Origin: Oligoflexales bacterium | Lineage (GTDB): Bacteria; Bdellovibrionota_B; Oligoflexia; Oligoflexales; Bog-1112 | NCBI GenBank assembly: GCA_045106415.1 | Contig: JBGCEP010000008.1 | Span: 1-40,659 of the forward strand | Direction of reading: 5' to 3' | Length of the DNA stretch: 40,659 nt | Part shown: positions 1-40,659 of the stretch, piece by piece | How the letters are laid out: each line of letters starts with the position of its first letter | Position numbering within the stretch: position 1 is the stretch's first letter | Notes under the pieces: generated by a model | Told to the model about the DNA's origin: nothing | What the model saw: the letters and a program-made list of their open reading frames with translations, nothing else | The model's database searches: none | Position numbers and translations under genes: made by a program

Positions 1-204
1 AGCAGCTTCAAGCTTTTATGGACTATTCAACGACTCAAGAAACCAGAATTGGGGTCGGGCGAGAGAGGGTCTTCCTTGGGCCAGAAAGTGAATCTTACAC
101 GTCAATCTGAATGTTTAAAGTTTCATTTAGAATCTTCTTCAGCTTCAGAATTTGAAGTTATTTGTCATGTAGGATCTGGCTTGAGTTTCAAAAGATGTAT
201 TTAA
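1..204 (+). CDS. Possible 3' end of a gene running in from the left edge (hypothetical)
   Basis: Frame +1 is open from base 1 to TAA at 202-204 (SSFKLLW...FKRCI*); no recognisable motif. Confidence 0.3.
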   Translation, partial: SSFKLLWTIQRLKKPELGSGERGSSLGQKVNLTRQSECLKFHLESSSASEFEVICHVGSGLSFKRCI

Positions 205-217
205 ATCCGAGCTGTTC

Positions 218-1050
218 ACAACTGCATTCTCTGCTCGCCATTATAGAATGATGCAGCCACCTTAAGAAAAAAGCGGCCTCATGATTCGAGTTCATAAAAT
301 TGCTTTAAATCCCAATAATAAACAAAGATCTTTCTTTGCAAAATCTGCAGAGATAGCTCGTTTTTCTTATAATTGAGGGACTTAAGCCGTTGGAAAGAAC
401 TCTATGAACTTGGTTTGGTGAAAGACCAAACGAGATGGGTTTACGCAAAGAGCTCAATACTATAAAAAAACTACAAAGATTTCAGCGTATCTGCAGTCGC
501 TGCAAAAACAGCTCTCGCAACAGACAAAAGATCAAAGAGAAACTGCAAAGATGTCATGCTGGCATCGCTGGCATACGCCAAGGCACCTTCCATGAACTCA
601 TGTTTCACCTTACTGATGCGTATGGTTGTATTGTTATTGAAGATCTTCACGTTAAAGGAATGACGAAGAACTCAAAACTGGCAACGTCTATATCAGATGT
701 GGTTTTTTATGAGCTTAGAAGACAATTCGAATACAAAGCGAAGATGAAAGGGCCTCAGGTTGTGACTATAGACTGTTTCTTTCATTCAACAAAGCTGTGC
801 TCATAGTTTTTGACTCGATATGACATTCAACTGCCTCAAATATTTTTGACATGCACAAACTGCTTTTCGCAGCATGATAGAGATATCAACGCTGCTTTAA
901 ATTTAAAGATGACCTTAAGCTGCGCGGTGTCAGTTTGTGGAGAAGAAAGCTCTGGCTTTTCTCATATGAGAACAATAAAACTATCTTCGTTGAAGAAAAA
1001 ATTTGATTTTAAATCTGCGTAGGTAGATCTAAGTAAATTCACAACAGCGA
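218..1050 (+). mobile_element. Decayed IS607-family element (tnpA C-terminal stub + tnpB pseudogene + right end)
   Basis: 218-284 reads TTAFSARHYRM/CSHLKKKAAS* (1-nt frameshift), resembling the IS607 serine-recombinase C-terminus ITVFSARLYG.RSHK; its TGA overlaps the tnpB ATG (ATGA 281-284); right boundary approximate. Confidence 0.7.
281..1022 (+). pseudogene. tnpB: TnpB (RNA-guided nuclease) pseudogene
   Basis: N-terminal MIRVHKIALNPNNKQRSFFAKSAEIARFSYN* (TGA 374-376 where W is expected), frameshifts, RuvC-II IVIEDLHVKGM, STKLCS*, Zn finger CTNC, RuvC-III HDRDINAALNL, tail AVSVCGEESSG; RuvC-I/WED segment missing. Confidence 0.9.
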
Positions 1051-1200
1051 TTTATTCCTTACAGTCTTCACGCAACAAAGCCTCAAATCACTCGTTGTAA
1101 ATTTATAAAAATTAAATCAGTGTTTATCATGATTTAAATTCAAAAAACTTTTCGAAATCATTATCTTCACATAGAATAGTAAAAAATTCAGGAGAGAGAA

Positions 1201-2160
1201 ATGACCGCAGAACGCCTATGCAACGACTTAAAGATTGCTCACCCTATTATCCAAGGTGGGATGGTTTGGGTCTCAGGTGCAAAACTTGCAGCAGCAGTTG
1301 CAAATGCTGGATGTTTAGGGGTTATTGGGGCGGGCTCGATGAGGCCTGAACTTCTCAAAACACATATCCAAAAAGCACAAAATCTTTTAAATAAAAACTG
1401 TCCTGGGCGATTAGCTGTCAATATCCCATTGCTATATAAATATACGGAAGAACACATCAACATCATTCTTTCTTCAGACATTAGAGTTATCATAACATCT
1501 GCTGGGAGCCCAAAAATATGGACGCAAAAGCTTCAAAAAAATGGTTGCTATGTTTTACACGTGACAAGTTCTCCTCGATTAGCTAAAAAATGTGAAGCAG
1601 CTGGTGTAAATGCGATTATAGCAGAAGGTTTTGAGGCAGGAGGCCATAACGGCAGAGAAGAAACATCAACGATGCCGCTCATCCCTTCTGTTGTTGATAC
1701 TGTTCGCATTCCTGTCATTGCAGCTGGTGGAATCTATAATGGCCGTGGAATTGCAGCTTCGCTAGCGTTAGGAGCTTCAGGAGTACAACTTGGATCACGG
1801 TTTGCAGCAACAAAAGAATCAAGCGCACATGATAATTTTAAAAATGCGATTCTAGAGAGTCAGTGGGGTGACACACAACTTTGTTTAAAATCAATTGTCC
1901 CTGTCCGACTTCTGAAAAATCCTTTTTCTGAAAAAGTGATCACACTTGAAAACAATGGGGGTACAAAAGAAAGTTTACAAAACCTCTTAAGCCACGGACG
2001 TGCTCGCAAAGGTATGTTAGAAGGAGACCTCATTGAAGGTGAACTGGAAATAGGACAAGTTTCTGGTGGCATTCACGATATACCAACAGTACATAACCTT
2101 GTTCAAAACTTACTTCAAGAATATAGAGAAAGTTACCAACGAATTCCTCAACACTTATGA
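1201..2160 (+). CDS. Nitronate monooxygenase / FabK-like enoyl-ACP reductase II family flavoprotein
   Basis: PIIQGGMVW, AEGFEAGGH, PVIAAGGI, GVQLGSRF, EIGQ motifs; RBS AGGAG upstream. Confidence 0.9.
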   Translation: MTAERLCNDLKIAHPIIQGGMVWVSGAKLAAAVANAGCLGVIGAGSMRPELLKTHIQKAQNLLNKNCPGRLAVNIPLLYKYTEEHINIILSSDIRVIITSAGSPKIWTQKLQKNGCYVLHVTSSPRLAKKCEAAGVNAIIAEGFEAGGHNGREETSTMPLIPSVVDTVRIPVIAAGGIYNGRGIAASLALGASGVQLGSRFAATKESSAHDNFKNAILESQWGDTQLCLKSIVPVRLLKNPFSEKVITLENNGGTKESLQNLLSHGRARKGMLEGDLIEGELEIGQVSGGIHDIPTVHNLVQNLLQEYRESYQRIPQHL

Positions 2161-2164
2161 AAAT

Positions 2165-2596
2165 CTAAAAAATGCATGATGGATTGCGAAAGCATTTAAA
2201 TTCAATGGCGTGACCTGAAGGATCTCTTAGAAACATCACTTTTTGTTCTTCTTGACAACCTTGATAACGGCATAAATCAAGTTCTAGAACTATCTTTTTA
2301 TCTAAAATTCTAAGCCTTAAAATCTCATAATCATGACTCTCTAAAATCACTCCAAAGTGTGGAAGAGGTACAGAAACACTTTCAACAGCACCTTCATTCA
2401 CAGACGGCATACATTTAGTTAGATCTAACAATTGATGTAAAGATACTTGATGACCAAAAAAATTAATATCAAACCATGAATCCGCATACCTTCCTCGCTC
2501 ACAACCTAAAGTATCACAATAAAAAACACGACTTTCTTCTAAGTTTTTTACACCGAAAGAAAAATGAAAAAAACATGATCGATCATTATGAGTCAT
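2165..2596 (-). CDS. VOC/glyoxalase family protein (extradiol dioxygenase-like)
   Basis: FHFSF, FYCDTLGC..GR, DINFFGHQVSLH, VPLPHFGVIL, MFLRDPSGHAIEFK. Confidence 0.88.
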   Translation of the reverse strand: MTHNDRSCFFHFSFGVKNLEESRVFYCDTLGCERGRYADSWFDINFFGHQVSLHQLLDLTKCMPSVNEGAVESVSVPLPHFGVILESHDYEILRLRILDKKIVLELDLCRYQGCQEEQKVMFLRDPSGHAIEFKCFRNPSCIF

Positions 2597-2675
2597 TAAA
2601 TTCTCCTTGTATTTATAGAAACTCAGAATTATGGTGGAGTGATATACATTATGATAAAAAGATATGAGGTTTTCA

Positions 2676-3839
2676 ATGTTAGATTACCAAAACACAGAGT
2701 ACGCCTACGCTCATATCAGCACATCTCAGTTAAAAAGAGAACGCTGGATTCTGCGACTTTTACAAAGTAAATCTCTTGTCCAATTTGGAAGTCGGATGAC
2801 TTTACAAGCTTTGAATTTAGGCCTCCCTGTTGAAAATATTTTACGTACAACCCTTTTTAAAAAATTCTGTGTCGGCGAAAATTTAGAGCAAGCAATCGAG
2901 CATTGTAAAACCATGAAAGATCTCGATATAGATATTTGTTATCATTATAGTATTGAAGGTTCTACATCTGAAGCTTTATCAGAACAAATTTTTAAAGAAA
3001 AAATGAAAATCCTCAGTCAGACAAAAGGTTTTGCTGCTCTTAAATGCACAGGAATTATCAACCCAATTATTCTAAGAAAAAAGCAACAAGGTTTAAATCT
3101 CACAACGGAAGAAAAAGCAAAATTCGAGGGTTTTAAAAATAGACTTTTTACCCTTGGAGATCGAGCTCAAGCGAGTCAATGCGCTCTTCAAATTGATGCA
3201 GAAGAAAGTTGGATTCAAGACATCATTGACGATCTTACTTTTCAAATGATGGTACAATACAACAAGAAAAAACCCGTCATCTATCAAACAGCACAGATGT
3301 ATCGCCATGACACACTTGCAAAGCTTCACAAATGGTATGAAGAATCAGAGCTTCAAAACTTCATTCTAGCTATTAAGCTTGTCCGTGGAGCGTACCATGA
3401 AAAAGAAAATCACTTTGCCGCGCAACATCAAATTGAAAGCGCCGTCCACCAACACAAAAAAGACACTGATAAAGATTATAATAACGCTTTAAAGTATTTA
3501 ATGACGACTCCAAAACTTACTGCCGTATTTGCAGGGACACACAATGAAGAATCTGTTACTTTATATACAAACCTTATAGATCAAACAAAACACACCATGG
3601 CTACGACGTCTCAACTATATGGAATGGCAGATCATTTAACATTTAATTGCCAAAAACAAGGGTACCCATCTTGTAAGTATGTTCCTTATGGTCCGATTCA
3701 AAAAGTTATCCCATATCTTATCCGCCGTGCAATAGAAAATTCATCTATTCAAGGAGAGATGAATCGAGAACTTCTTATGATAGAGACTGAATTGAAACGA
3801 CGTGAGCATGATAAAAAAAATCATGAACTTGCTTCCTAA
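2676..3839 (+). CDS. Monofunctional proline dehydrogenase
   Basis: IDAEESWIQ, QMYR, KLVRGAY, GTHN, QLYGM, KYVPYGP..V.PYLIRRAIEN; start moved to ATG 2676 behind GAGGT RBS. Confidence 0.9.
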   Translation: MLDYQNTEYAYAHISTSQLKRERWILRLLQSKSLVQFGSRMTLQALNLGLPVENILRTTLFKKFCVGENLEQAIEHCKTMKDLDIDICYHYSIEGSTSEALSEQIFKEKMKILSQTKGFAALKCTGIINPIILRKKQQGLNLTTEEKAKFEGFKNRLFTLGDRAQASQCALQIDAEESWIQDIIDDLTFQMMVQYNKKKPVIYQTAQMYRHDTLAKLHKWYEESELQNFILAIKLVRGAYHEKENHFAAQHQIESAVHQHKKDTDKDYNNALKYLMTTPKLTAVFAGTHNEESVTLYTNLIDQTKHTMATTSQLYGMADHLTFNCQKQGYPSCKYVPYGPIQKVIPYLIRRAIENSSIQGEMNRELLMIETELKRREHDKKNHELAS

Positions 3840-3882
3840 TTCAATTCTTCGTATCTTTGTTGTAAGTCAACTGGAGGTTTTC

Positions 3883-6057
3883 ATGAATGCTGTTCTCGCA
3901 TGTTTTCTCATGCTGGTTTCCAACACTTTATTTGCAGAACGTATTCAACTCACAGTGAAGGAAAAAGGCACAGGCAACCCTTTATCGCGAGCCGAAGTTC
4001 TGGTCAACGGAACTCCGTATTACACGAGCCCAAATGGGATCGTTGATGTCGACCTTAGTGACGATGCTATTATACAAATTTCTAAATTTCAGTTTGAGAG
4101 TATCAATCCTGACGTCAATGAACTCCGCACAGACAGTGAGATTTACCTTTACCCTAAAGCTGGTGATGATGAAATTGTCATTGTTGGAAAAAGAAGACCA
4201 GCAGCCAGTGAAAAAACAATTCGAATTGAAGAGGCAATAAAAGTCGCACCCAACGGCGATCCTGTCCAAGTCACAAAACTGCTTCCTGGTGTACAACAAG
4301 GTGGTTTTGACAATCGCGTCATCATTCGAGGCTCAGGCCCTGAGGACTCTCTTTATCTTATCGATAAAACTGATGTTCCTTTTATTTTCCACAGAGTGGC
4401 TGCGTTATCTATTTTACCCCCTCAGCTCATTGACGATGTTACATTTAATTCAGGTGGTTTCGGCGCTCAATACGGCCGTTCTACAGGAGGTGTTGTTGGG
4501 ATTAACACTCTTCGAGAAATACCAGACTATCCACAAACCGAATTCACGCTTAACATGCCTATATATGCTGGTTTCTGGCATGAAAAACCAATTGATGAAT
4601 CTTCAAGTATTTCAATTGGTGCACGACATAGCCTTTTACAATACATCGTACCCTCTGTTCTTAAGAGCGACCCTGATAATAACGGTATGACCATTGTTCC
4701 ATACTTTAACGACGCAAACACTCAATACTTCAAAAAACTTGATGACGGCCACATTCACCTTGGGTACTACTACTCTGCAGATGGCATCACAGCTGCATTC
4801 CCATCATCAATTGATGATGATGAAGACGGAAAGGTTTCACTTGATCTTTTGTCGTCATTTCACAACCTCGCCTTTGAAAGAAAAAAACGCCTCAATAGAG
4901 AGTGGAGCTACACTTATAATCCGAATGTGACTTATTTCGATCAAAAAACAAACTTTCTCGGAAACCGAGTCAATATCGCCGGAATTAATGCTGCTATACC
5001 TATAGAAATCACGCAACGAATCAGCCCAAAAGAAAAAGCTTGGTTTGGCATCGAACCACGATGGAGCTGGGTTGATCTTGATTTATTTGTGCCTCTTGTT
5101 GTACGAGATGACCCATTCTTTGATTTTGAAGAGGCCCCGAAAGCAGAGCTCAAAACGAAAGCCTACAGTCGATCCACAGGGATGTGGGCAGCAAGAGACT
5201 TTGCTTGGACACAGTGGACGATAACGCCAAGTCTTCGCATATCAGAAGCAAATACAATGAAAGACTTCGCTGTTGACCCACGGCTCCTTGTTCGATACCA
5301 ACAAACTCCTGAACATGAATGGAAATTAGCTTTAGGAAAATACTCGCAACAACCACAACCAGACGAGACCGATTCTATTTTTGGAAATCCGAATTTAACC
5401 TGGGAAAAAGCCATCCACAGTATCTTTGGCCTACACAGCAAATGGGGTGAATACTGGATCACTGATTTTCAAATCTTCCATAAAAATTTCAAAGATTGGG
5501 TGCGCTCTGGTGGATCTAGTAATTTTCAAAACAGCGGTTCAGGACAAAGCTATGGTTTTGAAACATTTATTCGTCGAAATTTAACAACACGTCTGTTCGG
5601 ATGGTTCTCATACACATATTCAAAAAACATACAAAAATCAAACCCTACAGCACAATCTTTTCCCGCAGAGTTTGATCAAACGCATGTTGCAGCTCTCACC
5701 GGAAGCTATAAAATGAGTGCTCATTGGGAACTGTCAGGACGACTTACATACAACACAGGTAACCCTTACACTCCAATTCGAGAAAGTGTCTACAACGCAA
5801 ACTTAAACAAATATCAGCCTAGACCTCGCTTAGGCGATACAAATTCTGAGAGACTCCCCTCTATTGGAAAGTTTTCGCTTGCTGCGACACATGACCTTTT
5901 ATGGGATGACTGGAAAATGCAGTTCCGCATCGGAGTTGAAGAACTGACAATCGGTCAAAGCGCTGAAGGTGTTTCGTACAACTATGACTACTCAAAGAAA
6001 ACATTCGTAGAAAATATTCCTGCTATCCCATTCATTGAGGTGAAAACAATCATATGA
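3883..6057 (+). CDS. TonB-dependent outer-membrane receptor with N-terminal carboxypeptidase-regulatory-like domain
   Basis: Signal peptide MNAVLACFLMLVSNTLFA after GGAGG RBS; plug motifs LPGV, IRGSG, GGFGAQYGRSTGGVV; barrel motifs DPRL, GNPNL, SYGFE, SYTYS. Confidence 0.88.
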   Translation: MNAVLACFLMLVSNTLFAERIQLTVKEKGTGNPLSRAEVLVNGTPYYTSPNGIVDVDLSDDAIIQISKFQFESINPDVNELRTDSEIYLYPKAGDDEIVIVGKRRPAASEKTIRIEEAIKVAPNGDPVQVTKLLPGVQQGGFDNRVIIRGSGPEDSLYLIDKTDVPFIFHRVAALSILPPQLIDDVTFNSGGFGAQYGRSTGGVVGINTLREIPDYPQTEFTLNMPIYAGFWHEKPIDESSSISIGARHSLLQYIVPSVLKSDPDNNGMTIVPYFNDANTQYFKKLDDGHIHLGYYYSADGITAAFPSSIDDDEDGKVSLDLLSSFHNLAFERKKRLNREWSYTYNPNVTYFDQKTNFLGNRVNIAGINAAIPIEITQRISPKEKAWFGIEPRWSWVDLDLFVPLVVRDDPFFDFEEAPKAELKTKAYSRSTGMWAARDFAWTQWTITPSLRISEANTMKDFAVDPRLLVRYQQTPEHEWKLALGKYSQQPQPDETDSIFGNPNLTWEKAIHSIFGLHSKWGEYWITDFQIFHKNFKDWVRSGGSSNFQNSGSGQSYGFETFIRRNLTTRLFGWFSYTYSKNIQKSNPTAQSFPAEFDQTHVAALTGSYKMSAHWELSGRLTYNTGNPYTPIRESVYNANLNKYQPRPRLGDTNSERLPSIGKFSLAATHDLLWDDWKMQFRIGVEELTIGQSAEGVSYNYDYSKKTFVENIPAIPFIEVKTII

Positions 6058-6779
6058 TCAAAACCATTTACTTCTCAATTTTTCTGTATCTACTCGCAGG
6101 ATGTGGCGACCAAGAAGATCGTTATGAAGTCATCACAAAGATGCGTGGCATTGGTGTACAGACATCACCATTCGCTCCTATCGCTTCGACATCGGATCTT
6201 CCCCAAACAGTAACACTCACTTTCTATATAGCAGCGCCTAAAGGCAGCTCTACTCCAACACAATTCGAAAATTATAACGACACAGGCTCTCCAACATCTC
6301 TGGTGACTCCTGCTTTAACACCAACTCTATCGAACACTCAATCACTTGGAAATCTCACGATATTTGAAATCACTGCTCAAACAGTGTTACCCACTGCAGA
6401 CAAACTTACTTTTAATGAGAAAGGAATTGCGACTCTACGCTATGGAATCAAAGCCACTCTTGATTCAGACGAAGAAATTATCGTCGGTAACATTCTTATC
6501 CATGCAGCAACATCTGAAGTCTTAAATTGGACAGCACATAGCGTTACAATAGAAAGCATTACGCCATCAACATCTTTCGATTTAAACGGCTCTATTGCCA
6601 ACGATAATGAAAAATATAAAATTTCATGGTGGGCACCTGCAGGAAAAATAAAGAATTCATCTGCACTAACTACAAAAATTGAAGAGCTACCGTCTGGCCC
6701 TCAAACTATTCTTTTCACAGCTCGTGGGATGACAAGCGGAAGTTTTGCTTGGATGACATCAGACATTGTTGTGCCTTAG
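6054..6779 (+). CDS. Lipoprotein partner of the TonB-dependent receptor (hypothetical)
   Basis: Lipobox LLAGC; ATGA overlap with the receptor stop codon. Confidence 0.75.
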   Translation: MIKTIYFSIFLYLLAGCGDQEDRYEVITKMRGIGVQTSPFAPIASTSDLPQTVTLTFYIAAPKGSSTPTQFENYNDTGSPTSLVTPALTPTLSNTQSLGNLTIFEITAQTVLPTADKLTFNEKGIATLRYGIKATLDSDEEIIVGNILIHAATSEVLNWTAHSVTIESITPSTSFDLNGSIANDNEKYKISWWAPAGKIKNSSALTTKIEELPSGPQTILFTARGMTSGSFAWMTSDIVVP

Positions 6780-6794
6780 CAACAAAGAGGTCAC

Positions 6795-7583
6795 ATGCGT
6801 TTCTTTCTTTCAAACCTCATAATGCCTCTTAACTTGTTCCTTATTCTCATTTTCATATCTTTTCTCTATACAAAAAATAAAAGATATTTCTCACACCTAA
6901 TCATAATCATGTTTATAGTTGTCTCAACACCAATTTTTACTCATTTAGTCCTACGACCTCTTGAAAGCAGTGCCTATCTTCTTTCTCAAAAAAACCATCC
7001 CACACACCATTCCAAAGCCATTGTAACTTTAGGTGGGGGGGCCTTAAATCATGGCATCTGGAGTCAACCTTCACTCGCTCCGGATGCTATGCTTCGCATA
7101 CAAAAATCTTTGGCTCTTCATCAGTCATCTCCTGATAAAACCTTATTTATCTTCAGCGGCGGCGGCTCTATTCTAGGAACAGATCTCGTAGAAGGTGACG
7201 CAACAAAAACACACCTCAATCGCCTTAATTATAAAAACTTCATTATCGAAAAAAAGTCTAAAACGACGTTTGAAAACGCTTTATATACTAAAAGACTTCT
7301 TGTTGATCAAAAACTTTGGCACCACGGCTTCCCCATCACTCTTGTCACTTCAGCTTTGCACTTAGTTCGTTCCACTCAAGTCTTTGAAGCTCAAGGGTTC
7401 CAAGTATATAGCCTTCCATCACACTACAAAACTTCTTCACAAATTTTATGGCTAGAGCCCAGCTCTTATATGCCAAATGCCAGGTCTCTAGCACTTTTAT
7501 CAGAGGCCTGGCACGAGTATATTGGTCTATTCGTTTATTGGATCAAAGGTCATTTTGATCCACAAATAACTACTCAACTTTAA
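6795..7583 (+). CDS. YdcF/ElyC (DUF218) family membrane protein
   Basis: Two N-terminal TM helices, IVTLGGG, IFSGG, SKTTFENA, LVTSALHL.RS, HEYIGL. Confidence 0.88.
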   Translation: MRFFLSNLIMPLNLFLILIFISFLYTKNKRYFSHLIIIMFIVVSTPIFTHLVLRPLESSAYLLSQKNHPTHHSKAIVTLGGGALNHGIWSQPSLAPDAMLRIQKSLALHQSSPDKTLFIFSGGGSILGTDLVEGDATKTHLNRLNYKNFIIEKKSKTTFENALYTKRLLVDQKLWHHGFPITLVTSALHLVRSTQVFEAQGFQVYSLPSHYKTSSQILWLEPSSYMPNARSLALLSEAWHEYIGLFVYWIKGHFDPQITTQL

Positions 7584-9387
7584 GCGTTTTCAATCCTGAC
7601 AGATCAGGGGCTTTCACACTCACAGCAGTTTCGACAACAGTGTCATGAAGGCTATAACCAGCAGCTTCTTTCGTTTTTGCTGTATCAATCACATACTTTC
7701 CTGTTGTCGTATCTTGTTTAACGCATTGTTGTGTAATGATACTTCCTGTTTGCGCCGTCACCCATGTATCTGCTAACGCAGCCATTGTTGCATCTGCAAT
7801 TGTGGGTTTCCACCATTTGGCATTTGAAGCCATTCCATTCACGCGAGTTTCTGTATTAAACAAAGGAGAGGCTGTTGCATCACAAATTTTTGTATGAAAA
7901 GAGCCATTTGCATCTGTCCCTATATCAAAACTGCATGTTTGCGTTCCTCCTCCAGAAGCCTGCGTCGAAAAAAATGGGTGATAAAAACCATTTGCAATCA
8001 ATTTCCCAGGTGTTTTTTCATAGATAGCTTTCCGGATACTGGTTGCATTATTTTGGGAAGAACCTGTTGCACCCGAAGTACCACAACCTTCTAAAGCTCC
8101 TGTGGTCGCATTTTTAGCCAAGCTAAAAATCATCCCTCTTGCATTCTCACTATAATTCCCACCTGGGTTCTGCCAATAGCTTGTCACACCTGTGTTGTCC
8201 TCAGGGTTCAAATGAAACGCGACATACATCATACCAGAAATCGCATCATTGCTATTTGCATATACCTGAGAGGTTGTTGGATTATAATAAGAACCATAAG
8301 ATTGCTGTGAAGATGAACCTTCAAATTGAGCTCCAACATTCAGATTAAGCACCCCTGATTCAAAGGCAGTAGCACCTAAATCTGACGCAATTTTAGCTCG
8401 GATCAACTCAGCCTGTAACGAGGGAGTTGCAGCACCCTCACCACTTCGAGCATAACGAATACTCAAGTAGTTATCACTTGGGCCTGTTCCAACTGCATTT
8501 GGAGATGCGACCTTTGTCCATAAAGTTCCAACATACCCTGTGTTAGTTTCATCTTGAGGTGAATGAACTAAATGCATTTCTTGAGTTACTGAAGAATTCT
8601 GACCATTTTCAAGAACACTTAAAGCCAAGACGACATCTGTTCTGTACACAGGGTGTCCATTTTCATCAGCTAAACGCTTAATACTTGCTATTGTGACACT
8701 TTGAGCTCGGCTCCCTAGCGCTGTCGCAACTTCCGTTCTTAAATCAAGAGTTTCTCCAACTCCAGGAAGATCCTCTGCAGTCCCAGATTTTTTAGCTTGG
8801 CACATCATACCCTGCACTAAACCCAATCCACGCTCAACCATAGTCTGAACGCCAGACACTTTCGAGCGCGCAAACGACACCAAACACGCTTCGTTATCAG
8901 TAGAGCTCACAGTTCCTGTCCTTGTCCCTAATGGGCCTTGAAAAGCACCGTACATCATCTCCTGATCAAACTCATAACATGTAATTTGTTCTTCTTTACG
9001 GTCATGTCCAAAAATGTCTCCTAGACACTCACCTCCGCCGGCTAAAATTTTATTTTCTTCTTCAATTTTTTCAGAAATTGTCTCTTTTGTAGGATCTGTT
9101 TCATCGGCTAACCGAAGAGTCGTTGAAGATGTCGCTTGAGGAAAAACTGATAATGACAAGCCGCCTGGATATGCTAAAGCTAGAGAATTACTATTGATAA
9201 CCTCAAGATGGCTGACGGTTTCAGTGTCATCACCTACTTCATCTGTCTGACTCCCTCCAGACCCCGCTTCGATTGGGTCTTCATCATCGTCCTCGTCTAA
9301 AGACGGAAGCCCGCATGATACAGCCATACAAACTGATAAAATCATTAGGATATACGGGTTCAAAAATGTGTTCTTATAAAGTTTCAT
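7570..9387 (-). CDS. Hypothetical 605-aa lipoprotein
   Basis: Lipobox AVSC, acidic linker, multiple Cys; no family recognised. Confidence 0.75.
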   Translation of the reverse strand: MKLYKNTFLNPYILMILSVCMAVSCGLPSLDEDDDEDPIEAGSGGSQTDEVGDDTETVSHLEVINSNSLALAYPGGLSLSVFPQATSSTTLRLADETDPTKETISEKIEEENKILAGGGECLGDIFGHDRKEEQITCYEFDQEMMYGAFQGPLGTRTGTVSSTDNEACLVSFARSKVSGVQTMVERGLGLVQGMMCQAKKSGTAEDLPGVGETLDLRTEVATALGSRAQSVTIASIKRLADENGHPVYRTDVVLALSVLENGQNSSVTQEMHLVHSPQDETNTGYVGTLWTKVASPNAVGTGPSDNYLSIRYARSGEGAATPSLQAELIRAKIASDLGATAFESGVLNLNVGAQFEGSSSQQSYGSYYNPTTSQVYANSNDAISGMMYVAFHLNPEDNTGVTSYWQNPGGNYSENARGMIFSLAKNATTGALEGCGTSGATGSSQNNATSIRKAIYEKTPGKLIANGFYHPFFSTQASGGGTQTCSFDIGTDANGSFHTKICDATASPLFNTETRVNGMASNAKWWKPTIADATMAALADTWVTAQTGSIITQQCVKQDTTTGKYVIDTAKTKEAAGYSLHDTVVETAVSVKAPDLSGLKTLKVE

Positions 9388-9422
9388 GCTCTAAGCCCCT
9401 AACAAAAGAAAAGACTCCTAAG

Positions 9423-9450
9423 GTATCGGGGCATAAATTCATAAAGTTTA
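9423..9450 (-). promoter_or_regulatory. sigma28/FliA-like promoter
   Basis: TAAA-N16-CCCGATAC about 36 nt upstream of ATG 9387. Confidence 0.5.
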
Positions 9451-9483
9451 AGTCTTAATCACAAAAGACACATAAAAACAAAA

Positions 9484-10635
9484 CTATTCAAAATATTTCA
9501 AGCAAAATCTTTCATCAATAACCTGAGATTTAAGAATGTTAAGAATCTTTTGCGAAGTTTTTGCATCACCATAAATATATTTGCTATCTTGCGTCAATTT
9601 TCTAAAACTAGGGTCAAAACAAGCTTTCCTCACTGCGGCATAAATATCTTCACTACAATAATCAACATCGATAAACGCTTGCCCATGGATACGTCCTCGC
9701 TGCCGATCTCCAACATTCACAACAGGAAGCTCTATAAAAGGAGCCTCCAAACAACCCGCTGAAGAATTCCCAACAAGACAAGAAGCCTGCTTTAATAAGT
9801 TCACAAACACTTCACGCGGAAGGTTTCTAGCAACTGAAAAAGTACCGTTTGATTCTTCAGATTCAATAGCTTTAATCACATCTTGTGCCCCTGGGTCAGA
9901 ATTTGGGTAAATAACAACACATGGATGAGAATCTCTGCGCACAGCCCGCAACACTTCTTCCGCATCTTCCCTCGCTGAGTTCTGCCTCCAAGAACTTGTA
10001 TGATGCAAAACCACCAATAAAGGCTGTTGTTGCGATCCTACATCCAGATTGCAGCTACGAAAAACCTCTTCTCTAGTCATATCTGGAGTGTCAACAAATT
10101 TTTCTAATGCAGGATTCCCTACGACATGAATACGATCATCACTTTCACCCATTCTTAAAAGCCGATTACGGCTATCTTCGTGAGTCACTAAATGAAGCTG
10201 TGACAACTTACTCACTGAGTGCCGCACCATATCATCAATATTACCTGATCGATCCCCCCCACAAATATGACCAACAGGAACTCCTAAATAAGTTCCCGTC
10301 ATAGCTGTCACCAAAGATTCTTCTCTATCACCAAGAGTCAGCAAAAGATCAGGTTTCCAAGATTCAACCACTTGCGTTAAACCCAAGATCTGTAAAGCAG
10401 ACCCTTTGAGCTGAGCTGATCGAGTATCTCCGTGTATTAAGCTTTCTATTTTCTCAATAATTTTAAATCCTTCAGCCTCAATCACCTCAACGCTACGACC
10501 AAACGTCGAACTCAAGTGTGCACCTGTTACAGCGAGACCCAAGTCAACCTCCGGATCTTCATTCAAAACCTTTAACGCAGGAAATAAAACGTCAAAATCA
10601 GAACGAATACCTGTCACATATAGAATCTTACGCAT
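9484..10635 (-). CDS. neuC: UDP-N-acetylglucosamine 2-epimerase (hydrolysing), NeuC family
   Basis: VTGIRSDF, TGAHLS..FG, LGDREE, HICGGD.SG.IDD..RH..SKL, YPNSD.G, VGNSSAG, GDRQRGR, YGD. Confidence 0.9.
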   Translation of the reverse strand: MRKILYVTGIRSDFDVLFPALKVLNEDPEVDLGLAVTGAHLSSTFGRSVEVIEAEGFKIIEKIESLIHGDTRSAQLKGSALQILGLTQVVESWKPDLLLTLGDREESLVTAMTGTYLGVPVGHICGGDRSGNIDDMVRHSVSKLSQLHLVTHEDSRNRLLRMGESDDRIHVVGNPALEKFVDTPDMTREEVFRSCNLDVGSQQQPLLVVLHHTSSWRQNSAREDAEEVLRAVRRDSHPCVVIYPNSDPGAQDVIKAIESEESNGTFSVARNLPREVFVNLLKQASCLVGNSSAGCLEAPFIELPVVNVGDRQRGRIHGQAFIDVDYCSEDIYAAVRKACFDPSFRKLTQDSKYIYGDAKTSQKILNILKSQVIDERFCLKYFE

Positions 10636-10677
10636 GAAGAGCCTCTAAAATAAAACCATTTGAAAAATAGACACTTA

Positions 10678-10706
10678 AGTATAATTTTCACATAGATAGC
10701 TGTCAA
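10678..10706 (-). promoter_or_regulatory. sigma70 promoter of neuC
   Basis: TTGACA-N17-TATACT on the minus strand. Confidence 0.7.
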
Positions 10707-10882
10707 TCAACAGCATGATCGCTTTTTTTATCAACCCCACAAAGAGCCTTCTACATAAAAAAATCATCTATCCTCAAAAAACGTCTCTCAAGTTGACAAC
10801 AAAATATTTATTTTCATAGACACAAGTCCACTCTTTCGTTTAAAACTTCACGTCTGGACTCTCGTAAGAAAAGGAAACAAAG

Positions 10883-11875
10883 ATGAGCCAACCATATGAA
10901 ATATTGAGTTTTTATAAGTTTGTCGACATTGAAGATCCTACAGCTCTTCAAGCTGACCTCAAAAAATTAACACAAACTCTCAATATGCTTGGAACAATTC
11001 TTCTTGCTAAGGAGGGTATTAACGGCATGGTTACAGGCTCACCGACGGATATAGAAGTATTTAAATCTTCTATGCACGAAAACCCTTTGTTTTCAGATCT
11101 TTTATTTAAAGCAAATCTTCATGACCAACCCGCTTTTAGCCGCATGCTTGTGAAAGTAAAAAACCATATTATCACTCTTAGAAAAGAAGTTGAGCCTACA
11201 AAAGAAACAGGAGAATACCTTTCCCCAAAAGATTTTCTCGACTGGCAAAACAAAAACAAAGACATGATCATCCTGGATACACGAAATGATTATGAAGTTG
11301 AGATGGGAACTTTTCAGAATGCTGTGAACCCAGATATTCAATCTTTCGATCAATTTCCTGAGTGGGTTGATCAAAACTTAGAAAACAACAAAAAAACACC
11401 CATCGTTACTTTTTGCACTGGTGGAATCCGCTGTGAAAAAGCCACAGCTTATATGAAGCAAAAAGGGTTTGAATCCGTCTACCAACTTGACGGTGGTATT
11501 ATTACTTATTTTGAAGAAACCAAAAACGACCCAGAAAACAATTATTGGGTTGGAGAGTGCACCGTCTTCGACAAAAGAAAAGCTATAACAAAAACCTTAG
11601 AGCCAAGCACTCAACTCATCTGTTATGTCTGCCTCACTACCATAAAAGAAGAAAATTTAGCGCAACAGCCGACCAAAGACGCTCTTTGCATCACATGCGC
11701 TAAAAGTATGAAAGAAAGCCAAGAAAAGAGAACCAAAAAAGGAATTGAAAAAAGCACTGAATTTCATCAAAAAAGAGCAAATTTTCTACATAAAGAAAGA
11801 ATAAAGTATTCAGTGAAATTTAAAGAACATCAAAACCATCATTCAACAGAGAGCAGCACTTCAAACTCGAACTGA
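10883..11875 (+). CDS. trhO: tRNA uridine(34) hydroxylase TrhO (YceA/UPF0176 rhodanese)
   Basis: FYKF, GTILLAKEGING, LDTRNDYE..GTF, FCTGGIRCEKA, YQLDGGI..Y, W.GEC.VFD.R. Confidence 0.9.
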   Translation: MSQPYEILSFYKFVDIEDPTALQADLKKLTQTLNMLGTILLAKEGINGMVTGSPTDIEVFKSSMHENPLFSDLLFKANLHDQPAFSRMLVKVKNHIITLRKEVEPTKETGEYLSPKDFLDWQNKNKDMIILDTRNDYEVEMGTFQNAVNPDIQSFDQFPEWVDQNLENNKKTPIVTFCTGGIRCEKATAYMKQKGFESVYQLDGGIITYFEETKNDPENNYWVGECTVFDKRKAITKTLEPSTQLICYVCLTTIKEENLAQQPTKDALCITCAKSMKESQEKRTKKGIEKSTEFHQKRANFLHKERIKYSVKFKEHQNHHSTESSTSNSN

Positions 11876-11902
11876 CAGTTAAAATTTAGATCGACACAGC
11901 AA

Positions 11903-12885
11903 GATGTTGTTGCATAAATCGTTGTTGAAATCAAGAAGATAGCCCTCTAGAATTTGGTTCGACAAAAAACTAAAATTTTAGGGGGCTGATTTGAAGCATA
12001 CTTATCGTGTCAAAAATTGGAAGCAACATAATCAATCTTTGATCAACCGGGGAAATATTACAATCTGGTTTGATGATAAAGCCATTGTCTCAATGGGCTT
12101 CTTCCGAGTGTTCTCCAAAAAGAGGGCGGCCACTTTTATATAGTAATCATGCCATTGAACCTGGATTGATTTTAAAGAGCATTTACCACCTACAGCTTCG
12201 CCAGTTATAAGGTTTTATAGAAGGTCTGTTTCACCTTCTCAATATAGATTTTCTAGCTCCAAATGATTCGACTTTTTCAAGACATGCGAAGGATATTGAT
12301 GTTGCTTTAGAACATATTAATCTAGGAAAACCTATACACCTGGTCATTGATGCCACTAGGATGAAAATTCATGGAGAAGGAGAGTGGCATATGAGAACCT
12401 ATGGGAAATCAAAAAGACGCAAATAGAAGAAGTTTCATGCCGGTGTTGATGTTGAAACGAGACAAATCACCGCCCTTACTATGACGGAGTTTAATGCTCA
12501 TAACAGTTTAGAAACTGACAACCTTATCCAGAACACATCAAGCGAAATTGAGACTATAACAAGGGATAAGGCTTACAATAACAAGCGTGCCTATGATGCA
12601 ATTGCACGAGTTAAAGCCTGGCCTCACACTCATCCTCATAGTGGGGCTGCACTAACCAATATGAGACAGATGCTTCGCAACAATAATGCCAGAAACGTCT
12701 GGGACCTTTTGCAAAAACAATTGAAAAAAGAAGCTGGATATCATGATCGAAGTTTAGTTGGAAATACATTCTTTCGTTACAAAACGATATTAGGCCCAAA
12801 AATGCGGGCTAGAAATTTTCGCAATCAATGTACGGAACTTAGGGTCGGTGCGCAAATTCTGAATCTAATGACCCATTTAGGTATG
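11903..12885 (+). mobile_element. IS5-family (IS903 group) element remnant with pseudogenised transposase
   Basis: Left IR GATGTTGTTGCATAAATC (14/18 to the IS903 IR as recalled); TTG 11991 YRVKNWKQHNQSLINRGNITIWFD, HLVIDAT.MKIHGEGEW, GYHDRSLVG.TFFRYK, LMTHLGM; frameshift near 12090 and in-frame stops; no right IR. Confidence 0.88.
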
Positions 12886-13385
12886 TGTTTTAACCTCTTG
12901 AGGTTTTCCAATAAATAGCGGTTCGCAATACTTTAAGGTCCTGCATATTTGCTTCTTATTCGTTTTATTCTTTAATTTTTCAACAACTTCTTTTGCTGTT
13001 TTAACATCCGCTCGCGGTGATTTTTTTATAGGTTTCATTTGCGGCTTCAAGGATCACCTTGTCTACCGCATGTTCTCCAAAAACTTTTTAAAGTTGATTA
13101 TTTTCTTCCCTCAACTTATCCAGTTCGTTTAGAATATATTGATAATCTGTTGTTTTTCTGAGTTGATCTTTACACATCATTCTCTTCCAGTTGTAGATTT
13201 TTACGGGATGTATACCATGTTTTTTGCTAGATCAGAATGAGTCAAAATACCAGAGTCAAGTTCTTCTAAAATTTCTTGTTTTTGACGATTTGAGAAATAT
13301 CTTTTCTTTATTATTGTCTGATCTGGGTCCATTTTGACCTCTCCTAGTTATTGGAGGTGTCTAGGCCAAATGGGGGTCAGGTTTA
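12886..13385 (-). mobile_element. IS3-family remnant (left IR, orfA, start of orfB)
   Basis: IR-like TAAACCTGACCCCCATTTGGCCTAGACA; RBS AGGAGAGG; ATG 13332 ..RYFSNRQKQEILEE...LAK/HGIHPVKIYNWKR...LREEN (HTH_Tnp_1-like, frameshifted, with a stop); A7 slippage site at 13021-13027; orfB stub KQICRTL..RTAIY. Confidence 0.8.
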
Positions 13386-13389
13386 TTTT

Positions 13390-14406
13390 CTAATTTCTAA
13401 AATTATTAATTTCAGACAAAATCATCACAATAAAATCAAACCACTTTCTGTGAGTATAAAAATTAATATTTGCGCCATCTACTACAGCGTAGCCATGATC
13501 AACAATCAATTTATCTAAGTAATCAACTTCCCCTTGCTGGACGGAGATAATCTGGCCATCAGATGACTTCCTGTGAACCAAAACACCAAAAAAATCTTTA
13601 GGGATTAATGTATTAACATATTTAATTGTTGAATAGGATTGTGTTTTACGCATAAGAAGTGGAGGTAAAAAATCTAACGTTAACAACCTAAAGTTTTCAG
13701 AACCCTCTTTCAACACCGCATGTGATTTGAGATTTTTTTGAAGAAAAGTATTCTTTTCAAAATTAAGCTCTATTAGATTTCTGATATCAGTATAAGAAAA
13801 AACCGAACAAGAAAATAAATCTTTTTGTCGTTTCACTGCCGACATAATAACATCAATTTTAACTTCTCCTAAATAAGAGAAGACCTCATTTTGCATATCT
13901 TCAATTAAATATTCATCAAAGCCCAGTGAATCAAATATAAATATCTCTAACTCTTGATATTGGTGAATTAAAACAATTGGGCATAAGTGAGGATCCTCAT
14001 AAGTCTCGTTATCTCTATATAGAATCACATAGTCAACTTTTCTGTCACTCATCGAGGGTGTAGCATTACTTTTTATTAAATCTTTAAGTTCACTTAAAGA
14101 ACAAAAATGTATATTCCAATCTTTCCATGCTTCAGCTTGATCACGCTTTAAATACCGCTCAACAAGATCAAGACCTTTCGGACGTATGAAAATATAGTCT
14201 TCGTCTTTTAAAAAATAATCCTTGAGATGATGTGTGTCCAAATTCTCTAAAATTAATTTATGCATCTTTTCAAGATTTTCAGGAGATTTCACTAGAGAAA
14301 AATTTTTAGCTCTCTCTAAGACTTCATCAAACTGTAAAGGCGCACCTAATAAATTTAAATTTGCGAGCGTAAATATTATCAATACAATACGGAGAAAAAT
14401 TTTCAT
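13390..14406 (-). CDS. Secreted CE-clan (YopJ/AvrA-like or Ulp1-like) cysteine-dependent enzyme
   Basis: Signal peptide MKIFLRIVLIIFTLANLNLLGA; H(LCP)-19aa-D(SLG)...RQKDLFSC.VFS...LPPLLMRKTQS. Confidence 0.6.
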   Translation of the reverse strand: MKIFLRIVLIIFTLANLNLLGAPLQFDEVLERAKNFSLVKSPENLEKMHKLILENLDTHHLKDYFLKDEDYIFIRPKGLDLVERYLKRDQAEAWKDWNIHFCSLSELKDLIKSNATPSMSDRKVDYVILYRDNETYEDPHLCPIVLIHQYQELEIFIFDSLGFDEYLIEDMQNEVFSYLGEVKIDVIMSAVKRQKDLFSCSVFSYTDIRNLIELNFEKNTFLQKNLKSHAVLKEGSENFRLLTLDFLPPLLMRKTQSYSTIKYVNTLIPKDFFGVLVHRKSSDGQIISVQQGEVDYLDKLIVDHGYAVVDGANINFYTHRKWFDFIVMILSEINNFRN

Positions 14407-14711
14407 AAAAACCCTTAAAAAACCAAAACGTGATAACTTTATAATCAAATAATTAACAATGTAACCATACTTCTGGATTTTAAATTTTTGCTGAAACACC
14501 CATATTAATTTAGGGCCTATATAAGATGAGCCTAATCTATCTCAATTCAAGTCACTAAGAAAAGAAATATGTGCAATTTTCTAAATACCTTGCATAAACG
14601 GCAGGATACTACACAAAAACCTAAAGGAAACCTTCATATAATCATAAAAACTCAACTCAGATAAACCTTGGGATTCTCTAGGGAAACACAACAATCAAAA
14701 AACTATCTCCT

Positions 14712-14751
14712 AAAAAAAACAAGATTCTTGTGCTTTTGCACAAGAATCTTG
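14712..14751 (-). terminator. Intrinsic terminator of proS
   Basis: Perfect 14-bp stem CAAGATTCTTGTGC-TTTT-GCACAAGAATCTTG, followed on the minus strand by U8. Confidence 0.85.
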
Positions 14752-14780
14752 CAGTCACAATACTTATATTTTCATTCGAT

Positions 14781-16280
14781 CTAATAAGCTCTAGCGAAAA
14801 TCGACCGTTTCACAGAAGGCTTTCCACTGAAAATACAGACACCACTTTCTTCTGGATCATCCAAAGGAATACAACGATGGGTTACTTTTAAAGGCTTTAA
14901 AATACTTTCAATTTCAGCACCTTCAGACCAGTGAGCCTTCACAAATCCTGTGGAGTCTTTTCCTTTAAAGAATTCTTGGAAATCTTCCAATGATTCTATT
15001 TGGTGAGTATTTTTCTCTTGGAAATCAACAGCTCTTTGATAAAGGTTTGACTGTATATTTCCTAAAGTATCTACAACTCCGGATAAAAGATCGGCAACAA
15101 CAACAGATGATTTTTCTTTCGGACCTTGATCTCTACGAGCAACCATCACATGACCGGCTTCAACATCTCTTGCCCCAACTTCAATACGAATGGGCACACC
15201 TTTTTTGATATACTGCCAAGTTTTCTCTCCACCTCGAAGTTCTCTTAAATCAAGCTCTACACGAAGTTCTTGTTTTTCATATGACAGAGATTCTAAGTCT
15301 TTTTTCAACTGATGACAAAAATCAATCACAGCTTGGTTATCTTTATTTTTCTTTAGAATAGGAAGAATACAAATATGCTTCGGCGCTAATTTCGGAGGAA
15401 GAATCAAACCGTCATCATCACTATGGGTCATAATCAAACCACCAACAAGACGTGTTGTTACACCCCATGAGGTTGTCCATGCAAATTGATCTTCCCCATT
15501 TTCATCTTGAAACGAAATATCCATTGCTTTTGCAAACTTCTGACCTAAAAAATGAGAGGTGCCAGCTTGGATTGCCTTACCATCTTGCATCATAGCTTCA
15601 ATACAATAAGTATTTTCTGCGCCTGGGAAACGTTCGTGTGCTGCTTTTTCACCACAAATAACAGGCATTGCCATATCATTTTTAGCGAAATCTTCATACA
15701 CCCTCAACATCTTCATCGTTTCATCTTCAGCTTCAGCACGCTTCGCATGTGCTGTATGGCCTTCTTGCCATAAAAACTCTGATGTCCTCAAAAATTGTCT
15801 TGTTCTCATTTCCCAACGAACAACGTTCGCCCATTGGTTAATAAGCAGAGGGAGATCACGATAAGATTGAACCCACTTTGAATAGCTTGAACCAATAATC
15901 ATTTCACTTGTTGGTCGAACAACAAGTGGCTCTTCCAGCTTACCAGCTGGTTTCAAACCACCTTCACCATCTGCTTCTAATCTGTGGTGTGTCACAACAG
16001 CGCACTCTTTTGCAAAACCATCAACGTGCTCTGCTTCTTTTTCTAAAAAGCTCAAGGGAATAAAAAGAGGAAAGTATGCATTCACATGTCCAGTATCCTT
16101 GAACATCTTATCTAATTTAGATTTCATATTTTCCCAAATCGCGTACCCCCATGGCTTAATCACCATACAGCCACGAACAACCGAAGACTCTGAGAGATCT
16201 GCTGCACGAATCACTTGCTGGTACCATTCAGGGTAGTTTTCTTTACGAGTTGGAGAAATTGCATTTGTAGGTTTTGACAT
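14781..16280 (-). CDS. proS: Prolyl-tRNA synthetase (archaeal/eukaryote-like type, no INS editing domain)
   Basis: EWYQ, RPTSE, QWANVVRWE.R...FLRT.EFLWQEGHT, GTSHFLGQ, TSWG.TTR, C-terminal FARAY. Confidence 0.97.
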   Translation of the reverse strand: MSKPTNAISPTRKENYPEWYQQVIRAADLSESSVVRGCMVIKPWGYAIWENMKSKLDKMFKDTGHVNAYFPLFIPLSFLEKEAEHVDGFAKECAVVTHHRLEADGEGGLKPAGKLEEPLVVRPTSEMIIGSSYSKWVQSYRDLPLLINQWANVVRWEMRTRQFLRTSEFLWQEGHTAHAKRAEAEDETMKMLRVYEDFAKNDMAMPVICGEKAAHERFPGAENTYCIEAMMQDGKAIQAGTSHFLGQKFAKAMDISFQDENGEDQFAWTTSWGVTTRLVGGLIMTHSDDDGLILPPKLAPKHICILPILKKNKDNQAVIDFCHQLKKDLESLSYEKQELRVELDLRELRGGEKTWQYIKKGVPIRIEVGARDVEAGHVMVARRDQGPKEKSSVVVADLLSGVVDTLGNIQSNLYQRAVDFQEKNTHQIESLEDFQEFFKGKDSTGFVKAHWSEGAEIESILKPLKVTHRCIPLDDPEESGVCIFSGKPSVKRSIFARAY

Positions 16281-16378
16281 TCTTTTAAGCCTTTCAAATC
16301 CACCAGATACATCTGGTTTTCAGGATCCAGACTATACCTGATTTCTAAAGAAGACGAAACCAAAGATCGAAAGCGATC

Positions 16379-17659
16379 TTATTTCAAACGATGAACTTTT
16401 AAAAGAAAAGAGAAGTGTTTATAAATTTCACTAACAATAGCAGAATTTGCATCAAGCACAGCAACCTTAGGGTGCTCACGGACAGATAAGGCTAAAGGAA
16501 CAGTATCCGAAACAACTAATTGATCAATATCAGTACTTTCAAGAGCAGCCTTTGCTGAACCTGTCAAATGAGTCACAACAGCAATCACAGATTTCGCACC
16601 CTTACTCTTCAATTCCTTCGCAGATAAAGCCAATGTTTTTCCAGAACATGTCTCATCATCTACGATAGCAACATTCAAGCCGTCAACATTTCCGCGAACC
16701 TCACTCAAATCTTCAATAGCTCCTCTAAGCCCTCTTTTCTTTTGTAAGCTTTCCGAAAAAACACCCAACCATGAAGCAATTTTCGATGCTTCTTTTTGAA
16801 AACCTGCATCAGGAGAAACGACAAGATCAACCTTTTTATCTCGTAAGAATTGAGCAATAAACCCAGCACTTTGCACAACAAGTACCGGAATATCATAAAA
16901 ACCAACCATTTGATCGCTATGTGGCCTCACAGTAGTCATCACATGAGCACCTGCTGCTGAAAAAAGATCTGCCACAAGCCGCCCTTGAGCCACAATCCCA
17001 GAACCTCTATAGAGTTTGTCAGACCTAGAGTAAGGTAAATATGGAGAAATAACATGCACATAAGCACCTCTTTGTGCATATTGATAGACTTTAGATAATG
17101 CTTGTAAAATATCTCGACTTCTCGTTCCCCTTAACTCAACCCATGCTATGTTTTTATCTGAAATAGATAGGGCATCACAACTTTCAGTCTCTATTTGAAA
17201 AGGAAATTGAAATGAGAAACCAGTAGATGTGACATGTTTCTGCTGCCGAGGCCAAGTTCGAAAAACCGATTGTTTGCGTTCTAGTCGCTTTTTCGTATTT
17301 TTTAAAAAAAGACTTTCAACACCAGCAACAGCCAACAAATCATACATCAAATTCTCAGACACTGAATCTAGATAAAGTCTCTTTTGAGAATGCTCAACAA
17401 CAATACTCCGTGCGAACATGTGACGTGCCGTGTACGCTTGTAAAAGAGCTTCAAAAAACCTGTCCTCATGAAAACCGTCTTCTAAAAAAATACTTACATC
17501 TTCTCCTGATACATCTTTTAACTCAACCTGCATATTACCATTTGAAAACATTGAAGTTTGGTTATGGTTGCTTTTATGAGCGTCAAGAAGAATGGGCTGC
17601 GCAAAACAAGAATAGGACAAAAGGAAAAGAAGAGAAAAAAAATCATACCGAAATATCAT
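16379..17659 (-). CDS. Ribose-phosphate pyrophosphokinase (PRPP synthetase)-like protein with signal peptide and duplicated N-terminal domain
   Basis: PYLPYSRSDK, ADLFSAAGA, H..Q..GFYDIPV, VVSPDAG, K.R, IVDDETCSGKTL, VTH; extra N-domain FSNGN.QVELKDVSGEDV; start placed at ATG 17659. Confidence 0.8.
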   Translation of the reverse strand: MIFRYDFFSLLFLLSYSCFAQPILLDAHKSNHNQTSMFSNGNMQVELKDVSGEDVSIFLEDGFHEDRFFEALLQAYTARHMFARSIVVEHSQKRLYLDSVSENLMYDLLAVAGVESLFLKNTKKRLERKQSVFRTWPRQQKHVTSTGFSFQFPFQIETESCDALSISDKNIAWVELRGTRSRDILQALSKVYQYAQRGAYVHVISPYLPYSRSDKLYRGSGIVAQGRLVADLFSAAGAHVMTTVRPHSDQMVGFYDIPVLVVQSAGFIAQFLRDKKVDLVVSPDAGFQKEASKIASWLGVFSESLQKKRGLRGAIEDLSEVRGNVDGLNVAIVDDETCSGKTLALSAKELKSKGAKSVIAVVTHLTGSAKAALESTDIDQLVVSDTVPLALSVREHPKVAVLDANSAIVSEIYKHFSFLLKVHRLK

Positions 17660-17797
17660 ATGGCTTCCCTTTTTTAGCAATGAGCTTGATCAGAACATGA
17701 CAAAAAAAAGAAGGATTTACCACACAAACCATATAAATATCTGTATATTTAAAAATAAGCAGAAGTATGTGTGGTTTTTTAAAATAATTGCGAATAC

Positions 17798-18241
17798 TCA
17801 TAAATGATAGCGAATCGCAAGTAGACCACTCACTCCAAACCATGTTGACGGGTAGATCCCTAAAACAGGTGAAAGACCAAGAGCAATATGAAGAGAAGCT
17901 TTGGGGATTCGATATATGAAGCCAGCAGGAGTACGAATCTCTGTAAGAAAATTTGAAGACGTTGTCACCTTGGCTCCATAGCCAGCAAAGCCATCTAGGG
18001 GAAAATCACCAATCATAACTTTTCTTGGAAAAACATACATTTTGTAACCCGCTCCTACCACGTGAATAGTTTTTTGATCAAACGCCCAACCAAAGTCCAC
18101 TTGATAGCCTTCAAGACCATCAAGATCCAACCAACTCACGCCAACAAAATCATAAAGTTGGACACCAATCATTTGGCTACCCACGGCTCGGCCTGAACTA
18201 AGAACACATAAAATCAAAGAAAGCATGATTGTTTTTTTCAC
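17798..18241 (-). CDS. Small secreted/outer-membrane beta-barrel-like protein
   Basis: Signal peptide, alternating Gly/aromatic beta-strands, C-terminal AIRYHL. Confidence 0.6.
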   Translation of the reverse strand: MKKTIMLSLILCVLSSGRAVGSQMIGVQLYDFVGVSWLDLDGLEGYQVDFGWAFDQKTIHVVGAGYKMYVFPRKVMIGDFPLDGFAGYGAKVTTSSNFLTEIRTPAGFIYRIPKASLHIALGLSPVLGIYPSTWFGVSGLLAIRYHL

Positions 18242-18309
18242 AGGATATCCTTTTTCTCATTTTTTTCCATTGTAAAGGCGGAGAAGAGAACACTGCAAGC
18301 CAGCTTACT

Positions 18310-18336
18310 TTAAAAGATACAGTTTTCATCCGATGG
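18310..18336 (+). promoter_or_regulatory. sigma28/FliA-like promoter
   Basis: TTAA-N15-TCCGATGG about 29 nt upstream of ATG 18365. Confidence 0.45.
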
Positions 18337-18364
18337 AATATTAAACTCATTTGAAAGGTGAATT

Positions 18365-19162
18365 ATGAAAATTCTCAAGAAATTAGGCATTGCCTTACTT
18401 CCTCTCGGATTATGGCAATGTGGAAGCCTAGAAGACGCTGTTGAACTGCAGAACTATTTAGCTCAGCTGCAATTGGCAGACTGTTTCGAAACCTCTGATG
18501 AAGGTTATGTACCAGAGTCATCAACAGCAACTGATGATGAAGCTGAAACAGAAGAACTCACAGAGTGCCAAGCAGATTTGACAGAAGTTTACGATGTAGA
18601 TGGTGATGGAGAAATTTCTGAAGCTGAAGGCACAGAGCTTGAAGCTCACATCAAAGAGCGCCAAACGGCTCGAAATGCTGCTTGTACCGAAGAAGGCATT
18701 ACCGATGAAACCGCATGTTTAGCTCATCATAAAGCGCAAAGAAAAATCCTCAGAGAAATAGCGATCACTTCATGCCTTCTTGACTACGACGCCGATAGTG
18801 ATTCTTCACTTTCTAAAACGGAAATGAAAGCATGCCATGACGCTAAAAAAGCTGAAAGAAAAGAAATTAGAAAAGATCTTCGTTGCCAAAACGACGATAA
18901 CAACGAGTGTGGACCTATCAAACTTGAAAAAATGAAAACAATTGCAAAATCTAAAGAAAAAACACGAAAAACATTCGTAGATGACACAGCACCAGGCGGG
19001 GTGATTGGTGATAAAACAGCAGCTGCTAAAAAATTAAAAGATGCCTCAACAACCAAAGCAGCTGAAAGATCCCCTCGAAAAGCTGCTAATGAAACAAAAG
19101 CAAGTGCTGGAAACACAGCTCGTAAAAGCCGAGGCAAAGTGGCTAAAGCAGCAACGCCATAA
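18365..19162 (+). CDS. EF-hand-containing Cys-rich lipoprotein
   Basis: Lipobox LWQC; EF-hand loops DVDGDGEISEAE and DADSDSSLSKTE; K/A-rich basic tail. Confidence 0.75.
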   Translation: MKILKKLGIALLPLGLWQCGSLEDAVELQNYLAQLQLADCFETSDEGYVPESSTATDDEAETEELTECQADLTEVYDVDGDGEISEAEGTELEAHIKERQTARNAACTEEGITDETACLAHHKAQRKILREIAITSCLLDYDADSDSSLSKTEMKACHDAKKAERKEIRKDLRCQNDDNNECGPIKLEKMKTIAKSKEKTRKTFVDDTAPGGVIGDKTAAAKKLKDASTTKAAERSPRKAANETKASAGNTARKSRGKVAKAATP

Positions 19163-19170
19163 AAACATTT

Positions 19171-19215
19171 CTGTGAGCCATCCTTATTTTTTGTATTTAT
19201 AAGCAAGGCTCACAG
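19171..19215. terminator. Stem-loop downstream of the EF-hand lipoprotein (possibly bidirectional terminator)
   Basis: CTGTGAGCC...GGCTCACAG inverted repeat with inner CTTAT/ATAAG pairing. Confidence 0.5.
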
Positions 19216-19919
19216 ACACCTTCAACGAGCATATTGCAACACTACGCTTCACTCCAATGAGTTGTCCCTCTTGAATTCTTGTCTCTAAAACAACCCCAAC
19301 ACCCCCTAAACAAACTGTGAAATCCTATCGGATAGATACTAAAAAGCTTATGTCATTTATCCGTTTGAGTCAGAATTTTACAGCATCCCGCAACATGAAG
19401 ATCAAAGCACTGATGAAATCGGCAACCATAAGAATTTTTGATTCAAATTATAAAATGGATAAAGACACTATTTCAAAGGTTTATCAAAACTTAGAGCTAG
19501 CCACATGAAAACAAATCTTGTTCAGCTATGCTGTGTATATACATTGTTTGCCGATAAACCATAAGATTGACGAAAACCTCTCACGATCAGTTTACTGATA
19601 CTTTAAGATCGTAATAGTAAAACTTTTTGAAAATTACAGCCACGGTAGCATATAATGACCCATGATGATCAACATACGAAAAAAATCTTCATTCTAGCCC
19701 CTCTTAGATCAACAATCGCCTATTATAATGCTCTGTGTCATAAAGCTACAGACTTAAGCTTGATACAAGATCTACTTCTGTTAGGATGTTTATGTCTCAG
19801 CTAGTCATCTTTTGGTCATGGCCATTGCCATAAAGCAAAATCTCTTGCTTTATGCAACATTCATGATTTCCATCAAGGTGCCTGGTATGTATAATCTCGT
19901 TTCATTCGGAGGTTCGTCA

Positions 19920-20558
19920 ATGATTCGAACTCTAGTTGCAACATTGAGTCTTTTCCTAGGAGGCTATTCCGTGTTTGGTAAAGCTGCAGACAGCACAAAA
20001 ACAAAAAAAATTGCAGATGCAAAAGTTACTCACACCGTTTACTTTGATATCAAAATCGGTGAAGAAAAAGAAACCAAGCGTATCGTTATGGGTCTTTACG
20101 GAGATGAAGCACCTAAAACAGTTGAAAACTTCCGCGCACTTTGCACAGGTGAAAAAGGTACTGGCAAACAAGGAAAACCTCTACACTACAAAGGAAGTCA
20201 CTTTCACCGTGTCATCCCTGGGTTCATGCTCCAAGGTGGTGATTTTACAAATGGTAATGGCACAGGTGGAGAGAGTATTTATGGGGGTTCTTTCGACGAT
20301 GAAAGCTTCACCCTCAATCACGAAACTCCAGGACTGCTTAGCATGGCAAATGCTGGCCCAAATACAAATGGTTCTCAATTTTTCATCACAACAGTTGAAA
20401 CACCATGGCTCAACGGTCGTCACGTTGTCTTTGGAAAAGTGATGGACAAAGACAGCCTTGAAACTGTGAAAAAAATCGAGAGCTTTGGTAGCCAGAGTGG
20501 CCAAACCTCAACAAGAATTGAAATCACCGACTCAGGTGAAATCAAAAACAACTCATAG
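19920..20558 (+). CDS. Cyclophilin-type peptidyl-prolyl isomerase with signal peptide
   Basis: [67 protein letters not shown] before ATG 19920. Confidence 0.95.
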
Positions 20559-20579
20559 TCAAAAGATTTAAAGTTGTGT

Positions 20580-21278
20580 TTATGAAGGCTCTGTCCTCTT
20601 CTGGGACGGAGCTTTTTTACGTGTTGCTTTCTTTTTTCGACCACCACTCGACGGAGCTTTCTCCATAATAGGAACACGCTTTTTTTGACTTGTCTGCTTT
20701 GTATAAGGTTTTGAATTTTCTCCAGTTGTTTTTTTTCGAAAACTTTTCTTTTTTCCTGCGCTCTCTTGACGAGAATTTTTAACTGGAGTCGATGGGTCTT
20801 TTTTATGATTTCCAGTTTTTTTCACAAAGGATTTCTTCTTCTCATCACTTTGTGATCCTTCCTTCATACTCTTCTCTAGGCTGTCGTCAGTGGATTCTAC
20901 TGAACTCACACCAGAGTCAACAATCAGAAACTGTAACATTTTAGGGCATACCCATATCACTTGAGACCTTTGTTTAAGACAGCCTATCATACAAAAGCGA
21001 TGATAAATTGGACCAAGTACTCCAAGATGGCGACCTTTCCACCCTATATTCTGGCGCGCAACCCAACCCGAAAGAGCTCTTTGCGATATACCGTACACAC
21101 CTGTTTTTACATTCTTTTTCATACGTCCAGATCGGATGATTTTAAGCCACAATGTAAAAAGACCAACCCATGACACAAAGTCGAGTTCAACACCTTCTGA
21201 ATCAATGCGGATTCCCCGAATCGATAGGCGCCAACGAAAATCACGGCTTGATGGCCAAACTTTATCTTGAACCCACAT
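20580..21278 (-). CDS. Hypothetical protein with Lys/Ser-rich basic C-terminal half
   Basis: GGAGGA RBS before ATG 21278; globular N-terminal half, low-complexity tail. Confidence 0.65.
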   Translation of the reverse strand: MWVQDKVWPSSRDFRWRLSIRGIRIDSEGVELDFVSWVGLFTLWLKIIRSGRMKKNVKTGVYGISQRALSGWVARQNIGWKGRHLGVLGPIYHRFCMIGCLKQRSQVIWVCPKMLQFLIVDSGVSSVESTDDSLEKSMKEGSQSDEKKKSFVKKTGNHKKDPSTPVKNSRQESAGKKKSFRKKTTGENSKPYTKQTSQKKRVPIMEKAPSSGGRKKKATRKKAPSQKRTEPS

Positions 21279-21547
21279 AGTCTTTCCTCCAGATACATCT
21301 CTCATCGGGTTGATTTTATCGTCATAAAACAAATGATGGCATAAATATTTTAACCTACAATATTTATAAGTTGTTACATTACCCACAAAATCATTTTTCA
21401 TTAAAAAATAAAAGTTGTACATCAAACATTTAAACCAGATTTCACACTCACTGAATAGACTTGATGTTCAAAAAATAATCATGTTAACCTCCTGCAATAG
21501 CAAGATAGGTAACATCGATAAGATCTAATGATAAAAACGAGTTTTTT

Positions 21548-22612
21548 ATGAAACCTTACATCCAAGCTTTTATTTGTCTGTTCCTATGGAGCTTTAAGAT
21601 TTACAGTGCTCCTGCGCTCAGAAAAATACTCGCCACTCAAGATATTTCCATTGAAAAAAAAGACCGAGCTATTTTTTTCATAAAAAAGCTCCAATCGACA
21701 CAACTCACAGCAGCATCGACAACAAGTAGACGTGTTGAAAAAAAAACAGTCATACCTGAAGCAGTGTTAAAGAGCGCTCTTCAAAATCTTTATGCCCATC
21801 CCGAGGCCAAATTTTCACGAAGAGACCAACTACAAGCAGGTGAGACAAATAAAACATTTACCTTTTATGGCGCTTCCGTTGCTTTCCGGCAAAAAAATCT
21901 AAAAACAAAGATAAAGCTACGAGCACGATTTTACTTGAAGATCGATAAAAATGGGAACACTCTACGCTCTCAACCAGGGCATGGTTTTTTAGAGCTTAAA
22001 ATTAAAAATCCTTTACCTGGTCAAAGAGGGGTCCATAAATATAGAATCAAGCTACGTGATGACCTCATCTTTCAAGTTTTCACAAACCCGGCCTATACTG
22101 ACGAATTTCAGTTAGCTCTTCAAAATATTAAGGAAAGCCTTTCCCCTTCCTCTAAAGAATACCAGACAGCACTTATTATGTTAGAGGCTACCGAATATTT
22201 TTCTAATATTGACTCACGTTTTTCTCAGCCCGTCCTAGGGGTTTCATACACAAGAGATTCCTACCAGCAAGATATCCTTTCACACAACGTTCAAATCACA
22301 CTCGATCGCAATGTACAAGCTTACCTTCCTTACCAAATCAATCACTTAAATACATTTGACGATTATCTCTTTGAAGAGGCGGCAAAAGATCTCACACACA
22401 CTTACCCTAGTGATATTGTGGTTCTTGAACTCAAAGAGCCCATGCAAATAAGCTTGAAAAAAACTTTTAAAAAAGACTCTCTTCTAGAAAGACTTCGACT
22501 CTTCAGACAACATGCCTTCTGCCGCGCTTACGTTTCTTCTGGCTTTGACATCGAAAGAAACAGAGGCAAAGCTGGGACCATCCGAAACCTGCTCTATGAA
22601 AAATATTTATAA
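21548..22612 (+). CDS. VTC/CYTH (triphosphate tunnel, polyphosphate-polymerase-domain) protein with signal peptide
   Basis: RRVEKK, KLRARFY, FLELKIK, KYRIKL, P...VSYTR.SY, QITLDRNV, VVLELKEP; hydrophobic N-terminus ending IYSA. Confidence 0.7.
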   Translation: MKPYIQAFICLFLWSFKIYSAPALRKILATQDISIEKKDRAIFFIKKLQSTQLTAASTTSRRVEKKTVIPEAVLKSALQNLYAHPEAKFSRRDQLQAGETNKTFTFYGASVAFRQKNLKTKIKLRARFYLKIDKNGNTLRSQPGHGFLELKIKNPLPGQRGVHKYRIKLRDDLIFQVFTNPAYTDEFQLALQNIKESLSPSSKEYQTALIMLEATEYFSNIDSRFSQPVLGVSYTRDSYQQDILSHNVQITLDRNVQAYLPYQINHLNTFDDYLFEEAAKDLTHTYPSDIVVLELKEPMQISLKKTFKKDSLLERLRLFRQHAFCRAYVSSGFDIERNRGKAGTIRNLLYEKYL

Positions 22613-22814
22613 AAACACATCACAGTACGTTTTCAGACTCCAAGACCTCTAAAAAAAATACGGCACTATGAATGCGCTCATTTCACCCGCTTCTCATACA
22701 GCCCAAAAATCACAACAGCCCTTCCAAACAACAAATCACCAAATCAAATAGCAATTCCTCACTGGATTGTGTTTTATAGAAAAGCGATTCACAATAATAG
22801 AAAAGGAGAAATTT

Positions 22815-23225
22815 ATGAATAACTTTTGGAAAAAATGTGGACCATGTGGAAAAGAGATTACACATCAAACAGCTTACTTTGCTTGTGGCACAAGCAGTTG
22901 CCAAAAATCCGCATTCTGTTCACTCAGCTGTTGGAATGCACACATACCACTAATGAAGCATAAAGACGCTTGGGCTGAAGAACGCATTTCTCCCGGACTC
23001 AATGACACCCGAGATCAGAACACCCAAATCAAATCAACTGATGTTTTGGTAGTTGCATCTAAACTAAAGGCATACATCAAAGAAAGCTCTGGCTTAAATA
23101 CTTCAGCAAGCGCTCTCACTCGTCTTTCAGATATTATTCGTTTGCAATCTGACAAAGCGATGAAAAATGCAAAAAATGAAGGACGCAAAACAGTCCTCGA
23201 TCGGGATTTTTTAAACCCACAATAA
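22815..23225 (+). CDS. Bacterial histone-fold protein with N-terminal Cys/His zinc-finger domain (ZZ-histone/Bd3044-like)
   Basis: RBS AAGGAG; N-terminal CGPC..C...SC....FCSLSCWNAH; C-terminal DVLVVASKLKAYIKESSGLNTSASAL..LS...AKNEGRKTVLDRDF histone fold. Confidence 0.9.
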   Translation: MNNFWKKCGPCGKEITHQTAYFACGTSSCQKSAFCSLSCWNAHIPLMKHKDAWAEERISPGLNDTRDQNTQIKSTDVLVVASKLKAYIKESSGLNTSASALTRLSDIIRLQSDKAMKNAKNEGRKTVLDRDFLNPQ

Positions 23226-23257
23226 CGAGGACTGTCCAACTTCAAAATATTCCCAAG

Positions 23258-26215
23258 TTAAAAAAATGAGAACTTTGCTCGTGAGCTGCTGTAACCTGAG
23301 TCTTCTAGAATTTCAATAATTTCTAGGTTGGTTTTCAACCACTCTTTGAAAGGCTCACTTACTTTATCTGGTGAGGCACGACGCACACTCAATCCTGTTT
23401 CTCCAACATGTTCACGAAGCTGTGAAGCAATATCACGGCGCATGGCATCAAGATGAAGGAATATGGATTCTTTTCCAACTTTATCACTATCCAGCCCTAA
23501 AGGTGAACTCAATAAAGTTGCTGCTTCAAGACGAGTCTTGGCATCAAAAATATAATCTTGCAACATCACCTTTGGTTTTTTTGTCTCTGAAATAAACACA
23601 ACACCTACGAGTTGATTCTTCCTAGCATCACTTCTAGAAGATAGGACAAACTCAGATAAGCTGGTGATTGCCTCAACAAGCTCATCACACCCTTCCTCAA
23701 TCTCCATATAGGAAGACACTTCATTCACTCTTGCTAAGGTTTGATAAACAACCTCTTTGGCAAGTCTTAGAAGGTCTTTAGATATGTTTTTCTTAATGAA
23801 GGCACGCTCTTCTTGAGAAAATGTAACTTTCCGTCCATCGGCAGCTGTAAAATCACGATTCGTATCTTCAAATAGCTTTTCTACAACTTTATTCACATCG
23901 GCTTTTAAATCAGATGGCCATTGAACTTCATGCGAAGGAACATCGTCGATTTTTTCAACGTTCTCACCATGCTCTTCATCAACTTCTCCATCTGAAAGTT
24001 GGTCAAATCCTTTTTTCCATTCTGAGTCTGATTTCAAGGAGCTTTCTAAGAGACTTTTTAAGGATATCGATCCTAAGTCAATACTCACTTCAGAGCCTTC
24101 AGCATCAACGGATCCTTGGTAATCACCGTCTTCTTCATAAGGAGCGACTCCTTCAACTGGTAGACCTGTCGCCCTTACAATCGCAAATAAAGATTTAACA
24201 ACTCCACCGATGTCTCGAAATTGTTTTTTCAGCCAATCTTTTTTGTACTTTTCTATCGCTTTTGGGTCACCATGAAGCTTCACAAGGTCATCATGATTCT
24301 GAAGATTTCTCCACCCTGAGTTCGTCATCCATGACAGAGCGATATCCAAAGGTCCTAAAAGACGATCCACAATTTTACTCACAGGAATCCGAACATCTTG
24401 GACTCTTTTTTGGTCTTCAGACGTCTCAGAGGTTCCTGCCTTACCACGTATATATGGCTCTACAAGCCAAGAAGCAAGATTCTTAAGATCATTTCTCTGG
24501 TCATAATGAACATCAGCAAGTGGATTAGCAAAAGTTCTCCAAGGACCGCAATCAGCAAATTTTTGAGCTTGAGCATCAGAGCAATAAGCTAACTCAACAC
24601 TAGGATCACACTCTTTCCAGCTTGCATCATAGCCCCATTCAATTGCTTTTTGATCATAATGCAACAATTCGCGTCTTTGAATTTTTTGCCCTATTAAGAC
24701 ACTCACTTCAAAGTTTGAGTAATGCATCACAGAAGAAGCAAGTTCAGGAATTTCTACAGACTCACCGCTTAAGTAGTTTTGGTATAGATTTTCCAGCTCT
24801 TTTGGTGTCACTTTGTTTTCTAAGTGCGCAGCAAAGTTATGTCGAAGACCCATTGTATGACCGACTTCATGAGCCACAACTGAAGCAACGTAATCTTGCG
24901 CAACACGCAGTGCAAGTTCATTTGCTAGACTGTCAGGCATACTGGTTAATGTTTGTTGAAGACCAGGTAAGAATTGATGAAATTTATGACTTTGTTGGCA
25001 CATAGAATTTGTATGCGCATCTTCTTCAGAAGCGTTTGAAGAAAATGATTGAGGGCATTTCAAAGATTGAAGGCGCCTTCTATTTTTTCTTTCTTCGGGT
25101 GTAAAGTCTTCATCCATCTCATCCGCATTAACTTGTGTATTTAAAATAGCACGGACTCTTTGCAACGATCCAAATGCAAACGCTGATGTTAAAAATACCT
25201 GCGCATGATGAATTTCACCACTTAGAGGGTCAGCTAAGACATCTGCATAAGCAAAACCCGCTTTATCCCAACGCACCCATTCAATCAAATTGTAATCAGG
25301 ATGAGGAGCTTGAATACCTTCTGGAGCGTCAACAACTTCGACAACTTCTCTTCCAAAAGCTTCATTCCAATATAAAATACCACGACGAACAGCTTCTCTA
25401 TACTCATCTGGAATTTTATGTGACAACGCATAAACGATCGTTTTTTGATGATTCCATTTTAAAACATGACCAAATGGAGTGCCATCATGCCGTTTAATTT
25501 GAGAGTGTGTTTCAAAGTAGCCAACTTTTTTAAATTGTCCACCTTTTCTCTGTTGAAAAGCTTGAGAATCAGTACGAGTCCTCTTTCTCTTCTTTTTCGT
25601 TAAATGGTTATCATCACCTTCAAGGCGTTTTAGAAAAAAACGTTCTTGGATAGGGACCTGTGCCAAAATACGCATATTCATTTTGACATCTTTCACGAAA
25701 CGATCAACAACAACTTCCTGTGCATCTTGTGAAAGAATCACATGGCTGACCCACGGTAAGATTTGAGGCTGTTGAATCGTGTACCCATGAAAAGAACGAC
25801 CTTTTTCATCTGGAGCATCGTACCACGCCTCTAGTTCACCCCCAAAGCCCTCTGAAGCCAAACGAATATAAATAGCATCATTGCTTTCATCTAAAATACG
25901 AAAACGTGCGAGCAATGTTTTCGCATCATCATGGTCAACACTCTGACCATCTGCAGCCTGAAACATCAACAAACTGCTGTATCCATCTAAAACAAGGCAA
26001 GAGTCATCTTTTTCAAAATACACTCGATAAGACTTCTTCGATTCAAACATCGGCGCAGAGCGCTGCTGAATAGCAGTCATATGCAGGACATAAGAATGGC
26101 CGCTTTCTATATCAGCAGCAGGTAAACCAATAGATTTCTGCGCTGTGTTGATAGTCAAGACATGAGCCTGAGCAACTGGCAACAAAAGCAACGCACAGAG
26201 CAACAAACGAACCAT
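23258..26215 (-). CDS. Secreted zinc-dependent metalloprotease (metzincin, DUF4953/EcxA-like)
   Basis: Signal peptide ...AQA; GILYWNEAF, DPLSGEI..A, HEVGHTMGLRHNF, Met-turn SSVMHY, YD..AI.WGY. Confidence 0.9.
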   Translation of the reverse strand: MVRLLLCALLLLPVAQAHVLTINTAQKSIGLPAADIESGHSYVLHMTAIQQRSAPMFESKKSYRVYFEKDDSCLVLDGYSSLLMFQAADGQSVDHDDAKTLLARFRILDESNDAIYIRLASEGFGGELEAWYDAPDEKGRSFHGYTIQQPQILPWVSHVILSQDAQEVVVDRFVKDVKMNMRILAQVPIQERFFLKRLEGDDNHLTKKKRKRTRTDSQAFQQRKGGQFKKVGYFETHSQIKRHDGTPFGHVLKWNHQKTIVYALSHKIPDEYREAVRRGILYWNEAFGREVVEVVDAPEGIQAPHPDYNLIEWVRWDKAGFAYADVLADPLSGEIHHAQVFLTSAFAFGSLQRVRAILNTQVNADEMDEDFTPEERKNRRRLQSLKCPQSFSSNASEEDAHTNSMCQQSHKFHQFLPGLQQTLTSMPDSLANELALRVAQDYVASVVAHEVGHTMGLRHNFAAHLENKVTPKELENLYQNYLSGESVEIPELASSVMHYSNFEVSVLIGQKIQRRELLHYDQKAIEWGYDASWKECDPSVELAYCSDAQAQKFADCGPWRTFANPLADVHYDQRNDLKNLASWLVEPYIRGKAGTSETSEDQKRVQDVRIPVSKIVDRLLGPLDIALSWMTNSGWRNLQNHDDLVKLHGDPKAIEKYKKDWLKKQFRDIGGVVKSLFAIVRATGLPVEGVAPYEEDGDYQGSVDAEGSEVSIDLGSISLKSLLESSLKSDSEWKKGFDQLSDGEVDEEHGENVEKIDDVPSHEVQWPSDLKADVNKVVEKLFEDTNRDFTAADGRKVTFSQEERAFIKKNISKDLLRLAKEVVYQTLARVNEVSSYMEIEEGCDELVEAITSLSEFVLSSRSDARKNQLVGVVFISETKKPKVMLQDYIFDAKTRLEAATLLSSPLGLDSDKVGKESIFLHLDAMRRDIASQLREHVGETGLSVRRASPDKVSEPFKEWLKTNLEIIEILEDSGYSSSRAKFSFF

Positions 26216-26248
26216 AAAATCCTCCGGTGACGTATTACATATTCACGG

Positions 26249-26278
26249 AAGATATTGATAAACCATTCTAAATGTCAA
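26249..26278 (-). promoter_or_regulatory. Possible sigma70 promoter of the metalloprotease
   Basis: TTGACA-N18-TATCTT. Confidence 0.4.
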
Positions 26279-26398
26279 CACTATATTTATAATCCAGCTC
26301 ATTTATAATAGGAAAAATCAATAAGGCCGTGTCTTTCTTAGCTCAATAATGGTTTAATGGCCTAAATTTCATCCACAGATCCCCTTCATGAGGTGTGC

Positions 26399-27436
26399 AT
26401 GTTCTCAGCGATTCAAGTCCAAAACGGAGATTTAAAACTGTTAGACCAAAGACTGTTGCCTGATCAAGAGGTCTGGATCACCTGTAAAACGCATGAAGAT
26501 GTGGCTACCGCCATTGAAAACATGACTGTACGAGGGGCTCCTGCAATTGGTTGCGCAGCTGCTTTTGGCCTCGCGATAGCAGCCTCAGAAGCAGAACACA
26601 GGGACTCTACAGACTTTAAATCTTATATACAAAAAGCAGCAAAACGTTTAAGCCAAACTCGTCCGACAGCAGTCAACCTTTTTCACGCTTTGCAAAAAGT
26701 AGAGTCTTCAGCTATAAGCCAAAATTATGCGAAAACAGCAAAAGAATGTGCTTGGACAATTGCTCACAAAATTTACAGCGACGATTTAAAAACGTGTCAA
26801 AGAATAGGTGAAAACGGATCAAGGGCTCTTCAAGGAAAAAACCTAAGGATCATGACTCATTGCAACGCAGGTGGAATTGCCACAACGGGTTATGGGACAG
26901 CCCTAGGAGTCATTCAAAATTTATTCGACAATCGCAGACTTGAAAAAGTCTACGTGAATGAAACAAGGCCATGGCTACAAGGTGCTCGTCTTACAACTTG
27001 GGAGCTTCTTCGTTCAGATATCCCATGCCAACTTGGAACAGATTCAAGCGCAGGCATCCTTATGCAGCAAAATCTTATCGACGCAGTCATTGTTGGAGCA
27101 GATCGTATTGCTATGAACGGAGATACTGCCAATAAGATTGGCACTTACTCTCTCGCTGTGCTAGCTAATTTCCATAAAATTCCTTTTTACATTGCCGCAC
27201 CAAAATCTACTTTTGACTCAAATATTCAAGATGGACAGGGAATTCCAATTGAAACAAGACCTCCAGAAGAAATTACTCACTTCAAAGGTACAGCCATAGC
27301 ACCCATGGATGTTCCTGCGTACAACCCTTCATTTGACATCACCCCTCACACACTCATCACAGCTTACATCACAGAAAAAGGTAATCTTGCTCCTGATCAA
27401 ATCAGTCAGACTTTCAATGATGAAGTCTTACTGTAG
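26399..27436 (+). CDS. mtnA: S-methyl-5-thioribose-1-phosphate isomerase
   Basis: LDQRLLP, MTVRGAPAIG, TRPTAVNL, THCNAG, ETRPWLQGARLT, GADRI..NGDTANKIGTY, NPSFDITP. Confidence 0.96.
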   Translation: MFSAIQVQNGDLKLLDQRLLPDQEVWITCKTHEDVATAIENMTVRGAPAIGCAAAFGLAIAASEAEHRDSTDFKSYIQKAAKRLSQTRPTAVNLFHALQKVESSAISQNYAKTAKECAWTIAHKIYSDDLKTCQRIGENGSRALQGKNLRIMTHCNAGGIATTGYGTALGVIQNLFDNRRLEKVYVNETRPWLQGARLTTWELLRSDIPCQLGTDSSAGILMQQNLIDAVIVGADRIAMNGDTANKIGTYSLAVLANFHKIPFYIAAPKSTFDSNIQDGQGIPIETRPPEEITHFKGTAIAPMDVPAYNPSFDITPHTLITAYITEKGNLAPDQISQTFNDEVLL

Positions 27437-27719
27437 TAGAAGAGTAAATTAGGCATTTTTGAAAGTTTAAAATCTCAAGACTGTCAGCAGGAAACTTTTC
27501 CAACAACACGAGACTCTTTTGAAAGAGATGTCCTACAACTATCGGATAAATAAATAAGAGTAAGGCATATCGAAAATGATCTTCGATATGCCTTATGTTA
27601 AAACGACAACTCTGATCTTCAATACAAATATTTTGCAAAAATAAATCTCAAAATCATGGTTCCCTCTTTTTTCAATATCATTAATACGTGCAACTTCTCT
27701 GTATTTATAGATTAAAGAT

Positions 27720-30700
27720 TTATAAATCCGCTGCGGGCAAAGAATCCCCCATTTCGGAAGCTCCGTCACCTTTGTGGACTCCTCCGTCTCCAGTTCCTAG
27801 TTTTCCATAGTCATTATTACCCCAGCATTTCACCGTATGATTGTCGAGAAGAGCGCAAGCCGCTTCTACACCTAATTCAACTTGTGTAGCATGGCGTCCT
27901 GTTCCTAAATCAATAGCTGATAAGTTATCGCCCATTTCCCCTGCGTCATCGCCGATTCTATCCGTATTTCCTTTTCCTAATTGACCGTAGTTATTCTCTC
28001 CCCAGCACTTCAAATCATTATTATCAAGAATGGCACAAATAAAATAATCCCCTACAGAAACTTGAGATACGGTTCGACCCACTCCTAAATCAATGACCGC
28101 TAAACTATCTCCCATTTCCCCTGCACCATCGCCGTGATCCTCTGAAGAGGCATTTCCTAACTGACCCTGAAACCCTTCTCCCCAACATTTTAAATCAGCA
28201 TTATCAAGAATAGCGCAAGTATTGTATCCTCCTGCGCTTATAGAAACAGGGGTTCTTCCTGTTCCTAGATCAATAGCGGCTAAGTTATCGCCCATCTCTG
28301 ATGCTGCGTCCCCTGTCTGGGAATCAATTTCTTGACCGACAGCACCATGCGGACCATATCCCCAACATTTCATGTCACTATTATCCAAAACAGCGCATGT
28401 ATGTAAAAATCCTGCTACTATTTTTGTTGCTGTTCGACCTGTGCCAAGTTCTGCATATGCAAGGGAATCCCCCATTTCCCCTGCGCCATCACCGATATTA
28501 TTTGTTGAGCCAATGCCTAGCTGTCCTGCGTTGTTGCGTCCCCAACACTTCACTTTCCCATTGTCTAAAATAGCGCAGTGATGTTGAAGACCTGACGCAA
28601 TATCAACTGCCGTTCGAGCAGTTCCTAAATTGACAGAAGCAAGAGAGTCTCCCATCTCACCTGGAGAGTTGCCAATACTGACTGAGTTCGATTCATTACC
28701 TAGTTGCCCTAAATATTCTGTTCCCCAGCATTTGACAATCCCATTATCTAAAACAGCGCAGCTACTATGATCTGCTGTTGCAATTTTGGTAATGCTACGT
28801 CCTGTGCCTAAATCGACAAAAGGTAAATTGGTACCCATTTCAGATGAGCCATCTCCAGCGTGACTTCCGCTACCTATACCTGCTTGCCCATTTTCATTTC
28901 TCCCCCAGCATTTAAGACTGTTGTCAGAAAAAATGCCACAAAATGTCGATCCTATAGCTTTTTGCAAGGTTGATATTGTTCTTGCTGTAAAACCATCACC
29001 GTTGGATACGACCCCAATATTTCCTGCTGTATCAGTTGCTCGGATTGTAGCGTAATAAGTCAAACCTTCAGTAAGATCCAAACCCGTTAATGTAATTGAA
29101 GTCACAAGACCAACGTTTTGCCAAGTAAGAGTGTTTATCGCACCTGAAGAGGTACCAAGGGCAACTTCATAATAAGCGACTCCTGATGTTGCATCACTGC
29201 TTGCACTCCATGACATTGCAGGGCTGACTTCAGAGTTTAAGTTAAAGGCTCCGTCAACAAAAGACCCTGGTGCAGACGGAGCGACGTTATCATGAAGAAT
29301 TGTATCCGAAACACAACTGGATTCATTCCCTGCTTCGTCCTTAAACTGAGCGTAAACTGTTGCCGTTGCATTTGTTTGAGCTAAGGACCAACCTGTTTTC
29401 GTTGTTGAGTATGCTTCCCAGCTTCCACCTGAGCCACATGCTGCAGTGTTTGTCACAAGCATCTCACTTGCATCTACAGCTGAAGGCGATAAAGCAACCG
29501 TTGTACTGATCGATGTTGCAGCCCCACTTGATATTGTTAAAGAAGGTGATAAAGGTGCGATATTATCGTGCACGATCGTATCGTTGATACAAGTTGATGT
29601 ATTTCCAGCTTCATCTTTGAATTTGACGTAAACGGTTGCTGTTGCATTTGTTTGTCCTAAACTCCAACCCGCTTTCGATGTTGCATAACTTTCCCAACTT
29701 CCATCTGCAGCACAGCCTGAAGTATTAGTCACATACATCTCCGATGCACCAGCTGCACTTAGTGTTAAATCAGGTGTTTCATCTGCTATATGTGTTCCAC
29801 CATCAATAGCAATGGAATGACTCGAAGGAGCTAGTGAATCATGTGTAATAGAATCATTGATACAGTTCGATTCATTACCAGCTTCATCCTTAAACTTCAC
29901 ATAAACTGTTGCTAAGGCATTCGTTTGACCTAAAGACCAACCTGCTTTCGATGTCGCATAACTCTCCCAAGAGCCGTCAGCACCACAACCTGCTGTATTT
30001 GTCACATACATCTCACTTGCACCAACAGCTGAAAGAGTGAGGTCAGGAGTACTATCGGATGTGTGTGTACCTGCACTAAAAATAATAGAAACACTGGATG
30101 GAGCTATCGAATCATGAGTCACCGTATCATTCACACAGCTTGATTCATTACCAGCTTCATCCTTGAACTTAACATAGACTGTCGTTAACGCGTTTGTTTG
30201 GCTTAAAGTCCACGATAACTTTGACACACCATAATTTTCCCAAGTTCCATCGCTATTACACCCAGCTGTATTTGTCACATACATTGCTGTTGCATCAGTT
30301 GCACTCAAAGTAAGATTGGGGGATGTTTCAGAAATAAAGTCTCCCCCATCAATCACAAGTGACGGAGACTGAGGAGCAACACTGTCATGTAACACAGCAT
30401 CAGAGATACAGTTCGTTTCGTTCAAAGCAACATCTCGGAATTTAGCATACAGTGTATTCGATTGATTTGAGTTTGGCAGCGTCACGCTCTTAGAAGTTTG
30501 ATACTCTTCCCAGTTTCCACCTATGCTACAGCTGGAATCTTCTGTTATATACACTTCAGATGCATCACTAACATCAAAATTAAATGTTGTATTTAGAAAT
30601 GAAACAACTCCGGCACCAGAAGCAAGGTTAGCTTGATTAATAACTGGTTTTGTGACGTCAACTGTATAAGATAAACTCACCTGACTACAGTTACCAGGAG

Positions 30701-32030
30701 CATCAGATTTTGACATTTTTGCATAAAAAACATGAGGCCCTTCCGTCAATGTCGGGAGAGACATTTGAATTGTTTGAGTTGTTGCTGTACCTGAAACCAA
30801 AAGGTTCCCACAAGTTTGATCACTATAAATTCCGACAACCGCTCCAGATTCAACACCGTCAACTTGAAGAACCGGTCTCAATTCAGAAGAGTTTGACAAC
30901 ACAGGAGAAACAAGGCTTAAACCTGTCGGTGCAGATAAGTCTGTCAATAGAGTGTATGATAAATAAGAACGCGAACACGCCCCAAGGCCACCATGACTAT
31001 TTTCCGCACGGGCATAAAATTGATAAGCCCCCACTTTACTTAGCCTAGGACTCAATGAAAGAGCTCCACCTACTGACGCTTGTAATGAAACCAAAGCGTC
31101 TCCATCACAATTTTCATTTGTATACACAGAAACGATATCTCCTGCTAATACAGGCTCTAAAGAAAGAACGGGTGTTGCACTTAAGCCAGCAGACTTTTCA
31201 GTTGTTATCCCCGTGATTTCTTGCGCTCCTAAAATAAAAGTACCTACAAGATTTGTCGGCTTAAAACAAATAGATTGGTCTCTCAGCTCTCCTGTATAAA
31301 GAGTTCTTGTTTTATTCCAATCTAAGAAAGTCATAGTAGTAACATTGGACGATTTCAAATCCCAGCATAGGTCAATATCTTTACTTAACCACTCTGACAC
31401 CTCTTGTCCAGAATCGTCTAAAACGCCACCTTGCATGACACCTTTTTTTTCTGCGTCTTCCACAAAATAAATCTGATCCGCTTTCACTGTCGACGAATCA
31501 TAAGTCATCTTCAGTGTGCCATTTATAAAATCTTTTTCAAAAACAAGCGCTTCTCCCAATTGAGTTTTTTCTTCAAATACAACTGAAAAAAGACCTGGAA
31601 GTGATTGTGTTTGTATGCAAATTTTTCCAGCACTTTGTACTCCATCCACCTCAGTACTATCACTCCCATCAAGGGCACTAATTTTTACTTTCGACGCATC
31701 TAAAGTGCTTTCTGAAATATTAAGACAAACTTTAACGTCTTTGTTTATTTTTGGTGTCGAAGTCTGTTCACTTCGAGCAGTAATAATAAGAGCATATTCA
31801 CCTGTATCTTTTACATCAAACATCACTGGTGATTCAAAAGTTCCTTCTAATACATTCACAGAACCATTTAAAGTTTCTACAGTAACTTCTTCTGTATGTG
31901 GTATGATTTTTGATTCGCTAGCATTTTTCACACCAACTTCAACACCGTTCAGAGATCTCGTGCTAGAAACCTTTTCTCCTTCGCAAGACAGAAGACTCCA
32001 CACAACAATTAAGGTTTGAATAAACTTCAT
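27720..32030 (-). CDS. Large surface lipoprotein: Ig-like repeat stalk, FN3-like domain and C-terminal RCC1/BLIP-II beta-propeller
   Basis: Lipobox LLSC after MKFIQ (ATG 32030, GGGGG RBS); tandem ~91-aa repeats; WSASSD..SGV..YEV (FN3-like); seven CWG..GQ.G repeats. Confidence 0.88.
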   Translation of the reverse strand: MKFIQTLIVVWSLLSCEGEKVSSTRSLNGVEVGVKNASESKIIPHTEEVTVETLNGSVNVLEGTFESPVMFDVKDTGEYALIITARSEQTSTPKINKDVKVCLNISESTLDASKVKISALDGSDSTEVDGVQSAGKICIQTQSLPGLFSVVFEEKTQLGEALVFEKDFINGTLKMTYDSSTVKADQIYFVEDAEKKGVMQGGVLDDSGQEVSEWLSKDIDLCWDLKSSNVTTMTFLDWNKTRTLYTGELRDQSICFKPTNLVGTFILGAQEITGITTEKSAGLSATPVLSLEPVLAGDIVSVYTNENCDGDALVSLQASVGGALSLSPRLSKVGAYQFYARAENSHGGLGACSRSYLSYTLLTDLSAPTGLSLVSPVLSNSSELRPVLQVDGVESGAVVGIYSDQTCGNLLVSGTATTQTIQMSLPTLTEGPHVFYAKMSKSDAPGNCSQVSLSYTVDVTKPVINQANLASGAGVVSFLNTTFNFDVSDASEVYITEDSSCSIGGNWEEYQTSKSVTLPNSNQSNTLYAKFRDVALNETNCISDAVLHDSVAPQSPSLVIDGGDFISETSPNLTLSATDATAMYVTNTAGCNSDGTWENYGVSKLSWTLSQTNALTTVYVKFKDEAGNESSCVNDTVTHDSIAPSSVSIIFSAGTHTSDSTPDLTLSAVGASEMYVTNTAGCGADGSWESYATSKAGWSLGQTNALATVYVKFKDEAGNESNCINDSITHDSLAPSSHSIAIDGGTHIADETPDLTLSAAGASEMYVTNTSGCAADGSWESYATSKAGWSLGQTNATATVYVKFKDEAGNTSTCINDTIVHDNIAPLSPSLTISSGAATSISTTVALSPSAVDASEMLVTNTAACGSGGSWEAYSTTKTGWSLAQTNATATVYAQFKDEAGNESSCVSDTILHDNVAPSAPGSFVDGAFNLNSEVSPAMSWSASSDATSGVAYYEVALGTSSGAINTLTWQNVGLVTSITLTGLDLTEGLTYYATIRATDTAGNIGVVSNGDGFTARTISTLQKAIGSTFCGIFSDNSLKCWGRNENGQAGIGSGSHAGDGSSEMGTNLPFVDLGTGRSITKIATADHSSCAVLDNGIVKCWGTEYLGQLGNESNSVSIGNSPGEMGDSLASVNLGTARTAVDIASGLQHHCAILDNGKVKCWGRNNAGQLGIGSTNNIGDGAGEMGDSLAYAELGTGRTATKIVAGFLHTCAVLDNSDMKCWGYGPHGAVGQEIDSQTGDAASEMGDNLAAIDLGTGRTPVSISAGGYNTCAILDNADLKCWGEGFQGQLGNASSEDHGDGAGEMGDSLAVIDLGVGRTVSQVSVGDYFICAILDNNDLKCWGENNYGQLGKGNTDRIGDDAGEMGDNLSAIDLGTGRHATQVELGVEAACALLDNHTVKCWGNNDYGKLGTGDGGVHKGDGASEMGDSLPAADL
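27725..28965 (-). repeat. Seven ~180-bp RCC1/BLIP-II-like coding repeats
   Basis: CA.LDN...KCWG....GQLG....GD...EMGD.L...DLG.GR units; CWG codons near 28902, 28723, 28540, 28360, 28180, 28000, 27820. Confidence 0.9.
29275..30620 (-). repeat. Five ~273-bp (91-aa) Ig-like coding repeats
   Basis: ASEMYVTNTAGC...G.WE.Y...W.L.QTNA..TVYVKFKDEAGN.S.C..D...HD..AP; TCACATACAT recurs at ~273-bp spacing. Confidence 0.9.
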
Positions 32031-32061
32031 ACTGCCCCCTGTCGATGATTCATACTTAGGC

Positions 32062-32089
32062 TGTTCGGATTCTAATTTAAAAAAGTTAA
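32062..32089 (-). promoter_or_regulatory. sigma28/FliA-like promoter
   Basis: TTAA-N16-TCCGAACA about 32 nt upstream of ATG 32030. Confidence 0.45.
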
Positions 32090-32760
32090 ATTTTTTTAAA
32101 CAAATATAGAAATGATAATTCCCCACAATATTCCCTCTATAACCATTTAAAAATAAAGGTGAATATTCTCATTCAGATAATTTTTATTCTACAAACAATA
32201 TCAATCTATATCCGAACCCAGATTTAAAAAACAAAAATACCGAGACAGACATGCTTATATAATCGATGCCGATCCGTTCAAAGTAACCTTCTTTTAATTT
32301 TATTTTCGCTTAATAATCCCAGGGTCGAGACAAATTTGATCGTCACTTTGGTTTGATAAAGAGATTGAATTCAGTTTAAAAGATAATAAATCTCTAATGG
32401 CCTAGGGTTGCAGACAATATTTGATTCTTCAGCTATCTAAAATAGACTTAATTTTTTTATGATCATTTCACACACCTAAGAATCAGAATGACACGAAGTT
32501 GTTTGATTTTTTTACAGCGTTGTAAAATATGAAGAGGATGAATTCTATCGCAATAATGAAAAAATGTCACAAACACGAGCTCAAAATTCACTATTAATTA
32601 AGGATATTTAAGAAAAAAGAAGAGAATTAAAAAATCGCCACTTTAGTCATAATTAATGTCGGACATCAAGATATCTTTTAAAAAACATTAGAGAAATTTA
32701 TTGAATATGCGAATATCATTCGTTCTACACACATAAAATAAAACATTTAAAAAATACTTC

Positions 32761-32788
32761 TCAATTTTTATGAAACTTCATCCGATAA
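32761..32788 (+). promoter_or_regulatory. sigma28/FliA-like promoter
   Basis: TCAA-N16-TCCGATAA about 30 nt upstream of ATG 32818. Confidence 0.5.
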
Positions 32789-32817
32789 ATAGGTGTATTT
32801 TTAAAAAGGTTTTGCAT

Positions 32818-33933
32818 ATGACTTCCCATTTTTCTATCTTTATTTTTATAATTTTCTTTTTAATATCCAGCTGTAGTGGAAAAAAATATACTGGCCGAAC
32901 TCAATCTTCTGATGGGGCTGAGTCTGCACAAGCTCTTGAAAATGATCAAGATGCACAAGCTGAAGGAAATATAAATGAAGATGATGAAAATGAAATCCTC
33001 CCTCCTGACGAACCTAATATTAATCTTTCGTTAGAGGATGAAACAACTGAAACAAAAATACTAAATGTAAACCTTGACGCAAACATTTGGGGAGTTGGGT
33101 CAGGTAAATCTTTAAACGCTACATTTTCTTTAACCACGAATAGCACCGTCGATCTTACAAAAGGTATCCTTGAAGAGGTTGGGAGCTTACTCATCAATGA
33201 AGATAAAGAAACAGTCATCACCGAAGGAGTTGAATTTGTAGGCCAGTGTCAATACATGAGTTTTGTAAGCTCTGACTCTTCAAGCACTACAACTCTATCT
33301 CTTAGTCCAAGCATCCCCCTAGCTGGATCTGTTGGAGGATCTTCTGATTTTGAAAAAGCTTTAGCAAGCACAGCAAGCATCATTGTTTCTGGACCTTATT
33401 TCCTTATTGAAGAAGGTGATCATGTCGATTCTCTTAAAGAAAAATGTCAACAACAGCTTAGAGATAAATACACAGATATTATTGCTGAGCAGATTAAAAT
33501 ATTAGTTGAACAAAAAGTCGTACGAGATGAGCGAGAACAAATTCAATCAATGATGGATTCTATTAAAGGTGGGGCTGAAACAGTTTTTAGCAACGTAAAC
33601 AAAGTAGGAGGGGTCATCTCCTCCGTAGGAAGCACAACAGCTGATGGAGTCAGTGTTGTTACAGGAACTGTAGACGATGTGGCTGACTCAGTGACCGATG
33701 GAGCTGGTTCTGTGATTGATAAGGTTGGTGGGCTTTTTCTCTCTGAAGAAGAAAATTATTCTTTATGCTACAGTATTTCTGTCAACATCAGCGATTTAAG
33801 TATCAGCAAGGAAAGATATACCAATTGTCAAGGTGAAGTCTATAACGACGAAGCACCACACGCTATTCAACGTGCCATTGAAATAGCACAGGACATTGCT
33901 CTCACAGCAACACAGTATGGAATAAAGCTTTGA
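32818..33933 (+). CDS. Hypothetical lipoprotein
   Basis: Lipobox ISSC after hydrophobic stretch; acidic linker; G/V/D-rich amphipathic segment near C-terminus. Confidence 0.7.
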   Translation: MTSHFSIFIFIIFFLISSCSGKKYTGRTQSSDGAESAQALENDQDAQAEGNINEDDENEILPPDEPNINLSLEDETTETKILNVNLDANIWGVGSGKSLNATFSLTTNSTVDLTKGILEEVGSLLINEDKETVITEGVEFVGQCQYMSFVSSDSSSTTTLSLSPSIPLAGSVGGSSDFEKALASTASIIVSGPYFLIEEGDHVDSLKEKCQQQLRDKYTDIIAEQIKILVEQKVVRDEREQIQSMMDSIKGGAETVFSNVNKVGGVISSVGSTTADGVSVVTGTVDDVADSVTDGAGSVIDKVGGLFLSEEENYSLCYSISVNISDLSISKERYTNCQGEVYNDEAPHAIQRAIEIAQDIALTATQYGIKL

Positions 33934-33945
33934 TATTTCAATTTA

Positions 33946-35289
33946 TTAAATATCTTCATGACCTTGTGGGCACACAAGCTCATTAATATAAAACCTGTTT
34001 TGCCGCCAAATTAATGGAGACTGACAAACACTACATTTCAGCTTTGTTTCTTGAGATTCTTTAAAATTTAGTTTAAAGAGCCCCATTTTCATACCCTCTA
34101 AGCTTCTCAAATCATCACGTTCAATAAAATCCCATTTTAAATCTCTAAAATGATTTCGAATTGAATAAAACAATCGACCCGTTAGAACAACTTCTCCTTG
34201 CTCTGCAGCACTACTTATTCTCGAAGCAACGTGAACTTCTTGACCATCTGGCGTAAAATCAAACTGCTCATCTGAACCAAAAAAACCTAGACTTGCAGGC
34301 CCCATAGAACCACCAATACGAATTCCTAGTTGGTCCACATGAAATTCACCGCGAATGTCATTAATATACTCTTCCCAAGATGCGAAAAGCTCCTGCATAA
34401 AACGTACAAGTTTCTCTTCCCACATAGGATTATTATAATTAGCCACCAATAGAACACCATCACCTAAAAATTTAGGGACTAAAACTCCATGCTCACCTCC
34501 TAGTTTGACACATAGATTAAAAAAATCGATCTTAATTTTACTAAACAATGGCTTTGGTGCAATCTGCCCAAACGCTGTCGAGCCAGAAAGGTCAGCGAAG
34601 AGCACAGCCATACTATCAAAATAATTTTCTTTATTAAGTGTCCATTTACCTTCTTTAGCTTCTTCTCTAATACGTTTGGGGACAGTTAATCTCAGACATT
34701 CTTCATTTTTAAGAGAATCAAACTCATGCTCCCTAACCTGAACATCTCTTCTTATTTTTTCTACAATAAGTCCATATACAGCTAAAAAACAACCTTGTGC
34801 CAAAATATAACTCACTGCTAATATTTTATGTGGAAGATCTGAACTTTCAGGAATAAGAACTGCTATTAATAAAGAAAAAGATGAAATGATAATGAAAAAT
34901 ATTCCAAAAATCGTCGGCAAAAAAAGGCTCATGAAAACAGTTGTTGCTGTAATCAAAGCTCCAGTAAGATATACAGAATCAGCTCCTCCAGTCAAAGAAA
35001 CCATATAAGCTGTGAAAACACACGGGAGAAGTCCTGCAAAAATACTTCCAAACATTAGAAAATTAAATGATTTAATTTTATAAGTTGCATAAAAGACAAC
35101 CAGGTAAATGATAGAAGCTAAAAAACGAAGAGATATAAATTGAGTGGCATACTCAGGGACTAATTCTATATCAAAAAAACTAAATAATAGAAAAAAGGGA
35201 ACAGCAATCACTGTCAGATATTTAAATCCATGCCTAGTATAATTCGATTGTGTTTCATCATTCAATTCAATGTTAATCGAACTAGACAT
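33946..35289 (-). CDS. Membrane-bound class III adenylate/guanylate cyclase (about 6 TM) with C-terminal Zn ribbon
   Basis: VLFADLSGST, KFLGDG, IRIG...G, DFT..G..VHVASR; CSVC...CPQGH tail. Confidence 0.88.
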   Translation of the reverse strand: MSSSINIELNDETQSNYTRHGFKYLTVIAVPFFLLFSFFDIELVPEYATQFISLRFLASIIYLVVFYATYKIKSFNFLMFGSIFAGLLPCVFTAYMVSLTGGADSVYLTGALITATTVFMSLFLPTIFGIFFIIISSFSLLIAVLIPESSDLPHKILAVSYILAQGCFLAVYGLIVEKIRRDVQVREHEFDSLKNEECLRLTVPKRIREEAKEGKWTLNKENYFDSMAVLFADLSGSTAFGQIAPKPLFSKIKIDFFNLCVKLGGEHGVLVPKFLGDGVLLVANYNNPMWEEKLVRFMQELFASWEEYINDIRGEFHVDQLGIRIGGSMGPASLGFFGSDEQFDFTPDGQEVHVASRISSAAEQGEVVLTGRLFYSIRNHFRDLKWDFIERDDLRSLEGMKMGLFKLNFKESQETKLKCSVCQSPLIWRQNRFYINELVCPQGHEDI

Positions 35290-35320
35290 AGAGACTGCTG
35301 TTCCAAAAGTTAAATTATCA

Positions 35321-36727
35321 TTAATATTTCATACATAAAAAATATTGATTTCCGCCTTCATCTTTTTCTATTTTTGCATCCGGACAATCATCTGGTGCAA
35401 CTTTTAGTAGTTCCTCTTCAGACCTTAACTCTAAAACCCAATCAACAAGACACTCACCTATTGTTTTTGAGTAGCACTCTTTAGAGAAATTCCCAACTAC
35501 CATTTCACTTTTATTTTTTGTCAAGTGACCTGTAAGAATTTGAGTTAAACGACGCGCAGCTCCATAGTTTAAGTAATCATAAAGACCTGCGCTATAGACC
35601 ATATCGTACTTCATATCTTTTGGACCTGGAGGAGTTCCATTATAAAGATCTCGCACGCCTGTTTGGCTGTAGTGAACAATAGCCTTAAGCTGTTTGGAAA
35701 GAAGAATATTTGAAATTCTTGTTTTTGCATCAAGAAGCGCATTCACATCTTGGTCCATAAGAACAAATTCAAATCTATTGACAATTTCTGGGTCGGATGT
35801 TTCAAAAAAATGCGCGACTTCTTGTGCTGGACCACAGCCTACGGATAAAACCTTAAGTCTTTTATCAGGGTTTTTCTTGGCAAACTCTTCAAACTTATGA
35901 ACAAACATCCCCCTTCGCAAACGCACCGACTGACACGCAGGCTCTTCATTAAAATACATATGCATTAAAGAGCCAAAAGTATCAGAACTCTCAGGTACAT
36001 GCCTGTACATTTGATTCATCATTTCAAAATCGCCTGCATAGCCTAGAGGCTTCTCATAAGACCTTTTTAGAATTGGTGCATCAGATAAATATTTCATTAA
36101 GTTATGACGAAAAAATCGTATACAACTTTCTTTAATAGAAGGCTCAAAAATTTCATCACGGATATTATCAACAGATTTACTAAAATCCAACATCCGTTTG
36201 ATAAATGATGGTCCAATTAATTGAATAATGGCTCTTTTTGATTGTTGTCTTTTTTGTTCTGAAAGAACCATCATTGAATTTTCATAATCTTGAATTTGAT
36301 TTTTCACAACCGAAAGATAGTGGTCAATATCATAAACTAAAGACTTTAATGTATTTGGAATGTTCGAATATTCGTGGTCTGCAATTTCAATCATAGGCTT
36401 AATTTTCCAGCAAGAAGCAATCGCAGAAACCATGCCTGCTCCACCTTCAATTTCTTGAAAATAACATCCCGTCCTCTGATCATCTACCCATCGACATTCC
36501 AGTTGACCTTGCACAACAACTTCTTCACTATCTGGAGTCATAATTTGAAAACTCAAAGACTCTTTATCCTCTACACTACCTTCAAAACAACACCCAAAGT
36601 CAGAAACATCAATAAGATTATAGTCCTTATCTCCAACTCGAATTTTTAAATCAGAACCAATTTCTAAAAATCGATCATGCCTTAGTACATAACTAGGACT
36701 TTCATCTTTCTTAAATGCTACAGACAT
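35321..36727 (-). CDS. PilZ-like domain + class I SAM-dependent methyltransferase (PhcB-like)
   Basis: N-terminal LRHDRF...DVSDFG...CRW....G (PilZ-like); KPLGYAGDFEMMN, VLSVGCGPA.E, MDQD, YDMVYSAGLYDYL, VGNF, W.L..R. Confidence 0.8.
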   Translation of the reverse strand: MSVAFKKDESPSYVLRHDRFLEIGSDLKIRVGDKDYNLIDVSDFGCCFEGSVEDKESLSFQIMTPDSEEVVVQGQLECRWVDDQRTGCYFQEIEGGAGMVSAIASCWKIKPMIEIADHEYSNIPNTLKSLVYDIDHYLSVVKNQIQDYENSMMVLSEQKRQQSKRAIIQLIGPSFIKRMLDFSKSVDNIRDEIFEPSIKESCIRFFRHNLMKYLSDAPILKRSYEKPLGYAGDFEMMNQMYRHVPESSDTFGSLMHMYFNEEPACQSVRLRRGMFVHKFEEFAKKNPDKRLKVLSVGCGPAQEVAHFFETSDPEIVNRFEFVLMDQDVNALLDAKTRISNILLSKQLKAIVHYSQTGVRDLYNGTPPGPKDMKYDMVYSAGLYDYLNYGAARRLTQILTGHLTKNKSEMVVGNFSKECYSKTIGECLVDWVLELRSEEELLKVAPDDCPDAKIEKDEGGNQYFLCMKY

Positions 36728-36820
36728 ATTCCCCCCCTTGATAACGTCATAAAGCGTATCGGCATCGCGGGAAAATATCAAAACCATAAACACCTTAACT
36801 CACTAACATCAAAGCAATTA

Positions 36821-37015
36821 TTAATTATAAGGGCAATTAAAGCAGTCATTTTCACAACAATAACCTCTCTTTAATAAATATTCTCTGCTCAATATCATAA
36901 GGCCATCTTTGCTCCATTCAAAATCAACACCTTCGATAAGTAAATCATTACTTTTATCATTTTCTGTCATATCTTTTTCATTTTTATCTTTTTTTGCATT
37001 CATACTCACCTTCAT
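36821..37015 (-). CDS. Small Cys-rich protein (DUF5522-like)
   Basis: G.MIL...YLLKRGYCC...C.NCPY motif. Confidence 0.75.
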   Translation of the reverse strand: MKVSMNAKKDKNEKDMTENDKSNDLLIEGVDFEWSKDGLMILSREYLLKRGYCCENDCFNCPYN

Positions 37016-37077
37016 TACAACTATTTTAATATTCCATACATATTATAAAAAAAAGAAATATTTTTTTCATAAAAAAG

Positions 37078-37104
37078 TGAAGTTTTAAGAAAACATTCCG
37101 ATTA
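37078..37104 (+). promoter_or_regulatory. sigma28/FliA-like promoter
   Basis: TGAAGTTT-N11-TCCGATTA, close to TAAAGTTT-N11-GCCGATAA. Confidence 0.55.
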
Positions 37105-37127
37105 TCTACACAGGTACATGAGGAGAG

Positions 37128-38054
37128 ATGATGCTAAATTTAAAGAGTACTCTAATTTATTGCACTCTCTTCGCAGTTCTTTCTTGCGGCACCGCTGAAG
37201 AAGACACAGAGCCACAAGAACATGATAACGACCCGAAAAGCTCTGATGTTGAACAAAGCTCAAGCCACACATTTGAGAATGATAATGTTCACCCGCCAGC
37301 ACCTATCACAGGAGCTTATTTAAGCTGTCAAAAAGTTGATGTTTATACGTACTGTCGAATACAAGCTTCATATTCGAATATAAAAAAGATAAACCAAGAT
37401 ATCTCTTGGGAAGTTTCTTCTTATGCTGACGACATTGAGTATTTAGACGAGCAGTCATCATGGCATATTCGTATAGAAAATTCGGATGAAGATGAAGTTT
37501 CTATTCATGCGACTCTTCCATCTAAAGAAGAGTTTTCATATTTCCACAACATCAAACGTGCTACAGATACAGAAAAAAATTGCCCCCCATATACGACTTT
37601 TTATCAAGATAATTGCATTATTGCCGCAGGAAGAAACACCTATACTCAAAAAAACATAACTTTTTCAAACCTAACGCTTGAGAATGATAATTACAGCAGT
37701 TTTCGATCATATTTACCATACCCTATGATCTACATTGATGAATCACTCGAGGTTGAGTTATCCATCGATTGGGAACAAAGTGATATACAATGCGATACTA
37801 AAAATTGTGACACGAAATTTGCGGTTTTTCTCTTAAGACAAAACAGCCAAAAAAAATGGATAAAAAGAAGTTATTTATGTTTTGAGCCAGACCTTTTCTC
37901 TATTAAAGGAAAATTCTATGGTGTTTTTGACATTCCCGATTCTTATAGCATTTATTATATTTCTCAGCCAATCATTATAGATGGTCAGTGCAATGATTTT
38001 TCAATAGAAAAATCAATAAAAAAAATAGAGGTTTTTGGAGCAACTCTCCCTTGA
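37128..38054 (+). CDS. Hypothetical lipoprotein
   Basis: RBS GAGGAG; lipobox VLSC; P.PITGAYLSC motif, several Cys pairs. Confidence 0.7.
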   Translation: MMLNLKSTLIYCTLFAVLSCGTAEEDTEPQEHDNDPKSSDVEQSSSHTFENDNVHPPAPITGAYLSCQKVDVYTYCRIQASYSNIKKINQDISWEVSSYADDIEYLDEQSSWHIRIENSDEDEVSIHATLPSKEEFSYFHNIKRATDTEKNCPPYTTFYQDNCIIAAGRNTYTQKNITFSNLTLENDNYSSFRSYLPYPMIYIDESLEVELSIDWEQSDIQCDTKNCDTKFAVFLLRQNSQKKWIKRSYLCFEPDLFSIKGKFYGVFDIPDSYSIYYISQPIIIDGQCNDFSIEKSIKKIEVFGATLP

Positions 38055-38119
38055 AAAGATTATAATCTCTTAATCATCTTTAATCATTTAGATATAGTTA
38101 AATCATTAGCGTATTCTAT

Positions 38120-38468
38120 ATGAGATGAAAACATACTGTATCCGACCTATATAACTTATGATCAACGGCAAGTAGTTTCGCAATTTTTCAGTGCGTTTAG
38201 GTGTTCAGATAATAGGCGCAAGCACCCTATCCATTTGGTTCTGGATGCTATTTTCTATGTTGTTGACAACAGCATAAAAGGTGGGAACCACCAAATGACT
38301 TCCCGCCTTGAAAGACGATTTATCACCACTTCAATGATTGGCCCTTTAAACAAATTTGGGAGAGATTCAATCTGAATTTAATGAAAACAAAGAGAGAAAA
38401 AGCCGGAGGGGAACGATCACTATCACTCATATCTGTGGACTCTCAATCTCAGGCCACAGAATATGGTG
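38120..38468 (+). pseudogene. IS5-family (IS1031/IS427-like) transposase N-terminal remnant
   Basis: YPT..T.DQ, LDAIFYVV, P.DFPP*KTIYHHF..W, R.K.G...S...VDSQS; stops/frameshifts; truncated after the first catalytic Asp. Confidence 0.8.
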
Positions 38469-38698
38469 TTTTGGATAAAAAATTGGATTTCAACTTGTTG
38501 CCTTGTCGTAGCATTAACTGCAGCGTCTATTTGATACGGAATGATACCAAAATTCCAAGGAGTATAATTTACCATAGATGTTAACCCTAATTCATCTTGT
38601 TGGAAAATCATATCTCCTATAGTAATTTGATCTGAATATACAGTCTCACTCAAAACAAAGAAAGTTGAATACAATAAAATTTTCTTTAAGGTTTTCAT
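38465..38698 (-). pseudogene. Truncated secreted astacin-like (M12A) metallopeptidase N-terminus
   Basis: Signal peptide, GDMIF propeptide-like motif, W.FGIIPYQI; runs into the IS remnant before any HExxH. Confidence 0.55.
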
Positions 38699-38712
38699 AA
38701 AGTCTACCTTTC

Positions 38713-39126
38713 CTATATGTTTTTTTCTAAATAATATTTTATTTCGTTCAGCAAGATATACTCCCTATTATCACTAACAGTAATGATGTACATTGAATCA
38801 ATGATATTTACTTGATTTCCTTGTATAGAGTATTTTTTCCTATACTTAGTATCTTCACCTGGAAAAGTGAAATCTACAGTATCAACTCCAAATTTAAAAA
38901 AACCAGCTTGATCACATCCTTCGCCCCCAACATCTTCACATGAAAATGGAGCTACCTTACCGACAAAAATTTTATTTTTAATCCATTGAGACAAATTTTC
39001 TTCTGAGGAATTTTGAGTTTGATCTCCATTCTCATTTTCTGAATTTTTCCCCTCATACCCACACTTAACATGACACAAAGAAATCAAAAAAATGGTCGAA
39101 AAAACAATATTTTTCAATTCAGTCAC
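38713..39126 (-). CDS. Hypothetical lipoprotein
   Basis: GTG start, hydrophobic N-terminus with Cys (HVKC), C....GGEGC motif. Confidence 0.6.
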   Translation of the reverse strand: MTELKNIVFSTIFLISLCHVKCGYEGKNSENENGDQTQNSSEENLSQWIKNKIFVGKVAPFSCEDVGGEGCDQAGFFKFGVDTVDFTFPGEDTKYRKKYSIQGNQVNIIDSMYIITVSDNREYILLNEIKYYLEKNI

Positions 39127-39330
39127 CTTAAAAAATTGATTAATGAATCATTGATTCTATTTATTAATACTTATTTATTAATACTTAGATCAACACCAAC
39201 ATGTTATTTACTGACAATCTCTTTTCTTATCACTACTCGTCATATGTAGATTTCTGCCATAAGCATGATATTGCTTGAACTTAAGTAATAATAAATACAA
39301 ATATATAACCTTAAATGATCAAGAAATATA

Positions 39331-39717
39331 TTAAATGTCTTGATCATTTAAGGTTTTAATACCTGATATCCAATCACCACATTTGATAGATCCACAGCTT
39401 TTGTCTGATGGTAAATTGATTTTTACGATTGTTTTTTCCGTCTTCTCAATAATTCTAAACATTGCAAGACATGCCTTAGATGATAAATGACCTTTATTGC
39501 CTTCAAAATTACATACTTTTAAAGGTAACTTTCGTGATACAATGTAAGGATTCTCAAGAATATCATCAATCTTCTTTGAAGTTTGTTTTTCTAATAGATC
39601 AACCGTAATTTTTAGAGTATTATTTTTAATACCAACGCCTCTGACTTTTAAAAGGCACGCTCCAAAGCTTGAATTACATAAAGAATACATCATACTTACT
39701 GCAATTAAACACTTCAT
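39331..39717 (-). CDS. Hypothetical small secreted protein
   Basis: RBS AAGGAG; signal-like MKCLIAVSMMYSLCNSSFG; Cys-rich. Confidence 0.6.
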   Translation of the reverse strand: MKCLIAVSMMYSLCNSSFGACLLKVRGVGIKNNTLKITVDLLEKQTSKKIDDILENPYIVSRKLPLKVCNFEGNKGHLSSKACLAMFRIIEKTEKTIVKINLPSDKSCGSIKCGDWISGIKTLNDQDI

Positions 39718-39737
39718 ATTTCACTCCTTATATAAGT

Positions 39738-39965
39738 TTAAACATCATTTGGATAAAAACCGGACCAATTTTCTTGACAAATACCACCGCTTGCTTTTAG
39801 ATTTGGATCTATATGAAACCATAATCTTTTATTTGATAAGATTCCACTCAAAGTTAATTTTAACTGTTCATCTAGACCACCAAACATGGATTCATTATTA
39901 TGAATCATAACAATTTTATCATGACAGCCATAAGTTGCGAGATCTGCAATAATAGATTTGAAATA
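39738..39965 (-). pseudogene. 3' remnant of a gene interrupted by IS630
   Basis: The ORF's ATG (39969-39971) lies inside the IS630 end; the open frame continues from the TA junction. Confidence 0.45.
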
Positions 39966-40659
39966 TAGCATTGGCCAAATTTATTTACTCATTATCTTCA
40001 AAGCTATACAAGCAGCATCATAAATAGAATCACATCCATCCCTGAGAACTTTTCGTATTTTTGTTTTAACTTGATGCCACTTGTGTTCGATAGGATTAAG
40101 ATCTGGACTATACGGAGGAAGGTATAGAACTTCTGCCCCATACTCTTGAGCTATTTGAACAATATCTGAGGACTTATGAAATGAAGCATTATCAAGTACA
40201 ATAACCGTGTTTCCATCTAAATGTGGGATTAAAACCTTCTCAAGGTAAGCATTCAAAACCTCTGCTGTGCAACTTCCTTCAAATACAAATGGAGCAATAA
40301 TTTCGTTATGGTTGTTGAGTGATCCAATGATATTAATAGCTTTATCTTGTGAACTTTCTTTTAAACCATGGAGCCTGGAACTTTTATGACTCCATCCATG
40401 TTGACAGGATTCATTTTTCTTAACGCCACATTCATCGAGATAAATAATGTTTTTATCCTTTTATTATTTATTTCCTTTTGAAAGTCACTCCGATTTTTAT
40501 CGCAGAGATTTTTGTATCCAAATGTTTTTTTTATTTGTAAAACCGATAAGCCGCAAGTATCGACGAATACTCCGTGGAGAAATATCCCCCCAATCTTGAG
40601 CCATTTCTTCGGAACTTCTATCAGGTTTTTCTTCTACAAATTTTCTAAATTTTTCCAAG
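39964..40659 (-). mobile_element. IS630-family element (runs off the right edge), transposase frameshifted
   Basis: YLDECG, IIAPFVFEG, VLDNASFH, LPPYSPDLNPIE..W; A8 slippage site 40525-40532 (T.KK/T) plus a second frameshift near 40460; ends at ...GCTATA (TA target). Confidence 0.92.

Follow-up and report, generated by a model that had tools for sequence, protein, structure and literature searches.

A putative single-chain PRPP synthase with a second N-terminal domain and a signal-peptide-like leader in an Oligoflexales bacterium

PRPP synthase occurs universally as a cytoplasmic enzyme, and its active site needs two subunits. According to PMC5395218 and PMC12238573, a subunit's active site is completed by the FLAG hairpin that reaches in from the opposite subunit, and the dimer is the minimal functional unit of Prs. 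In the bent-dimer Prs (4twb_A), the minimal working unit consists of two identical cytoplasmic chains with two active sites, the hairpin of one N-domain completing the ATP site of the other. A related case is that of the PRPS-associated proteins (PAP39 and PAP41; 2C4K, 2JI4), which PMC12238573 describes as Prs paralogues that have lost catalysis but retain the FLAG region, and which are presumed to pair with an active subunit. Each PAP is a full-length eukaryotic chain of its own and contains insertions.

Here we describe a gene at 16379..17659 (-) of a 40,659-nucleotide stretch of Oligoflexales DNA (hereafter the window) that encodes a PRPP-synthase paralogue of 426 aa (426 codons plus stop). 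All features of the gene given below lie on the same (-) strand. Class I PRPP synthases (E. coli Prs 7XMU/4S2U, B. subtilis 1DKU, human PRPS1 8DBx) share with this protein the RF-loop, His, SPD, K-x-R and DD motifs, and residues 140-420 of its model superpose on them with Z 26-27.6 (rmsd 2.1-2.6, 263-279 residues aligned). Unlike these enzymes, however, the catalytic unit lacks a FLAG hairpin, which is supplied by an extra N-domain of the same chain, and the protein begins with a signal-peptide-like leader. The family also differs in reading NGN rather than DGE in the FLAG, R(A/P)H in place of DLH, and, in most members, a gap at the allosteric R102. The bent-dimer chain 4twb_A was a match for the full model (Z 25.1) and for the extra N-domain on its own (Z 9.7), but where that enzyme has two chains and two sites, a single chain here appears to have one site and one empty half. 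In that half the extra domain would play the role of a PAP, being an N-domain only and fused in cis; its second-best structural match is 2c4k_A (Z 10.1).

Gene, domain architecture and family

The longest-start open reading frame spans 16379..17680 (-), since a TTG at 17680 offers an alternative start that would add MLKKGSH to the N-terminus. A Shine-Dalgarno-like AGGGAAG (17664-17670) lies upstream of the ATG at 17659. A scan for promoters and terminators found no terminator-like site between the gene and the downstream proS and a strong one past proS (14719-14752), and co-transcription of the two genes is possible.

Along the chain, the leader is followed by an extra Prs N-domain (residues 22-139, copy 1) and then by a complete Prs unit (residues 140-420). 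The protein scored 150 bits on the PRPP synthase subfamily model TIGR01251 (cut-off 113), in two stretches, which places it in that subfamily; in a six-frame search of the genome the gene scored 141 bits. Its scores on the equivalog-level bacterial Prs models were below their cut-offs (NF002320, 120.9 vs 297; NF002844, 113.6 vs 438; NF003428, 107.1 vs 536). The full-length AF2 model (pLDDT 88.7, pTM 0.88) contains a tandem pair of PRTase-like domains in residues 140-420, and these superpose on whole solved Prs chains, best on 8dbo_A (Z 27.6, rmsd 2.5, 278 aligned). In the structural ranking of this segment, 38 Prs/PAP entries fell at Z 22-27.6, while other PRTases reached at most Z 15.5. An earlier note, made from the sequence, had read the C-terminal part as a normal PRTase domain, and both the Pfam matches (Pribosyl_synth and Pribosyltran) and the model superposition bear this out for residues 263-426 (16382..16873).

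The same note had proposed two Prs N-domains in tandem, the first covering residues ~30-130. Indeed, Pribosyltran_N matched in two stretches, and an HMM that we built from 41 canonical Prs N-domains matched twice in 50/50 family members, the copy-1 match having an independent E <= 0.01 in 45 of them. In the present protein the copy-1 match covers residues 33-88 (E 6.6e-3), and profile-profile comparison of copy 1 (17243..17596) with the canonical N-domain gave 98.7% probability (E 1.8e-16). Folded alone, copy 1 reached pLDDT 85.8, and when this isolated model was compared with 48,161 PDB representatives, the top five matches were all Prs or PAP39 N-domains, led by 7pn0_A (Z 11.0, rmsd 3.0, 104 aligned); the first unrelated match followed at Z 6.9. 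Residues 22-139 thus fold like a Prs N-domain in prediction, with helix 1 absent from this protein's copy. For copy 2, which spans residues 140-262 (16874..17242) and is the catalytic unit's own N-domain, hhalign against the canonical N-domain gave 99.9% (E 2.8e-31).

The family is rare, with ~97 clusters at 50% identity among 1.84 billion, and all named genome records that carry it are Bdellovibrionales/Oligoflexia-type MAGs. The 50 aligned members are 27-35% identical to the present protein, which is the shortest and most divergent of them. A search of the ESM Atlas returned ordinary Prs clusters only, many of them from phage. This gene is not the sole prs of its genome, and the separate canonical copy that the earlier note had called for is present at another place in it (G000:C18, 368.9 bits on TIGR01251); a canonical prs also occurs in 5/5 other tested genomes with the long form. 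Our literature search found no description of this architecture, although the class lists in the supplements of a 2026 survey of PRPS classes (10.64898/2026.06.01.728777) could include the family; the main text of that survey gave 0 matches for 'signal peptide', 'Bdellovibrio', 'tandem' and 'secret'.

Division of the ATP site between the two N-domains

In class I enzymes the FLAG hairpin and the RF loop belong to the same N-domain. Here they are divided, and this division, which had been noticed in the single sequence as complementary motif halves, extends across the 50 aligned members. Copy 1 carries the FLAG motif F38-S-N40-G-N42 (17534..17548), which aligns with F35-x-D37-x-E39 of E. coli Prs (F in 42-45/50, N in 46/50 and N in 46/50), and has neither the RF-loop motif nor the His. 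Copy 2 carries the RF-loop motif P206-YLPYSRSD-K215 (17015..17044), equivalent to E. coli P90...R96, D98 and R99 in the alignment to 7xmu_A, with P, Y, Y, R, D and K each in 50/50; both motifs lie where they had first been placed. At the columns of P90, Y91, Y94, R96, D98, H131 and Q134, the residue is present in copy 2 of 50/50 members, and copy 1 is gapped in 37-50/50. Conversely, the FLAG columns of copy 2 are gapped in 41-44/50, that of the Phe in 44/50. In the present protein, the start of the catalytic unit (residues 140-170, 17150..17242) consists of strand 1 and a low-confidence stretch that replaces helix 1 and the FLAG hairpin; residues ~141-170 have pLDDT 55-64 and the hairpin is not modelled.

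Most of the rest of the active site is preserved. The His falls in R245-P-H247 (16919..16927), the counterpart of the canonical DLH, in which H247 corresponds to H131 (H 50/50, R 47/50). K307-K-R309 (16733..16741) aligns by HMM with the catalytic K194 and R196 of canonical Prs (each 50/50), and the ribose-5-phosphate loop D334-D-E-T-C-S-G-K-T342 (16634..16660) contains the equivalents of D220, D221, T225 and T228 (D, D and E each 50/50; S/T and T each 49/50). R212 (R96), D214 (D98) and D284 (D170) are likewise kept in 50/50, so that equivalents of the full set of H131, D170, K194, R196, D220, D221, T225 (here S339) and T228 (E. coli/human numbering) are present, with the roles given for these residues in PMC9232217 and PMC12238573. 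Since the catalytic residues are kept in 49-50/50 members at ~30% identity, selection appears to have acted on catalysis.

To see how the halves might pack, we modelled copy 1 and the catalytic unit as separate chains, with three controls. The split-chain score was 0.86 compared with 0.20 for the best of the three controls, although this is a prediction in which solved Prs dimers may have been memorised. In a benchmark, the mark applied to such scores was reached by 116/157 solved complexes and by 2/215 mismatched pairs. The runs had at least 90% of contacts in common, with partner pLDDT of at least 84, and copy 1 docked against the N-domain of the Prs unit, with helices forming a two-fold-symmetric interface. 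We used an internal test of two-fold symmetry; no printed list of bent-dimer interface residues was found, PMC10227994 included. By this test, 24/24 mappable top contact pairs of the predicted interface had a symmetry mate, and 16/20 mapped copy-1 interface residues were homologous to copy-2 interface residues. The sole asymmetric top pair joined N42 with Y210, and the FLAG hairpin (38-48) lay at the interface in contact with Y210, R212 and S213. The model therefore supports a Prs bent dimer rebuilt in cis, with the FLAG reaching the partner's ATP site in silico, although the packing may reflect likeness to solved Prs dimers. The AlphaFold comparison proposed in the earlier note thus came out in favour of dimer-like N-domain packing, and its idea of a single-chain pseudo-dimer that rebuilds the site in cis is supported by the motif split together with the predicted split-chain packing.

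On balance, we think it likely that the gene encodes an exported, catalytically competent, single-chain PRPP synthase that is in effect a covalent pseudo-dimer. In such an enzyme, a Sec-type leader (1-20) would take the protein out of the cytoplasm, residues 140-420 would form the complete Prs unit of two domains, its own FLAG hairpin having been lost, and residues 22-139 would be an additional Prs N-domain that is catalytically empty. Copy 1 would pack on the N-domain of the catalytic unit via the same two helices on each side, like the subunits of a bent dimer, and its FLAG hairpin (F38, N40, N42) would cover the ATP-binding RF loop (Y210, R212, K215) beside His247. Each chain would then hold one complete active site, with no need of a partner subunit or hexamer. 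Its activity would probably be the conversion of ribose-5-phosphate and ATP (or another NTP) to PRPP and NMP, in the periplasm or in a nucleotide-holding compartment of a prey or host.

Gene neighbourhood in relatives

We surveyed the gene context of 19 relatives' loci. The closest relative (L005, 39% identity) has a C-terminal fusion to NTPase_I-T and an adenine phosphoribosyltransferase (APRT), the latter scoring 200.8 bits on NF002636 (cut-off 125), and in L015 and L023 an NTPase_I-T and APRT pair is encoded directly upstream. LOG/SLOG proteins whose GGxGxM and PGGxGTxxE motifs are intact occur at most three genes away in 9/19 loci. For another neighbour, a family of ~500 aa (alignment A3), a PDB sequence search gave nothing significant (best E 0.86) and no consistent Pfam family was found. 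In these relatives, ribose-5-phosphate would probably come from the adjacent, leader-bearing LOG-type nucleotide nucleosidases, and PRPP would probably be handed to the fused or adjacent, leader-bearing APRT. The genome of the present gene (completeness 93.8%) contained neither NTPase_I-T nor a long LOG-type protein, so the pathway context of the relatives is not directly applicable to this gene. It has a single short LOG gene (246-aa frame), and its two other PRTase matches, read by eye, are Hpt-like and Upp-like and without leaders.

A broader idea, which we regard as rather unlikely, is that Bdellovibrionales/Oligoflexia-type bacteria export a small purine-nucleotide pathway (LOG, single-chain PRPP synthase and APRT) that acts in the prey, the host or an invaded periplasm. 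If so, LOG-type nucleosidases would convert NMP to base and ribose-5-phosphate, PRPP synthase would convert ribose-5-phosphate and ATP to PRPP and AMP, and APRT would convert adenine and PRPP to AMP and PPi. This three-reaction cycle would burn the victim's ATP to AMP and PPi and re-route its nucleotides, and the one-chain design could be an adaptation that lets a normally hexameric enzyme act as a dilute secreted effector. 

For the single enzyme, the extra half-domain and the leader suggest a core cytoplasmic enzyme working outside the cell's own cytoplasm. Duplicating the N-domain, splitting the ATP site between the copies and coupling an export leader would be a natural route to one-chain autonomy. 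If confirmed, this would be the first PRPP synthase active outside its producer's cytoplasm. It would also give biotechnology a compact monomeric enzyme and point the way to an unrecognised set of nucleotide enzymes exported by predatory or host-associated Bdellovibrionota.

Alternative activities and the leader

It is conceivable, although we consider it quite unlikely, that the protein is the same kind of single-chain pyrophosphokinase with a different chemistry, using another donor (GTP or a broad range of NTPs) or another acceptor, or operating in reverse. Changes specific to the family sit exactly at nucleotide-contacting positions, namely D37>N (46/50) and E39>N (46/50) in the FLAG, R99>K (50/50), D129>R (47/50), M222>E (50/50) and D224>A (38/50). 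The substitutions pointed out earlier as hints of an altered substrate (DGE>NGN, DLH>RPH and DDMIDTG>DDETCSG) are all present, the family consensus being NGN, RAH and DDETASG. In E. coli, D37 hydrogen-bonds the active-site ADP (PMC9232217), and the preprint 10.64898/2026.06.01.728777 reports that ATP specificity is conferred by residues of the FLAG and the RF loop and that, in Class II enzymes, a remodelling of these elements goes along with a broader range of substrates. However, the family retains all of the ribose-5-phosphate ligands (D170, D220, D221, T228) as well as the catalytic H131, K194 and R196, and an APRT, which uses PRPP, is fused or adjacent in L005, L015 and L023, which points to PRPP as the product. 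The family also offers a clean natural test of which residues of the FLAG set nucleotide specificity.

The periplasm is ATP-poor, ATP being normally unavailable there, and an exported protein might have kept the fold without catalysis, either as a pseudoenzyme or to bind ribose-5-phosphate or nucleotides at a location with no ATP; this we consider improbable. The Asn of the catalytic loop (human PRPS1 N200) is not kept, being G in this protein and T (30/50) or G (14/50) in the family, and the column of the allosteric-site R102 is gapped in 35/50. Moreover, PRPS pseudoenzymes are common and retain their FLAG regions, as described in PMC12238573. Nevertheless, pseudoenzymes such as PRPSAP2 have lost D171, K194, R196 and T225 (PMC12238573), whereas the equivalents here are kept in 49-50/50, and the recurrent linkage to substrate-making and product-using enzymes in the relatives argues for activity.

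Export of the protein is inferred from a leader heuristic and from the gene context. The leader (residues 1-20, 17600..17659, putative cleavage between CFA and Q) had been read as a signal peptide, and by heuristics it is signal-peptide-like, with n-, h- and c-regions and small residues at -3 and -1 as expected for Sec and signal peptidase I. The sequence MIFRYDFFSLLFLLSYSCFA, followed by Q, passed our stricter rule, as did the leaders of 44/50 family members and 0/41 canonical Prs; the rule also passed 24/52 non-recurrent neighbours, membrane proteins among them. A cruder test (family 47/50, canonical 2/41) was replaced by this rule because it was too unspecific, 31/52 unrelated neighbours passing it. 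That the N-terminus is instead an uncleaved membrane tether or functionless, making the protein a second cytoplasmic or membrane-associated Prs isozyme, seems very improbable, for although the leader call is heuristic and the n-region of this protein (MIFRYD) is weakly charged, with no net positive charge unless the TTG at 17680 is the start, the hydrophobic stretch of ~14 residues is short for a membrane helix and is followed by the small residues, the same build recurs across the family and is missing from canonical Prs, leaders also occur (by heuristic) on 28/35 members of the recurrent neighbour families, a copy-1 Cys pair (~22/50) and a conserved C-terminal Cys (35/50), both absent from this protein, fit an oxidising compartment for the family, and an uncleaved segment, with K/R preceding its hydrophobic core, would likewise hold the enzyme outside the cytoplasm. 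In the AF2 model of the putative exported enzyme, a helix at residues 6-16 precedes the first strand of copy 1.

A divergent prs paralogue, its family and its leader

A canonical prs gene, which the earlier note had anticipated elsewhere in the genome (2.95 Mb, 89 contigs, 93.8% complete), is present at G000:C18 (368.9 bits); its translation has FADGE, PYFGYSRQER and ELH and no hydrophobic leader. The gene under study (16379-17659(-)) encodes P0001, a protein of 426 aa that matched Pfam Pribosyltran_N in two stretches (E 4.6e-8), as had been predicted, and also Pribosyl_synth, with Pribosyltran slightly below cut-off. NCBIfam TIGR01251 (ribose-phosphate diphosphokinase) likewise matched in two stretches (150 bits, cut-off 113), and P0001 fell far under the cut-off of every equivalog-level Prs model in NCBIfam. 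Since the same genome holds a canonical prs and the equivalog models missed P0001, its gene is an additional, divergent prs paralogue.

With P0001 as query, 52 further proteins of this long form (374-530 aa, 29-46% identity, 43-100% query cover) were retrieved from 5.8 billion clustered proteins, ranked above ordinary Prs of ~311 aa, which covered only ~44% of the query. P0001 and 49 of the 52 were aligned (A1, n = 50), leaving out the truncated-looking P0013, P0026 and P0031 (374-394 aa). The extra N-terminal region was aligned separately (A2) from 20 sequences taken by DNA reference, those of the window and of 19 relatives' loci (L005-L023), and among 1.84 billion 50%-identity representatives the resulting profile matched 97 proteins with E <= 1e-10 (14 with E <= 1e-30). 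The long-form family is thus real yet rare. All 19 loci, from one-genome-per-species contigs, lie in MAGs titled Bdellovibrionales, Bdellovibrio, Pseudobdellovibrionaceae, Bdellovibrionia, Oligoflexia, Oligoflexales, or a vaguer delta- or proteobacterium. Of 131 genomes from the window's GTDB phylum, only five gave a strong match (at least 108.9 bits, open frame 436-769 aa), four of them from the window's own family; the same profile cross-matches canonical Prs N-domains at 28-52 bits (own-genome prs: 40.2 bits, E 5.1e-10). Canonical prs also occurred in all five other long-form genomes tested (398-416 bits).

Read from its longest start, the P0001 frame spans 16379..17680(-), and the ATG at 17659, preceded by AGGGAAG at 17664-17670, is the likelier start. 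Ahead of the first strand of copy 1, the extra N-domain (residues 22-139), there are no start codons but this ATG and the TTG at 17680. The hydrophobic stretch of the leader MIFRYDFFSLLFLLSYSCFA|QP, which stands before that strand, thus belongs to P0001. A loose signal-peptide heuristic was dropped, 31 of 52 unrelated neighbours having passed it. The stricter rule that we applied called for an n-region containing K/R, a core of 10 uncharged residues that begins no later than residue 25 and has a mean hydropathy >=2.0, and small residues at -3/-1; it was passed by 44/50 long forms, 0/41 canonical Prs, 28/35 proteins of recurrent neighbour families and 24/52 other neighbours. In helix 1 of copy 1, approximately 22 of the 50 proteins in A1 carry a CX4-6C pair, and 35 have a Cys 5-15 residues before the C-terminus, in some the sole Cys of the mature protein; P0001 has neither.

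Two N-domains and a divided ATP site

An HMM of the N-domain, built from 41 canonical Prs, matched twice in every one of the 50 long forms. The first match, at about model positions 10-90, had an independent E <= 0.01 in 45 proteins (best 7.5e-11), and the second extended to model position 139 with E-values of 1e-9 to 1e-24. Profile-profile comparison matched copy 1 to the canonical N-domain at 98.7% (E 1.8e-16), copy 2, the N-domain of the catalytic unit (residues 140-262), at 99.9% (E 2.8e-31), and the two copies to each other at 89.5% (E 2e-6).

Both halves of all 50 proteins were aligned to the canonical model and their columns counted in E. coli numbering. At the FLAG, the hairpin with F-x-D-x-E, copy 1 has Phe in the F35 column in 42/50 proteins and Asn in the D37 and E39 columns in 44/50 each, and copy 2 has gaps in 44, 44 and 41 of the 50, respectively. 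At the P90, Y91, Y94, R96, D98, H131 and Q134 columns, copy 1 has gaps in 37-50 of the proteins and copy 2 the canonical residue in all 50. From these counts in both halves of 50 proteins, the earlier note's description of two N-domains with complementary halves of the ATP site, the FLAG in copy 1 and the residues of the RF (ATP-binding) loop and H131 in copy 2, is therefore correct, and this split is the defining trait of the long-form family. The whole observation, a leader followed by two complementary N-domains and a PRTase unit, is likewise confirmed. We found no description of a leader-bearing, tandem-N-domain Prs in the literature searched or in the main text of a 2026 preprint on PRPS classes. 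In other long proteins, P0165, P0167 and P0182 (607-707 aa), an N-terminal region of ~250-290 aa without a family match is followed by two Pribosyltran_N stretches that score strongly (134-156 bits); these may be further tandem-N-domain Prs forms outside the family.

Predicted packing and catalytic residues

The AF2 model of P0001, made with A1, was confident (pLDDT 88.7, pTM 0.88), its sole weak stretch being at about residues 141-170, the place of the normal N-domain's helix 1 and hairpin. For residues 140-420, superposition on entire Prs chains gave Z 27.6 with 8dbo_A (rmsd 2.5 A, 278 aligned) and Z 27.0 with E. coli 7xmu_A. When copy 1 was folded alone (pLDDT 85.8) and compared without prefilter to 48,161 PDB representatives, the top five matches were N-domains of Prs or PAP39, led by 7pn0_A (residues 5-142 of the chain; Z 11.0, rmsd 3.0, 104 aligned), and unrelated chains reached Z 6.9 at most; Foldseek concurred (5t3o_A, E 1.4e-4). 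The N-terminal copy is thus, as proposed, like a Prs N-domain in its modelled fold.

The minimal functional unit of PRPS is described as a dimer in which subunit A supplies the FLAG and subunit B the RF, PP, CF and R5P loops (PMC12238573). For a two-chain model, we paired copy 1 (22-139) with the catalytic unit (140-426), supplying A1 for both and adding ATP. The pair scored 0.86 (runs 0.83, 0.86 and 0.86) vs 0.20 for the best of three controls, a mark reached by 116/157 solved complexes and 2/215 mismatched pairs, counts that are only rough here given the pair's own alignment and ligand. The runs had at least 90% of contacts in common, with partner pLDDT of at least 84. This supports, short of proof, binding of copy 1 to the catalytic unit, and the pass may be an echo of solved Prs dimers. 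On the copy 1 side, the predicted interface comprises the FLAG hairpin (38-48), residues 97-112 and a single face of helix 65-81; on the catalytic unit it comprises helix 179-193, 220-239, Y210, R212, S213, 256-258, 338-339 (the ribose-5-phosphate loop) and 366-368. All 24 mappable top-confidence pairs had their two-fold symmetry mate in the list (22 exact, 2 within one residue, by hhalign equivalences), and 16 of 20 mapped copy-1 interface residues were homologous to copy-2 interface residues; the single asymmetric top pair, N42-Y210, places the FLAG on the RF loop. Such a pattern would be expected of two Prs N-domains paired as a homodimer in which one side donates the FLAG, and the packing proposed earlier was reproduced in prediction. 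As far as computation allows, the results support P0001 as a leader-bearing, single-chain pseudo-dimeric PRPP synthase.

The roles described for E. coli PRPS (PMC9232217) are adenine nucleotide contact for F35 and D37, which come from the adjacent chain, phosphate contact for R99 and H131, and ribose-5-phosphate binding for D170, D220, D221, T225 and T228; in human PRPS1, D171, K194, R196, N200 and T225 are given as critical (PMC12238573). Equivalents in P0001 were taken from alignment to 7xmu_A and to the HMM. R212 (R96), D214 (D98), H247 (H131), D284 (D170), K307 (K194), R309 (R196) and D334/D335 (D220/D221) are kept in 50/50 long forms; K215 replaces R99 (K in 50/50), S339 stands for T225 (S/T in 49/50), T342 matches T228 (49/50), and N200 is not kept (G313; T in 30/50, G in 14/50). 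The long forms keep these catalytic residues, N200 apart, at ~30% overall identity, unlike PRPS pseudoenzymes, which have lost D171, K194, R196 and T225 (PMC12238573). A changed donor preference is plausible, since the family-specific changes gather at the nucleotide (NGN in the FLAG, R99>K, D129>R, M222>E and D224>A).

Gene neighbours of the long form

The survey of neighbours took in up to three ORFs per side in 17 loci, with L007 and L022 examined separately (19 loci in total). Large, leader-bearing proteins of ~450-810 aa with a LOG/SLOG C-terminal domain, often two per locus, lie within three genes of the long prs in 9/19 loci (L007, L009, L010, L011, L012, L014, L018, L021 and L022; e.g., L021:7254-9011 and L010:4649-6586). 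The LOG motifs GGxGxM and PGGxGTxxE are preserved in the ten that make up alignment A4, and the N-terminal ~380 aa of these proteins matched no family. In L015 (4612-5805) and L023 (4683-5810), a separate leader-bearing gene directly upstream encodes NTPase_I-T plus adenine phosphoribosyltransferase (APRT; NF002636, 192.9 and 186.5 bits, respectively, cut-off 125). The closest relative, L005 (39% identity, same GTDB family), carries NTPase_I-T (ITPase/XTPase-like) and APRT fused to the C-terminus of the long Prs itself (L005:1917-4223, 769 aa; NF002636, 200.8 bits). L016 has NTPase_I-T alone downstream, L019 a PRTase fragment upstream, and P0127 is a fusion of long Prs to a Ppx/GppA phosphatase. 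By gene position and fusion, long Prs is tied to enzymes making ribose-5-phosphate from nucleotides and to enzymes using PRPP, and these links are the best indirect evidence that its product would be PRPP. L005 and P0127 (fused) and L015 and L023 (adjacent) are Rosetta-stone cases.

Pkinase-like and NIF-phosphatase-like proteins and a leader-bearing family of ~500 aa also recur. The latter has 13 members in seven loci (mostly ~360-560 aa, with one truncated and another of 803 aa; e.g., L011:4298-5833, L021:4214-5815 and L018:7413-8972), 12 of them aligned as A3. It has a G-R-D motif and, close to the N-terminus of the mature protein, an invariant R-P, and it matched nothing in Pfam, NCBIfam or PDB sequences. 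Eukaryote-like domains near relatives' long prs include a RING finger (E 2e-11), sub-threshold protein-kinase matches and NIF/CTD-type phosphatases (L015:2728-3885(-), L006:7645-9456, L010:516-2894(-), L017:2723-4183 and 10117-11601), several leader-bearing. A prs paralogue is often part of NrtR regulons, and an NrtR-type regulator (NUDIX plus winged helix) adjoins the long prs at L005:4242-4883 and L019:4417-5115(-).

Neither NTPase_I-T nor long LOG proteins were found in the window's own 93.8% complete genome. Downstream, the P0001 gene is followed by proS with nothing terminator-like in between, and directly upstream is a leader-bearing protein of 147 aa without a family (17798-18241(-)). 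Three further leader-bearing proteins are encoded on the forward strand: an acidic one of 265 aa with weak EF-hand-like matches (18365-19162), a cyclophilin with an N-terminal extension (19812-20558) and a VTC-domain protein (21548-22612). Beyond proS, an ORF of 369 aa whose N-terminus is leader-like (13390-14499(-)) matched PF03421, the profile of the YopJ Ser/Thr acetyltransferase family, weakly and below threshold (E 0.0018, 18.3 bits, cut-off 24.4, profile 66-215/263) and is a possible eukaryote-directed effector.

Follow-up and report, generated by a model that had tools for sequence, protein, structure and literature searches.

The 136-residue protein P0001, encoded in the 40,659-nucleotide stretch of DNA that was analysed (the window), is by its sequence a ZZ histone of the Bd3044 type, and its combination of a zinc finger with a histone fold lies far beyond chance. 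P0001 probably functions as a homodimeric, DNA-bending histone resembling HBb, in which two-zinc fingers may serve as accessories that tune contacts with flanking DNA and for which no singlet partner is needed. Bacterial histones have been recognised only recently. The architecture is already known, as the ZZ histone family was described and named by Schwab et al. (2024), and P0001 makes for a solid annotation, not a discovery; the known picture of bacterial histones is unchanged by it. What is new here is a genome in which no singlet was found, a predicted homodimer, nine of ten DNA contacts kept, a basic finger exclusive to the histone, the shortest linker and an apparently damaged paralogue. 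A genome with a ZZ histone as the only histone type found argues that such a protein acts alone. The zinc domain is basic and has no other partner domain, and it therefore seems to have evolved as part of the histone. With its very short linker, P0001 lends itself well to structural and biochemical studies.

The features discussed below are collected in Table 1. A longer frame is available from a TTG at 22767, which is an unlikely start because the relatives of P0001 begin 4–7 residues ahead of the conserved Trp5, and comparison with these relatives identifies the ATG as the start. In a promoter and terminator scan of 22500–23400, sites were no commoner than in shuffled sequence, and none was found upstream of the ZZ histone gene. 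The motifs quoted in a preliminary description of this DNA are all present in the translation: C8-x2-C11, C24-x4-C29, C35-x3-C39, His43 and His49 in the N-terminal part, VLVVASKLKAYIK...NTS at residues 77–97 and GRKTVLDRD at residues 123–131. The stretch 23040–23210 singled out there corresponds to residues 76–132.

Table 1. Positions of the features in the window and on contig C68 (locus L096) of the same assembly.
Feature	Position	Strand	Basis or remark
Candidate Shine-Dalgarno sequence GGAG	22805..22808	+	6 bases 5' of the ATG; read directly from the sequence
ZZ histone CDS, protein P0001, 136 aa	22815..23225	+	ATG at 22815, TAA stop at 23223-23225; ORF list and translation
Putative cross-braced two-zinc finger (ZZ-like), residues 1-60	22815..22994	+	Invariant ligands, AF2 domain model
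Predicted disordered linker, residues 61-75, 15 aa	22995..23039	+	pLDDT <50 at residues 66-72
HBb/Bd0055-type histone fold with shortened helix 3, residues 76-136	23040..23222	+	phmmer, Foldseek, predicted homodimer
Candidate ORF, 281 aa	20580-21425	-	Basic Lys/Ser-rich C-terminal tail KKKSF..KKT..GRKKKATRKKAPSQKR
VTC-domain protein, 354 aa	21548-22612	+	PF09359 E 2.6e-9; upstream of the ZZ histone gene
Met-zincin, 985 aa, HEVGH motif	23258-26215	-	DUF4953 E 2.8e-15
RCC1-repeat protein, 1,468 aa, with bacterial Ig-like domain	27720-32126	-	PF13540 E 9.2e-50; WD40_RLD E 5.8e-53
Second ZZ histone gene, P0002, 143 aa	C68 (L096) 320-751	-	67-69% identical to P0001
ORF, 454 aa, lipoprotein-like N-terminus	L096 797-2161	-	No family match; between VTC fragment and P0002 gene
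3' end fragment of a VTC-gene paralogue	L096 2221-2448	-	Lies upstream of the P0002 gene
Second repeat	L096 2475-2615		98-100% identical on C64 and C3; 82-91% on C30 and C14

The C-terminal ∼57 residues had been likened to the Bdellovibrio histone Bd0055 (HBb), and both sequence and structure comparison bear this out. A phmmer search of 177,635 PDB sequences aligns residues 75–133 with HBb as the top match (8cmp_A, E 3e-8; 8fvx_A, E 3.4e-8); HLp of Leptospira (9qt0_A, E 1.1e-5) and the archaeal HmvA (E 0.0032) rank after it. The top Foldseek chains are likewise HBb, with an E value of 8.8e-4, a target TM score of 0.81, an r.m.s.d. of 2.1 and 45% identity for 9ezz_A; HTkC and HLp come next. Across the HBb entries (8cmp, 8fvx, 9ezz and 9f0e) the fold is 45–47% identical at target TM scores of 0.76–0.81. 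An AF2 model of full-length P0001, computed from 113 aligned relatives, has a mean pLDDT of 84.4 and a pTM of 0.48. In it the fold covers residues 76–133 with the three helices of a histone, namely helix 1 (82–92), helix 2 (98–121) and a third helix that is shortened to a single turn (129–132). Neither Pfam nor NCBIfam yields anything past its cut-off for whole P0001: CBFD_NFYB_HMF (PF00808) is absent at E ≤ 10, and archaea_histone (NF043032) scores 19.3 bits against a cut-off of 50. By sequence these two profiles are too distant, and the assignment as a histone fold stems instead from the PDB matches.

P0001 shares with HBb the single-turn helix 3, the RD clamp (Arg124/Asp131), the KT motif (Lys125/Thr126) and a predicted dimer; clamp and motif lie within the pattern R124-x-T126-x4-D131. 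HBb differs in being a stand-alone protein of ∼60 residues that is abundant and probably essential (PMC11390915, PMC10627809), whereas P0001 has 75 additional N-terminal residues, and a conserved zinc domain fills the first 60 of its 136 residues. The fold domain is thus predicted to work like HBb, with P0001 itself outside the singlet class; it is of the bacterial-dimer-like α3 type that is found at the C-terminus of ZZ histones. Leptospira HLp, an FtF histone (9qt0/9qt1), also has an α3-type fold (target TM score 0.84, 44% identity) but is described as a DNA-wrapping tetramer (PMC12701072). Residues for dimer–dimer contacts are described by Schwab et al. as absent from bacterial dimer histones (PMC11390915).

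Two copies of residues 73–136, modelled with a 113-row alignment, are predicted to pair with ipSAE values of 0.75, 0.76 and 0.75, compared with 0.00 for the best of three controls. The partner pLDDT is 88 and the runs agree in at least 95% of contacts. Of the proteins used in calibration, 20 of 30 with a structure solved as a pair scored this high, compared with one of 23 solved as single chains. The contacts of lowest error join residues 94–97 to residues 125–128, that is, loop 1 of one chain to loop 2 of the other, as in the histone handshake. The prediction counts as a likeness to HBb, as it may come from the model's memory of solved HBb dimer structures.

The residues through which such a dimer would grip DNA are largely those of HBb. 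The main contacts listed for HBb are Asn22, Arg57, Ser9, Thr53, Thr8, Ser24, Lys10, Lys12, Lys52 and Lys16 (Hu et al., 2024; PMC11317129). When the residues named in that paper are carried over through the phmmer alignment with an offset of +73, nine of the ten are identical in P0001 (Ser82, Lys83, Lys85, Lys89, Asn95, Ser97, Lys125, Thr126 and Arg130). The single change is Thr8 of HBb to Ala81, and Ala is the consensus of the ZZ family at this position (VVASK). The clamp residues Arg51 and Asp58 of HBb map to Arg124 and Asp131, and the interface residues Val11, Leu31, Ile35 and Ile59 map to Leu84, Leu104, Ile108 and Phe132, which are kept in kind as hydrophobic residues. A predicted dimer and retained DNA-backbone contacts are thus found together in P0001, as in HBb.

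ZZ histones, as Schwab et al. describe them (2024, Nat Commun; PMC11390915), combine a ZZ-type finger at the N-terminus, which has a C4 site and a C2H2 site, with a C-terminal bacterial-dimer-like fold. Examples are B. bacteriovorus Bd3044 and Haliangium ochraceum D0LYE7. Hocher et al. (2023) describe Bd3044 as longer and less conserved and as present in 37% of Bdellovibrionota genomes (PMC10627809). The preliminary remark that this architecture had been noted before is thus confirmed by both papers. According to a 2025 preprint, transcript levels of bd0055 and bd3044 are highest towards the end of the growth phase (10.1101/2025.09.24.678257). Our literature searches brought up no study of what ZZ histones do.

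P0001 is homologous to this architecture over its full length. A search at E ≤ 0.001 gives 348 homologous protein clusters; the best 120 mostly cover 94–100% of P0001, and 118 of these 120 carry both the finger and the fold motifs. The closest proteins outside its own genome are 50–53% identical among the matches listed. Among species-representative genomes, in records titled Bdellovibrionota, Myxococcota or Binatia, at least 576 of at least 595 candidate stretches were confirmed to encode a ZZ histone. In a language-model atlas the nearest clusters are labelled 'hypothetical protein', and their commonest phylum is Bdellovibrionota or Myxococcota.

The N-terminal ∼60 residues contain eight putative zinc ligands, Cys8, Cys11, Cys24, Cys29, Cys35, Cys39, His43 and His49, which would suffice for the two zinc ions suggested earlier. 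All eight are invariant in the 55 aligned N-terminal domains (from 54 related loci and the window); among 113 full-length relatives six are invariant and the other two are conserved in at least 90%. By analogy with D0LYE7, as presented in PMC11390915, each chain would hold the two ions in a cross-brace, with a C4 site formed by Cys8, Cys11, Cys35 and Cys39 and a C2H2 site formed by Cys24, Cys29, His43 and His49. These are the two kinds of site that mark the N-terminal domain of ZZ histones. The spacing in long-loop relatives, C-x2-C-x12-C-x4-C-x9-C-x3-C-x3-H-x5-H, fits seven of the eight D0LYE7 ligands at the positions printed in that paper, with which alone the comparison was made (C20, C23, C36, C41, C51, H59 and H65; the remaining one is printed as C53 and falls on C55 by spacing). 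P0001 is without the four-residue insert between the fourth and fifth Cys, as are 45% of the 55 sequences.

Modelled alone, the zinc domain has a pLDDT of 91.3 and a pTM of 0.73. The first nine Foldseek neighbours of this model are ZZ domains of p62 and HERC2, although the best match (5yph) is weak, with an E value of 0.26 and a probability of 0.85; Ada2, the MYND domain of SMYD2 and ZMYND8 follow. In an exhaustive VIA-align comparison with 48,161 chains, ranks 1–11 are titled Nbr1, RSC, Ada2/SAGA, EP300, BIG, HERC2, p62 and CPEB1, again with weak scores (Z 4.9–4.2), and TRASH, B-box, RING and U-box folds come next at Z 3.3–3.9. MYND, TRASH, B-box and RING folds are thus within 1–1.5 Z units of the ZZ domains. 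A Pfam search with the 55 zinc domains gives no significant family. PF00569 (ZZ) is not among the 25 families listed of 28; below threshold, 24 of the 55 domains match zf-FLZ and 16 match zf-MYND. Run against PDB sequences, a zinc-domain profile stays at chance level (cytochrome c3, E 0.033, through a CxxC...C stretch; ZMYM5, E 1.7). 'ZZ-like cross-brace' is therefore the best description that the model affords, consistent but statistically weak. Of the earlier PHD/ZZ-like label, the two-zinc, ZZ-like part stands, with ZZ domains as the top neighbours; the likeness to ZZ domains proper is weak.

The finger appears to belong to the histone. Of 1.84 billion proteins searched with its profile, 301 representatives match at E ≤ 0.001. 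The matches listed number 149 without the query, of which 69 have a histone fold and 80 do not, most of the latter being short pieces. Five of the 18 longer fold-less matches hit a Pfam family in their C-terminal part, each a different one and each once (YceG, T2SSG, Cupin_2, EI24 and MerR-DNA-bind). Real fusions of the finger to other domains were considered and dropped; these partner fragments are unrelated and non-recurring, and were read as chimeric or broken gene calls. Among the matches listed, the profile thus points to a finger that recurs with no domain other than the histone fold.

The finger is also basic. Its net charge is above zero in 51 of the 55 domains, with a median of +3, and Lys or Arg occurs in at least 70% of them at columns 6, 7, 12, 13, 31 and 50; the conserved acidic columns are 41, 55 and 56. 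The first zinc knuckle of the family reads [KR][KR]-C-[SG]-x-C-K-K. P0001 has Gly12 in place of the nearly invariant Lys (93%) that follows the first CxxC in other ZZ histones, and Asn41 where its relatives have Asp or Glu (78%), and its knuckle is therefore less basic than the family norm.

The assembly that contains the window (2.95 Mb, 89 contigs, 93.8% complete) was searched for a Bd0055-type singlet with the full protein, with the fold alone and with NF043032. No singlet was found, and the two loci that were recovered are both ZZ-fused. When 47,793 six-frame ORFs were scanned without filters (hmmsearch --max) with a profile built from 11 metagenomic singlets, again only the two ZZ-fused genes matched (E 8.4e-28 and 2.9e-26; next ORF 0.18). 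The ZZ histone appears to be the only histone type in this genome, which also encodes four HU/IHF-family proteins. A singlet gene of ∼200 bases could sit in an assembly gap, given a completeness of 93.8% and 89 contigs. One of 15 other genomes of the same taxonomic family (G009) has a ZZ relative, an intact 138-residue gene with 51% identity. Among 104 genomes of the phylum that are at least 85% complete, three have a ZZ histone (G000, which is the assembly of the window, G009 and G085), 24 have a singlet and none shows both. This mutual exclusion is only suggestive, because it comes from three cases and the number of co-occurrences expected by chance is ∼0.7.

The linker was described earlier as short, ∼15 residues, and this holds. 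It is the shortest among the 118 relatives with both motifs from the best 120 of the 348 matches, for which the median is 43. If one counts instead from the final His up to where helix 1 begins, the distance in these 118 relatives has a minimum of 28, a median of 56 and a maximum of 102. A short R-[RKL]-[IV]-[VLA] motif (PRRRIV, ARLV) was noticed by eye in the linkers of many of the relatives P0003–P0120; P0001 is without it.

In our preferred model, two P0001 chains would pair through the handshake of their C-terminal folds, loop 1 of one against loop 2 of the other, into a dimer resembling HBb of Bdellovibrio. As with HBb, contacts to the DNA backbone would lie at the minor groove and come from the opening turn of helix 1, from loop 1, from the KT motif of loop 2 and from Arg130, with no sequence preference, and the dimer would bend the DNA rather than wrap it. 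That P0001 is such a sequence-independent, homodimeric bender is well supported by its homology to HBb, and that each chain carries a two-zinc finger we infer from the ligands. The 15 disordered residues would tether each finger to the DNA-touching end of helix 1. There the finger could serve the histone as a dedicated accessory, adding or tuning flanking-DNA contacts, and not as a reader of peptide tails. We read it as an accessory because it is net basic, Lys and Arg flank its first knuckle, it has no other partner domain and its tether is short. The full-length model does not fix the orientation of the finger relative to the fold, and the contact between finger and DNA, which follows from charge and tether length only, is therefore put forward tentatively. 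P0001 would work in its host without a singlet partner. The ZZ histone of B. bacteriovorus is reported to have low expression and abundance (PMC11390915) and apparently is not readily able to make up for Bd0055 loss (PMC10627809), which argues against a bulk architectural role.

It is also conceivable, if rather unlikely, that in this lineage a ZZ histone suffices by itself as the only histone, and that the two closely tethered basic fingers of the homodimer clamp the DNA on both sides of the fold as a 'histone with arms'. This would be a distinct mode of DNA binding and not an accessory variant of HBb. The 15-residue linker would then be the most rigid natural form, the best suited to a structure with DNA, and the mutual exclusion of ZZ histone and singlet in the phylum sample would reflect functional replacement.

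The eukaryotic ZZ domains of p300, HERC2, ZZZ3 and p62 bind histone H3 tails or N-degrons. A true reader built on the same lines, which would recruit the fold dimer to another protein (a further histone or a nucleoid protein) by binding that protein's basic tail or free N-terminus, is in our view improbable for P0001. The finger does resemble eukaryotic ZZ domains (p62/SQSTM1, HERC2, p300/CBP, ZZZ3, Nbr1, Ada2 and CPEB1) in its predicted cross-braced two-zinc fold of ∼50–60 residues, and these domains are its top structural neighbours. A conserved acidic stretch, A-W-A-E-E at residues 52–56 after the last His (Glu55 in 76%, Glu56 in 91%), also counts in favour of a reader. However, the structural scores given above are all weak and the sequence match is not significant. 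The first knuckle of the P0001 family is basic rather than acidic: none of the 55 zinc domains has Asp or Glu directly after the first Cys, beside which we take the acidic pocket position of eukaryotic ZZ domains to lie. The 'reader-like' label used earlier is thus not supported here, provided that the pocket position is as assumed. Schwab et al. also report that the eukaryotic ZZ pocket residues are not conserved in ZZ histones and that a second histone is encoded in only 50% of ZZ-histone proteomes (PMC11390915). In the present genome no other histone was found that could serve as a target.

No conserved neighbouring gene hints at a partner for a reader either. Five of the six window neighbours that were compared occur in none of 80 related loci, and the sixth, a cyclophilin, occurs in two; all-against-all clustering of 1,463 flanking ORFs gives no neighbour family in more than 11 of the 80. 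An operon partner was dropped as an explanation because the neighbourhood is not conserved across these loci. The VTC gene adjoins the ZZ histone gene in none of the 80. The Met-zincin ORF is convergent with the ZZ histone gene and ends 32 bases beyond it. The 281-residue ORF at 20580–21425 has no Pfam or NCBIfam match and no relative in 15 genomes of the same taxonomic family.

Alternatively, the Cys-rich zinc domain might be a zinc or redox switch that unfolds on oxidation or zinc loss and alters DNA binding, making P0001 a scarce, stress-responsive regulator and not a packaging protein. The presence of six Cys and two His within 42 residues, all invariant, would fit such a switch, as would the low abundance reported for the Bdellovibrio member (PMC11390915) and a gene that stands alone with no conserved operon. 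Invariant ligands are, however, equally expected for a purely structural zinc site, and there are no redox genes nearby in the window; we regard a switch as quite improbable.

The earlier suggestion that the protein heterodimerises with a Bd0055-type histone, which would make it a variant subunit lending the abundant singlet a zinc-finger appendage, is very improbable here: interfaces are probably compatible, because the fold is 45–47% identical to HBb and 58–68% identical to the 11 metagenomic singlets, and B. bacteriovorus encodes both types (PMC10627809), but neither the three queries nor the six-frame profile scan found a singlet in this genome, the homodimer is confidently predicted, and the three ZZ-bearing genomes of the phylum are without a singlet just as the 24 singlet-bearing ones are without a ZZ histone, numbers too few for a test.

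The second ZZ histone of the genome, P0002, is encoded on a 2,615-base contig (C68) and is probably the product of a damaged duplicate. P0002 tracks P0001 as far as GRKTVL and then reads SWYFEDLLRNKC. It is without equivalents of Asp129, Arg130, Asp131 and Phe132, and with them lacks one of the main DNA contacts, the Asp of the clamp and one residue of the interface. The similarity to P0001 breaks off at the edge of an IS-like repeat (C68 140–359), whose sequence takes the place of these last fold residues and which has copies of 94% and 92% identity on C13 and C39 and of 80% and 71% on C11 and C31. The copy on C13 gives a sub-threshold match to a transposase family (DUF772, E 2.9e-4, 21.2 bits where the cut-off is 23.1). 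In Logan run X1, possibly the source sample itself and hence not independent, a 1,011-base contig of depth 6.8 extends from position 330, 30 bases inside the repeat, through the P0002 gene; the repeat itself has a depth of ∼55 in this run. The contig is compatible with a real junction between P0002 and the repeat, at one base under the 31-base bridging rule.

The fragment of a VTC paralogue upstream of P0002 indicates that a segment comprising the VTC and ZZ genes was duplicated and that one copy was later damaged. The 454-residue ORF of C68 is without a counterpart between the VTC and ZZ genes of the window. Mis-binning of C68 was considered, and there is no sign of it: the GC content is 0.395 compared with 0.398 for the genome, and the tetranucleotide correlation is 0.928 compared with a mean of 0.903 for random 2.6 kb chunks, although a 2.6 kb contig is not placeable with certainty. 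The second repeat on C68 probably explains why the contig ends there.

Follow-up and report, generated by a model that had tools for sequence, protein, structure and literature searches.

The question raised by this locus is whether a methyltransferase gene and the membrane cyclase gene behind it encode the maker and the receiver of a single signal. In the window, by which we mean the whole stretch of 40,659 nucleotides that was analysed, the two genes lie on the minus strand and are separated by 31 bp, with the methyltransferase gene first (P0001, 35321-36727, 468 aa, encoding a PhcB-family class I SAM methyltransferase) and the sensor-cyclase gene second (P0002, 33946-35289, 447 aa). The known system used for comparison is phcBSRQ of the Ralstonia solanacearum complex and Cupriavidus, which comprises PhcB, the synthase of 3-OH PAME/3-OH MAME, the kinase PhcS, PhcR, and PhcQ. 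The locus shares with phcBSRQ the enzyme family and length, the enzyme-then-sensor order, and a homologous six-helix sensor; it differs in its cyclase rather than kinase output, in having no PhcR or PhcQ genes, and in carrying a zinc ribbon for which binding to the enzyme is predicted. Because a PhcB relative stands ahead of a PhcS-type sensor-cyclase with a ribbon, a lipid-like signal is likely to be made here and read as cAMP. We lean, just on the favourable side of even, towards a reading in which the PhcB-family synthase and the PhcS-type receptor-cyclase form one signalling unit, where a diffusible methylated signal would be sensed at the membrane and switch cAMP production, with the ribbon as a tether.

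The methyltransferase and its N-terminal domain

The methyltransferase core of P0001 (residues 216-468; 35324..36082, minus strand) contains KPLGYAGD, GxG (G297-G299), D325, and YSAGLYDYL. The first-pass annotation had placed P0001 in the PhcB family from its motifs, and all of these (KPLGYAGDFEMM, CGPAQE, YSAGLYDYL, and GNF) are found in the translation. The placement itself was borne out: P0001 shares 26% identity over 278 aa (pairwise E 1e-24) with the named PhcB of C. necator N-1 and matches PhcB over the full length in a profile-profile comparison (probability 100%), and this full-length homology comes together with a class I SAM fold and the KPLGYAGD / GPA.E / AGL.DY motifs. The references, PhcB from Cupriavidus and PhcS from Janthinobacterium, were chosen by the names given in their sources and substitute for the Ralstonia proteins. 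Many homologues of P0001 also carry the PhcB label of JGI. No model in Pfam or NCBIfam names the P0001 enzyme or the P0002 membrane domain, and no sequence relative of P0001 was found among solved structures.

Clustering with PhcB had been set as a test of the assignment, and its outcome was divided. In a quick tree of 64 rows, into which 34 of the 55 kinase loci were put and from which rows shorter than 381 aa were dropped, the PhcB rows group with Burkholderiales rows (100), and P0001 falls outside them among cyclase-linked Bdellovibrionota rows. In the PhcB catalytic region, P0001 retains 41 of 78 invariant positions and differs at the other 37. P0001 is a member of the PhcB family but not a strict PhcB orthologue, as it sits on a long branch among cyclase-linked members, apart from the PhcB clade; a product identical to that of PhcB is therefore not to be assumed.

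The N-terminus of P0001 (residues 15-110; 36398..36685, minus strand) has a PilZ fold by structure, with TM scores of 0.69-0.79 by query against PilZ models and a beta-barrel of six strands followed by one helix. The Pfam scan returned no PilZ match for this N-terminus; close homologues of P0001 do pass PF07238 (PilZ). The [D/N]xSxxG motif, DVSDFG in P0001 (D40, S42, G45), is kept in 25 of 27 cyclase-linked enzymes. The canonical c-di-GMP-binding PilZ motif is RxxxR, which occurs in only 6/27 of these enzymes and is absent from P0001, whereas RxxR occurs in 26/27 and reads RHDR in P0001 (R16, R19). The c-di-GMP gating proposed in the first-pass annotation is unsupported as it was stated, and judging from the RxxR motif we regard such gating of P0001 as doubtful.

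That annotation had also treated the PilZ-like N-terminus as something new relative to PhcB; the fold was confirmed, and the novelty probably does not stand. When the cyclase-linked N-terminus was compared directly with that of PhcB by profile, the result was non-significant (probability 0.15%), but Myxococcota-type homologues bridge the P0001-type and PhcB N-termini (97% and 59%), and an Atlas search pointed weakly to PilZ for PhcB (0.86, 27% of members). Going by these intermediate homologues, the PhcB N-terminus is probably the same domain in degenerate form, with RxxR and DxSxxG kept in P0001 and lost in PhcB, and with the two proteins only 26% identical.

The sensor-cyclase and its zinc ribbon

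P0002 begins with a six-helix membrane domain of PhcS type (about residues 21-175; 34765..35229, minus strand), as delineated by modelled helices and by profile. When 20 kinase-linked sensors alone, including a named PhcS, were used to build a profile, it detected P0002 at E 7.5e-13 and no other protein in the genome at E<=0.01, and profile-profile comparison of the P0002 membrane domain with the kinase-linked sensors gave 99.85% over 179 columns. The class III cyclase domain follows (residues 221-410; 34060..34629, minus strand; D233, K273, D277, T346, R357, R395, and H353) and scores 34 bits against PF00211, with a cut-off of 21.9. The earlier description of a six-TM, PhcS-type sensor in which a cyclase replaces the kinase therefore proved correct. 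A phmmer search further matched residues 73-381 of P0002 to 7yzi (E 7.3e-11), and a fold search matched 189 residues to CyaB (Z 22.8, rmsd 2.3 A); the fold searches were dominated by catalytic domains and barely probed the membrane domain and the ribbon. It has the same architecture and fold as M. tuberculosis Rv1625c/Cya and the catalytic domain of P. aeruginosa CyaB, and differs from them in its PhcS-type membrane sequence, its zinc-ribbon tail, its linked methyltransferase, and a His at the Asn site.

This last substitution suggests another reading, in which the P0002 cyclase has little or no activity, or produces a different cyclic nucleotide, and the receptor acts chiefly by binding the enzyme. 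Position 353, the transition-state Asn site, is His in P0002, Asn in 18 of 23 aligned relatives, and Pro in 4 of the 23; Lys 273 is replaced in 7/23, and the Pfam score is low. Against this, P0002 has the class III fold together with the metal-binding D233 and D277, the adenine-binding K273 and T346, and the catalytic R357; over the 23 relatives both metal-binding Asp residues are conserved in 23, Arg 357 in 22, and Thr 346 in 21. The close fold match to CyaB also argues against it, as does the mycobacterial cyclase Rv1900c, an active enzyme with His at the equivalent of site 353. We give the impaired cyclase only a small chance, and in the one-unit reading ATP would be the substrate of P0002, as K273 and T346 suggest.

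An engineered precedent for this architecture exists in the CqsS-Rv1625c chimera, in which a six-helix quorum receptor drives a class III cyclase (Beltz et al. 2016, PMC4821796). Like P0002, the chimera joins a six-helix receptor through a helical linker to a class III cyclase; it was engineered from a Vibrio receptor, whereas P0002 occurs naturally and has a candidate ligand synthase encoded beside it. PhcS and Ralstonia each have 0 occurrences in PMC4821796.

A C-terminal zinc ribbon (C419, C422, C440, H444; 33958..34047, minus strand) had been overlooked in the first-pass annotation, as had the His at the catalytic Asn site and a DUF5522 gene farther upstream. The ribbon is present in 23/23 complete cyclase partners. 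A ribbon profile found no match in the kinase loci; since the same profile performed poorly on two newly found ribbons (E 0.8 and no match, both alignable by their cysteines), its silence in the kinase loci is weak evidence. Ten sequences of partners or third genes, together with the tails of 14 kinases, were also inspected by eye, and none showed a ribbon motif.

In a model of the complex, the ribbon docked on the methyltransferase with a score of 0.69 (best of 3 controls, 0.00), a mark attained by 116 of 157 solved pairs and 2 of 215 mismatched pairs. On the negative side, only 7 of 44 blind neighbour pairs passed in the tool's own benchmark. Docking runs agreed in at least 48% of contacts, with a partner pLDDT of at least 72. 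The ribbon is thus predicted to grip the methyltransferase, which would tether the synthase to its own receptor-cyclase. Interface positions 393, 389, and 363 rank 1, 6, and 12 of 361 columns for being hydrophobic with a cyclase and charged with a kinase, a contrast that is confounded with kinship. P0001 itself has Arg 393 and Gly 389 and so differs from most cyclase-linked enzymes; as the docking used family alignments, the model may fit the family better than it fits P0001.

Trm112 complexes, in which a small zinc-binding module sits on a class I methyltransferase, offer a parallel, and the Trm112-methyltransferase complex 5cm2 is among the fold-search matches listed for P0001. The modelled ribbon contacts avoid strand 350-354, the type of strand with which Trm112 pairs. 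Trm112p (PF03966) matched the P0002 ribbon below threshold (E 0.057, 13.8 bits, cut-off 22), and the 25 most frequent families over 21 members do not include it. The logic of a receptor that holds its synthase is shared with Xanthomonas RpfC, which binds and controls its signal synthase RpfF (cited in PMC6989110). The proteins of the two systems are unrelated, RpfC uses a receiver domain where P0002 has the zinc ribbon, and for P0002 and P0001 the binding is predicted only.

The modelled contacts include the enzyme family motifs at 226-231 and 385-387, as might be expected if the enzyme instead methylated the receptor in a CheR-like adaptation, with the ribbon serving either to tether the enzyme or as its substrate, and with regulation through the PilZ-fold domain. 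Some P0001 homologues have weak CheR matches, and Pseudomonas offers a precedent for CheR under PilZ control. The contacted motifs are, however, invariant in PhcB and in ribbon-less kinase-linked members; the best fold matches of P0001 are an uncharacterised Bordetella protein and small-molecule methyltransferases, and the PhcB product is a small molecule. Protein methylation therefore seems quite improbable to us, and a small-molecule synthase paired with its receptor is the reading that we carry forward.

Conservation and control of the pair

Conservation of the gene pair, suggested as a check, was clearly seen. The enzyme is followed by a PhcS-type sensor in 85 of 94 distinct loci, with kinase output in 55 and cyclase output in 27, the latter mostly in Bdellovibrionota; the genome loci in this biased sample were the best 80 of at least 557. 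In genome contigs, a single-protein search gave no match and an alignment-based search gave matches. Two sensor-cyclases found independently of the enzyme (G088 and G068) both have the enzyme directly upstream. The enzyme and sensor trees of the 27 cyclase pairs have a rank correlation of 0.82, uncorrected for kinship, and in both trees three kinase-linked pairs are nested among the cyclase-linked pairs, which indicates that enzyme and sensor stayed together while their output was exchanged. That the two genes are chance neighbours with no functional link is hard to credit: enzyme and sensor domains are each found apart (5/94 loci have the enzyme with no PhcS-type sensor within reach, the genomes G027, G073, and G077 have weaker six-helix cyclases with no enzyme, and on Rhizobium plasmids short relatives of the enzyme adjoin other genes), but the paired loci span many phyla with a gap usually below 40 bp, and the congruent trees and predicted complex contradict it further. 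The separate occurrences of enzyme and sensor do count against the one-unit reading as well.

The pair could also be a private intracellular sensor. The enzyme, held on its receptor, would then methylate a lipid of the cell or of its prey and pass it to that receptor, or else deplete the receptor's ligand by methylating it, so that cAMP would report the lipid or SAM status of a single cell. The predicted tethering favours such a local hand-over; the two-gene unit has no downstream response regulator, the next gene being convergent and 12 bp past the P0002 stop, and the distribution is patchy, with any match in only 15 of 61 relatives. In contrast, a characterised PhcB-family member makes a secreted small-molecule signal, according to PMC7694676 and PMC6989110, and one genome (G061, 94% complete) has three kinase-fused sensors and no enzyme match, which fits detection of an external signal. 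We regard a purely private sensor as unlikely, and return to the diffusible signal of the one-unit reading.

Upstream of P0001, the co-directional arrangement, the 31 bp gap, and the GCCGATAC box were present as first described. A G-rich ribosome-binding site (36731..36739, minus strand) was recognised by sequence 3 nt ahead of the P0001 ATG (36727), and the frame extends open beyond this ATG as far as a GTG at 36793. The box, at 36763-36756 and 36 nt ahead of the ATG, is a good -10 element within a candidate FliA (sigma-28)-like promoter (TTTTG-N16-CCGATA, 36756..36783, minus strand); compared with the FliA consensus TTAAG-N16-CCGATA (PMC3627812), its -10 is exact, its -35 is weak (3/5 matches), and its spacing is right. 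FliA is encoded in the same genome, and the upstream regions of 25 cyclase loci include 7 with CCGATA, against an expectation of 1.06; among 52 kinase loci there are 2, against 2.04. GCCGATA was found within 250 nt upstream of none of the 8 flagellin-domain matches in the genome, and GCCGATAC is not over-represented genome-wide (34 found, about 50 expected). FliA control of the gene pair is uncertain. Scans for sigma-70 promoters and for terminators did no better than chance. The upstream DUF5522 gene (64 aa) was considered as a member of the system and excluded, since its motif is absent from the upstream region of every other locus compared.

B. bacteriovorus HD100, a non-pathogen that can be grown and handled in the laboratory, probably holds a copy of the pair in Bd3071 ('regulatory protein', 488 aa) and Bd3072 (annotated adenylate cyclase, 480 aa), matched by gene size and order, not sequence. 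These genes agree with locus L009, whose proteins are homologous to P0001 and P0002: the gene sizes and order correspond, the upstream gap measures 175 nt, and a LysR gene stands three positions further along. A passage of PMC6717892 says of Bd3072 only that it is being studied, and rows for Bd3071 and Bd3072 are absent from the supplements of one TnSeq paper.

A proposed signalling unit and its meaning

With the gene pair, its families, its domain order, and its conservation as the established starting point, we propose that P0001 would use SAM to methylate a hydrophobic acid, either a 3-hydroxy fatty acid or one like it, by analogy with PhcB, to give a product that may differ from 3-OH PAME/MAME. 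The ligand would bind the six-helix domain and act through the helical linker on the cyclase dimer, as PhcS and the CqsS-Rv1625c chimera suggest. The ribbon, predicted to dock beside the KPLGYAG and DYL motifs, could let the state of the receptor tune signal synthesis, a job seemingly done genetically by PhcQ in Ralstonia; a nucleotide input through the PilZ-fold domain is uncertain. A bolder version, which we consider possible though more probably wrong than right, holds that Bdellovibrionota, with the laboratory strain HD100 among them, make and sense a signal through one two-protein complex. In it a natural six-helix adenylate cyclase would respond directly to the lipid methyl ester made within the complex, with the ribbon holding and controlling the synthase and a second, nucleotide input through the non-canonical RxxR PilZ domain.

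Evidence for a receptor role of the six-helix anchors of class III cyclases consists of chimeras and lipid effects, with no mapped site (PMC4821796, PMC12414865). Since a candidate ligand synthase adjoins the cyclase in 27 loci, a direct search for a ligand becomes possible. If the proposal is true, phc signalling would extend far beyond Ralstonia, a receptor would tether its own synthase through a zinc ribbon, and Bd1971, Bdellovibrio's cAMP sensor, would gain a candidate upstream input. There would then be a bacterial membrane cyclase whose native ligand is made next door, and a cell-cell signal of predatory bacteria.

The enzyme-receptor pair and its conservation

The gene for the PhcB-family SAM methyltransferase P0001 (35321-36727, minus strand, 468 aa) and that for the sensor cyclase P0002 (33946-35289, minus strand, 447 aa) are co-directional and 31 bp apart, as proposed in the first-pass annotation, every listed motif of which was found in the window. 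The unit comprises two genes, since the following gene converges 12 bp past the P0002 stop. The genome (G000) measures 2.95 Mb at a completeness of 93.8%, and its gene counts include 8 flagellin-domain matches, 5 cNMP-binding, 5 GGDEF, and 3 class III cyclase genes.

An alignment search of genome contigs found at least 557 relatives, of which the best 80, a biased sample, were kept; 15 of 61 related genomes gave any match. Of 103 loci, 94 distinct ones remained once 7 repeats or fragments and 2 duplicates had been set aside, and in 85 of these a PhcS-type sensor is encoded directly 3' of the enzyme (55 fused to a kinase, 27 to a cyclase including the window, and 3 with the membrane part alone in reach). 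The nine loci lacking a downstream sensor comprise two contig ends, two Leptospira loci, and five with none. A receptor search of 104 genomes of the phylum yielded 13 full-length places, 11 of them already found through the enzyme, and both new places have the enzyme upstream. Rank correlation between the enzyme and sensor trees, with shared ancestry still included, is 0.70 overall, 0.82 for cyclase pairs, and 0.84 for kinase pairs; three kinase pairs are nested among cyclase pairs in both trees, one on a long and unsure branch. Strict pairing is broken in G061, a genome with three sensor kinases and no enzyme match, and in G027, G073, and G077, which carry weaker six-helix cyclases and no enzyme. 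The pair is real and conserved, and that the two genes are chance neighbours is very improbable.

In both Leptospira loci (L019:2762-4546 and L053:2717-4576), the gene upstream of the methyltransferase joins a PhcS-type membrane domain to a SpoIIE phosphatase, a third output type for this domain. At L134:2361-6116 (plus strand), an alpha/beta-hydrolase is fused ahead of a sensor of the PhcS type with a hybrid kinase; that genome gave no PhcB-like match, and the hydrolase might be a partner that degrades the signal or, alternatively, makes one. Short enzyme matches occur on 124 plasmid records; one such short relative, on a plasmid of Rhizobium (L144:1652-4864), is arranged head to head with a gene for a GGDEF-EAL protein. 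In both trees, the records titled Saccharimonadales (L036) and Bifidobacteriaceae (L071) cluster among rows from Acidobacteria and Verrucomicrobia, and they are possibly mis-binned contigs.

Elsewhere, the window encodes a VTC-domain protein (21548-22612, plus strand; E 2.6e-9), a 985 aa Met-zincin metalloprotease with DUF4953 (23258-26215, minus strand), an IF-2B family gene which we take to be the methionine-salvage isomerase MtnA (26393-27436, plus strand), and a 1468 aa protein that combines Ig-like repeats with an RCC1-like propeller at its C-terminus (27720-32126, minus strand). A match to YopJ-family acetyltransferases (13390-14499, minus strand) is weak and below cut-off (E 0.0022). 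Transposase gene fragments lie close to the contig ends (IS605 TnpB-like, 435-806, plus strand; DDE_3, 39981-40256, minus strand).

The methyltransferase and its PilZ-fold domain

No Pfam or NCBIfam model names P0001, and many of its 188 homologues carry JGI's PhcB label. Compared with the named PhcB of Cupriavidus necator N-1, used as reference in place of the Ralstonia protein, P0001 is 26% identical over 278 residues (pairwise E 1e-24), and a comparison of the two family profiles spans 451 columns at a probability of 100%. Of the positions invariant across 18 betaproteobacterial PhcB homologues, P0001 shares 41/78 within the catalytic region, 4/34 at the N-terminus, and none of the 19 that lie between these parts. 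A quick tree of 64 rows places P0001 on a long branch beyond the PhcB clade. The suggested kinship stands as family membership by sequence comparison, and not as strict orthology. In the structure model (pLDDT 91.7), a predicted six-stranded barrel precedes a helical middle region and the class I methyltransferase core. Among the best fold matches of this core is 3ocj, an uncharacterised protein from Bordetella (Z 19.6, rmsd 3.3 A over 244 residues). The other best matches of the core are small-molecule methyltransferases, and methylation of a protein by this enzyme is improbable.

The anticipated PilZ-like N-terminus is supported by its fold; close homologues of P0001 pass the Pfam cut-off for PilZ, while P0001 misses it. 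The canonical c-di-GMP site of PilZ domains includes an RxxxR motif. Because the arginine motif is RxxR in P0001 and in 26/27 cyclase-linked enzymes (against 6/27 for RxxxR), this canonical site is not matched, and the proposed gating by c-di-GMP is doubtful. Conservation of the motifs, with DxSxxG kept in 25/27 cyclase-linked enzymes, suggests a ligand site of some kind; a literature search on RxxR-type PilZ domains, judged from listings, found nothing relevant. The PhcB N-terminus, which unlike the cyclase-linked enzymes has lost both the arginine motif and DxSxxG, gave no direct profile match to their PilZ-fold domain, but Myxococcota-type homologues bridge the two (97% for the first step and 59%, E 9e-5, for the second). 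The domain is probably ancestral to the enzyme family rather than added. Arg 22 (P0385 numbering, alignment A2), invariant in the 18 PhcB homologues, is located in their probable, degenerate PilZ-like domain. Since the R22C substitution lowers signal output in Ralstonia, according to PMC6989110, the degenerate domain would matter for synthesis.

The receptor and its predicted tether

The P0002 model (pLDDT 79.7) agrees with the proposed adenylate cyclase with six transmembrane helices: these are followed by a long helical linker, then the class III cyclase domain, and finally a small beta tail. The membrane part of P0002 matches a Janthinobacterium protein named PhcS (pairwise E 7e-7), and a profile built exclusively from 20 kinase-linked sensors retrieved P0002 (E 7.5e-13) and nothing else from the G000 genome. 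Cyclase-linked and kinase-linked sensor profiles align at 99.85%. As 37 of the 38 partners used for the sensor profiles come from these loci, scores within a group are circular, which does not apply to scores across groups. Among 23 aligned cyclases, D233 and D277 are kept in 23, K273 in 16, T346 in 21, and R357 in 22, and these residues point to ATP as the probable substrate. P0002 has His at the catalytic Asn site (Asn in 18/23) and Arg at position 395, where Lys is usual; a weak or altered cyclase is nevertheless rather unlikely.

A zinc ribbon forms the tail and recurs in every one of the 23 cyclase partners that are complete (a further 4 are truncated); it resembles generic zinc ribbons and, only weakly, Trm112. 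In a single complex model of enzyme residues 12-468 and receptor residues 172-447, each with its own alignment, the docking score was 0.69 (best of three controls, 0.00). The docking mark is reached by 116/157 solved pairs and 2/215 mismatched pairs, counts that are rough with custom alignments. Across runs, contact agreement was at least 48% and partner pLDDT at least 72. Confident contacts join ribbon residues 415-439 to enzyme residues 226-231, 358-364, 385-394, and 429-433. The model supports a putative binding of the enzyme by the ribbon; the score could derive partly from likeness to solved complexes of zinc modules with methyltransferases. In a contrast of cyclase-linked and kinase-linked columns, which is confounded with kinship, enzyme positions 393, 389, and 363 rank 1, 6, and 12 of 361, being hydrophobic beside a cyclase and charged beside a kinase (at 393, in 25/27 cyclase-linked versus 7/55 kinase-linked enzymes). 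The remaining 17 interface positions showed nothing notable in this contrast, and P0001 itself carries R393 and G389, against the hydrophobic trend.

Candidate promoter and proposed signalling

The site ahead of P0001 reads TTTTG-N16-CCGATA, and the Bdellovibrio FliA consensus is given in PMC3627812 as TTAAG-N16-CCGATA. FliA is encoded in G000, where 29 of 216 GCCGATA sites are intergenic and 16-129 nt before a start (reverse complement, 17/216), as against 0-4% for five permuted words; the P0001 site is left out of the 29 because it is located in an open 5' frame extension. These pre-start sites are probably a FliA regulon, with no GCCGATA box within 250 nt of any of the 8 flagellin-domain matches. 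CCGATA lies upstream of 7/25 cyclase-linked enzymes (1.06 expected) versus 2/52 kinase-linked ones, and FliA control of P0001 is plausible. Directly upstream of the box is a cysteine-rich 64 aa DUF5522 gene (36821-37015, minus strand; PF17653, E 1.4e-11), whose motif is absent from all other loci.

Another B. bacteriovorus strain (L009) encodes homologues of P0001 and P0002, the cyclase having Pro at the catalytic Asn site. Its locus matches Bd3071-Bd3072 of HD100 in size, spacing, and neighbours, the features from which, rather than sequence, the match is known, and HD100 probably offers a tractable copy of the pair. The PMC3627812 supplement lists Bd3071 as a 488 aa 'regulatory protein' and Bd3072 as a 480 aa adenylate cyclase, both higher in attack phase (RPKM 41 versus 10 and 194 versus 85), although its table classes Bd3071 as silent; PMC6717892 names bd3072 as under study.

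We lean slightly towards a mechanism in which P0001 would methylate a lipid to make a signal, the six-helix domain of P0002 would bind it and switch cAMP synthesis, and the ribbon would tether the enzyme for feedback. Private intracellular sensing is less probable, though it deserves some weight. In Ralstonia, PhcQ is required for full signal output and a PhcQ-PhcB contact has been proposed (PMC6989110); by analogy, the ribbon may take the place of PhcQ. Searches of mainly open-access literature for PhcB with adenylate cyclase, PhcB with PilZ, and Bdellovibrio with phcB returned no such pair by title or abstract. What is new for phc signalling is the cyclase output, together with the predicted tether between receptor and synthase.
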